IMG/VR virus record: IMGVR_UViG_3300044814_000107
Span: 67,224-92,052 of that record
DNA: 24,829 bases
Source of the DNA: a virus
Lineage: Duplodnaviria; Heunggongvirae; Uroviricota; Caudoviricetes
Strand: one strand, 5' to 3'
Made by a program: the position numbers and the translations under genes
Notes under the pieces: model-generated
Seen by the model: only the letters and a program-made list of their open reading frames with translations
Database searches by the model: none
Told to the model about the DNA's origin: nothing
Shown here: piece after piece, positions 1 through 24,829 of the stretch
How the letters are laid out: the number at the start of each line of letters is the position of its first letter
Numbering within the stretch: position 1 is the first letter of the stretch

Positions 1-512
1 TCCGCCCAGAGGATCCCGCCGCTCTCGTCGAGACCCCCGCGGTCGCGGCCGATCTGCGCGAAGAACGGGTGTCTACCAGGATTTCGCTCCCACTCGTTGT
101 TGACGATCCACGCCGCGCCCTTAGCCCCGTCCGATGCTATTCCCCAGGACGATCCGAGACCGGCGTGCGTGACGAGGAACTCGCCGACCGGGAACGCCGC
201 CTGCCAAGGAAGGCGGCGGATCGCGTGCTCGACCTGCGGGTCGCGCCAGAAGCCGTCAAACCTCGGACCGCCGAAGTACGGGTGCTCGTGATTGCCGATG
301 AGCAGCACGTCGAACCATTCCGGCGCTAGCTCGAGGCAGGCGAGGTCGTCGTCAATCGACCGGCCGACGCAGTTGCAGAGGTCGCCGATCTGGACGACGA
401 CATCGTCAGTCACGCGAGCAAGGGAGTCGTCGATCAGGCCCTCCTGCTTCATCAGGCCAGTGACGAGTTCGTGGTGCCCGTGGGCGTCAGCGACGACGAA
501 TACGTCCTTCAC
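1..512 (-). CDS. Calcineurin-like metallophosphoesterase (3' end runs off the window)
   Basis: Not in the ORF track because it has no stop in the window. Manual translation from GTG at 512 gives MKDVFVVADAHGHH...QIGDLCN...LLIGNHEHP...LVTHAG, containing the DxH, GDxxD-like, GNHE and H motifs. GTGA overlap with the upstream stop at 509-511. Confidence 0.85.
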   Translation of the reverse strand, partial: MKDVFVVADAHGHHELVTGLMKQEGLIDDSLARVTDDVVVQIGDLCNCVGRSIDDDLACLELAPEWFDVLLIGNHEHPYFGGPRFDGFWRDPQVEHAIRRLPWQAAFPVGEFLVTHAGLGSSWGIASDGAKGAAWIVNNEWERNPGRHPFFAQIGRDRGGLDESGGILWA

Positions 513-841
513 GTTGCGTAGTACCTCTCGAGGACGTGCATCAGGTCGAATGTACCCGCGAAGGTGAGGACGCGCATCGGGAGCGCCGCGAGGCGGATCG
601 GCTCCCGCCGGTTGTGGTGCCGCCGATGATGGCGCTCGCAGACGGCCGTACCGACGCGCGGGTCCCAGAGGTACTCCTCCAGGCCGTGCTTCCGGAGTTG
701 CTGCTGAGTAAGCCCGTGATGAGCCTGTAGGTCTCCCTCACACTCAGAGTCGGGTGACTCGGCGACGCAGCCCGCGTCGAGCGCGAGTACCGCGACCTTG
801 AAGTCGAGGCGCTGCTCCGCTTCCGTCATCGCGGTGTTCAA
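509..841 (-). CDS. Small HNH-like protein
   Basis: Start is TTG 841 (TTGA overlap with the HNH stop) or ATG 829. C..C...LQAHH...GTAVCERHHRRHH resembles an HNH/zinc-binding nuclease core. Confidence 0.55.
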   Translation of the reverse strand: MNTAMTEAEQRLDFKVAVLALDAGCVAESPDSECEGDLQAHHGLTQQQLRKHGLEEYLWDPRVGTAVCERHHRRHHNRREPIRLAALPMRVLTFAGTFDLMHVLERYYAT

Positions 842-1236
842 GCGGCCGCCGCGCGAAGCTCGCGGATCCGCTGGAAGCCGCGCCGCAGGTTCTCGGCGTG
901 GGTGACCGGCTCGAGGTGCGCCGGGTTGACGCATCCCTTGTTCGCGCAGAGATGATCGAGCTCGAGACCGTCCGGTACAGGCCCGACGTAGAACCCGTAG
1001 GAGACGACGTGAGCGATCAGCGGTTTCGCGTTCCTCGATCCCACGCCGCCACCCTTGATGATCCCGTAGCCGCCGCGAGGTCCAGGAATACGGCAGCCAG
1101 TCCAGGGCCAGCAGGGACCGAGTTCCGGCGCGTAGCTCGGGATCGGGCCGTCGCGGTCGATCTTTTCCTCGAACCGCTCGCGCAGCGGACGCAGTCGGCG
1201 GACGCGGCCGAGAGAGTCGGTCATCGTCTCGGTCAC
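838..1236 (-). CDS. HNH homing endonuclease (HNH_3-like)
   Basis: CWPWTG...GYG...AHVVSY...LELDHLCANKGCVNPAHLEPVTHAENLRRG. Confidence 0.9.
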   Translation of the reverse strand: MTETMTDSLGRVRRLRPLRERFEEKIDRDGPIPSYAPELGPCWPWTGCRIPGPRGGYGIIKGGGVGSRNAKPLIAHVVSYGFYVGPVPDGLELDHLCANKGCVNPAHLEPVTHAENLRRGFQRIRELRAAAA

Positions 1237-1697
1237 GTCCCGTCGAACCTACCGTAGTCGGAGATCCAGAGCGACCCCGGCGTCCACGCCGGCTCGTCGT
1301 CGCGGAAGAGGAACGTCGCCGCGCCGTAGCTGGTGCCGACCGGCGCGTTCGCGGCGAACTCCCACCGCTTCGAGAGGATCCGGCCGACCTCCTCCATGTC
1401 CGACGGCCGCCAGAGATAGACCTCCGCGCCGGCGCGAGCGAGCCCGTCGAGCCAATCGCGCTGGTCGGCGGAGACGGGAGTCGCTACGCGCTTCTCTCGC
1501 TTCGACTCGGCGAAGATGACGCGGTCGCGGACGAGGACGCGATCAGGGAACCCAGCGCGGCTCCCCTTGCTCCTCAGCGTGTGGTAGACGAGCCGCCAGC
1601 CGAGCATCGGGGCGAGGCCCTTCTGCGAGTTGAAGAGCGTCGTCTCCCACTCCTTCTCTAGCACGTCCTCCAAGGGCTTCGCGAGTCCGAGACTCAC
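1233..1697 (-). CDS. VRR-NUC-like PD-(D/E)xK nuclease (putative resolvase)
   Basis: GFPDRVLV...IFAESKRE...SADQRDWLDGL...GAEVYLWRPSD matches the VRR-NUC pattern. Confidence 0.7.
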   Translation of the reverse strand: MSLGLAKPLEDVLEKEWETTLFNSQKGLAPMLGWRLVYHTLRSKGSRAGFPDRVLVRDRVIFAESKREKRVATPVSADQRDWLDGLARAGAEVYLWRPSDMEEVGRILSKRWEFAANAPVGTSYGAATFLFRDDEPAWTPGSLWISDYGRFDGT

Positions 1698-1981
1698 CGC
1701 CGCGCCTCCGGGCAGCTCGACAGATGAAGGCTAGACCCGCAGCCCGCCATCTCCGTGCAACCGTCGAGCGCAGCGCGCGCGTCGATAGGCTGGCCGTGGA
1801 GTTCCTCGACCTCGACCGGGTCCGCGAGCCGCTCGGATGCGACCTCCAGTTCGTCGGCGAGGTCGAGCAGCATCGCGATCGGCACGTCGAACCGGGAGTC
1901 GGCCAGCTCGCCGAGGTCTCGGCGAACGCCCTCGTGCGCGCAGGCGCGGACTCCGCGCCTCAGCCGATCGAGGTCGCTCAC
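1694..1981 (-). CDS. Hypothetical protein (95 aa)
   Basis: GTG at 1981 overlaps the upstream stop (GTGA), and its stop overlaps the next start. Cys-containing C-terminus. Confidence 0.55.
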   Translation of the reverse strand: MSDLDRLRRGVRACAHEGVRRDLGELADSRFDVPIAMLLDLADELEVASERLADPVEVEELHGQPIDARAALDGCTEMAGCGSSLHLSSCPEARR

Positions 1982-2280
1982 TCGTCCTTGTCCGCCTCGA
2001 TCGCGAGCCGCGACTTCGGCGACGTCTCGAACGAGACGCTGCGCGCCGCCGACGTGACCTTCTTGATCCTGAAGCGGCCACACCGGGCGACCTCGCCGTC
2101 GGCGAGCTCGAACTCGGAAAGGAGCGCCTTCGCGCGGTCGTCCGCCTCGCGGAACTGGCGGGTCAGCTCGTTCTTGCTGTTCTTCCGCTTCTCGCGGGTC
2201 TCGAGCGCCTCCTCGAGGTCGCTCCTGCCCTCGATCACCTGCTCGTCGAGCGCGGTCTGCGGGGCTTCTACGACTGCCAT
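1978..2280 (-). CDS. Hypothetical protein (100 aa, coiled-coil)
   Basis: ATG with strong SD AAGGAGG. Protein-like charged helical composition. Confidence 0.8.
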   Translation of the reverse strand: MAVVEAPQTALDEQVIEGRSDLEEALETREKRKNSKNELTRQFREADDRAKALLSEFELADGEVARCGRFRIKKVTSAARSVSFETSPKSRLAIEADKDE

Positions 2281-3066
2281 CTATCGCCTCCTTGTTCGGA
2301 TAGTGGTACGTCTCTCGATCAGAGTCTCTACCGGGAGCGCCGCAACGATGTACGCAGGGTCGGCGATCCCCGTCTGCTTGACGGCGCTCGCGATGACCGC
2401 ATCGACAGCTTCGAGCAGCGCAAGCACGTCTGCGGATTGCCGGACAACTACTGCGGCCGTGTCGATCCCCGCTACCGCCGCCGTGATTCCGGCCGCATCA
2501 GCGGTCTCGTCGTCGAGTCCCTCGCTGAGCCGCGATAGCGTCGAGCGCGCCGTCGAGAGCCCCCGCGCAGCGTCGACAGCGTCGGCCGAACTCCGGCTGG
2601 TCGGCGCGAGGACTTCCTGCTTCGGCCGAGGCCCTTTCGCTGCTCGCCGGTCGCGGACGACCTCCCGCAGTTCGGCTACCGAGAGACCCTGCTCCTCGGC
2701 GCGGCGCAGCAGCGCGTTCTGTTCGGTCGGCTCGAGCGGCGCGACCTCCTCATGGTGAGAAAAGGACAGATTCTCCCGACGTCGGGAGCGCGCGATCTGC
2801 TGGCAGACGTAGCGGTAGCGGTTGAGCTGGCGCTCGCTGAGGCGGGAGGCGTGGAGCGCTTGGGCGTACTCCTCCCCGTAGCGGGCCTCGCCGAAGACGA
2901 GCAGGTCTCCGAGCCACCAACGGGCGCTGTCGCCGATAGCGGCGCAACCGGCGAGCGCGGACTCGAACCGCTCGTAGGTGAAGGTCGCGTCGGTGACCGC
3001 GAGGGAGGTCGTCGAGACCTCGACGCCGGGGCCGAGCCGCTCGAGCGACGTCGCTATGGCGCTCAT
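2281..3066 (-). CDS. LmbU-family-like DNA-binding protein
   Basis: ATG 3066 (ATGA overlap). WWLGDLLVFGEARYGEEY...YRYV...SRRRENLSFSHHEEVAPL...EQ...AEEQGLSVAELR matches my recollection of the LmbU-family core. Confidence 0.65.
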   Translation of the reverse strand: MSAIATSLERLGPGVEVSTTSLAVTDATFTYERFESALAGCAAIGDSARWWLGDLLVFGEARYGEEYAQALHASRLSERQLNRYRYVCQQIARSRRRENLSFSHHEEVAPLEPTEQNALLRRAEEQGLSVAELREVVRDRRAAKGPRPKQEVLAPTSRSSADAVDAARGLSTARSTLSRLSEGLDDETADAAGITAAVAGIDTAAVVVRQSADVLALLEAVDAVIASAVKQTGIADPAYIVAALPVETLIERRTTIRTRRR

Positions 3067-4874
3067 CGGATCGCCTCCGCGAACTCGTCTGACAGCCGCG
3101 CCCCGCTTTTCTGGACGAGACCGAGTTTCCGCAGGTTGGACAGGATGACCCCGATCGTCGAGGCTGTCGAGGAGTAGCCCGTCCGGTCGGCAAGTTCGGC
3201 GGTCGGCAGCGCGTCCGGGTAGGCGTCTACGAGAGCCAGAAGGACGCGCCGCTCGCCGATTCCCACGCGGGGGTGCTGCAGCCACGCCTCGAGGAGATCG
3301 GGGCCGGTCGGACGCTCGACGGGGCCTCCGACAGCGGCGAGTCCCGCCTCAGTCGGCCGGATCGGCTGACCCGGATGGACTAGACCAGCCTTACGGAGGC
3401 CAGAGAGAATGACTCCGATCGTCGAGGCGCGGGCGGAGTAACCGGCGAGGAAGGCAAGTTCGTTCGACGTTCGCCCGTCAGGGAACTCCGCGAGGACGCC
3501 AAGCACCTTGCGTTCGCCCTTACCGAGCGATGTTTCCGGCTGCTGTCGCGCTGGGGCGACAGGCCGTCGCAGCGAAGCGACAGTCGGCTCGGCGGGACGC
3601 GGGCGTTCACGGACGACCGGCTCACTGGCCGGGACGGCCGTAGCGACCTTCTCCGCGCGCTCGATGAGCGAGGCGAGAGCTTCGAGTTTCTGAGTCGCCG
3701 CCAATACGTCTACGCCGGCCAGTCTCTTGAGAAGACTTCGATCATCGGCGGTCAGCGCCGATACCTCGACCTTGTCGGACGGAACGAGGCCGCGCACCCG
3801 TTCGGCGAAGTCCGGGTCATCGGGGTTCAGCCATCCCTGCTCGCGGAAGTAGGTGCCCCACGCGGGCTCGTCTTCGGTACTTAGGAGCGGACTCGCCCGC
3901 TCTTCCAGAGCTGCCTCGGCGGCGCGTAGACGCTTACGAAGTTCGGCTGGGTCGTTCTCCTTCGCTCGCTCCGCGGTGCGGCGGATCTCGTCCCCGAGCG
4001 CGTCGAGGTCGAGTTCCTGCCGGACGGACGGCTCGGTGCGCTGCTGCCCTGGCTTCGGCGTCTCGTACGAGTCGAACGTCTTGATCCTGCGAAGCGCGAG
4101 CTTCTGCAAGATGCCGCGCAGTGGTGACCAGACCCACGCCGTGCCGGTCGGAAGGCTGTCGAGGGTCCCGATGACACCCTCGCGGTCGTCCTCGTGCTTC
4201 TCGCGGATCCAGTCTTGGACGGCGTCGCGTGCGCGCGGCGAGAGCATCCGCATCACGAGTAGCGTCTCGATCAGGTCGAGGATCGCCTTATTGAGCGCCT
4301 GCGTCCGCTGCGTCGTAAGCACGACGCCGAGGCCGCGCGACCGACCGAGTCCGACGACGTCCTCCATCGCGCCCATCAGCCGAGCTGAATCGCCCTTGAA
4401 GCCGCCGCGGGGCGTTTGCGGCGCGTAGAAGTGCGCCTCGTCCATGACGAGCAGCAGCGTCGACCGCGACCGCGCCTTCCGGTCGTAGAGCCGCTCGAGG
4501 AAGTCAGCGGCAAACTTGATCGCGGCGGATTTCGAGAAGTCGCTCAGGTCGAGTACGAACGAGTGACCCGAGTCCACGACGAGGTTGGCTATCAGGGCGC
4601 CGGCGTGCGACTCGAGCGGGACGTCTCCGTGGGGGCCACCGAGGACGTAGATCGGGAGTCCGGGGCCGTCTCCGTTCGCGTTCGAGCGGAGACCGTGGTA
4701 GACGCCTGTCCGATCGAAGATCACCGACTGGACGCCGAGCGCGAACGCCTCCTCGACGATCACGGCTGATCCCGAGGACTTACCAGCTCCGCGCGTAGCG
4801 ACGATCGCCGTGGCCTCGGTGACGAGCTCGATTGGCAGCGTGAACCCGCGGGCGATCTTCAGACCCGTCGTCAC
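3063..4874 (-). CDS. HerA/FtsK-superfamily (DUF87-like) ATPase with two C-terminal winged-helix repeats
   Basis: True start GTG 4874 (GTGA overlap). Walker A TRGAGKS, Walker B LLLVMDEAH, and GRSRGLGVVLTTQR. Duplicated C-terminal motif ERxVL...GYS...STIGVILSxLRKxGLV. Confidence 0.8.
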   Translation of the reverse strand: MTTGLKIARGFTLPIELVTEATAIVATRGAGKSSGSAVIVEEAFALGVQSVIFDRTGVYHGLRSNANGDGPGLPIYVLGGPHGDVPLESHAGALIANLVVDSGHSFVLDLSDFSKSAAIKFAADFLERLYDRKARSRSTLLLVMDEAHFYAPQTPRGGFKGDSARLMGAMEDVVGLGRSRGLGVVLTTQRTQALNKAILDLIETLLVMRMLSPRARDAVQDWIREKHEDDREGVIGTLDSLPTGTAWVWSPLRGILQKLALRRIKTFDSYETPKPGQQRTEPSVRQELDLDALGDEIRRTAERAKENDPAELRKRLRAAEAALEERASPLLSTEDEPAWGTYFREQGWLNPDDPDFAERVRGLVPSDKVEVSALTADDRSLLKRLAGVDVLAATQKLEALASLIERAEKVATAVPASEPVVRERPRPAEPTVASLRRPVAPARQQPETSLGKGERKVLGVLAEFPDGRTSNELAFLAGYSARASTIGVILSGLRKAGLVHPGQPIRPTEAGLAAVGGPVERPTGPDLLEAWLQHPRVGIGERRVLLALVDAYPDALPTAELADRTGYSSTASTIGVILSNLRKLGLVQKSGARLSDEFAEAIR

Positions 4875-5308
4875 TTCGCGGTGGCTCTCCACGGCTTCTC
4901 GATGTCGCGCTTCGCGAGGTCCGCCGCGGCGGCATAGTCGGGGTTCGCGGCGACGAGCTGGCGGAGGACGGCGCGGTCGACCTTGTACGTGATCTCTTCC
5001 TTGACGACGGCGCGGATCCGATCCTCGGGGCATCCGGCCTCGCGGAGGAGTTCCTCGAGCGTGTGTGCGTCGTACTCGACGGTCGGCCCTCCAGAGAGGG
5101 AGACGTCGCCGGCCGCTGTGTGGAACGTCTTGGTTCCCTCTCTCCGTGACTGCTCGAGCAGGAAGTCGGTTGCGGCGCCGATCTCGTCGTCGATACGGCG
5201 CTTCAAGTCGCGGCCGACGGTGAGGACGCGATGCGCGTTCTCCGTCGTCGCGGGGAGCGCCTCGCCCGAGAGGACGTCTACGAGGTGGCGCTGCTCCGCG
5301 ATCTCCAT
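4871..5308 (-). CDS. Hypothetical protein (145 aa), leaderless start
   Basis: Clean ORF. ATG lies 7 nt after a TACGTT -10 box. Confidence 0.8.
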   Translation of the reverse strand: MEIAEQRHLVDVLSGEALPATTENAHRVLTVGRDLKRRIDDEIGAATDFLLEQSRREGTKTFHTAAGDVSLSGGPTVEYDAHTLEELLREAGCPEDRIRAVVKEEITYKVDRAVLRQLVAANPDYAAAADLAKRDIEKPWRATAK

Positions 5309-5315
5309 AGCTACG

Positions 5316-5337
5316 AACGTAGCGTCGGCGTCGGACG
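5316..5337 (-). promoter_or_regulatory. Putative promoter CGTCCG-N10-TACGTT
   Basis: Copy of the recurring bipartite motif, 7 nt upstream of ATG 5308. Confidence 0.65.
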
Positions 5338-5340
5338 GAC

Positions 5341-5667
5341 TTAGGCGGCGCGCGCGACGTCGAGATCGTCGAGATAGCCACGGAAGATCCCGTCGGCGAG
5401 CTGCACCGAGGAGAGGTTCCGACGTGCAGCCTCGACGCGGAACTTCTTCGCGAGGCTCTCGCTGACCGGGATCTGCAGGCCGACTCCACCGCGCGATCCG
5501 TTGCCGCGCTTGCCGCTTCCGATGAACCTGCAGCCGAGCTTCTCGGCGAGGATCGAGCCGGTGAGGTCGTTCAGGCTCATCTCGCGCTCCTCGGCGACAG
5601 CGACGAGGCGCGTCTTGATCTCGGGGTCGAGCTTGTAGATGTGGAGGTTCACGAGCTTGCCGATCAC
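5341..5667 (-). CDS. Tandem ribbon-helix-helix DNA-binding protein (108 aa)
   Basis: GTG 5667 (GTGA overlap). Two strand-helix-helix units: VNLHIYKLDPEIKTRLVAVAEEREMSLNDLTGSILAEKL and VGLQIPVSESLAKKFRVEAARRNLSSVQLADGIFRGYL. Confidence 0.65.
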   Translation of the reverse strand: MIGKLVNLHIYKLDPEIKTRLVAVAEEREMSLNDLTGSILAEKLGCRFIGSGKRGNGSRGGVGLQIPVSESLAKKFRVEAARRNLSSVQLADGIFRGYLDDLDVARAA

Positions 5668-5951
5668 GCGACGACCGTAGCAGAGGGACCGGATGACGCG
5701 CCAGCGCGGGAGCGGCTCCACGTCGCGACGATCTGTCCGCCGTCGTAGAGGCTGGCCCAGATAGGTGGGTTCGCTAGCTCGGCTTCCGCGGTCGGCTGGT
5801 TCGGGGCGTCTGCCTCTGACCACAGTTCGGCGCGGTACCAAGCGAGCCGCCAGCCGGGATCGTCGCGCCAGTCCTGCTTGATCGCTTCTTCTGATTCCGG
5901 AAGAAACTCGGCCGACTCTCCACGCGCAAGGTCGTCGAAGTCGTCGCTCAT
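5664..5951 (-). CDS. Hypothetical protein (95 aa, acidic/Trp-rich)
   Basis: ATGA overlap with the GroES-like gene stop. Fills the gap exactly. Confidence 0.65.
   Translation of the reverse strand: MSDDFDDLARGESAEFLPESEEAIKQDWRDDPGWRLAWYRAELWSEADAPNQPTAEAELANPPIWASLYDGGQIVATWSRSRAGASSGPSATVVA
5674..5695 (-). promoter_or_regulatory. Putative promoter CATCCG-N10-TACGGT
   Basis: Motif copy, 6 nt upstream of GTG 5667 (leaderless). Confidence 0.6.
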
Positions 5952-6241
5952 GCCGCGTGCGGCTCTTCGTAGGCGAGGATGTCCCTTCGTTCGACGACGA
6001 CGACGTCGAGGATCGTGACGCCGTTCCGGTAGTAGACGACCGTCCCCGGCGCGATGTCCGTACCGCTCTCGGTCGGCTCGTCGCGTAGCCGGTCGACTGC
6101 GAGGACGATCCCGCGGCTGACTCCGCCATCCTGATCGTGCTTATGCGGAAGAACGAGTCCCGAGCCGAGCTCGGTCTCGTCGACGGGCGACTCGGAGAGG
6201 GTGACGCGGCCCCAGTAGGGAAGTACGTTCGCGATCGTCAC
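5948..6241 (-). CDS. GroES/Cpn10-like co-chaperonin
   Basis: GTG 6241 (GTGA overlap), 97 aa. PYWGRVTL...E..GSGLVLP...RGIVLAV...IAPGTVVYY..G.TI...VERRDILA aligns by eye to GroES (PLxDRV, SGIVLP mobile loop, GxVxAVG, ESDILA). Confidence 0.75.
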   Translation of the reverse strand: MTIANVLPYWGRVTLSESPVDETELGSGLVLPHKHDQDGGVSRGIVLAVDRLRDEPTESGTDIAPGTVVYYRNGVTILDVVVVERRDILAYEEPHAA

Positions 6242-7020
6242 CCTGCTCTGCCTCGACGCGAGGCTCGCTCGAGCGTGACCCCGACGCTGCCGTCGTAGAG
6301 GCGGTCCGCGATTCGTCGGCCGAGTAGCTTGTCCGTCTCGCCGAGACGAGCGGCGAGCTGCGGTGACTGGTAGTTCGTCGTCACGATCGTCGGTCTCCGC
6401 GCGTCGTACCGGGCCTGGACGAGTCCGGCGAGCCGCTCGAGCGCGTACTCGGTGGGCCGCTCGGCGCCGAGGTCGTCGAGGGCGAGGACGCGGACGTTGC
6501 AGGCGAACCGATAGAGCGTGGAGCCGTCGTATTCCGTGGGGTCGTTCATCTCCGCTCTCAGGGCGTCGAGCAGGTCGCGCCAGACGATGAGCAGCGCGAC
6601 GTTCGACGGGGTCCCGGCGCGGAACTCCTCGTCGAGTCCGAAGTAACGCTCGATCTCGTCGGCGACGATCTGGCGGACGAGACCCCACGCGAGTCCCGTT
6701 TTCCCTGCCCCGATGTCACCGACGAGCCAGAGGTTCTGCCGTTCTCCGGCGCGGTACCGCTCGAGCCAGCCGCGCGCGAACTGCAGCGCCGCCTGGCCGT
6801 CCTCGGGGTACGTCTCGAGCGTCAGCTCGAGGAGCCGCTCAGTAGCGCCGGCGCGACGCAGCGCCGCGGCTTCCGCCTGCGCCCGGTCGCGTACGTCCTG
6901 CTCTCGCCGCTCGCGCTCGGCGCAGTCCGGGCAGTAGCGGACGGCGATCTTCTGGCCGAGGATCTCGAGGGTAGGAGCGGGGCGGCCGCAGCCGCCAGCG
7001 CAGACTCTTTCGTCGGTCAC
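6238..7020 (-). CDS. DnaC/IstB-like AAA+ helicase loader
   Basis: N-terminal CxxxC...CPDC zinc site, Walker A GDIGAGKT, Walker B LALDDLGAE, and RRPTIVTTN. Immediately downstream of the initiator. Confidence 0.85.
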   Translation of the reverse strand: MTDERVCAGGCGRPAPTLEILGQKIAVRYCPDCAERERREQDVRDRAQAEAAALRRAGATERLLELTLETYPEDGQAALQFARGWLERYRAGERQNLWLVGDIGAGKTGLAWGLVRQIVADEIERYFGLDEEFRAGTPSNVALLIVWRDLLDALRAEMNDPTEYDGSTLYRFACNVRVLALDDLGAERPTEYALERLAGLVQARYDARRPTIVTTNYQSPQLAARLGETDKLLGRRIADRLYDGSVGVTLERASRRGRAG

Positions 7021-7058
7021 AGACCTGCGTAGTACGAGTCGTCTCTTTTCAGATTCAC
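7017..7058 (-). CDS. Putative leaderless 13-aa uORF coupled to the DnaC-like gene
   Basis: GTG 7 nt after a TACGGT -10 box, encoding MNLKRDDSYYAGL. Its TGA overlaps the loader GTG (GTGA). Confidence 0.35.
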   Translation of the reverse strand: MNLKRDDSYYAGL

Positions 7059-7065
7059 CCCTACG

Positions 7066-7087
7066 ACCGTAGCGGGAGCAGCGGACG
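7066..7087 (-). promoter_or_regulatory. Putative promoter CGTCCG-N10-TACGGT
   Basis: Motif copy in the initiator-loader intergenic gap. Confidence 0.65.
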
Positions 7088-7094
7088 ATCTCTT

Positions 7095-8084
7095 CTAGTA
7101 GCCGCCGCCGCCGAACTCGGAGAAGTCGGCCGCGGGCGCGCCTCGCCGTGTACGTGGCATGTTGCCGAGCGGATCGGCGTCCGGTACGAACCTGTCGAGA
7201 CCGCGCTGTAGGAAGTGGAGCAGCGTCCAACGGTGACTCCAGACGTACTCGTCGCTGGCGAGGACCTTCGCGTAGTTCTCGATCGCCGCAACGACCTCGT
7301 CGACGGAGTAGACCTTCAATGCACCGTTGATCGCGCCCTGCGTCTTGTCGGCCTGAAGTACCGCTTCTCGATGGGGCATCAGTGGCGGCGCGAGCCGGGT
7401 CCAGGTCGCGGCGATGAGCGACTTAGGGTGCGGACTCATGCCCTGGTCTTGAAGTTCATCTTGAATAGAAGGAGAGACCGGCAGCTTTTTCCGTTCTGGA
7501 TCGGCAGCTTTTTCCGCTTGGCGCTCCTGACCGGCAGATATTGCCGATCTAGGCGGGACGGTAAGGACGTAGACGTTTCTTAGCCCCCGACCTCGTCTCT
7601 GCGTCTTTACGAGATTCGCGGTGCGCAGTTCCGAGGTAGCCGTCCGCAGCGTCCGCTCCGAGCACTGAGCCATCGCCGCTAGTCCTTCTTGGCCCGGCCA
7701 CTCCTCGTTCGGCCGCCACGAGAGGTGGAGCAGGACGACGAACAGCCGGAAAGCGACGGGGCTGAGCTCGATGTCGAGCAGAATTGCGTTCGGGACCATC
7801 GTGAATCCGCGCTGCCAGAGACCGTCGGACCACCGGACGTTCCGATCATCGACTCGATCCCCCTTCGATGAGTTACAGGGCTGGCAGAGAAGCTGAAGAT
7901 TTTCCAGTACGTCTGGGCCGCGAGGATCGACGTGGTCGAGGGTTAGACCTGCCGTTGCGCCGCAGTGCTGACAGACCGCACCATCGCGAGCGACCAATAG
8001 GTCGAAGAGTTGCCGCTTCCGAGGATTGGTTATCTCGGTGAGCGGTAGCTCTAGGCCCACCGTGTCATCCGACACGGCTGCCAC
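7095..8084 (-). CDS. Phage replication initiator (HTH_36 / lambda O-like) with N-terminal HNH domain
   Basis: N-terminus CQHCG...LTLDHVDPRG...ENLQLLCQPCNSSKG (HNH). Middle GFTMVPNAIL...LSPVAFRLF..L...WPGQEGLA...SERTLRTATSELRTANLV..QRRG..NVY (wHTH). Followed by a DnaC-like loader. Start is GTG 8084 or 8075. Confidence 0.8.
   Translation of the reverse strand: MAAVSDDTVGLELPLTEITNPRKRQLFDLLVARDGAVCQHCGATAGLTLDHVDPRGPDVLENLQLLCQPCNSSKGDRVDDRNVRWSDGLWQRGFTMVPNAILLDIELSPVAFRLFVVLLHLSWRPNEEWPGQEGLAAMAQCSERTLRTATSELRTANLVKTQRRGRGLRNVYVLTVPPRSAISAGQERQAEKAADPERKKLPVSPSIQDELQDQGMSPHPKSLIAATWTRLAPPLMPHREAVLQADKTQGAINGALKVYSVDEVVAAIENYAKVLASDEYVWSHRWTLLHFLQRGLDRFVPDADPLGNMPRTRRGAPAADFSEFGGGGY
7447..7546. 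repeat. Putative replication origin: three 18-bp iterons plus an AT-rich segment inside the initiator gene
   Basis: GACCGGCAGCTTTTTCCG (7476), GATCGGCAGCTTTTTCCG (7499) and GACCGGCAGATATTGCCG (7529), with adjacent AT-rich TCTTGAAGTTCATCTTGAATAGAA (7447-7470). Confidence 0.6.
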
Positions 8085-8112
8085 GCTGCCTTCGTCGTCC
8101 TCACAGCGACAG

Positions 8113-8134
8113 AGAGTAGAGCGGGGGGCGGACG
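8113..8134 (-). promoter_or_regulatory. Putative promoter CGTCCG-N10-TACTCT for the initiator gene
   Basis: Motif copy. It overlaps a GC-rich imperfect hairpin (about 8121-8160) just after the upstream stop. Confidence 0.6.
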
Positions 8135-8165
8135 GACGCAAGTCCCCGTCCCCCGCCTCTGCGAA

Positions 8166-9110
8166 CTAGAGCTGGTAGCGCCTCTCGAGCCGGGAGACGA
8201 TGCGGTCGTAGCCGTTCGCCGGCCGACCGGCGGGCAGGAGGCGAGGTCGAGCGGCTTCGAGCAGTTCCGCCTCCGAGGCCGCGCCGGCGTCGATAGCGAG
8301 CTTCGTCGCGAGCGCGACGTCCGCGTGCGGGATCCATTCGTCCGGGTGGAGGCACATGCCGACCTTCGACTCGCGGGTGACCGGGTCGGCGATGTCGAAG
8401 CCGTTCCCGAGCTCGACGAAGTAGAGCCGGTTGATCCGGCCCCGCACGAAGAAGCCGTGGTGCCGGGCGAGGTCGAGACGCTGCTGCGGCGACAGGCACT
8501 CCCGCAGCAGCTCGAGCGCGCGCTCGTCGGCCAGTTCGTACGGGAGCGGGTCGAGTGGCCGGTCGTTCAGTTCGTCGATAAACGCCGCGTACGCCCGCTG
8601 GAAGCGCTTCCGACCGTTCTTCGTGACGCGGTCGGGCGTGCCATAGCGATCCGCCATCCCGGCCAGCAGTTCGATGTAGAAGCGACCGGCCTCGTCCTGC
8701 TCATCGGCCCTTCGCTGGTAGACCTGCGCGAGTCCGACGCGCCAGACGAGTTCCTCCTGCGAGCCGAGCCGCGTGATCCCGCCGTCCGTCGTGTAAGCGT
8801 TGTAGAGGATCGGCCGCCACGACCAGACCGCGTCGGGATCATCGTGAAGGCAGGTCAGATCGCCGGTCGGAGCTCGGGCGACGGTGCCTGCGTACGAGCG
8901 CGGCGTGAACATCAGCGCCCCGTCCTGCGTCTGCTTGACAACGATCAGATCCATGACGTGCAGAACTCCCGTCGCCGACTCGTACGACGGCATCCCATCA
9001 TGGGGAAGCGCTCGAGCCGGACGACCGCCGCGCGAAACGTGGTGGAGAGGATCGACGGGACCCCAGCCTCCGAGGAGCGCTTCGACGGTCGTCCTGGCTC
9101 TCTTCCTCAC
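8166..9110 (-). CDS. Hypothetical protein (314 aa)
   Basis: GTGA overlap with the upstream gene. Globular C-terminal domain ERALELLRECLSPQQR...CLHPDEWIPHADVALATKLAI. Confidence 0.75.
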   Translation of the reverse strand: MRKRARTTVEALLGGWGPVDPLHHVSRGGRPARALPHDGMPSYESATGVLHVMDLIVVKQTQDGALMFTPRSYAGTVARAPTGDLTCLHDDPDAVWSWRPILYNAYTTDGGITRLGSQEELVWRVGLAQVYQRRADEQDEAGRFYIELLAGMADRYGTPDRVTKNGRKRFQRAYAAFIDELNDRPLDPLPYELADERALELLRECLSPQQRLDLARHHGFFVRGRINRLYFVELGNGFDIADPVTRESKVGMCLHPDEWIPHADVALATKLAIDAGAASEAELLEAARPRLLPAGRPANGYDRIVSRLERRYQL

Positions 9111-9400
9111 CAGCTACCCGCCTCAGTCAGGGCCTTCGGACCGCCAGCCATCGCGCGACCGCGGGTACCCGCTTCCTTGTCCTTCGCCGTCCGGCCTCCC
9201 GGGGCGGCGATGACGCGGCCGAGTTTCTTGTCGAACCTCGAGAGTTTCTTGCCCTTCGCCTCCTCGACGACGTAGAACTCGTAACCCTCGCCCTTCAGCC
9301 GATCCCACTCCTTCTTCGCCGTCTTGACCTGCTCGGCGTCGTCGGGATCCCAGGCGAGCGTCTCGTCGCCTTCGGTCGTCAGGATCTTCAGTTCTCCCAT
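9107..9400 (-). CDS. Hypothetical protein (97 aa)
   Basis: ATG with SD GGAGG. MGELKILTTEGDETLAWDPDD...GYEFY...FDKKLGRVIAAP. Confidence 0.8.
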   Translation of the reverse strand: MGELKILTTEGDETLAWDPDDAEQVKTAKKEWDRLKGEGYEFYVVEEAKGKKLSRFDKKLGRVIAAPGGRTAKDKEAGTRGRAMAGGPKALTEAGSW

Positions 9401-9409
9401 CTCGTCCTC

Positions 9410-9829
9410 CTACTCGAAGTCCGCCGTCGCCCACTCCTCGCGGGAGGGACGCCCCGTTTCGTACGGAGAGAGCCGCCACGGCGGACCGTGGAGGGCGGCT
9501 CCATCGAAGTATCGAGCGAGTACGCCGACGATGCGCTCGCGGCGGCTGTAGCCATCCTCAGCGAGCCAGACAGTCCCCGGCGGGTCGAGCAGCAGGAGAC
9601 CGCTGGGGCCGAGGTACTCGAGCGGGACGCCGAGCTCCTCGAGCGCGTCGACTGCGCCCGCCGTGCGCCGGAACGCGACCGCCCGGTCAGCGCGAGAGAG
9701 GTCGTGGAGGCTCTCGACCCCGTAGACGGCCGCGACGGCCTCTCTGAGCCACTCCTCGGCTTCGTCGCGCCCGGAGAGCAGTTCGGAGAGGCGGACGACG
9801 GCCTCTGTCCACGTAAGCGGGAGAGCCAC
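9410..9829 (-). CDS. Hypothetical protein (139 aa)
   Basis: Fills the operon gap between the AAA ATPase and the next gene. Protein-like composition. Confidence 0.65.
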   Translation of the reverse strand: MALPLTWTEAVVRLSELLSGRDEAEEWLREAVAAVYGVESLHDLSRADRAVAFRRTAGAVDALEELGVPLEYLGPSGLLLLDPPGTVWLAEDGYSRRERIVGVLARYFDGAALHGPPWRLSPYETGRPSREEWATADFE

Positions 9830-9838
9830 ACGCGCGCG

Positions 9839-10834
9839 CTAGTCCTTCGTCGCGCTAGCGGGCTCGGCCGATGTCTCAGCGGGAGCTTCGGCGGCGGGCG
9901 TCTCCGCTGCCGCTGCCTTCTTCTCCTCAATCCGCGCCTTCGACTTCCCGAGCTGCTCGGCGACGTACTCGGGAGTCAGGACACCGCGCGCGAGCCGCTT
10001 CGCCTTCGCGAACGTCTCCGTGATCGACTGCTCGTTGATCCGGGGATTGCCCTCCGAGACGAGGCTCGCGACGAGCTCGGCGACGGCCTCCTCGGACGCA
10101 GCCTCGGGCGGAGCAGGCGGCGGGTTCCCCTTCGAGAGCCACTCGGTCAGGGCCTCCGAAACGGCTGCGGCCTGCTCCTCGTCTCCGAGGTTCGAGACCG
10201 TGTCCGTCAGCGGGTCGACGTGACCGCTCCACGAGACGTCGTGGGTGTCCTGCTCGAACCGGCCGACGAGGTTGAACTCGTACTGCAGGTCGTCGCTCTG
10301 GATCGGGCCGACGCCGAGCATCCGGATTACCTGCCGCTTCCGGCCGTTCTGCTCCTCCTCGCCGACCTCGTACTTCATCTTCGCGCGGCAGGTGGCGATG
10401 ACGTGCGAGTTGACGGCGCCGATCCGCTCGACGAAGGCGTTGTGCTTCGGCCGGACGATCTTCCAGTCGCCGAAGCGGTCGGCCTGCTGAAGGATTCCGC
10501 CCGCGCCAGTCCACTCGTGCGAGACCGAGTCGAGGATGATCGTCCGGCCGGGCCAGCGCTCCTCGGCCATATCGAGCGCGGCGATGAAGGCCTCGGGCGA
10601 GAAGTCGCCGAGGACGCTCATGTCGATCAGCGCGAACTCGTAGCGGTCGGCGTAGAGCTTCGCGCGCCGCTGCTCGGTGTTGATCAGGACGGTCCCGAGC
10701 TTCCCTTCGAAGATACGACTCGCGATCTCCAGTGCGGCCCTGCTCTTGCCGCTTCCGGTCGGCCCCATGAATAGAGCCCTTAGGAGGAGCTGGTCGCGCG
10801 CGGCGACGTCCTCCGTCTCGAACTCGTACGCCAT
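9839..10834 (-). CDS. AAA_24 / Sak4-like recombination ATPase
   Basis: GPTGSGKS, INTE, IILDSVSHEWTGAGG, W..VRPKHNAFV..I...HVIATCRAK, G..PIQ..DLQYEF. Strong SD AAAGGGAGG. Confidence 0.8.
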   Translation of the reverse strand: MAYEFETEDVAARDQLLLRALFMGPTGSGKSRAALEIASRIFEGKLGTVLINTEQRRAKLYADRYEFALIDMSVLGDFSPEAFIAALDMAEERWPGRTIILDSVSHEWTGAGGILQQADRFGDWKIVRPKHNAFVERIGAVNSHVIATCRAKMKYEVGEEEQNGRKRQVIRMLGVGPIQSDDLQYEFNLVGRFEQDTHDVSWSGHVDPLTDTVSNLGDEEQAAAVSEALTEWLSKGNPPPAPPEAASEEAVAELVASLVSEGNPRINEQSITETFAKAKRLARGVLTPEYVAEQLGKSKARIEEKKAAAAETPAAEAPAETSAEPASATKD

Positions 10835-10874
10835 CTCGTCCTCCCTTTCGTCGTAGCTACGGTCGTAGTAAAAC

Positions 10875-11132
10875 CTAAATGGTAGCCGCCGCGCCGGACG
10901 GTCGAAGTACCACGAGTTGGAGCGCGAGTAGATGGGAGCAGCGCCGGTGGAAATCGCGGCTCGCAGGGCAGGTACAGCGCCACTCGTTCGCGCGTGGGTC
11001 GAAGCCGAGGGCGTAGACCTCGCCGTCGGAGAAGCCTCGGCAGCGGGCGACGACGGTCGTCGCGTCGACGCGCTCGACGGTCAGTCTGCCCTCTGCCAGG
11101 ATCTTGTGCGCCTTCTGTTCGGCGGTAGCCAC
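10875..11132 (-). CDS. SWIM zinc-finger protein
   Basis: WRCTCPA...RRCSHLLAL fits CxC-x(n)-CxH. Confidence 0.75.
   Translation of the reverse strand: MATAEQKAHKILAEGRLTVERVDATTVVARCRGFSDGEVYALGFDPRANEWRCTCPASRDFHRRCSHLLALQLVVLRPSGAAATI
10879..10900 (-). promoter_or_regulatory. Putative promoter CGTCCG-N10-TACCAT
   Basis: Motif copy upstream of the AAA ATPase. The CTACGACCGTAG palindrome lies in its leader (10857-10868). Confidence 0.6.
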
Positions 11133-11134
11133 GG

Positions 11135-11419
11135 TCAGTCGACGAGGCTGAGACCGGGCGGGTTCTTCTCGAGTGCTGGGCCGAAGAAGCGCTCGTTCTT
11201 CTCGCTGACGATCTGATAGGCAGCGAGGAGCTTCACCGTCAGTACGCGCAGGTCGGACTTGATCTCTTCCATCTGCGCGAGCAGGTCGGGTTCGATTTCG
11301 ACGACCGTGTCGGCCATCGAGTGAGCTGTCTTGATCGGCTCGGCTATCGCGAGCAGCCGCTCGCCTGTCCGGGCCGTCTCGACGATCCTTTGGATCGTCT
11401 CGTCCGTCGTAAGTGCCAC
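11135..11419 (-). CDS. Hypothetical protein (94 aa, helical)
   Basis: GTG with SD AAGGGAG. First gene of the leftward operon. Confidence 0.7.
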   Translation of the reverse strand: MALTTDETIQRIVETARTGERLLAIAEPIKTAHSMADTVVEIEPDLLAQMEEIKSDLRVLTVKLLAAYQIVSEKNERFFGPALEKNPPGLSLVD

Positions 11420-11447
11420 CTCGTCTCCCTTCGTCGTCAGAGGTACG

Positions 11448-11469
11448 ACCGTAGCGTAAGAGGCGGACG
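11448..11469 (-). promoter_or_regulatory. Putative promoter CGTCCG-N10-TACGGT
   Basis: Motif copy at the start of the recombination/replication operon. Confidence 0.65.
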
Positions 11470-11499
11470 GAAACTACCCGCGCGCTATATCCTCTCCCG

Positions 11500-11668
11500 C
11501 TAGACCGAGCGAGGGGCGCGCGCCGAAAGATGCCCCCGCTGAATCCGACCGCCGGCGCGAGGAAGAGAGGGAGAGGCCAGACGGACCCAACGTTCGCAGA
11601 GGGCGCGCATCCGAACTACAGCCGGTACGGACGGCTGCTGGCGCGCTGACTTCGACATTGGAGGAGCA
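11500..11668 (+). ncRNA. Structured 5' leader resembling a (variant) c-di-AMP/ydaO riboswitch
   Basis: A TATCCT -10 at 11488-11493 gives a leader of about 170 nt. Ordered blocks: CGCTGAATCC (11537), CGAGGAA (11558), GAGGG, TCCGAAC (11610), CAGC and GCTGACTTCG (11645). CGAGG can pair with CTTCG. Downstream gene class fits. Confidence 0.45.
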
Positions 11669-12355
11669 TTGCGATTTCTTCTGACCCTAACGGCCGCCGT
11701 CGCCGCGGCCGCAACTCTGGCGACAGCCCCGATCGACGGGGCATCGAAAGCGGTACCGCAGCAGCACGTTCTTCGTTCGGATGTCTCGCAGGTGAGGAAC
11801 CTGCGTCACTCGATCCCGTGGCACCGAACGATGACGTGGCATTACCAGGACGAGAGAGGCGTTCGCCGGACAGTCTCGGCGTACATGGAGCGACGTACCC
11901 GGAGCGTCCCGTACCTACGCTGGGACAACCAGCTCTGGACGCACCGGCAGATCAGGGCGAAGCACGCCCTCGCCGCGCACCGGCTCCCGCTGACGAACGA
12001 CTGGGCCACCGCGGTCCGGGTCGTGCAGCGGGACTGGCCCGGCACCGCCGACTGGCTTCTCTCGTGCTCCGGAGGCGAGGGCGGCCACGGCATCTGGGTA
12101 TGGAACGGCGGCGCTCCGTACGACTCGCCAAACCACGGCTCGGGTGTGGGCGGCTGGATGCAGTACGCGCCGGGTACGTGGTCGGGGCAGTTCAGCTCCG
12201 CTCTACGCGAGGCCGTGCAACGACACCTAGCGTTGCCGCTACAGAAGACGTCGTCATGGCTGAGTCCCATCGGTCAGGCGTTCGCGGCCGGCTGGTCTCG
12301 CTTCCACCATGCGACATCGGCGTGGGATCCGGGGATCGACCCAGCCTGCGCTTGA
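11669..12355 (+). CDS. Secreted lytic transglycosylase (SLT/Rpf-like) protein
   Basis: TTG start with SD GGAGG. Signal peptide MRFLLTLTAAVAAAATLA. C-terminal CSGGEGG...N...SGVGGWMQYAPGTW...SPIGQAFAAGW...W fits the lysozyme-fold E...G.xQ.xxTW pattern. Confidence 0.7.
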   Translation: MRFLLTLTAAVAAAATLATAPIDGASKAVPQQHVLRSDVSQVRNLRHSIPWHRTMTWHYQDERGVRRTVSAYMERRTRSVPYLRWDNQLWTHRQIRAKHALAAHRLPLTNDWATAVRVVQRDWPGTADWLLSCSGGEGGHGIWVWNGGAPYDSPNHGSGVGGWMQYAPGTWSGQFSSALREAVQRHLALPLQKTSSWLSPIGQAFAAGWSRFHHATSAWDPGIDPACA

Positions 12356-12770
12356 AGAAACGGAGGGGTGCCTTCGGGCGCCCCTCTAACGCTTCTTGCG
12401 CCTCGAGCGCCTCGAGCGCTTTAGCGATCGCGCGGCCGGGCCATAGCATCTTCAACCCGTCCGAGCGGGGCCACGGGAGCAGGTTCCAGAAGAGGATCTC
12501 CAAGCCGACCGCCACGACGAGTCCCTGCCCGAGAAGGTAGGCGACGGCGCAGAGGGCGATGTTGGCGAGGGGGCCACCGGCGGAGGTCAGGACGAGTTGC
12601 CGCCGGGTCAGGAGAAGATCGTCGCGGCCGATGACGACGGCGGGGCCATGCCAAGTGAGGATCGGCCGCCAGTGCAGCCGGAGGGCGACGGCGGCGAGGA
12701 CGTGGCCGATCTCGTGGACGACGAGCGTGACGGCCACGATGAGGGCGAGGATGAGGTCGAGGTCGAGCAT
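12192..12770 (-). CDS. Minimal site-2 protease (peptidase M50) family membrane metalloprotease
   Basis: TM1 with HEIGH (HExxH), AGGPLAN and NLLPWPRSDG (NPDG-type motif). The in-frame stop is unusually far downstream. Confidence 0.75.
   Translation of the reverse strand: MLDLDLILALIVAVTLVVHEIGHVLAAVALRLHWRPILTWHGPAVVIGRDDLLLTRRQLVLTSAGGPLANIALCAVAYLLGQGLVVAVGLEILFWNLLPWPRSDGLKMLWPGRAIAKALEALEAQEALEGRPKAPLRFFKRRLGRSPDPTPMSHGGSETSRPRTPDRWDSAMTTSSVAATLGVVARPRVERS
12363..12386. terminator. Hairpin between convergent genes (probable bidirectional terminator)
   Basis: GAGGGGTGCC-TTCG-GGCGCCCCTC, a 10-bp stem with a UUCG loop. It is followed by CGTTTCTT on the minus strand. Confidence 0.7.
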
Positions 12771-12816
12771 CGTGACCCGACGATCTTCTGCCGCGACTCG
12801 GACGACGGGCTGCATA

Positions 12817-12839
12817 CGTCCGACCCTCGCCTCTATTCT
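12817..12839 (+). promoter_or_regulatory. Putative promoter CGTCCG-N11-TATTCT
   Basis: Motif copy with a spacer 1 nt longer. GTG follows 7 nt later at 12847. Confidence 0.45.
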
Positions 12840-12846
12840 GTGGTGC

Positions 12847-13344
12847 GTGGCGCGTAACACCACCGTCGCCCTGATTCGACTCTGCGACATCTGCGGCGGA
12901 CCAGCCGACGGTCACGTTCATCGAGACGGCTGTCTCGTTACGTCGGCGCCGTTCACGGAGACGCTTCGAGCCTTCGTCGTTCGCTGGAGCAAAGATCGTC
13001 CGCAGCCGGGCGCCCAGTTCGGGGTGACTACCGAGGAGCCGCCGATCAGGGCGCTCGCTTGGCTCGCGGCGGAGGTTTCGCGGCACTCCCCCTACATCAC
13101 GGAAGCGACACTGAAGGGTCTGCTCGAGCGTGGCGACCGCGCGAAGGGGCTGATCGAACTCAGGGTCGCCGACGCGCTCGCGGTCGCGCTCGACCGGCCA
13201 GACGTCTTCTACGATCCGCGCATCGTCGTCTACCGGAACCCGCAGGCGTCGCGCGACGCGGAGTGTCTCGACGAGCTCGGCCAGCCGCTCCGTGTGCCGC
13301 CGGGGGCGTGCTGCTCCGGCAGTTCGCGCCTGCTCGCCGCCTAG
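12847..13344 (+). CDS. Hypothetical protein (165 aa), leaderless
   Basis: 3' part of ORF 12559..13344. CDICGG..GH.H...C near the N-terminus; possible HTH-like segment TLKGLLERG...RVADALAVAL. Confidence 0.6.
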   Translation: MARNTTVALIRLCDICGGPADGHVHRDGCLVTSAPFTETLRAFVVRWSKDRPQPGAQFGVTTEEPPIRALAWLAAEVSRHSPYITEATLKGLLERGDRAKGLIELRVADALAVALDRPDVFYDPRIVVYRNPQASRDAECLDELGQPLRVPPGACCSGSSRLLAA

Positions 13345-13355
13345 ACGGACTCCGA

Positions 13356-13428
13356 TGCCTGCGGCGAGACTCGAACTCGCACTGACCGGCTTTTGACCCC
13401 GGGGCCTCTACCGTTGGGCTACGCAGGC
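13356..13428 (-). tRNA. tRNA-Leu(CAA), short variable loop, no encoded CCA
   Basis: Acceptor GCCTGCG/CGCAGGC-A, D arm TAGCCCAACGGTAGAGGC, anticodon arm CCGGG-GTCAAAA-GCCGG (G31:G39 mismatch), T arm GCGAG-TTCGAGT-CTCGC. Confidence 0.75.
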
Positions 13429-13430
13429 GA

Positions 13431-13499
13431 TGCCCGACCCCGGACTCGAACCGGGAACCTCTCCGGCCTGAACGGAGCGCCTCTACCAGATTGGGCTAC
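13431..13499 (-). pseudogene. tRNA-Leu(CAG) lacking its 5' acceptor strand
   Basis: D arm, CTCCG-TTCAGGC-CGGAG anticodon arm, CCCGG-TTCGAGT-CCGGG T arm and 3' GTCGGGC-A are intact. The 5' 7 nt read ATTCCAG and cannot pair. Confidence 0.7.
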
Positions 13500-13532
13500 T
13501 GGAATCGAACCTGGTCTGTCGTCGTAACCCCC

Positions 13533-13538
13533 TATAAT
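13533..13538 (+). promoter_or_regulatory. Consensus -10 box for the leaderless HNH gene
   Basis: TATAAT 6 nt upstream of GTG 13545. Confidence 0.55.
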
Positions 13539-13544
13539 GGTTCC

Positions 13545-13895
13545 GTGCCCAGCACCGATCCCGAAAAGCTTAGAGAATCGCGGCGACGCGACTATGCGCG
13601 GCCGGGTCGCAAGGAGGCCATCATTGCCGCGAACAAGCGTCGGAAGGCGGCAATGCGCGGGCGTCTCAGAACTATCAAGGTCGAGATGGGGTGCCTGCGG
13701 TGCGGGTTCGACGAATGCCCCGAGGCGCTGGAGTTTCATCATCGCGACGGTGAGGTCAAGTTGTTCAACCTCGGCGCACGGCTCGACGCGAGCTGGAGCA
13801 AGATCGAAGCTGAAATCGCGAAGTGCGATGTCCTCTGCGCGAACTGCCACCGCATGATGTCCTGCTCCTGCGATAGTCACAGGAGGTACACCTGA
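13545..13895 (+). CDS. HNH endonuclease, antisense to the tRNA cluster
   Basis: GCLRCGF...ALEFHHRD...K.FNL...SWSKIEAEIAKCDVLCANCHR. Confidence 0.85.
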   Translation: MPSTDPEKLRESRRRDYARPGRKEAIIAANKRRKAAMRGRLRTIKVEMGCLRCGFDECPEALEFHHRDGEVKLFNLGARLDASWSKIEAEIAKCDVLCANCHRMMSCSCDSHRRYT

Positions 13896-13964
13896 TGCAG
13901 GAAACACCTATGACGGAGGCCGAGTGAATGTCGGATCGCTCTTCTCTGTGAGTCCCGCTGTGAT

Positions 13965-14007
13965 TGTCGATCTACAGTCGAGCGTGCAGCCTTTACACCA
14001 AGCGCCC
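13965..14007 (-). pseudogene. 5' half of tRNA-Tyr(GTA)
   Basis: GGGCGCT-TG-GTGT-AAAGGCT-GCAC-G-CTCGA-CTGTAGA-TCGA(C). No T arm follows, but a T-arm remnant CCAGGTTCGATTCC lies beyond the HNH gene (13501-13514). Confidence 0.55.
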
Positions 14008-14077
14008 GCATGGAAGCGGTAAGCGCAAGGCGTAGGTGAAGACTCCGCGGCTGAACTCGATGTGCATCGCGGGGAGT

Positions 14078-14788
14078 CTAACTACCGGCGGCGCAGGCTG
14101 CGAGCGTGACCGGATTCGGGCGCCGCTTGCGAGCGTGTCGGAGCGACGCGGCGAACATCCGCCACCACGCGAGCGGGATCCGATGCGGCACGTTCGGCCG
14201 GACGGAACGGTTGCGCTTGCCGTAGCCGCGCCACGCGCCCTTCCCGAGCCGCCACTGCCGCCACGACCCGTACCCGGTCTTCGCGCGGAGGACGCTCGCC
14301 GGCGTCTTCGTGTGCGTCGCGTGGACGCGCAGGCGGAGGCACTGGTAGACGCGACCGTCCTGGGAGAGGAGGTACTTGTCCGGGGCTCCCTGATGGCCGA
14401 AGCTCCAGAGCTCGACGTCGACGATCTGCTTGTTCTTCTTGATTAGCCGCTTGACCATCGCGGCGTGCTCCGACCCGTTGACGCCGAAGACGACGATGTC
14501 GCAGACCTTGACCTCGGAGAGGTCGATGTGGACGAGCTCGAGCCAGAGCGTCGTCGAGTTCCCGAACGGGTCGAAGTCCCTGTGCATCGGGTCGGGGAGG
14601 CCGACCCACTTAGTAAGAAACTGGACGCCCTTCGAGCAGTCCCCTTCCTCCTCGTCCTCCGGCTTCCATTCCGGCGGGACCGGCATCGGCCGGATAGCCC
14701 GGTACGTCCAGTCATGGTGCGCGACCTCGTCCGCGATGGTCGCGGACATGAGCGTTCCGAGGTTGGAGCGGAGTTCGGCCTCAGTCAC
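14078..14788 (-). CDS. Endolysin, NlpC/P60-type peptidase
   Basis: GDCSKGV (catalytic Cys), DIVVFG, HAAMV and SFGH. Located just downstream of the tail genes. Basic Trp/Arg-rich C-terminus. Confidence 0.75.
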   Translation of the reverse strand: MTEAELRSNLGTLMSATIADEVAHHDWTYRAIRPMPVPPEWKPEDEEEGDCSKGVQFLTKWVGLPDPMHRDFDPFGNSTTLWLELVHIDLSEVKVCDIVVFGVNGSEHAAMVKRLIKKNKQIVDVELWSFGHQGAPDKYLLSQDGRVYQCLRLRVHATHTKTPASVLRAKTGYGSWRQWRLGKGAWRGYGKRNRSVRPNVPHRIPLAWWRMFAASLRHARKRRPNPVTLAACAAGS

Positions 14789-14797
14789 GGCCGTAAT

Positions 14798-14980
14798 CTA
14801 CCGCGCGCCCTCTGGGGCCGTTTCGGGAACGAGGTAGCCGTGCTCGAGCGCGTCGGCGATGTACGGATCGGAGGGGTCGACGAGCGCCGCCTGCCCGAGC
14901 GGCAGCCCTGGAAGATGGATGGAGGCTCGCGCGTAGACGAGATCCTGCTGCTGCGACTCCGGGGAGCGGGGGGCGTCCAC
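14798..14980 (-). CDS. Small hypothetical protein (60 aa)
   Basis: GTG 14980 fills the gap between fibre and endolysin. No TM segment. Confidence 0.4.
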   Translation of the reverse strand: MDAPRSPESQQQDLVYARASIHLPGLPLGQAALVDPSDPYIADALEHGYLVPETAPEGAR

Positions 14981-14990
14981 GCGCTCTAGG

Positions 14991-15710
14991 CTAGACGATC
15001 TTGGTGAAGCGAACGAATGCGGGCAGGTATGCGTTAGTTCCGCCAGCGCCAGCATTGAACACCGGCGTCCCCGTAGTGGCCGTGACGTAGCAACGGATCG
15101 TGTACGTGTGTGAGCCAGCCGACGGCGTGAACCTGTAGGCCGCGTACATCGGCACCGCGTTGCGAATGGCTGTTGAGAGAGATCGAATCTGTGCCAGCCG
15201 TCCCAGTTCCGTCGACCCCTCGAAGAGGGAACAGTTGAAGAGATCACCGACTGCCCCGGTGTCGCAGAGAATGGCAGGCGAGAACACTTCTACTAGGACA
15301 AGGCCGCCGTCAAAGGTGATCGCGCCGGGCGAGATCACAGTTGTCGCTCCGCCCGAGGTTGTCCCTGTGATGTTCACGCCGGACGTTATCTCGGCGTACG
15401 CGATCTCTGTGCTTCCCGCCCCGCCACCCCCTGGGATCGAAACGTGCGCGACGCCGCCGCCCGAGTCGGTGACTGTCGCTCCGGTGAAGTCGATCTCCGT
15501 CGTCGGGCTGACGGTCGTGGAGCCGTCCGTGACTGCCAGCGAGGAACCGCCCACGTAGCCGAGCGAGTTCCAGTCCGTGGAGCCGTCCCCGATCTTCACC
15601 TTGCCGGTGTCGGTCTCGTAGCCGGGCTCGCCCGCTTCGAGGGTCGGGTTGACGCTCGTCCAGGTGGCGGCTGTGTCGCGGCGGAACTCGATCAGGACGT
15701 TGCGGCCCAT
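14991..15710 (-). CDS. Tail fibre / minor tail protein with Mtd_N-like N-terminal domain
   Basis: IEFRRDTAATWTSVNPTLEAGEPGYETDTGKVKIGDGSTDWNSLGY, followed by a beta-rich C-terminal domain. Confidence 0.8.
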   Translation of the reverse strand: MGRNVLIEFRRDTAATWTSVNPTLEAGEPGYETDTGKVKIGDGSTDWNSLGYVGGSSLAVTDGSTTVSPTTEIDFTGATVTDSGGGVAHVSIPGGGGAGSTEIAYAEITSGVNITGTTSGGATTVISPGAITFDGGLVLVEVFSPAILCDTGAVGDLFNCSLFEGSTELGRLAQIRSLSTAIRNAVPMYAAYRFTPSAGSHTYTIRCYVTATTGTPVFNAGAGGTNAYLPAFVRFTKIV

Positions 15711-16192
15711 TACGCGGACCCCCCATCGACGGTCGTGCCAGGCCCGAGCGAGCCGCCGGTAATCGTGCCGTCCTCGTCGATCTCGAAGATCACGGCGCCC
15801 ACGTGATTGAGCACCTGAAAGCTGGTGCCGGTGTGCGTCAGGTAGACCCCGATGACCTGCCCGTCGGCGTCGGCGGTAACGAGACTGAGCCCAGCGTTAT
15901 CGAGCGAGACGCGGGGGTAGTCAGTTCCTCCGCTGCCGATGTCGATCGTTCCGTCCGTGTTGAGGACGCCCAGGAAGATCCCGCCGCCGGACGAGTCGAC
16001 GAGGTACATCCCGTAGCTGCCGCCGGGGGGGAGGCCATCGAAGATCTCGTTGGTGTTGACGTAGAGCGAGCCGCCCTCGTTGTCCGTATTGAACCGAATG
16101 GAGGGCGGCCCAGGGGATCGTTCCAAGTTGGCGATTCGCCCTTCGTGGTTCCTGAGGATCTGCTCCTCGTTGGTGCGCTGGACGTTCGTCAT
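15710..16192 (-). CDS. Minor tail protein (putative)
   Basis: TAATG coupling on both sides. N-terminal HEGRIANLER coiled coil, then a Gly-rich beta region. Confidence 0.65.
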   Translation of the reverse strand: MTNVQRTNEEQILRNHEGRIANLERSPGPPSIRFNTDNEGGSLYVNTNEIFDGLPPGGSYGMYLVDSSGGGIFLGVLNTDGTIDIGSGGTDYPRVSLDNAGLSLVTADADGQVIGVYLTHTGTSFQVLNHVGAVIFEIDEDGTITGGSLGPGTTVDGGSA

Positions 16193-18450
16193 TAGAGGGT
16201 CGCGTTCGGGTCGGTGAGCAGGACGTTCGTGATCGTTTCCTGCTGGTCGTCGGCGAGGTCGACGTGGAACCCGTAGACGCGAAGCGAGAGCGTTCCGTCG
16301 CTGCGGATGCCGCCGCGCAGAGCGTTCCCCGATGGGGGCAGAGGCCGCCCGGCCCAGACGGCGACCTGGTCGCCGAGGTAGTAGGTGGTGAAGGCGTCCG
16401 GTGCGAGCTCCGGCGTCGTGTCGATCACGATTGTTCGCTTTCCCTGCTTGCGGAGCGTGATCTCAGCGAGGGCGAGGAGGCCGACTGCCGACGGGCTTGC
16501 AGGGGCTGGGTAGCTCTTCTGGACGTAGTACGGGCCGAACTTGTCGATGGAGGAGTCGTTGGTTGGGACGGGGGCGGCAACGTTTCCGGCCCAGAACTGC
16601 GCGATGTTCTCGATCAGGGTGCCGTCGTGGAGGTCGTCGACGGCGGTGAGGTTGCGCGGGAAGAGGTCCCAGCCGAAGACGGCGGCGTGTCGTGGCTTAC
16701 CAGCCTGGGCGTAGACGTTGAGGATCGAGATGACGCCGGGATTCGCGGCGAAGACGGGCTGGAGGAGGATGTCGACGGTGCCGGTCTGGCAGAGCTGCGT
16801 CCACGCCTCACCGACCGAGATTCCCTGCGCGAAGTTGATCGACTCGATGATCGGCGTAGAGCCGAAGTGGCCGGAGTCGATGTCGATGGGGAGATGCTGG
16901 CCGTCGTTCGGCTGATGATTCCACGGCATCGGGTCGGCGAACGTCGCGACGACCCAGGCGTAGGCGTTGGCGATCAGGTCCTTCACGATGTAGGCGGCGG
17001 TCTTACCCGTGTAGGTGAGGCCGTCCGGGCCGAGCAGGGAGCCGTCGGGGTTGAGGACGGGGAGCGTCTTCGCCCACGTCCAGGCGTCGTGCGCGGTCAG
17101 GTGAGTGATCGGCTCGTCCGCGGTGGCCTGGTCTTGGAGGATGGTGACGATCCCGCTGTACCGACACTTCCATGGCGGTCCCCCGATGGGCTCTTCGCGG
17201 CGGAGGCCGAAGATGAGGCGCTGGCCGTAGTCGACGCGTGGGGCTGGCCGATCGCCTCCGGTCTGGAGTTGGTAGACGTCCGCCTGGTCGGACGGGAGGT
17301 CGCATGTCATCACCGCGGAGTCGTCGAGGATGTAGTCGATCCCGACGTTAGTGGCGAGCCGGTCGAGGAATGCAGTCTGCTTTGCGTTGAGTTCGGTGAT
17401 TACCCACCGCCACGTGTTCTTGAGCCCGTGCGGGGTTGGCAGATCCGGTGGTGGGGTTGTCGGCACGTCACCGATGGCGAGCGAGACGGTGGCTCCGGCG
17501 TTCTTTCCCAGCGCGACGAAGATCAGCGGCGATGCGAATACGCCGTTGGCGTTCGACCCACCGGCGAAGGGACCGTCGAACGGGGACGTGTCCAGCGTCC
17601 ACGTCGCTCCGCCGTCGTCCGATTCGATGATCGTGTTGTCGAGGAGTTCGCTGTGGGCGACGACGACGAGCGTGCCGCCGGAAACCGCTGCGCCGTACCC
17701 GACAACTGAGTGCGCGGGGTCGTCGAGCGGGGTGGGAAGGAACGTCCACGTGAGGCCGTCGTTGCTGATGGCGACCGGGCATCCTGTCGAGGTGTCCTCG
17801 CCGAGCAGGTACCAGCGGTCGTTGTCTTCGTCCCTGTAGACGGTACGCGCGAGGACATCGAACGGGCACGTGCCGGTCGTCCATGTTGCTCCGTCGTCGT
17901 CGCTCACAGCGACGAGAGGGGAGCCGGAACCGTCGAGTCCGCAGGCGACCCAGCGCCCAGCGGCATGCGAGTAGGCGAGGCCGTAGACGACGCCGCCTCC
18001 GCTGAACGGTGAACTCTGGAGGGTCCAAGTGATCCCGTCGAAGGTGGCGATGATGTCGCCTGATCCGGCGCTGCCGACCATGACCAGCGGGTCGCCGCTG
18101 CCTTCCCGTTCCTTGACCGCGACAGCCCATACGCCTTGCGCGAAGTCGTCGATGAACGGATCACCCTGCCCGACCCAGGCGAACCCATCTTCGCTGGTTG
18201 CGATGGCGTCAGTCGCGCCGTATCCGCCCGCGATATAGAGCCCGAGCGATAGAGAGCGCGCTACGTCGTTGGCGAGATCGAGCGGCGAGACCTGCGGAGT
18301 CCAGGTAGCGCCCGCGTCGGAGCTCGCGATGATCGCTTGCCCGACTCCGTCGCCAGTAGCGACGTACTGGTCGAGGTCCGTGGCGTAGCAGCCGCGGTTT
18401 CCTTCGCCGCCGTCAAGCGGGCACGGAACCGCTGTCCAGGGAATCGCCAC
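16192..18450 (-). CDS. Tail tip/hub (Tal-like) protein with N-terminal Asp-box beta-propeller
   Basis: Six S/T-x-D-x-G-x-T-W-type repeats (SSDAGATW, SEDGFAW, TFDGITW, SDDDGATW, SNDGLTW, SDDGGATW), a Pro linker, then a hub-like region. Positioned after Dit. Confidence 0.7.
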   Translation of the reverse strand: MAIPWTAVPCPLDGGEGNRGCYATDLDQYVATGDGVGQAIIASSDAGATWTPQVSPLDLANDVARSLSLGLYIAGGYGATDAIATSEDGFAWVGQGDPFIDDFAQGVWAVAVKEREGSGDPLVMVGSAGSGDIIATFDGITWTLQSSPFSGGGVVYGLAYSHAAGRWVACGLDGSGSPLVAVSDDDGATWTTGTCPFDVLARTVYRDEDNDRWYLLGEDTSTGCPVAISNDGLTWTFLPTPLDDPAHSVVGYGAAVSGGTLVVVAHSELLDNTIIESDDGGATWTLDTSPFDGPFAGGSNANGVFASPLIFVALGKNAGATVSLAIGDVPTTPPPDLPTPHGLKNTWRWVITELNAKQTAFLDRLATNVGIDYILDDSAVMTCDLPSDQADVYQLQTGGDRPAPRVDYGQRLIFGLRREEPIGGPPWKCRYSGIVTILQDQATADEPITHLTAHDAWTWAKTLPVLNPDGSLLGPDGLTYTGKTAAYIVKDLIANAYAWVVATFADPMPWNHQPNDGQHLPIDIDSGHFGSTPIIESINFAQGISVGEAWTQLCQTGTVDILLQPVFAANPGVISILNVYAQAGKPRHAAVFGWDLFPRNLTAVDDLHDGTLIENIAQFWAGNVAAPVPTNDSSIDKFGPYYVQKSYPAPASPSAVGLLALAEITLRKQGKRTIVIDTTPELAPDAFTTYYLGDQVAVWAGRPLPPSGNALRGGIRSDGTLSLRVYGFHVDLADDQQETITNVLLTDPNATL

Positions 18451-18453
18451 GAA

Positions 18454-19482
18454 TCACGCCCAGGCGTTGCGGTAGACGACCTCAGCCTTGACGCCCGGCT
18501 GGCTGCCGTGCCAGTGGAGGTGAAGGTCGTTGTTGCCGGGTTCGAGCTGGAAGAAGTCGGTGTTGAGGACGTCGATGCACGCCTTCGCGTTCGCGCCGTG
18601 AGTCCCGGCTGCGTTGACCATTCTGACATCCGACCGGAACGTGTCGATTTCGATCCAGAAGCCCTTGGAGATCGGGAACGCGCCCGGCAGTCCCCGGTCG
18701 TACACGATCTGGAGAGGGTTGCCCATCTCGTCGACGGCCGAGTAGTTGACGAGCGTGAACCCATCGACTTCGGTGCCTGGCGGATCGGAAGAAGGGGCGC
18801 CGTAGATGCGGAGCACCGGCTCGTAGGCGACGTTCCCGGCGTTCACGACGGTGATTCCGCCGTCCGCGCCCTCCGCGAACGTGGCGATCTCGTCCGGCGA
18901 GTCGGGCCAGTTCATGTAGTCCGTGACGTAGGGGAGCGCCGACAAGAGCGCAAACGTGATGGTGGTCAGCGGCCCGTCGGGATCCTTCTCCCGCACGACC
19001 GAGACGAAGCCAGCCCCACCGTCTCCGGACGGGCCCATCGAGCGAGCCATATCGAGCATCCGCGGATTCGGAGCAGAGCCGCCGGCCGGCCACGCCGAGG
19101 GCCACCAGACGAGCTGGCCGTCGACGTTCGCGATCGCCTCGAGGTACTCGCCGAGGATGTCACCCATCTGGCGGAGAGCGCCGGCGCACGCTGGGATCCC
19201 CTCCGCACCGCTCCTCTCCCAGAGCTGGACGTTTAGCTCGACGACATAGCCGGACTTGAACTTCTGGTGGGTGATCTCGCCGTCCGCCTGCGCGAGGTTA
19301 TTCCGGGTGATGCGCCGGGCGGCGCCGGAGCTGCACTTGGCCGGGTCGAGCAGGAAGTACCCGAGCGCGTCTCCCTCCGACTCCACGAGCGCGTTGATCG
19401 GCAGCGGCCCGAGCCCCGGCGTGGTATCTGCCGCGTTCACCGGAGAGATCAGAACGAAGGGGATGTCCCACTCGAGGATCAT
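18454..19482 (-). CDS. Distal tail protein (Dit-like)
   Basis: Directly after the TMP (ATGA overlap). N.G.V..EPVLRIYG...FFQLEPGNNDL...YRNAW C-terminus is typical of Dit. Confidence 0.7.
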   Translation of the reverse strand: MILEWDIPFVLISPVNAADTTPGLGPLPINALVESEGDALGYFLLDPAKCSSGAARRITRNNLAQADGEITHQKFKSGYVVELNVQLWERSGAEGIPACAGALRQMGDILGEYLEAIANVDGQLVWWPSAWPAGGSAPNPRMLDMARSMGPSGDGGAGFVSVVREKDPDGPLTTITFALLSALPYVTDYMNWPDSPDEIATFAEGADGGITVVNAGNVAYEPVLRIYGAPSSDPPGTEVDGFTLVNYSAVDEMGNPLQIVYDRGLPGAFPISKGFWIEIDTFRSDVRMVNAAGTHGANAKACIDVLNTDFFQLEPGNNDLHLHWHGSQPGVKAEVVYRNAWA

Positions 19483-22400
19483 CCGCGACTCCCTACCTTC
19501 GCGCCCGTGCGGGCGTCTTGGCTGCCCTTCCCGTGCGGTTCCTTGTGGAAGCCCGGTGGCTTGGTGTTCGCCTTCTCGAGACGCCGCAGGAGCGCGTTAC
19601 TGCGGTCCGAGGAGCGGATGAGTTGATCGCGTTGGCGCGCGGCGTGCGCGCCAATCCGGGCTTGTTCGGCGCGCAGCCGGCCGATAGGCTCCACGAGCCT
19701 CAGTTCGGCACCGAGGATGAGCCGCTCGCTCGCGGTCAGCTTCGCCCCGACTGCGGCGACAGCGCGGATGGAGGCGACTTGGTGCGTAAGGATCGCCTGC
19801 TTGATGCGCGCGGCACCAGCGCGCGTCGCTTCGACGCCGTGATCCCCGATGGGGCCGCGCGGACCAGCCGGTCCGCGCTCGGAAGTGCGAGCAGGCTTGG
19901 ACTGGCGGATCGCATCGCGGATCGCGGCGTGTATGGGGCCGAGCGGTCCTTCCGGTCCTTCCGCTCCGCGACGGCGGGGCCGCTCGACGATCGGGCCTCT
20001 CGGTCCGAGTGGACCGCCAGCGATCTTCGTCAGCAGAGCGGTATGCCTCCGCGATTCGTGGAGTGAGGTGGAGCGCTGCACAGCGGCATGAACCGCCTCA
20101 CGGCTCCCGGTTGACCGCAGGAGAGCGGCCTGCGCCGCCGCCTTCTGCGCCGCTGCATGAGCCTGCGCCGCCTGCTTCTGTGCTACTGCGCGGATACGGG
20201 CCTGCTCGGTCTTGATGACCTCGAGCGGCTGGATAATCCTGATGTCCGCAGCCCCGCCAGCCCCGCCGATACCGCGGTACTTCGCTGGCAGCGCAGCGAT
20301 GGCCTGAGCCTGCTTCCCGAGAGCGGAGACCTGCGCCTTGAAAGCATCCGCGAACGCGGGTCCGCCGGCCTTCAGCGCGGTATGCAGCGACGCACCGTTC
20401 TCCGAAAGGATCTTGTGGAGCCGCGACTCGAACATCTTGTAGCCGATCCGTCCCTTGTCGAAGGAGGCGGTCAGGTTCGCGAGCTCGGTCTGGAGCGCGG
20501 AGCGCTGCATCTTCCCGACGTTCTGGAGTTGCGACGAGAGCGCCGCCGACGCACGCTGAATCTCGAAGGACGGCGCCCCCGATTCGATGAGCTTCTTGAG
20601 CTTCGCGAACGCCTGTCCCTGCGGACTCCCAGCGATCGCGCCGCTCGCGCCACCGAGCTTCGACTGAATCTCGGTAATAGTCTTAGCGAGATCCTGACCG
20701 ATTTTGTCGAGGTTCGTTTTTGCGTTCCTTACGCTCGTCGCAATCGCTTGGTGCGCGGTATTTATGGTCTGCTGGAGAGCGTCGGAGACCTTCTTGACGG
20801 AGCCAGTTACGCCATCGCCGACGGCTCCCGCCATGCTGTCCGTGAACTGCGCTCCGAGTTTCGCACCGGCGTCCTTTGCGGCCTTCTTCGTCTTCGGGTT
20901 ATCGGCGCTCTTCTTTAGCGAGTCGGACCATGCCGTCCCGACCTTCCCGATGTCTCCGGCACCCTTGACGATCTGATCCTTGCCGTTAGTCGCGAGATTC
21001 TTCATGGAGTTGAAGAGACCGTCGACTGCTGCCGCTGCCTTCTTGACCCCGTCCCCGAAGTACGGGATCCAGCCGGTCGCGCTCGCGGCGACGTCGATGA
21101 ACTCCTTCATCGGGAAGATCAGGTAGGCGACGATCCCGCCGCCGATGACCTTGACGGAGCCGATGATGATTTCCTTGAGCCCGCGCCAGACTTGGGCTAT
21201 AGCCGCGCCGAGCGCGACGGTGTACCGCTTCACCTGATCCCAGTGCGTGATGACGTAGGCGACCGCGATACCGACGGCGACGACGATCAGGCCGATCCCC
21301 GTCTGGATGATCGCGAACTTGATCGTCGCGCCAAGCTCGATCGCGGCGATCTTCATTCCGGTAGCAGCGGCAGCGAAGGAACTTTCGGACGTGACGGCGG
21401 CGGTCTTGACCGCGGTCGCGGCCTCTGCCGCCTGGACCTTCGTCGTCGTCCCGAACTGGGTCGCCGCCGTACCCATCTTCGTGAACGAGGTCTTCGTTTC
21501 CGCCGAGGTCACCTGCATCGTCGTACCGATCTGCTTCGTCGCGGTTCCAACCGTCGCGAGCTGAGCCTTCGACTGCGTAACTTCCTTCTTGACCGTCGTA
21601 CCGAACGACTTCGTCGAGGCGCTCATCTCGGTGGCCGACTTCTTGTAGGCCGATCCCGCCGAGGCGGCACCAGCCTTCTGCGTAGCGGCCGTCTTCGCTG
21701 CTTCTACTCGAGCCTCGGCCATTCGCACCTTGACCCTTTGCAGGGCACCGCCGACGTCGGTCTGGATCGCCTTACCGATGCTGCGGAACTTCGCGACGGC
21801 GAACGCCGCCAAGAACAGCTCGAGGACGTGCTTCGTGCCGCCAACCGCGTGAGAGAGCGCCTGGTAGATATGGACAGCGGCAGTGACGGCCGTAACTACG
21901 GCCTTGATGACCGTGGCGGCGATATGGGCGGCGGTGTTGAAGTCGCGCTGCAAGGCCCCGCTCTTCTCCATCGCCTTCGCCCACTTCACGATCCCCTGGC
22001 CGAGCTTCGTCACCTCGGGCAGCAGGGCTTTCCCGAGCGCCTCCTTCGCGTTCACCCACGCGATGGTCAACTGCGCCTGGACGTTCGCGAAGTCGCCCGT
22101 GTGCTTCTGCGCCAGCGCGAGGTCGCGCGGCAACTGCGCGGTCGCGAGCTGGTAGGTCGCGATGGCCTTCTGCGCCGGCGTCAGCGCCCCCTTGATCGAG
22201 CTGCTGAACCCGTCACGGAACCCCTGCGCCTGAACCTGTGCAGTCGAGAGGCTGATGCCGAGCTCGCGCAGACCGCGCGTCGAAGCGCCCGAGGCGGCGG
22301 TGTTGAGCTCGGAAAGAACCTGCGCCGCCCCGGTAATCCCACCGCCACGGATCTTGTTGATCGAGAGGCCCAGCTCCTCCCACCGCTTCGTCATCTCGGC

Positions 22401-22754
22401 CGCCTGCTTTCCCCCGATCCCCATGTTTTGGAAGAGGATGCCGAACCTCGTCGCCGCTTCCTCGGTCGCTGCGCTCGTCCCATTCAGGGCCTCACCCGCA
22501 CCCTTCGAGAACTTGATCAGCTCCTCGCCCGCCTTGCCGAACTCGGCCCGGATCGCTTGCCCCTGAACCTGCGACGACGCGGCCGACTCGATCGACGACT
22601 TGATGACCGACCCGAGAGCGGCACCTCCGAAGGCGAGACCAGCGATCTTGGCGAGGCCCGAGAACGACGAGCGGACGCCCGACTCGGTCTCGGACTTGAA
22701 CCCCGCCATGTTGGGGCGGATACGCACATAGGCGGATGCGATCTCGCCGGCGAT
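19479..22754 (-). CDS. Tape measure protein
   Basis: About 1090 aa, Ala/Gly/Lys-rich and helical, with a hydrophobic mid-section and W-spaced repeats. The N-terminus (M)AGEIASAYVRIRP begins at an ATC codon 7 nt after SD AGGGGG; the first canonical start is GTG 22727. Confidence 0.92.
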   Translation of the reverse strand: MAGEIASAYVRIRPNMAGFKSETESGVRSSFSGLAKIAGLAFGGAALGSVIKSSIESAASSQVQGQAIRAEFGKAGEELIKFSKGAGEALNGTSAATEEAATRFGILFQNMGIGGKQAAEMTKRWEELGLSINKIRGGGITGAAQVLSELNTAASGASTRGLRELGISLSTAQVQAQGFRDGFSSSIKGALTPAQKAIATYQLATAQLPRDLALAQKHTGDFANVQAQLTIAWVNAKEALGKALLPEVTKLGQGIVKWAKAMEKSGALQRDFNTAAHIAATVIKAVVTAVTAAVHIYQALSHAVGGTKHVLELFLAAFAVAKFRSIGKAIQTDVGGALQRVKVRMAEARVEAAKTAATQKAGAASAGSAYKKSATEMSASTKSFGTTVKKEVTQSKAQLATVGTATKQIGTTMQVTSAETKTSFTKMGTAATQFGTTTKVQAAEAATAVKTAAVTSESSFAAAATGMKIAAIELGATIKFAIIQTGIGLIVVAVGIAVAYVITHWDQVKRYTVALGAAIAQVWRGLKEIIIGSVKVIGGGIVAYLIFPMKEFIDVAASATGWIPYFGDGVKKAAAAVDGLFNSMKNLATNGKDQIVKGAGDIGKVGTAWSDSLKKSADNPKTKKAAKDAGAKLGAQFTDSMAGAVGDGVTGSVKKVSDALQQTINTAHQAIATSVRNAKTNLDKIGQDLAKTITEIQSKLGGASGAIAGSPQGQAFAKLKKLIESGAPSFEIQRASAALSSQLQNVGKMQRSALQTELANLTASFDKGRIGYKMFESRLHKILSENGASLHTALKAGGPAFADAFKAQVSALGKQAQAIAALPAKYRGIGGAGGAADIRIIQPLEVIKTEQARIRAVAQKQAAQAHAAAQKAAAQAALLRSTGSREAVHAAVQRSTSLHESRRHTALLTKIAGGPLGPRGPIVERPRRRGAEGPEGPLGPIHAAIRDAIRQSKPARTSERGPAGPRGPIGDHGVEATRAGAARIKQAILTHQVASIRAVAAVGAKLTASERLILGAELRLVEPIGRLRAEQARIGAHAARQRDQLIRSSDRSNALLRRLEKANTKPPGFHKEPHGKGSQDARTGAKVGSRG

Positions 22755-22756
22755 GG

Positions 22757-23044
22757 CTAGGCCCCCTGTCTACCCGGGCGAGGAGGGACGACGCCCATCA
22801 GCGCCATCAACTCGTTCGTGCCGGTGCTGACGGTTGCCGGGTCCCCGGCGAGGAGCTGACGGTCGAACTTCGCCTGCTCCTTCGCCTCCATCCACTCGGT
22901 GATCGCGGTGTAAGTCACGTTGACGAGTTGCATTAGGTCGAGGGAAGTGACTCCTCCGGGGTTTCCGGCAAGGAGGAGCCGTCCGTCGAGGTCGGCCCAT
23001 CGCTCTCGGGCGATCCAGAGGAGACGGGCGGCTGCTCGGTAGGG
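22757..23044 (-). CDS. Tail assembly chaperone GT extension (-1 frame)
   Basis: The -1 frame reads PYRAAARLLWIARERWADLDGRLLLAG...LMQLVNVTYTAITEW...QAKFDRQL and stops 2 nt before the TMP start. Confidence 0.6.
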   Translation of the reverse strand, partial: PYRAAARLLWIARERWADLDGRLLLAGNPGGVTSLDLMQLVNVTYTAITEWMEAKEQAKFDRQLLAGDPATVSTGTNELMALMGVVPPRPGRQGA

Positions 23045-23364
23045 CGGCCGGTCTGCACCTCGACGAGCCACTGGATCAGGTCGGTGAGGTCCTTCATGCC
23101 GACCGGGTCGTCTTCGCTCGCGCGGACGGCGTAGTAGCGCTCGGACGCGCGGTCGACGTTCTCGATCATGGCGACGATCGTCTCGTCGGCCACAGCCAGG
23201 ATCTCGGTCGGCGTGGCGGCCTCGACGTCGAGCGAGTCCCACCGCATGTACGCCTCCGGGCGTACGGTCATCCGGGCGTAGAACGTCTCGCCTCCGAGCG
23301 TGAAGGCGCGTTCGTCGCGCGTTTCCTGCTCGCGAACTCTCCGTGCGTCGTCGAAGTCCTTCAA
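22933..23364 (-). CDS. Tail assembly chaperone G
   Basis: TTG 23364 with SD AAAGGA. MKDFDDARR...FTLGGETFYAR...LIQWLVEVQTGRPT + Ser-rich tail. Directly upstream of the TMP. Confidence 0.75.
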   Translation of the reverse strand: MKDFDDARRVREQETRDERAFTLGGETFYARMTVRPEAYMRWDSLDVEAATPTEILAVADETIVAMIENVDRASERYYAVRASEDDPVGMKDLTDLIQWLVEVQTGRPTEQPPVSSGSPESDGPTSTDGSSLPETPEESLPST

Positions 23365-23389
23365 GGTGATCCTTTCGTTTAGAGCGCGC

Positions 23390-23411
23390 CGTCCGAGACG
23401 GACGCGAAAAT
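23390..23411 (+). promoter_or_regulatory. Putative promoter CGTCCG-N8-GC-GAAAAT for the antisense HNH
   Basis: Motif copy with exact 10-nt spacing and a degenerate -10. GTG follows 6 nt later at 23418. Confidence 0.4.
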
Positions 23412-23417
23412 AGGGAC

Positions 23418-24008
23418 GTGCCGCAGGACATCCCTCTCGGTTTCTGCCAGTGCGGCTGCGGGCAGAGAACCACCGTCCCCACGAAATCGAACCGCCGCGA
23501 GGGACGAATCCGCGGCGTACCGATGCGGTACATCTCGGGCCACAACGCACAAGGCAGAACCGCCGAGCCGCTGGAGACCCGTTACGAGCTGCGCGACTGC
23601 GGCTACGAGACGCCCTGCTGGGTCTGGCTGCGAAGCCGAAGCGGAAAGGGCTATGGGCAGATATGGGACCCCGTACGTCGGCGACTCGTACAGGCGAGCC
23701 GCTTCTACTACGAGACCTTCGTCGGACCCCTCGCCGACGATCTCCAGATCGACCATCTCTGCCGGAACCCGCCCTGCGTCAACCCACAGCACCTCGAGCC
23801 TGTGACGCAGCACGTCAACCAGCAGCGCGGCCTGAACGCCAAACTCACCCGAGCGGACGCGGACGAGATTCGTCGCCGAGGACAGACAGGCGTGGAACAG
23901 CGCCGCCAAGGGCACCAGTCCGGAGAGAGCCTGAACGCCCTCGCTCGCGAGTTCGGCGTGAGCCTGCCTGTGGTATCTGGGATCGTTCGCGGTCATCTCT
24001 GGCCCTAG
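23418..24008 (+). CDS. HNH endonuclease (N-terminal CxCGCG, HNH_3, C-terminal HTH), antisense in the tail operon
   Basis: CQCGCG...CWVW...GYG...DHLCRNPPCVNPQHLEPVTQHVN...AKLT...LAREFGVS...VSGIVRG. Confidence 0.9.
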   Translation: MPQDIPLGFCQCGCGQRTTVPTKSNRREGRIRGVPMRYISGHNAQGRTAEPLETRYELRDCGYETPCWVWLRSRSGKGYGQIWDPVRRRLVQASRFYYETFVGPLADDLQIDHLCRNPPCVNPQHLEPVTQHVNQQRGLNAKLTRADADEIRRRGQTGVEQRRQGHQSGESLNALAREFGVSLPVVSGIVRGHLWP

Positions 24009-24364
24009 AACGTCGCGCGTGCCGCCTCCAAAGCCGGCCGCAGATAAGGACGGGCAGCCATGCGCGACGTGCCGAGTTCGACGTACGGGGCGTAGACGAC
24101 CGCCGATCCGACGTCGACGTAGGGCGATAGGCCGTCGATGCCGGGACGCCAAGTGATCGAGTCGCGCAGTCGGCCCGTTCGGACGGCCGGCTTCTGGCCC
24201 GGCTGCGACGGAGGCGAACTCCACCCGATCTTCGCGGCCGACTCGACCAGGATCGCTCGGCGAACGAGGTCCTTCACCACGTCGTTCTTGAGCAGCCGCG
24301 CATACTCGGCTTCGTTCCAGCGGAACCCCTCGAGGCTGCGAGAGATTTCCAGCTCGAGCGACAT
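24005..24364 (-). CDS. HK97-gp10-like tail component
   Basis: RTGRLRDSI...VYAPYVELGTSRMAARPYLRPA. SD GGAGGTGG. Confidence 0.85.
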   Translation of the reverse strand: MSLELEISRSLEGFRWNEAEYARLLKNDVVKDLVRRAILVESAAKIGWSSPPSQPGQKPAVRTGRLRDSITWRPGIDGLSPYVDVGSAVVYAPYVELGTSRMAARPYLRPALEAARATF

Positions 24365-24366
24365 TC

Positions 24367-24663
24367 TCAGACCACCTCCCCTCGCGGGGGGTCAGATGGT
24401 CGGTCTGGTACGGCGTTGGCGCGAGAGCGGCGCTGAGGACGCCCGTGACGCCTCTCCGCCGGTCGGCGCGACCGCGTTTCCACGTGGAACGCCGAGGCGC
24501 GCAGACCGAGCGTCTCGCCGACGCGGATCCGGAGCCTGCCGGAACGCGTACGAAGGGCCTCCATCAGGCGGCGCCCGTCGAAGCGGGAGCCGCGCTCGCC
24601 GAGGTGGGCGGCGAGGCCGATTGCCTCTACCGCGTCCCTGCCGGTCAGAGCGCCCGTTGCCAT
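24367..24663 (-). CDS. Hypothetical Arg-rich protein (98 aa), leaderless
   Basis: ATG 7 nt after an extended -10, TGC-TAGGTT. The C-terminal half has low complexity. Confidence 0.4.
   Translation of the reverse strand: MATGALTGRDAVEAIGLAAHLGERGSRFDGRRLMEALRTRSGRLRIRVGETLGLRASAFHVETRSRRPAERRHGRPQRRSRANAVPDRPSDPPRGEVV
24476..24491. other. parS-like palindrome
   Basis: GTTTCCACGTGGAACG matches 13/16 of the chromosomal parS type TGTTCCACGTGGAACA. Confidence 0.35.
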
Positions 24664-24685
24664 GCCGCGGAACCTAGCACGGGAG

Positions 24686-24829
24686 CTACTCGGGCGTGTA
24701 GCCGTCGAGCTGGACGCGGATCGTGACGATCGACCCAGCCGCTCCGCCCTGCGGGTTCACGAGGATGCCGGGCTCGATCGAGAACTCGCGCTCCTTCGGC
24801 GGGAAGAGGGTCAGGTCGCGCTTCTTCGC
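24686..24829 (-). CDS. C-terminus of a probable tail terminator / neck protein (partial)
   Basis: Manual translation AKKRDLTLFPPKEREFSIEPGILVNPQGGAAGSIVTIRVQLDGYTPE*. Function inferred from position. Confidence 0.55.
   Translation of the reverse strand, partial: AKKRDLTLFPPKEREFSIEPGILVNPQGGAAGSIVTIRVQLDGYTPE

Follow-up and report, generated by a model that had tools for sequence, protein, structure and literature searches.

The question raised by this locus is which factor reads a short bipartite motif, CRTCCG-N10-TAnnnT, that recurs upstream of the replication and recombination genes of an uncultured phage. The window analyzed here is a stretch of 24,829 nucleotides from the 92-kb phage genome, and positions refer to this window unless a genome coordinate is specified. 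An initial annotation described six minus-strand copies, five of them with GC before the -10 box, and two weaker plus-strand copies. All eight were recovered, and the coordinates, the hexamers, and the GC count were confirmed for the minus-strand set. The copies and the genes associated with them are as follows.

11448-11469, minus strand: promoter copy with CGTCCG (11469-11464), N10, and TACGGT (11453-11448), then CGTAC; matrix score 36.9
11135-11419, minus strand: 94-aa gene; its GTG follows a leader of about 30 nt with GGGAG
10879-10900, minus strand: promoter copy with CGTCCG, N10, and TACCAT, found by motif count and matrix scan
10857-10868, no strand assigned: detached palindrome CTACGGTCGTAG, 10 nt downstream of TACCAT; candidate operator
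9839-10834, minus strand: AAA_24 (RecA-like ATPase) gene; its ATG follows a leader of about 30 nt with GGGAGG
8113-8134, minus strand: promoter copy with CGTCCG, N10, and TACTCT, palindrome absent; weakest matrix score, 14.8
7095-8075, minus strand: HNH and HTH_36 gene downstream of the 8113 copy
7056-7087, minus strand: promoter copy with CGTCCG, N10, and TACGGT in palindrome CTACGGTCGTAG (7061-7072); GTG 7 nt past the hexamer
7017-7058, minus strand: putatively leaderless 13-codon uORF; overlap between its TGA and the GTG at 7020 that starts the next gene
6238-7020, minus strand: IstB/DnaC-like ATPase gene (Pfam); protein start VTDERV
5665-5695, minus strand: promoter copy with degenerate box CATCCG (ATC for GTC), N10, and TACGGT
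5341-5667, minus strand: 108-aa protein with two weak ribbon-helix-helix (RHH) matches; GTG at 5667, 6 nt past the hexamer
5306-5337, minus strand: promoter copy with CGTCCG, N10, and TACGTT in palindrome CTACGTTCGTAG (5311-5322); best matrix score, 39.4
4871-5308, minus strand: 145-aa gene; ATG at 5308, 7 nt past the hexamer; a HerA/FtsK-like ATPase gene is next
12817-12849, plus strand: weaker copy with CGTCCG, N11, and TATTCT (12817-12839); GTG at 12847 after 7 nt
23390-23420, plus strand: weak copy with CGTCCG, N10, and GAAAAT (23390-23411); GTG at 23418 after 6 nt
23418-24008, plus strand: HNH_3 endonuclease gene starting at that GTG

Distribution and architecture of the motif

The six copies in the window compare with 0.21 expected by chance and a maximum of two in 100 shuffles. 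The 92-kb genome as a whole has 12 exact copies where 0.83 would be expected, every one of them on the minus strand, and a matrix scan of it returned 14 sites. Throughout the genome, the sites are oriented with the genes and positioned at gene starts. These approximately 14 uses serve early, replication, recombination, and DNA-modification operons, and no copy occurs in the head and tail modules. The enrichment extends to related phages, in which six contigs (helicase 52-70% identical) carry 12 instances of [CT]GTCC[GT]-N10/11-TAnnnT, with 1.4 expected. Each of the 12 follows the orientation of the genes, and for six the distance to a called start is 8-25 nt.

The leaderless geometry noted initially holds for the copies at 5316, 5674, 7066 (the uORF), 12817, and 23390, where an ATG or GTG is located 6-7 nt past the hexamer. 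Exceptions are the 8113 copy, with a gap of 8 nt, and the copies at 10879 and 11448, whose leaders of about 30 nt contain GGAGG-type ribosome-binding sites. The GTG at 12847 is in frame with an ORF ending at 13344, and the 12817 copy is divergent from the minus-strand gene at 12192-12815. At the 23390 copy, CGTCCG doubles as one arm of the hairpin CGTCCGagaCGGACG.

The conserved core is longer than first noted, reading cCGTCCG-N8-GC-TACGGT-CGTAGC, and it includes the near-palindrome CTAC-N4-GTAG. At all 14 matrix sites the spacer is N10 and T-12, A-11, and T-7 are invariant, and GTC is in register at 12 of the 14. GTC is broken in two family members, CATCCG (window 5674) and CGGCCG (genome 56554), and the family site at genome 34572 has no box. 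The proposed lack of a TTGACA-like -35 element was borne out, with less than 0.4 bit of information content at positions -57 to -30 and two to five mismatches in the best TTGACA-like hexamers upstream of the phage sites. The box lies at -28 to -23, and thus its reader must be something other than sigma region 4.

Similarity to PafBC-dependent promoters

The consensus of PafBC-dependent promoters is tGTCgg(N10)tA(N3)T, in which the 5′ part spans -28 to -23, GTC is strictly conserved, and a -35 element is lacking (PMC8635444). Names given to this promoter class include RecA-NDp, recA P1, "-26 element," and sigma adaptation (Mueller et al. 2021, PMC8635444; Mueller et al. 2019, PMC6789036). The phage consensus CGTCCG(N10)TAnnnT has the same 22-nt bipartite layout, with a -26 GTC box at -28 to -23, a 10-nt spacer, a SigA-type TAnnnT, and no -35 element, and in both sets leaders are often short or absent. 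The phage copies are therefore probably promoters of the PafBC type in a lytic actinobacterial phage that is uncultured and comes from soil. The capsid matches of this phage are to actinobacteriophages only. Neither an integrase nor a serine recombinase was found, and a prophage-induction reading was dropped for that reason.

The phage set differs from published PafBC-dependent promoters in its box dialect (CGTCCG vs tGTCgg), in being phage-borne with about 14 repeats at replication and DNA-metabolism genes and a presumptive PafBC dependence, and in the phage-lineage-specific palindrome that overlays most copies.

The pattern was also compared with cellular genomes. The pattern NGTCNN-N10-TAnnnT is present upstream of recA in 25 of 32 Actinomycetota, mostly with the boxes TGTCAC, TGTCAG, or TGTCGG. 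Genome sampling was centered on a Solirubrobacterales genome (G001) that came from a helicase-profile search, and genomes G003, G050, and G090 were counted in the RecA tally only. In the class to which G001 belongs, Thermoleophilia, the recA boxes are (C/T)GTCCG, with CGTCCG seven times and TGTCCG three times at N10, and more at N11. Four genomes were searched for the exact phage pattern, and all four have it no more than about 100 nt from recA. G001 has further copies ahead of uvrB, lexA, and a gene for a uvrD-like helicase. Genome-wide in G001, the pattern is not enriched (21 occurrences vs 19 for a reversed control), so the link rests on the identity of the genes preceded.

The same genome encodes one fused, PafBC-like double-WYL protein of 740 aa. 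Among solved structures, it best matches PafB and PafC in the RNAP-PafBC complex 7p5x, together with the fused PafBC 6sj9. In a phmmer alignment, the PafB-like head keeps R46 and has Ala at R50, which is one of the two published GTC-reading arginines. By homology, Thermoleophilia recA promoters would depend on PafBC, and this promoter type would then extend to the class with a distinct box dialect. CGTCCG is the dialect of Thermoleophilia DNA-damage genes, and a host in that class is predicted for the phage from the box dialect alone. The helicase-profile search of genome contigs gave matches in many phyla and is not diagnostic of the host, and none of five of its loci checked for the motif carried it.

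The host promoters also bear on whether the repeats are promoters at all. Mobile-cassette boundaries, targets of homing endonucleases or recombination, or DNA-modification sites might be expected in a genome with so many HNH endonucleases, inteins, and DNA methyltransferases, and the repeats are intergenic. Such a function is very improbable, given that the repeats share one strict orientation with the genes, that TA...T is invariant and at -10 distance from start codons, that flanking genes are unrelated, and that the same bipartite motif occurs at single-copy housekeeping repair genes of the host.

Candidates for the factor that reads the box

The initial annotation proposed that a phage-specific activator or a sigma-appropriation system similar to T4 MotA/AsiA reads the box and defines a temporal regulon. 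Part of the interpretation has held up, namely a promoter class in which a box at -28 to -23 accompanies a TAnnnT -10 and a -35 is absent. The phage specificity has not, in that the same box and spacing precede cellular recA, lexA, uvrB, and uvrD-like genes in Thermoleophilia, where a phage factor is impossible. Furthermore, no homologues of WYL, HTH_11, or sigma region 2 were detected in the phage genome, and the box is retained in mosaic relatives that have few early genes in common with it. Certain observations still favor a phage-encoded reader. Conservation of C at -29, -28, and -24 is much stronger in the phage than in the published mycobacterial consensus, many small early proteins have no recognizable family, and a weak sigma region 4-like helix-turn-helix is encoded at genome 33063-33164. 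On balance, a phage-encoded activator or appropriation pair is unlikely.

T4 middle promoters nevertheless provide a useful comparison, as they too have an activator box in place of the -35 element and a host-type -10, and they define a temporal group of genes. T4 encodes the factors itself, and its MotA box is centered near -30, whereas no such factor was found in the present phage, whose box is identical to that of host damage genes. The phage likewise has no recognizable counterpart of an activator with a co-activator that remodels sigma region 4. The authors of the PafBC work drew the same T4 MotA/AsiA analogy (PMC8635444).

Two proteins in the window, the tandem-RHH protein and the 145-aa "LmbU-like" protein, had been suggested as factors, but neither could be connected with the CGTCCG box, and Pfam gave no significant match for the 145-aa protein. 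The tandem-RHH protein is at most a candidate binder of the palindrome, separate from the box, and no orthologue of it was detectable on the fragmentary contigs of related phages.

The length of the conserved stretch (-29 to -1) resembles that of promoters for single-subunit polymerases, which raises the idea that the motif is read by a phage-encoded RNA polymerase. This is extremely improbable for a bipartite motif whose spacer varies and whose -10 is of the sigma type, and none of the large phage proteins examined resembles an RNA polymerase. No T7-type enzyme was matched in the phage, although this is a weak negative, as the control genomes of that search were also silent. With no phage reader detected and the same box at Thermoleophilia damage genes, the likely reader is host PafBC.

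The palindrome over the -10 region

The palindrome CTAC-N4-GTAG is present in 13 copies versus 0.47 expected, usually over the -10. In related phages, TATCG(C/T)GATA takes its place, and thus CTAC-N4-GTAG is probably a phage-specific operator. Host LexA is an unlikely binder, as the LexA boxes seen in the candidate host class are GAAC-N4-GTTC.

It could be argued that the copies are ordinary -10-only, leaderless housekeeping promoters regulated through this palindrome, with CGTCCG as a passenger or as part of a larger regulator site. TAnnnT alone is often enough for actinobacterial promoters, palindromes without a box occur at genome 34572 and 51729, and at genome 42320 the box is located within CTAC-N4-GTAG. 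Against this reading, the two elements are found apart, with the box only at 8113 and the palindrome at 10857 downstream of its promoter. In relatives, the box stays at N10 or N11 even though the palindrome differs and shifts register, and host damage genes carry the same box. A passenger role for the box in -10-only promoters is quite unlikely in light of these arrangements.

Dual PafBC/LexA host promoters, such as mycobacterial recA P1 plus P2, have a similar architecture, in which a -26 box and a -10 immediately precede or overlap a palindrome whose 4-bp arms are separated by 4 bp. In G001, a GAAC-N4-GTTC LexA box comes directly after the -10 in three such promoters (lexA, the uvrD-like gene, and a 79-aa gene), whereas the phage palindrome is CTAC-N4-GTAG. 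Other actinobacteriophage repeats, including cluster A stoperators and cluster K start-associated sequences, are likewise short, numerous, in one orientation, and located at gene starts. Those elements are repressor or translation-associated sites and are not known to have a -26 box and -10 architecture.

A proposed mechanism and its consequences

If the phage copies are PafBC-type promoters, the host housekeeping RNA polymerase-SigA would read TAnnnT with no involvement of a -35 element. Single-stranded DNA would switch on the host WYL-domain activator PafBC, which would lie between sigma region 4 and the DNA, where it would read GTC of CGTCCG at -28 to -23. Transcription is predicted to begin 6-8 nt past the hexamer, often at the start codon, to yield leaderless mRNA. 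Entry or replication of phage DNA would generate ssDNA, upon which the early, replication, recombination, and DNA-modification operons would fire. The palindrome is probably an operator for a putative phage-encoded dimeric regulator that would gate these promoters, mirroring host promoters in which the LexA box comes right after the same -26/-10 pair.

A broader proposal is tentative, with the odds slightly against it. A family of lytic Thermoleophilia soil phages might run its entire early and replication program through host PafBC sigma adaptation with no activator of its own, and might overlay the -10 with a lineage-specific palindromic operator that copies the PafBC-plus-LexA design, such that the dialect (CGTCCG vs TGTCAC, TGTCAG, or TGTCGG) would also predict the host class of uncultured actinophages.

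Should the PafBC reading be correct, actinobacterial phages can co-opt a host stress activator instead of encoding a sigma factor, a MotA-like activator, or an RNA polymerase, and their replication genes would be switched on once ssDNA appears. Thermoleophilia is a testable host prediction for this uncultured family. The promoter class is already known, and the phage case is therefore of use as a further example rather than as a new mechanism. The literature found on PafBC treats it with regard to phage resistance, with no phage promoters of this type found described, and literature on phiC31 early promoters and leaderless transcripts offered nothing relevant.

Occurrence in sequence collections

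Megablast of window positions 5000-12000 against GenBank phages gave no match, an exact IMG/VR scan for CGTCCG-N8-GCTACGGTCGTAG found none beyond this record, and single-protein IMG/VR scans with the helicase and the AAA_24 protein returned no relatives. Among public sequencing runs, no RNA run is listed as containing the stretch, which is present in one soil-metagenome DNA run that may be its source. The helicase homologues are 527-530 aa long, and a leaderless GTG start would give a protein of 531 aa here, which is consistent with that range.

A probable promoter family in the phage genome

The window is the final 24.8 kb of a 92,052-bp IMG/VR record with terminal repeats, from a phage genome of 67% G+C in which transcription runs almost entirely on the minus strand. 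The initial annotation had described six minus-strand copies of CRTCCG-N10-TAnnnT in the window, and all were found at exactly the coordinates it gave (starting at 5316, 5674, 7066, 8113, 10879 and 11448), with 0.21 expected, a maximum of 2 upon shuffling and no copy on the other strand. Inspection of the sequence also upheld its description of a GC dinucleotide ahead of five of the six TAnnnT hexamers and of start codons downstream of every copy; these lie 6-8 nt after the hexamer at 5316, 5674, 7066 and 8113, and behind a 30-nt Shine-Dalgarno leader at 10879 and 11448. The two weaker plus-strand copies that had been proposed are likewise present, and one minus-strand copy precedes an upstream open reading frame (uORF). 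These features have the following window positions.

7017-7058, minus strand: leaderless 13-codon uORF that begins 7 nt past the -10 hexamer and whose end overlaps, within GTGA, the beginning of an IstB/DnaC-like ATPase gene
12817, plus strand: weaker promoter copy with an N11 spacer and TATTCT, GTG 7 nt on
23390, plus strand: weaker promoter copy with GAAAAT, GTG 6 nt on, which is the start of an HNH endonuclease gene

The GTGA overlap suggests translational coupling of the ATPase gene to the leaderless mini-ORF. In the weak HNH-gene promoter, the CGTCCG box forms one arm of a perfect hairpin (window 23390-23404, plus strand; CGTCCGagaCGGACG), which has convergent and divergent genes on its two sides and might double as a terminator.

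Across the whole genome there are 12 exact copies of the motif, every one on the minus strand, compared with 0.83 expected from first-order Markov simulation. Scanning with a position matrix yielded 14 sites (scores 14.8-39.4) that are set apart from background, and the complete consensus, cCGTCCG-N8-GC-TACGGT-CGTAGC, is larger than the element originally reported. Positions T-12, A-11 and T-7 are invariant among these sites, the region from -57 to -30 is not conserved, and ATG or GTG lies 6-8 nt past the hexamer in 9 of the 14. Starting the helicase at its leaderless GTG gives a protein of 531 aa, in agreement with the 527-530 aa of its homologues. The sites are confined to a region of genes for replication, recombination and DNA modification and to a block of miscellaneous genes (genome 78.7-32.5 kb), and the matrix scan found none in the portal, head and tail modules.

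At genome 51719-51730 (minus strand), a TACCCT-CGTAG that resembles a promoter lies ahead of the terminase and a 163-aa gene. It is followed by ATG 10 nt on and carries a CTAC-N4-GTAG palindrome but no box, and it may represent a different, perhaps late, promoter class. The large terminase gene (868 aa; L011:10619-13225, minus strand, genome 48619-51225) has LAGLIDADG and Hint-like matches, so an intein probably interrupts it.

Correspondence with PafBC-dependent promoters

In its 22-nt layout the phage motif matches promoters dependent on PafBC, the actinobacterial activator of DNA-damage genes, whose in vivo consensus is tGTCgg(N10)tA(N3)T (PMC8635444). The 5' part of those promoters, at -28 to -23, is termed the -26 element; its GTC triplet is strictly conserved and is read by PafB residues R46 and R50 (PMC8635444). 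In the phage, GTC is in register at 12 of the 14 sites and broken at two, and the C residues flanking it are unusually conserved. PafBC promoters have a SigA-type -10 and lack a -35, and the activator takes a position between the DNA and sigma region 4, a mode called sigma adaptation that its authors liken to T4 AsiA/MotA (PMC8635444). A subsequent study shows PafBC to be activated by binding ssDNA (PMC11804915). No account of such promoters in phages turned up in literature searches.

Damage-gene promoters in the Thermoleophilia

In a phylum-wide sample of 32 Actinomycetota genomes, NGTCNN-N10-TAnnnT lies upstream of recA in 25, with boxes that are mostly TGTCAC, TGTCAG or TGTCGG. CGTCCG was found at recA in only one of these genomes, the Solirubrobacterales genome G001. 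Genomes flagged as unpublished enter none of the conclusions drawn here. When its class, the Thermoleophilia, was sampled, (C/T)GTCCG was present at recA wherever a box was found (at N10, 7 CGTCCG and 3 TGTCCG boxes; at N11, additional ones), and the exact phage pattern occurs no more than about 100 nt from recA in all four genomes searched. In G001 it also stands upstream of uvrB, lexA and a gene for a uvrD-like helicase. The pattern is not enriched in G001 as a whole (21 copies versus 19 for a reversed control; about 5 per Mb, compared with a phage density of about 130 per Mb), and the argument thus rests on which genes follow it. Because these are recA and other damage genes, CGTCCG-N10-TAnnnT appears to be the DNA-damage promoter dialect of the Thermoleophilia, which, judged by sequence, the phage uses unchanged. 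The phage probably carries its own set of promoters of a known class, written in this dialect and supplemented by a putative phage operator; we infer the host, PafBC dependence, the start sites, timing by ssDNA and the operator role.

In G001, one protein of 740 aa (L160:956-3178, minus strand) contains two WYL domains. The solved structures that match it best are PafB and PafC from the RNAP-PafBC complex 7p5x and PafBC 6sj9, a natural fusion. Aligned with M. smegmatis PafB (phmmer, pairwise profile alignment), its PafB-like head keeps R46, has Ala in place of R50 and carries extra Arg residues at positions 47 and 52, changes that may be related to the CGTCCG dialect. In three G001 promoters of this kind, those of lexA, a 79-aa gene and the uvrD-like gene (L168, L173, L176), a GAAC-N4-GTTC LexA box directly follows the -10, and these promoters appear to be under dual PafBC-type and LexA control.

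A host or a phage reader of the box

The initial annotation had proposed an activator-dependent promoter without a -35, which was right in kind; its phage-specific factor is unsupported, since the same box stands at damage-gene promoters in the candidate host class. The phage genome has no match to WYL, HTH_11 or sigma-70 region 2, nor to T7-type RNA polymerase in a search whose control genomes also gave none. Six related-phage contigs from other soil runs (67-73% G+C; helicases 52-70% identical to that of this phage) carry 12 copies of [CT]GTCC[GT]-N10/11-TAnnnT compared with 1.4 expected, all 12 on the gene strand and 6 lying 8-25 nt from called gene starts. One copy is upstream of the orthologous Band-7 gene, and few other early genes are common to the relatives and this phage. 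That they share so few early genes yet carry the box makes a conserved phage-encoded reader less likely than a host reader.

The phage capsid protein matches actinobacteriophages only. No integrase or serine recombinase was found in the genome, and the phage is therefore probably lytic. A sub-threshold sigma-70 region-4-like helix-turn-helix (15.4 bits; genome 33063-33164, minus strand, stretch L013) falls within an open frame of 73 aa, situated between called genes, that could encode a small regulator. An 82-kb contig in a Solirubrobacterales MAG (L020, CAVYFE010000001.1) is of phage-like size, encodes a helicase 42% identical to that of this phage and has no box motif in the 13.5 kb read; it could be a phage sequence that was grouped into the bin of its host.

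A palindrome as a second element

CTAC-N4-GTAG occurs 13 times in the genome, always between genes, compared with 0.47 expected. It usually covers the -10 and discriminator and is separable from the box, as seen at the following positions.

Genome 42328: palindrome on the box itself
Genome 59498: palindrome just upstream of the box
Window 10857: palindrome 10 nt downstream of the -10
Genome 34562 and 51719: palindrome at promoter-like sites without a box

Related phages carry TATCG(C/T)GATA instead, again in varying register to the box. This varied placement and replacement between lineages fit operators of a lineage-specific dimeric regulator, for which the palindromes (CTACGGTCGTAG in this phage, TATCGCGATA in its relatives) are candidates, analogous to the LexA box in host promoters. 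A protein with two weak ribbon-helix-helix matches, encoded immediately after the 5674 promoter (window 5341-5667), is only a candidate for binding the palindrome. In the related phages, TATCG(C/T)GATA is at or beside promoters at L014:1482, L014:7815, L181:8911, L181:11551, L182:1262, L182:7573 and L183:7838, several of which lack a CGTCCG box.

What the first reader, a model, noticed from the sequence alone, without database searches (positions are those of the whole stretch)
11488..12355. c-di-AMP (ydaO)-riboswitch-like leader controlling a phage-encoded secreted Rpf/SLT-like muralytic enzyme
Seen: a leader of about 170 nt between a TATCCT -10 and the SD of a signal-peptide-bearing transglycosylase, transcribed opposite to all flanking operons. 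It carries, in order, CGCTGAATCC, CGAGGAA, GAGGG, TCCGAAC, CAGC and GCTGACTTCG. These resemble the conserved ydaO blocks (GCYGAAUCC, GRGGAAC, UAGGG, CCGAAC, CAGCUAACYYCG), and CGAGG/CTTCG can pair. An extra hairpin CAGCCG-N7-CGGCTG is inserted and the canonical P1 closing helix is not obvious. Established: in Actinobacteria, ydaO riboswitches typically sit upstream of rpf and other cell-wall hydrolase genes. Inference: the phage may sense host c-di-AMP (osmotic/cell-wall or dormancy state) to time secretion of a wall-remodelling or resuscitation enzyme, for example to wake dormant neighbours.
Basis: partly seen in the sequence, partly recalled or inferred. Interest (0 to 1): 0.8.

Follow-up and report, generated by a model that had tools for sequence, protein, structure and literature searches.

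The report
New leader RNA before phage wall-cutting genes
The leader is not a c-di-AMP (ydaO) riboswitch, but it is a conserved, previously undescribed non-coding leader found in uncultured soil phages in front of secreted cell-wall-cutting (Rpf / lytic-transglycosylase-like) genes, and its hairpin covers part of the ribosome-binding site.

Summary
The sequence blocks, the extra hairpin, the signal peptide and the opposite orientation are all present as described. The ydaO reading fails. Rfam RF00379 gives no hit at E<=10 in the leader or in the whole 92-kb phage, while true actinobacterial ydaO elements score 45-93 bits. The defining second-half blocks are absent from all related leaders.

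A different conserved element is there. Nineteen leaders (17 non-redundant) from soil viral and metagenome contigs share one plan:
- a strong Shine-Dalgarno-like purine tract with no start codon;
- an almost invariant CCAGA(C/A)GGACCCAG motif (window 11577-11590);
- a variable GC-rich hairpin whose basal 3' strand, CGAC-YUGG, covers the first two G of the true SD, followed by the start codon.

Two helices covary: the base of the hairpin, and a 2-bp mini-hairpin inside the motif. The motif is not coding, occurs once in the phage, and has no enriched complementary partner.

The same leader precedes the window's protein family, whose C-terminal domain (residues about 104-228) has a lytic-transglycosylase fold, and bona fide Rpf-domain (PF06737) genes that BLAST and hhalign do not link to it.

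Best reading: a new cis-acting translational control leader. What senses or binds the motif is unknown. Earlier notes of this scan did not report it.

The parts
11484..11493 (+). Candidate -10 region (TATATC / TATCCT) of the gene's own promoter; unverified
   Evidence: Read from the sequence. The sigma-70 consensus scan found no promoter. Related leaders carry TANNNT-like hexamers 30-90 nt upstream of the motif.
11508..11540 (+). Upstream GC-rich hairpin P0 (AGCGAGGGGC ... GCCCCCGCU)
   Evidence: In the minimum-free-energy fold. Most related leaders have some GC-rich hairpin just before the purine tract. It is not alignable, so it was not tested for covariation.
11542..11546 (+). AAUCC word, semi-conserved upstream element
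   Evidence: AAUC lies within 50 nt upstream of the motif in 7 of 17 leaders, against 2.06 expected from shuffles (p about 0.0005).
11558..11576 (+). SD-like purine tract (SD1) with no start codon after it; degenerate in this window (GAGGGAGAGG)
   Evidence: Conserved as (C)GA-(A)AGGAGG(U) in all 19 leaders. Mean contiguous complementarity to the 16S 3' tail is 7.6 nt, against 5.8 nt for the true SD. No ATG/GTG/TTG follows, and all three frames are inconsistent between loci.
11577..11590 (+). Core motif CCAGACGGACCCAA. Positions 1-8 form a mini-hairpin CC-AGAC-GG (11577-11584), followed by the linker AC. Positions 11-14 are the 5' strand of helix P1a.
   Evidence: Nearly invariant in the 19 leaders. 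Unique in the 92-kb phage genome. Pair 1-8 is C-G in 16 and G-C in 3, never broken; pair 2-7 is invariant. Positions 5-10 have no enriched complement upstream or downstream.
11587..11661 (+). Long irregular hairpin. P1a is 11587-90 with 11658-61. P1b is 11592-96 with 11653-56 (one U bulged). P2 is 11602-08 with 11641-47. P3 is 11619-24 with 11632-37.
   Evidence: P1a: 97.4% of cells paired; pair 3 is AU 15 / GC 2 / UA 1; pair 4 is GC 7 / GU 6 / AU 5; 1 of 500 shuffles reaches the score; slid controls collapse. P1b and P2 come from constrained folds of all leaders and from reading compensating differences between subgroups. The apical part varies, and a minimal form is only 24 nt.
11660..11664 (+). 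True Shine-Dalgarno GGAGG (SD2); its first two G are the last two pairs of P1a
   Evidence: CGAC-YUGG-AGG-N4-6-NUG is conserved in 19 of 19 leaders. CGAC occurs in the last 30 nt in 12 of 17, against 1.9 expected.
11669..12355 (+). ORF of 228 aa with a TTG start: signal peptide, helical hairpin (residues about 31-104), lytic-transglycosylase/Rpf-like domain (about 104-228)
   Evidence: Translation. 36 homologues, four covering the full length including the signal peptide. Invariant D111, W112, S134, E137, G138, Q165, T170, C227. AF2 mean pLDDT 85.3. Best fold matches for the domain: phiKZ gp144 Z 8.1, MltE 7.5, MltC 7.2, Slt70 7.0, RpfB 6.2. No Pfam, PHROG or PDB sequence hit.
12363..12386 (.). 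10-bp GC-rich hairpin with a UUCG loop, just after the stop codon and between convergent genes; a terminator candidate
   Evidence: Read from the sequence. It has no T-run, so the simple terminator scan did not list it.

Best explanation
The 5' leader (about 11500-11668) is a member of a previously undescribed cis-regulatory RNA motif of uncultured, actinobacteria-type soil phages. It controls translation of a secreted Rpf / lytic-transglycosylase-like enzyme.

Anatomy, shown by comparison of leaders:
- an SD-like purine tract with no start codon;
- then an almost invariant 14-nt motif, whose first 8 nt form a tiny CC-AGAM-GG hairpin and whose last 4 nt open a long hairpin;
- the basal 3' strand of that hairpin (CGAC-YUGG) runs into the true SD, so the first two G of GGAGG are paired.

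Mechanism, inferred: when the hairpin base is closed, the SD is partly occluded and initiation is low. The exposed, conserved 5' module (SD-like tract plus motif) is a docking site whose occupancy decides whether the base helix forms. The docking partner could be a 30S subunit acting as a standby or STAB-SD-type binder, an RNA-binding protein, or a small ligand. A bound 30S would also protect the mRNA 5' end. Which factor acts is not known.
For: 1. Conservation across distant loci. The motif and both SD blocks are kept in 19 leaders whose proteins are only 30-65% identical or not alignable at all, while the rest of the leader is unalignable.
2. Covariation. P1a and the mini-hairpin show compensatory changes in at least two lineages each. 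0 of 500 shuffles reach the observed scores, and slid controls collapse.
3. Not coding. All three frames differ in stops and in phase with the main ORF, and no start codon follows SD1.
4. Gene-specific. There is one copy in the phage genome. Only weak matches inside ORFs were found in 121 bacterial genomes.
5. Tied to function rather than ancestry. The same leader precedes the window's family and PF06737 Rpf-domain genes: L229 33.7 bits, L148 27.9 bits, L108 and L267 weaker. hhalign and BLAST do not link these to the window's family.
6. A minimal 24-nt version of the hairpin keeps exactly the base helix and the SD overlap.
7. SD1 is on average a better anti-SD match than the real SD. SD-like 5' stabilisers (STAB-SD, Agaisse & Lereclus 1996, cited in PMC3997798) and standby sites (PMC7708055, PMC3936740) are established precedents.
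Against: - Folding energies of the leaders are not better than shuffles (z from -2.0 to +1.1).
- In the unconstrained ensemble, P1a has low probability in several leaders, including this window (0.02).
- The covarying helices are short: 4 bp and 2 bp.
- The family is small (17 non-redundant leaders) and partly related by descent, so the shuffle statistics overstate significance.
- SD1 is degenerate in this window.
- No transcript data exist, so the 5' end of the RNA is unknown.
- Nothing identifies the trans factor.
- Strong primary-sequence conservation of an unpaired 10-nt core would also fit a DNA operator.
Confidence: 0.55

Rival explanations
1. It is a divergent c-di-AMP (ydaO/kimA-type) riboswitch, that lets the phage read host c-di-AMP.
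For: Short ydaO-like words occur in the same order in the window. AAUC and a GGACCC-containing block recur in related leaders and resemble GAAUC and GGGGACCC of the RF00379 consensus. In Actinobacteria, ydaO elements do precede rpf and other cell-wall genes (PMC9960051).
Against: - No RF00379 match at E<=10 in the leader, in the whole phage, or in a second leader, and none at gathering score in 20 homologous loci.
- The same model finds 22 elements at 36-93 bits in sampled genomes of the class of the MAG that carries homologue locus L023.
- The blocks that build the second ligand pocket and the closing helices (GGUGAAU, UAGGG, CAGCUAACCUCG) are absent from all 17 leaders.
- A model of this leader family does not hit 10 true ydaO loci at E<=1.
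- The helices that covary here do not correspond to ydaO helices.
Confidence: 0.03
2. The conserved module is the aptamer of a new small riboswitch for an unknown ligand, for example a cell-wall or growth-state signal, with the SD-occluding hairpin as its expression platform.
For: - High primary-sequence conservation sits next to a covarying helix that overlaps the SD.
- It is associated with functionally related genes that are not alignable to each other, as is typical of riboswitches.
- No conserved neighbouring regulator gene was found.
Against: - The conserved part is very small (about 30 nt) and shows no pseudoknot or second helix; no enriched complement was found for motif positions 5-10.
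- The SD-like tract suggests ribosome rather than ligand binding.
- There are no ligand clues from gene context beyond the muralytic enzyme itself.
Confidence: 0.15
3. The motif acts at the DNA level, as an operator or promoter element for a host or phage DNA-binding protein. The RNA helices are incidental.
For: A 12-14 bp nearly invariant asymmetric sequence, always in the same orientation and distance class relative to the gene, unique in the genome. It contains CCAG repeated with a 10-bp period.
Against: - Compensatory changes keep C1-G8 and the P1a pairs, including a partner 30-90 nt away, which DNA recognition does not predict.
- When the second CCAG changes (CCGA, CCUA), the first does not, so the direct repeat is not maintained.
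- In the minimal leaders only 28 nt separate the motif from the start codon, leaving no room for a downstream promoter.
- No conserved regulator gene lies nearby.
Confidence: 0.12
4. The region is coding: an upstream ORF (leader peptide) or an N-terminal extension of the enzyme starting after SD1, for example a twin-arginine-like xRRTQ.
For: In the window and in L229, the frame that reads A/V-R-R-T through the motif is open and in phase with the main ORF. In the minimal leaders an ATG follows SD1 and opens a 14-codon ORF ending 3 nt before the start codon. The C/A variation in the motif is synonymous (CGG/AGG) in that frame.
Against: - No ATG/GTG/TTG follows SD1 in most leaders.
- The same frame hits a stop after 5-22 codons, or is out of phase with the main ORF, in most loci.
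- Homologues align from the conserved start just after SD2, with the signal peptide at residues 1-25.
Confidence: 0.05

Closest known systems
c-di-AMP riboswitch (ydaO/kimA leader, Rfam RF00379)
   Same: A long 5' leader in front of rpf-type or cell-wall hydrolase genes in an actinobacterial setting. Translational rather than terminator control has been reported for one member (C. glutamicum nlpC, PMC9960051). It shares the short words AAUC and GGACCC.
   Different: No covariance-model match at all. It lacks the pseudo-symmetric second half (GGUGAAU, UAGGG, CAGCUAACCUCG) and the ydaO helices. The conserved core here is an SD-like tract plus CCAGAMGGACCCAG. It was found only on phage or metagenome contigs.
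STAB-SD and related SD-like 5' stabilisers (B. thuringiensis cryIIIA; Agaisse & Lereclus 1996, pmid 8736542, cited in PMC3997798)
   Same: A strong SD sequence (GAAAGGAGG-like) far upstream of the start codon and not followed by a start codon. It is thought to bind 30S.
   Different: Here the SD-like tract is coupled to an invariant 14-nt motif and to a hairpin that occludes the real SD. The stabilising effect is untested. The likely hosts are Actinomycetota, not Firmicutes.
Ribosome standby sites in front of sequestered ribosome-binding sites (tisB +42 mRNA, PMC7708055; synthetic study PMC3936740)
   Same: An accessible upstream element next to a structured, sequestered ribosome-binding site. 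The structure at the 5' side is part of the element.
   Different: The tisB standby site is not SD-like and lies about 100 nt upstream. In this leader the SD-like tract sits 13-18 nt before the hairpin base, and the sequence between them is invariant.
Rpf domain (Pfam PF06737) and family-1 lytic transglycosylases (phiKZ gp144, MltE, Slt70)
   Same: The C-terminal domain has the lysozyme-like fold: Z 8.1 to gp144, 6.2 to RpfB at 22% identity. It has an invariant Glu (E137) about 25 residues before a G-G-W-M-Q-(F/Y)...T block that aligns with gp144's T-G-W-F-Q-F...T. The protein is secreted.
   Different: No Pfam match. It has an extra N-terminal helical hairpin and a near-invariant Cys133 / invariant Cys227 pair. 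Only 36 relatives, all uncultured, and none in isolated phages.

Membership tests
c-di-AMP riboswitch (RF00379) | Covariance-model score at or above the gathering score of 38 bits | tested here: not met
   No match even at E<=10 in 11380-11760, in the whole phage or in leader L108, and none at gathering score in 20 homologous loci. Positive control: 22 matches at 36-93 bits in sampled bacterial genomes.
c-di-AMP riboswitch (RF00379) | Pseudo-two-fold repeat: a second GGUGAAUC block and a UAGGG block | tested here: not met
   GUGAAU is in 0 of 17 leaders. UAGGG is in 1 of 17, against 1.3 expected. Consensus taken.
c-di-AMP riboswitch (RF00379) | Conserved 3' strand CCCGAACCCG-CAGCUAACCUCG closing the long-range helices | tested here: not met
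   CCGAAC is in 2 of 17 leaders. CUAAC is in 0 of 17. The 3' strand conserved here is CGAC-YUGG-AGG.
c-di-AMP riboswitch (RF00379) | Binds c-di-AMP | not testable with these tools
   Needs in-line probing or ITC.
SD-sequestering translational leader (generic class) | A helix that includes SD nucleotides and is maintained by compensatory change | tested here: met
   P1a is paired in 97.4% of cells. Two of its four pairs show changes on both sides. Its last two pairs are the first two G of GGAGG.
SD-sequestering translational leader (generic class) | The helix is thermodynamically favoured in the free RNA | tested here: inconclusive
   The probability of P1a in unconstrained ensembles ranges from 0.00 to 0.98 and is 0.02 in the window. 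Folding z-scores are near zero.
STAB-SD / standby-type 30S docking site | An SD-complementary tract in the 5' UTR without a usable start codon | tested here: met
   Mean 7.6 nt complementarity to the 16S tail in 18 leaders. No start codon follows and the frames are inconsistent. In the window itself the longest run is only 4 nt.
STAB-SD / standby-type 30S docking site | 30S binding, mRNA stabilisation or stimulation of initiation | not testable with these tools
   Needs toeprinting, half-life measurements and reporter assays.
Lysozyme-like lytic transglycosylase / Rpf superfamily | Lysozyme-like fold of the catalytic domain | tested here: met
   Residues 104-228: gp144 Z 8.1 (rmsd 2.6, 95 aligned), MltE 7.5, MltC 7.2, Slt70 7.0, RpfB 6.2. 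Foldseek E-values alone are not significant, 0.66 at best, so the support is moderate.
Lysozyme-like lytic transglycosylase / Rpf superfamily | Invariant catalytic Glu upstream of the G-L/W-M/Q-Q-F block | tested here: met
   E137 and Q165 are invariant, and G161, G162, W163 and M164 are at least 90% conserved, in 30 sequences. The block aligns with gp144 residues 127-152. Equivalence of E137 with gp144's catalytic Glu is inferred from spacing, not superposed.
Rpf domain (Pfam PF06737) or SLT (Pfam) | Profile-HMM match above the curated cut-off | tested here: not met
   The window's protein matches no Pfam family at E<=1. Other genes with the same leader do match: L229 33.7 bits, L148 27.9 bits, cut-off 27.

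The most novel reading that the evidence does not exclude
The SD-like tract plus the CCAGAMGGACCCAG module is the sensor of a new, very small riboswitch or ribosome-dependent switch, specific to phage Rpf-type enzymes. Through it a phage or prophage would time secretion of a wall-remodelling or resuscitation factor according to a host physiological signal.
Probability: 0.15. Interest if true: 0.85.

Novelty: new variant of a known kind. Interest (0 to 1): 0.55.

Why it matters
Rpf-type muralytic proteins act at very low doses and are tightly controlled in Actinobacteria, partly by the ydaO riboswitch. These data suggest that phages carrying such genes use a different, dedicated leader that has moved between gene families BLAST and hhalign do not link.

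If confirmed, this would add a new cis-regulatory RNA class. It would be an example of an SD-like decoy or standby tract coupled to SD occlusion. It would also give a handle on when phages release wall-remodelling enzymes in soil communities.

The work also corrects the gene model: the start is the TTG at 11669 and the protein has a signal peptide, rather than the 174-aa form on record.

Tried and rejected
- Rfam at gathering score on the window and on 20 homologous loci, and at E<=10 on two leaders: only two tRNAs and chance rows.
- RF00379 in two bacterial MAGs that carry homologues: none.
- blastn and tblastn against isolated phages: no relative of the locus or of the protein. An Rpf gene with the same leader hits only Staphylococcus transglycosylases.
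- Pfam, PHROGs and PDB sequence searches of the protein: nothing significant.
- Exact-motif scans of IMG/VR: most of about 260 hits are chance matches inside ORFs. Only about 10 contigs have the full architecture. L231, L241, L245 and L252 were rejected as coding or chance.
- Leader model R1 in 121 bacterial genomes: four weak hits, all inside ORFs and with no muralytic gene downstream.
- The motif in four bacterial genomes: counts equal to the reversed-pattern control, so no complementary host RNA is evident.
- A proposed pairing of AAUCCG with CGGA of the motif, and any other upstream or downstream partner for motif positions 1-10: not enriched.
- A conserved neighbouring regulator gene: none.
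- Sequencing runs: no RNA holder listed; one DNA run, probably the source sample.
- The simple promoter and terminator scan: nothing.
- hhalign between the window's family and the Rpf-domain proteins: no match.
- Other ideas considered from memory and dropped for lack of any tool support: guanidine-II/III, T-box, CsrA sites, boxB-like hairpins and translational bypassing.
Full report
**Setting**

The window is the last 24.8 kb of a 92,052-bp IMG/VR virus record with direct terminal repeats. Earlier notes of this scan describe it as an uncultured, high-GC, actinobacteria-type phage.

The ORF at 11669-12355 is on the plus strand, while its neighbours are on the minus strand. On one side lie replication and recombination genes: AAA_24 at 9839-10834 and an HNH-HTH initiator at 7095-8141. 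On the other side lie two tRNAs and an Mtd_N tail-fibre-type gene at 14991-15710. A 10-bp GC hairpin with a UUCG loop follows the stop codon (12363-12386). The gene therefore looks like an independent transcription unit.

**The observation**

The ORF starts with TTG six bases after GGAGGAG and encodes MRFLLTLTAAVAAAATLATAPIDGA..., which reads as a signal peptide.

The database holds this gene as a 174-aa product starting at Met55. Four homologues align over the full length, including the hydrophobic N-terminus. The SD-start block is conserved in all related loci. The long form is therefore the better gene model.

**Test of the ydaO reading**

- Rfam at gathering score finds only two tRNAs in the window.
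- With permissive filters at E<=10, the 381 bases around the leader give four chance rows and no RF00379 match.
- RF00379 finds nothing in the whole phage at E<=10, and nothing in two bacterial MAGs that carry homologues of the gene.
- As a positive control, the same model finds 22 elements at 36-93 bits in 6 of 26 genomes of the class of one of those MAGs, G001, which carries locus L023. Their alignments give the consensus blocks GCcgAAUc, CGgGGGAaCC, GGGGUGAAUc, UAGGGc and CCCGAACCCGuCAGCUAACCuCG.
- Across 17 non-redundant related leaders, only AAUC recurs (7 of 17 against 2.1 expected) together with a GGACCC-containing block. GUGAAU and CUAAC occur in none, UAGGG in one, and CCGAAC in two.
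- The window's leader does not fold better than shuffles (z = +0.5).

The leader is not a member of the ydaO family. Its likeness to that family is limited to short words.

**What the homologous leaders show**

The protein has 36 relatives, all hypothetical and all from soil or rhizosphere assemblies. I fetched their loci from viral, genome and metagenome collections.

A blastn of the leader against these loci picked out one short shared block. A pattern search and three-frame translations then showed a common plan:
- a hairpin and often an AAUC word;
- a purine tract of the form (C)GA-(A)AGGAGG(U);
- 3-8 nt later, CCAGA(C/A)GGACCCAG;
- a GC-rich hairpin of variable sequence and length;
- then CGAC-YUGG-AGG, 4-6 nt, and the start codon.

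No ATG/GTG/TTG follows the first purine tract. The three frames through the motif end at different places and are in different phases with the main ORF, so the region is not coding. The motif occurs once in the 92-kb genome.

**The same leader before other muralytic genes**

Scans of IMG/VR for the motif gave mostly chance hits inside ORFs. About ten further contigs had the full plan. Their downstream genes are not members of the window's family by HMM, BLAST or hhalign, but they are secreted Rpf-type proteins:
- L229 is a 99-aa CESGGN...WQF...TW protein, PF06737 at 33.7 bits.
- L148 matches PF06737 at 27.9 bits.
- The 111-112-aa proteins of L108, L131 and L267 match PF06737 at 17-21 bits.

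In the L108 group the leader is minimal. The motif is followed by a 24-nt hairpin (CCAGGCCG, an 8-nt loop, CGACUUGG), then AGG and the start codon. The leader is therefore linked to a function (Rpf or lytic-transglycosylase-like secreted enzymes) rather than to one gene lineage.

**Structure**

RNAalifold on 14 leaders paired the last four motif bases with the YUGG that precedes AGG.

On 19 leaders this helix (P1a) is paired in 97.4% of cells:
- Pair 3 is A-U in 15, G-C in 2 and U-A in 1.
- Pair 4 is G-C in 7, G-U in 6 and A-U in 5.
- One of 500 shuffles reaches the covariation score, and sliding the partner by one to three columns drops pairing to 5-51%.

Inside the motif, base 1 pairs with base 8: C-G in 16 and G-C in 3, from two lineages (L059/L033 and L081), and never broken. 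Base 2 pairs with base 7 invariantly. With both helices, 0 of 500 shuffles reach the observed values.

Constrained folds extend P1a inward in every leader through a second short helix, typically GCCG with CGAC and a C·A mismatch. In the window it is GU(U)CG with CGAC. A GC-rich P2 follows. Between subgroups P2 differs by compensating changes, for example CGCGCCG/CGGCGCG in L010 against CGUGCUC/GAGCACG in L067.

Motif positions 5-10 have no enriched complement anywhere in the leader, and complements are if anything depleted downstream. The most conserved bases are therefore probably unpaired or engaged in non-Watson-Crick contacts.

Window coordinates:

| Element | Coordinates |
|---|---|
| SD-like tract | 11558-11576 |
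| Motif | 11577-11590 |
| Mini-hairpin | 11577-11584 |
| P1a | 11587-90 with 11658-61 |
| P1b | 11592-96 with 11653-56 |
| P2 | 11602-08 with 11641-47 |
| P3 | 11619-24 with 11632-37 |
| True SD | 11660-64 |
| Start codon | 11669 |

**Limits of the structural evidence**

- Folding energies are ordinary for such GC-rich RNA (z from -2.0 to +1.1).
- The predicted probability of P1a in free RNA ranges from 0 to 0.98 and is 0.02 in the window.
- The helices are short and the family is small.
- No RNA run holds the locus, so the transcript ends are unknown.
- The simple promoter scan finds nothing.

**Relation to other families**

A covariance model of the leader (R1) recovers its own members at 58-77 bits. 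It does not hit ten true ydaO loci, nor the other leader types of homologous genes, at E<=1. In 121 bacterial genomes it gives only four weak matches inside ORFs. The motif is not enriched in four bacterial genomes over a reversed-pattern control. No conserved regulator gene accompanies the leader.

**The protein**

- AlphaFold2 with 30 sequences gives mean pLDDT 85.3.
- Residues 31-104 form a helical hairpin that matches only generic coiled coils.
- Residues 104-228 best match lytic transglycosylases: phiKZ gp144 Z 8.1 (rmsd 2.6, 95 aligned), MltE 7.5, MltC 7.2, Slt70 7.0, P. aeruginosa Slt 6.9, and RpfB 6.2 and 6.1 at 20-22% identity. Foldseek lists the same families, but with E-values that are not significant.
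- A profile of the family aligns its SGAGGWMQF..GT block with gp144's SSATGWFQF..GT, at E 0.5, which is weak on its own.
- E137, S134, Q165 and T170 are invariant. Cys227 is invariant and Cys133 is nearly so.

A secreted lytic-transglycosylase/Rpf-like enzyme is a well-supported reading. Activity is untested.

**Mechanism**

*Shown:* conservation of the plan; covariation of the two helices; overlap of the base helix with the SD; absence of coding potential; association with muralytic genes.

*Inferred:* the closed base helix lowers initiation, and occupancy of the exposed upstream module controls it.

The upstream tract is on average a better match to the 16S tail than the real SD (7.6 against 5.8 nt). 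Precedents are SD-like 5' stabilisers (STAB-SD; reference 106 in PMC3997798) and standby sites in front of sequestered ribosome-binding sites (PMC7708055, PMC3936740). A 30S subunit held on SD1 would cover the motif and the 5' strand of P1, which would keep the true SD free and shield the 5' end.

This does not explain why the 10 bases after SD1 are nearly invariant. A protein or a small ligand therefore remains possible. I put:
- about 0.55 on an RNA-level translational control leader of this general kind;
- 0.15 on a true new riboswitch;
- 0.12 on a DNA-level site;
- 0.05 on coding;
- 0.03 on a divergent ydaO.

**Novelty**

No Rfam family matches. No isolated phage carries the gene. A literature search for Rpf, bacteriophage and riboswitch returned nothing on such a leader. 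The general mechanism (SD occlusion, upstream SD-like tract) is known. The motif and its association with phage Rpf-type genes appear new. The earlier notes of this scan that my look-ups returned (genome neighbourhood; sequence) did not report this leader.

Noticed in passing
L003:2824-2949, L005:2821-2946, L007, L038, L040, L042, L058 (homologous loci): Other homologues of the same protein carry a quite different leader of about 125 nt. It starts ACACAGACG and has a long-range helix GACG...GCCGGGG / CCCCGGC...CGUC just before the SD. Of 24 predicted pairs, 7 show compensatory change. No Rfam match. This is a second candidate structured leader for this gene family.
   Followed up: partly
L028, L036, L060 and L013, L019 (homologous loci): Two further leader types, with AACCAGGCCG...CGGCCUUG closing helices and a GC-rich form in L013/L019, precede other homologues. 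The gene family seems to have acquired several different long leaders.
   Followed up: no
window 11669-12355: The public protein collection holds this gene as a 174-aa product starting at Met55. Homologue alignment and the conserved SD-start block support the TTG at 11669 and a signal peptide.
   Followed up: yes
L082:2719-2735: This leader carries a second, degenerate copy of the motif (UCCAGACGCCGACCCC) about 30 nt upstream of the canonical one.
   Followed up: no
window 13356-13498 (minus strand): Two adjacent tRNA matches: one complete (48.9 bits) and one covering only model positions 8-63 (31.1 bits).
   Followed up: no
window 12192-12890 (minus strand): A 232-aa ORF with a weak, sub-threshold Peptidase_M50 match (20.1 bits) overlaps the 3' end of the muralytic gene on the other strand. 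An alternative ORF at 12421-13086 has no Pfam match. In relatives L081 and L082 the corresponding neighbour is a 263-aa PG_binding_1 protein, probably the endolysin.
   Followed up: no
L245 and L252 (IMG/VR contigs): In two unrelated viral contigs the same 12-mer CCAGACGGACCC directly follows an ATG and opens an ORF (MPDGP...). This is probably chance among pattern hits.
   Followed up: partly
all class-A leaders, start codon region: In 17 of the 18 tabulated leaders the start codon is followed by A (NUGA: UUGA, GUGA or AUGA), giving Lys or Arg as residue 2. The window is the exception (UUG CGA).
   Followed up: no
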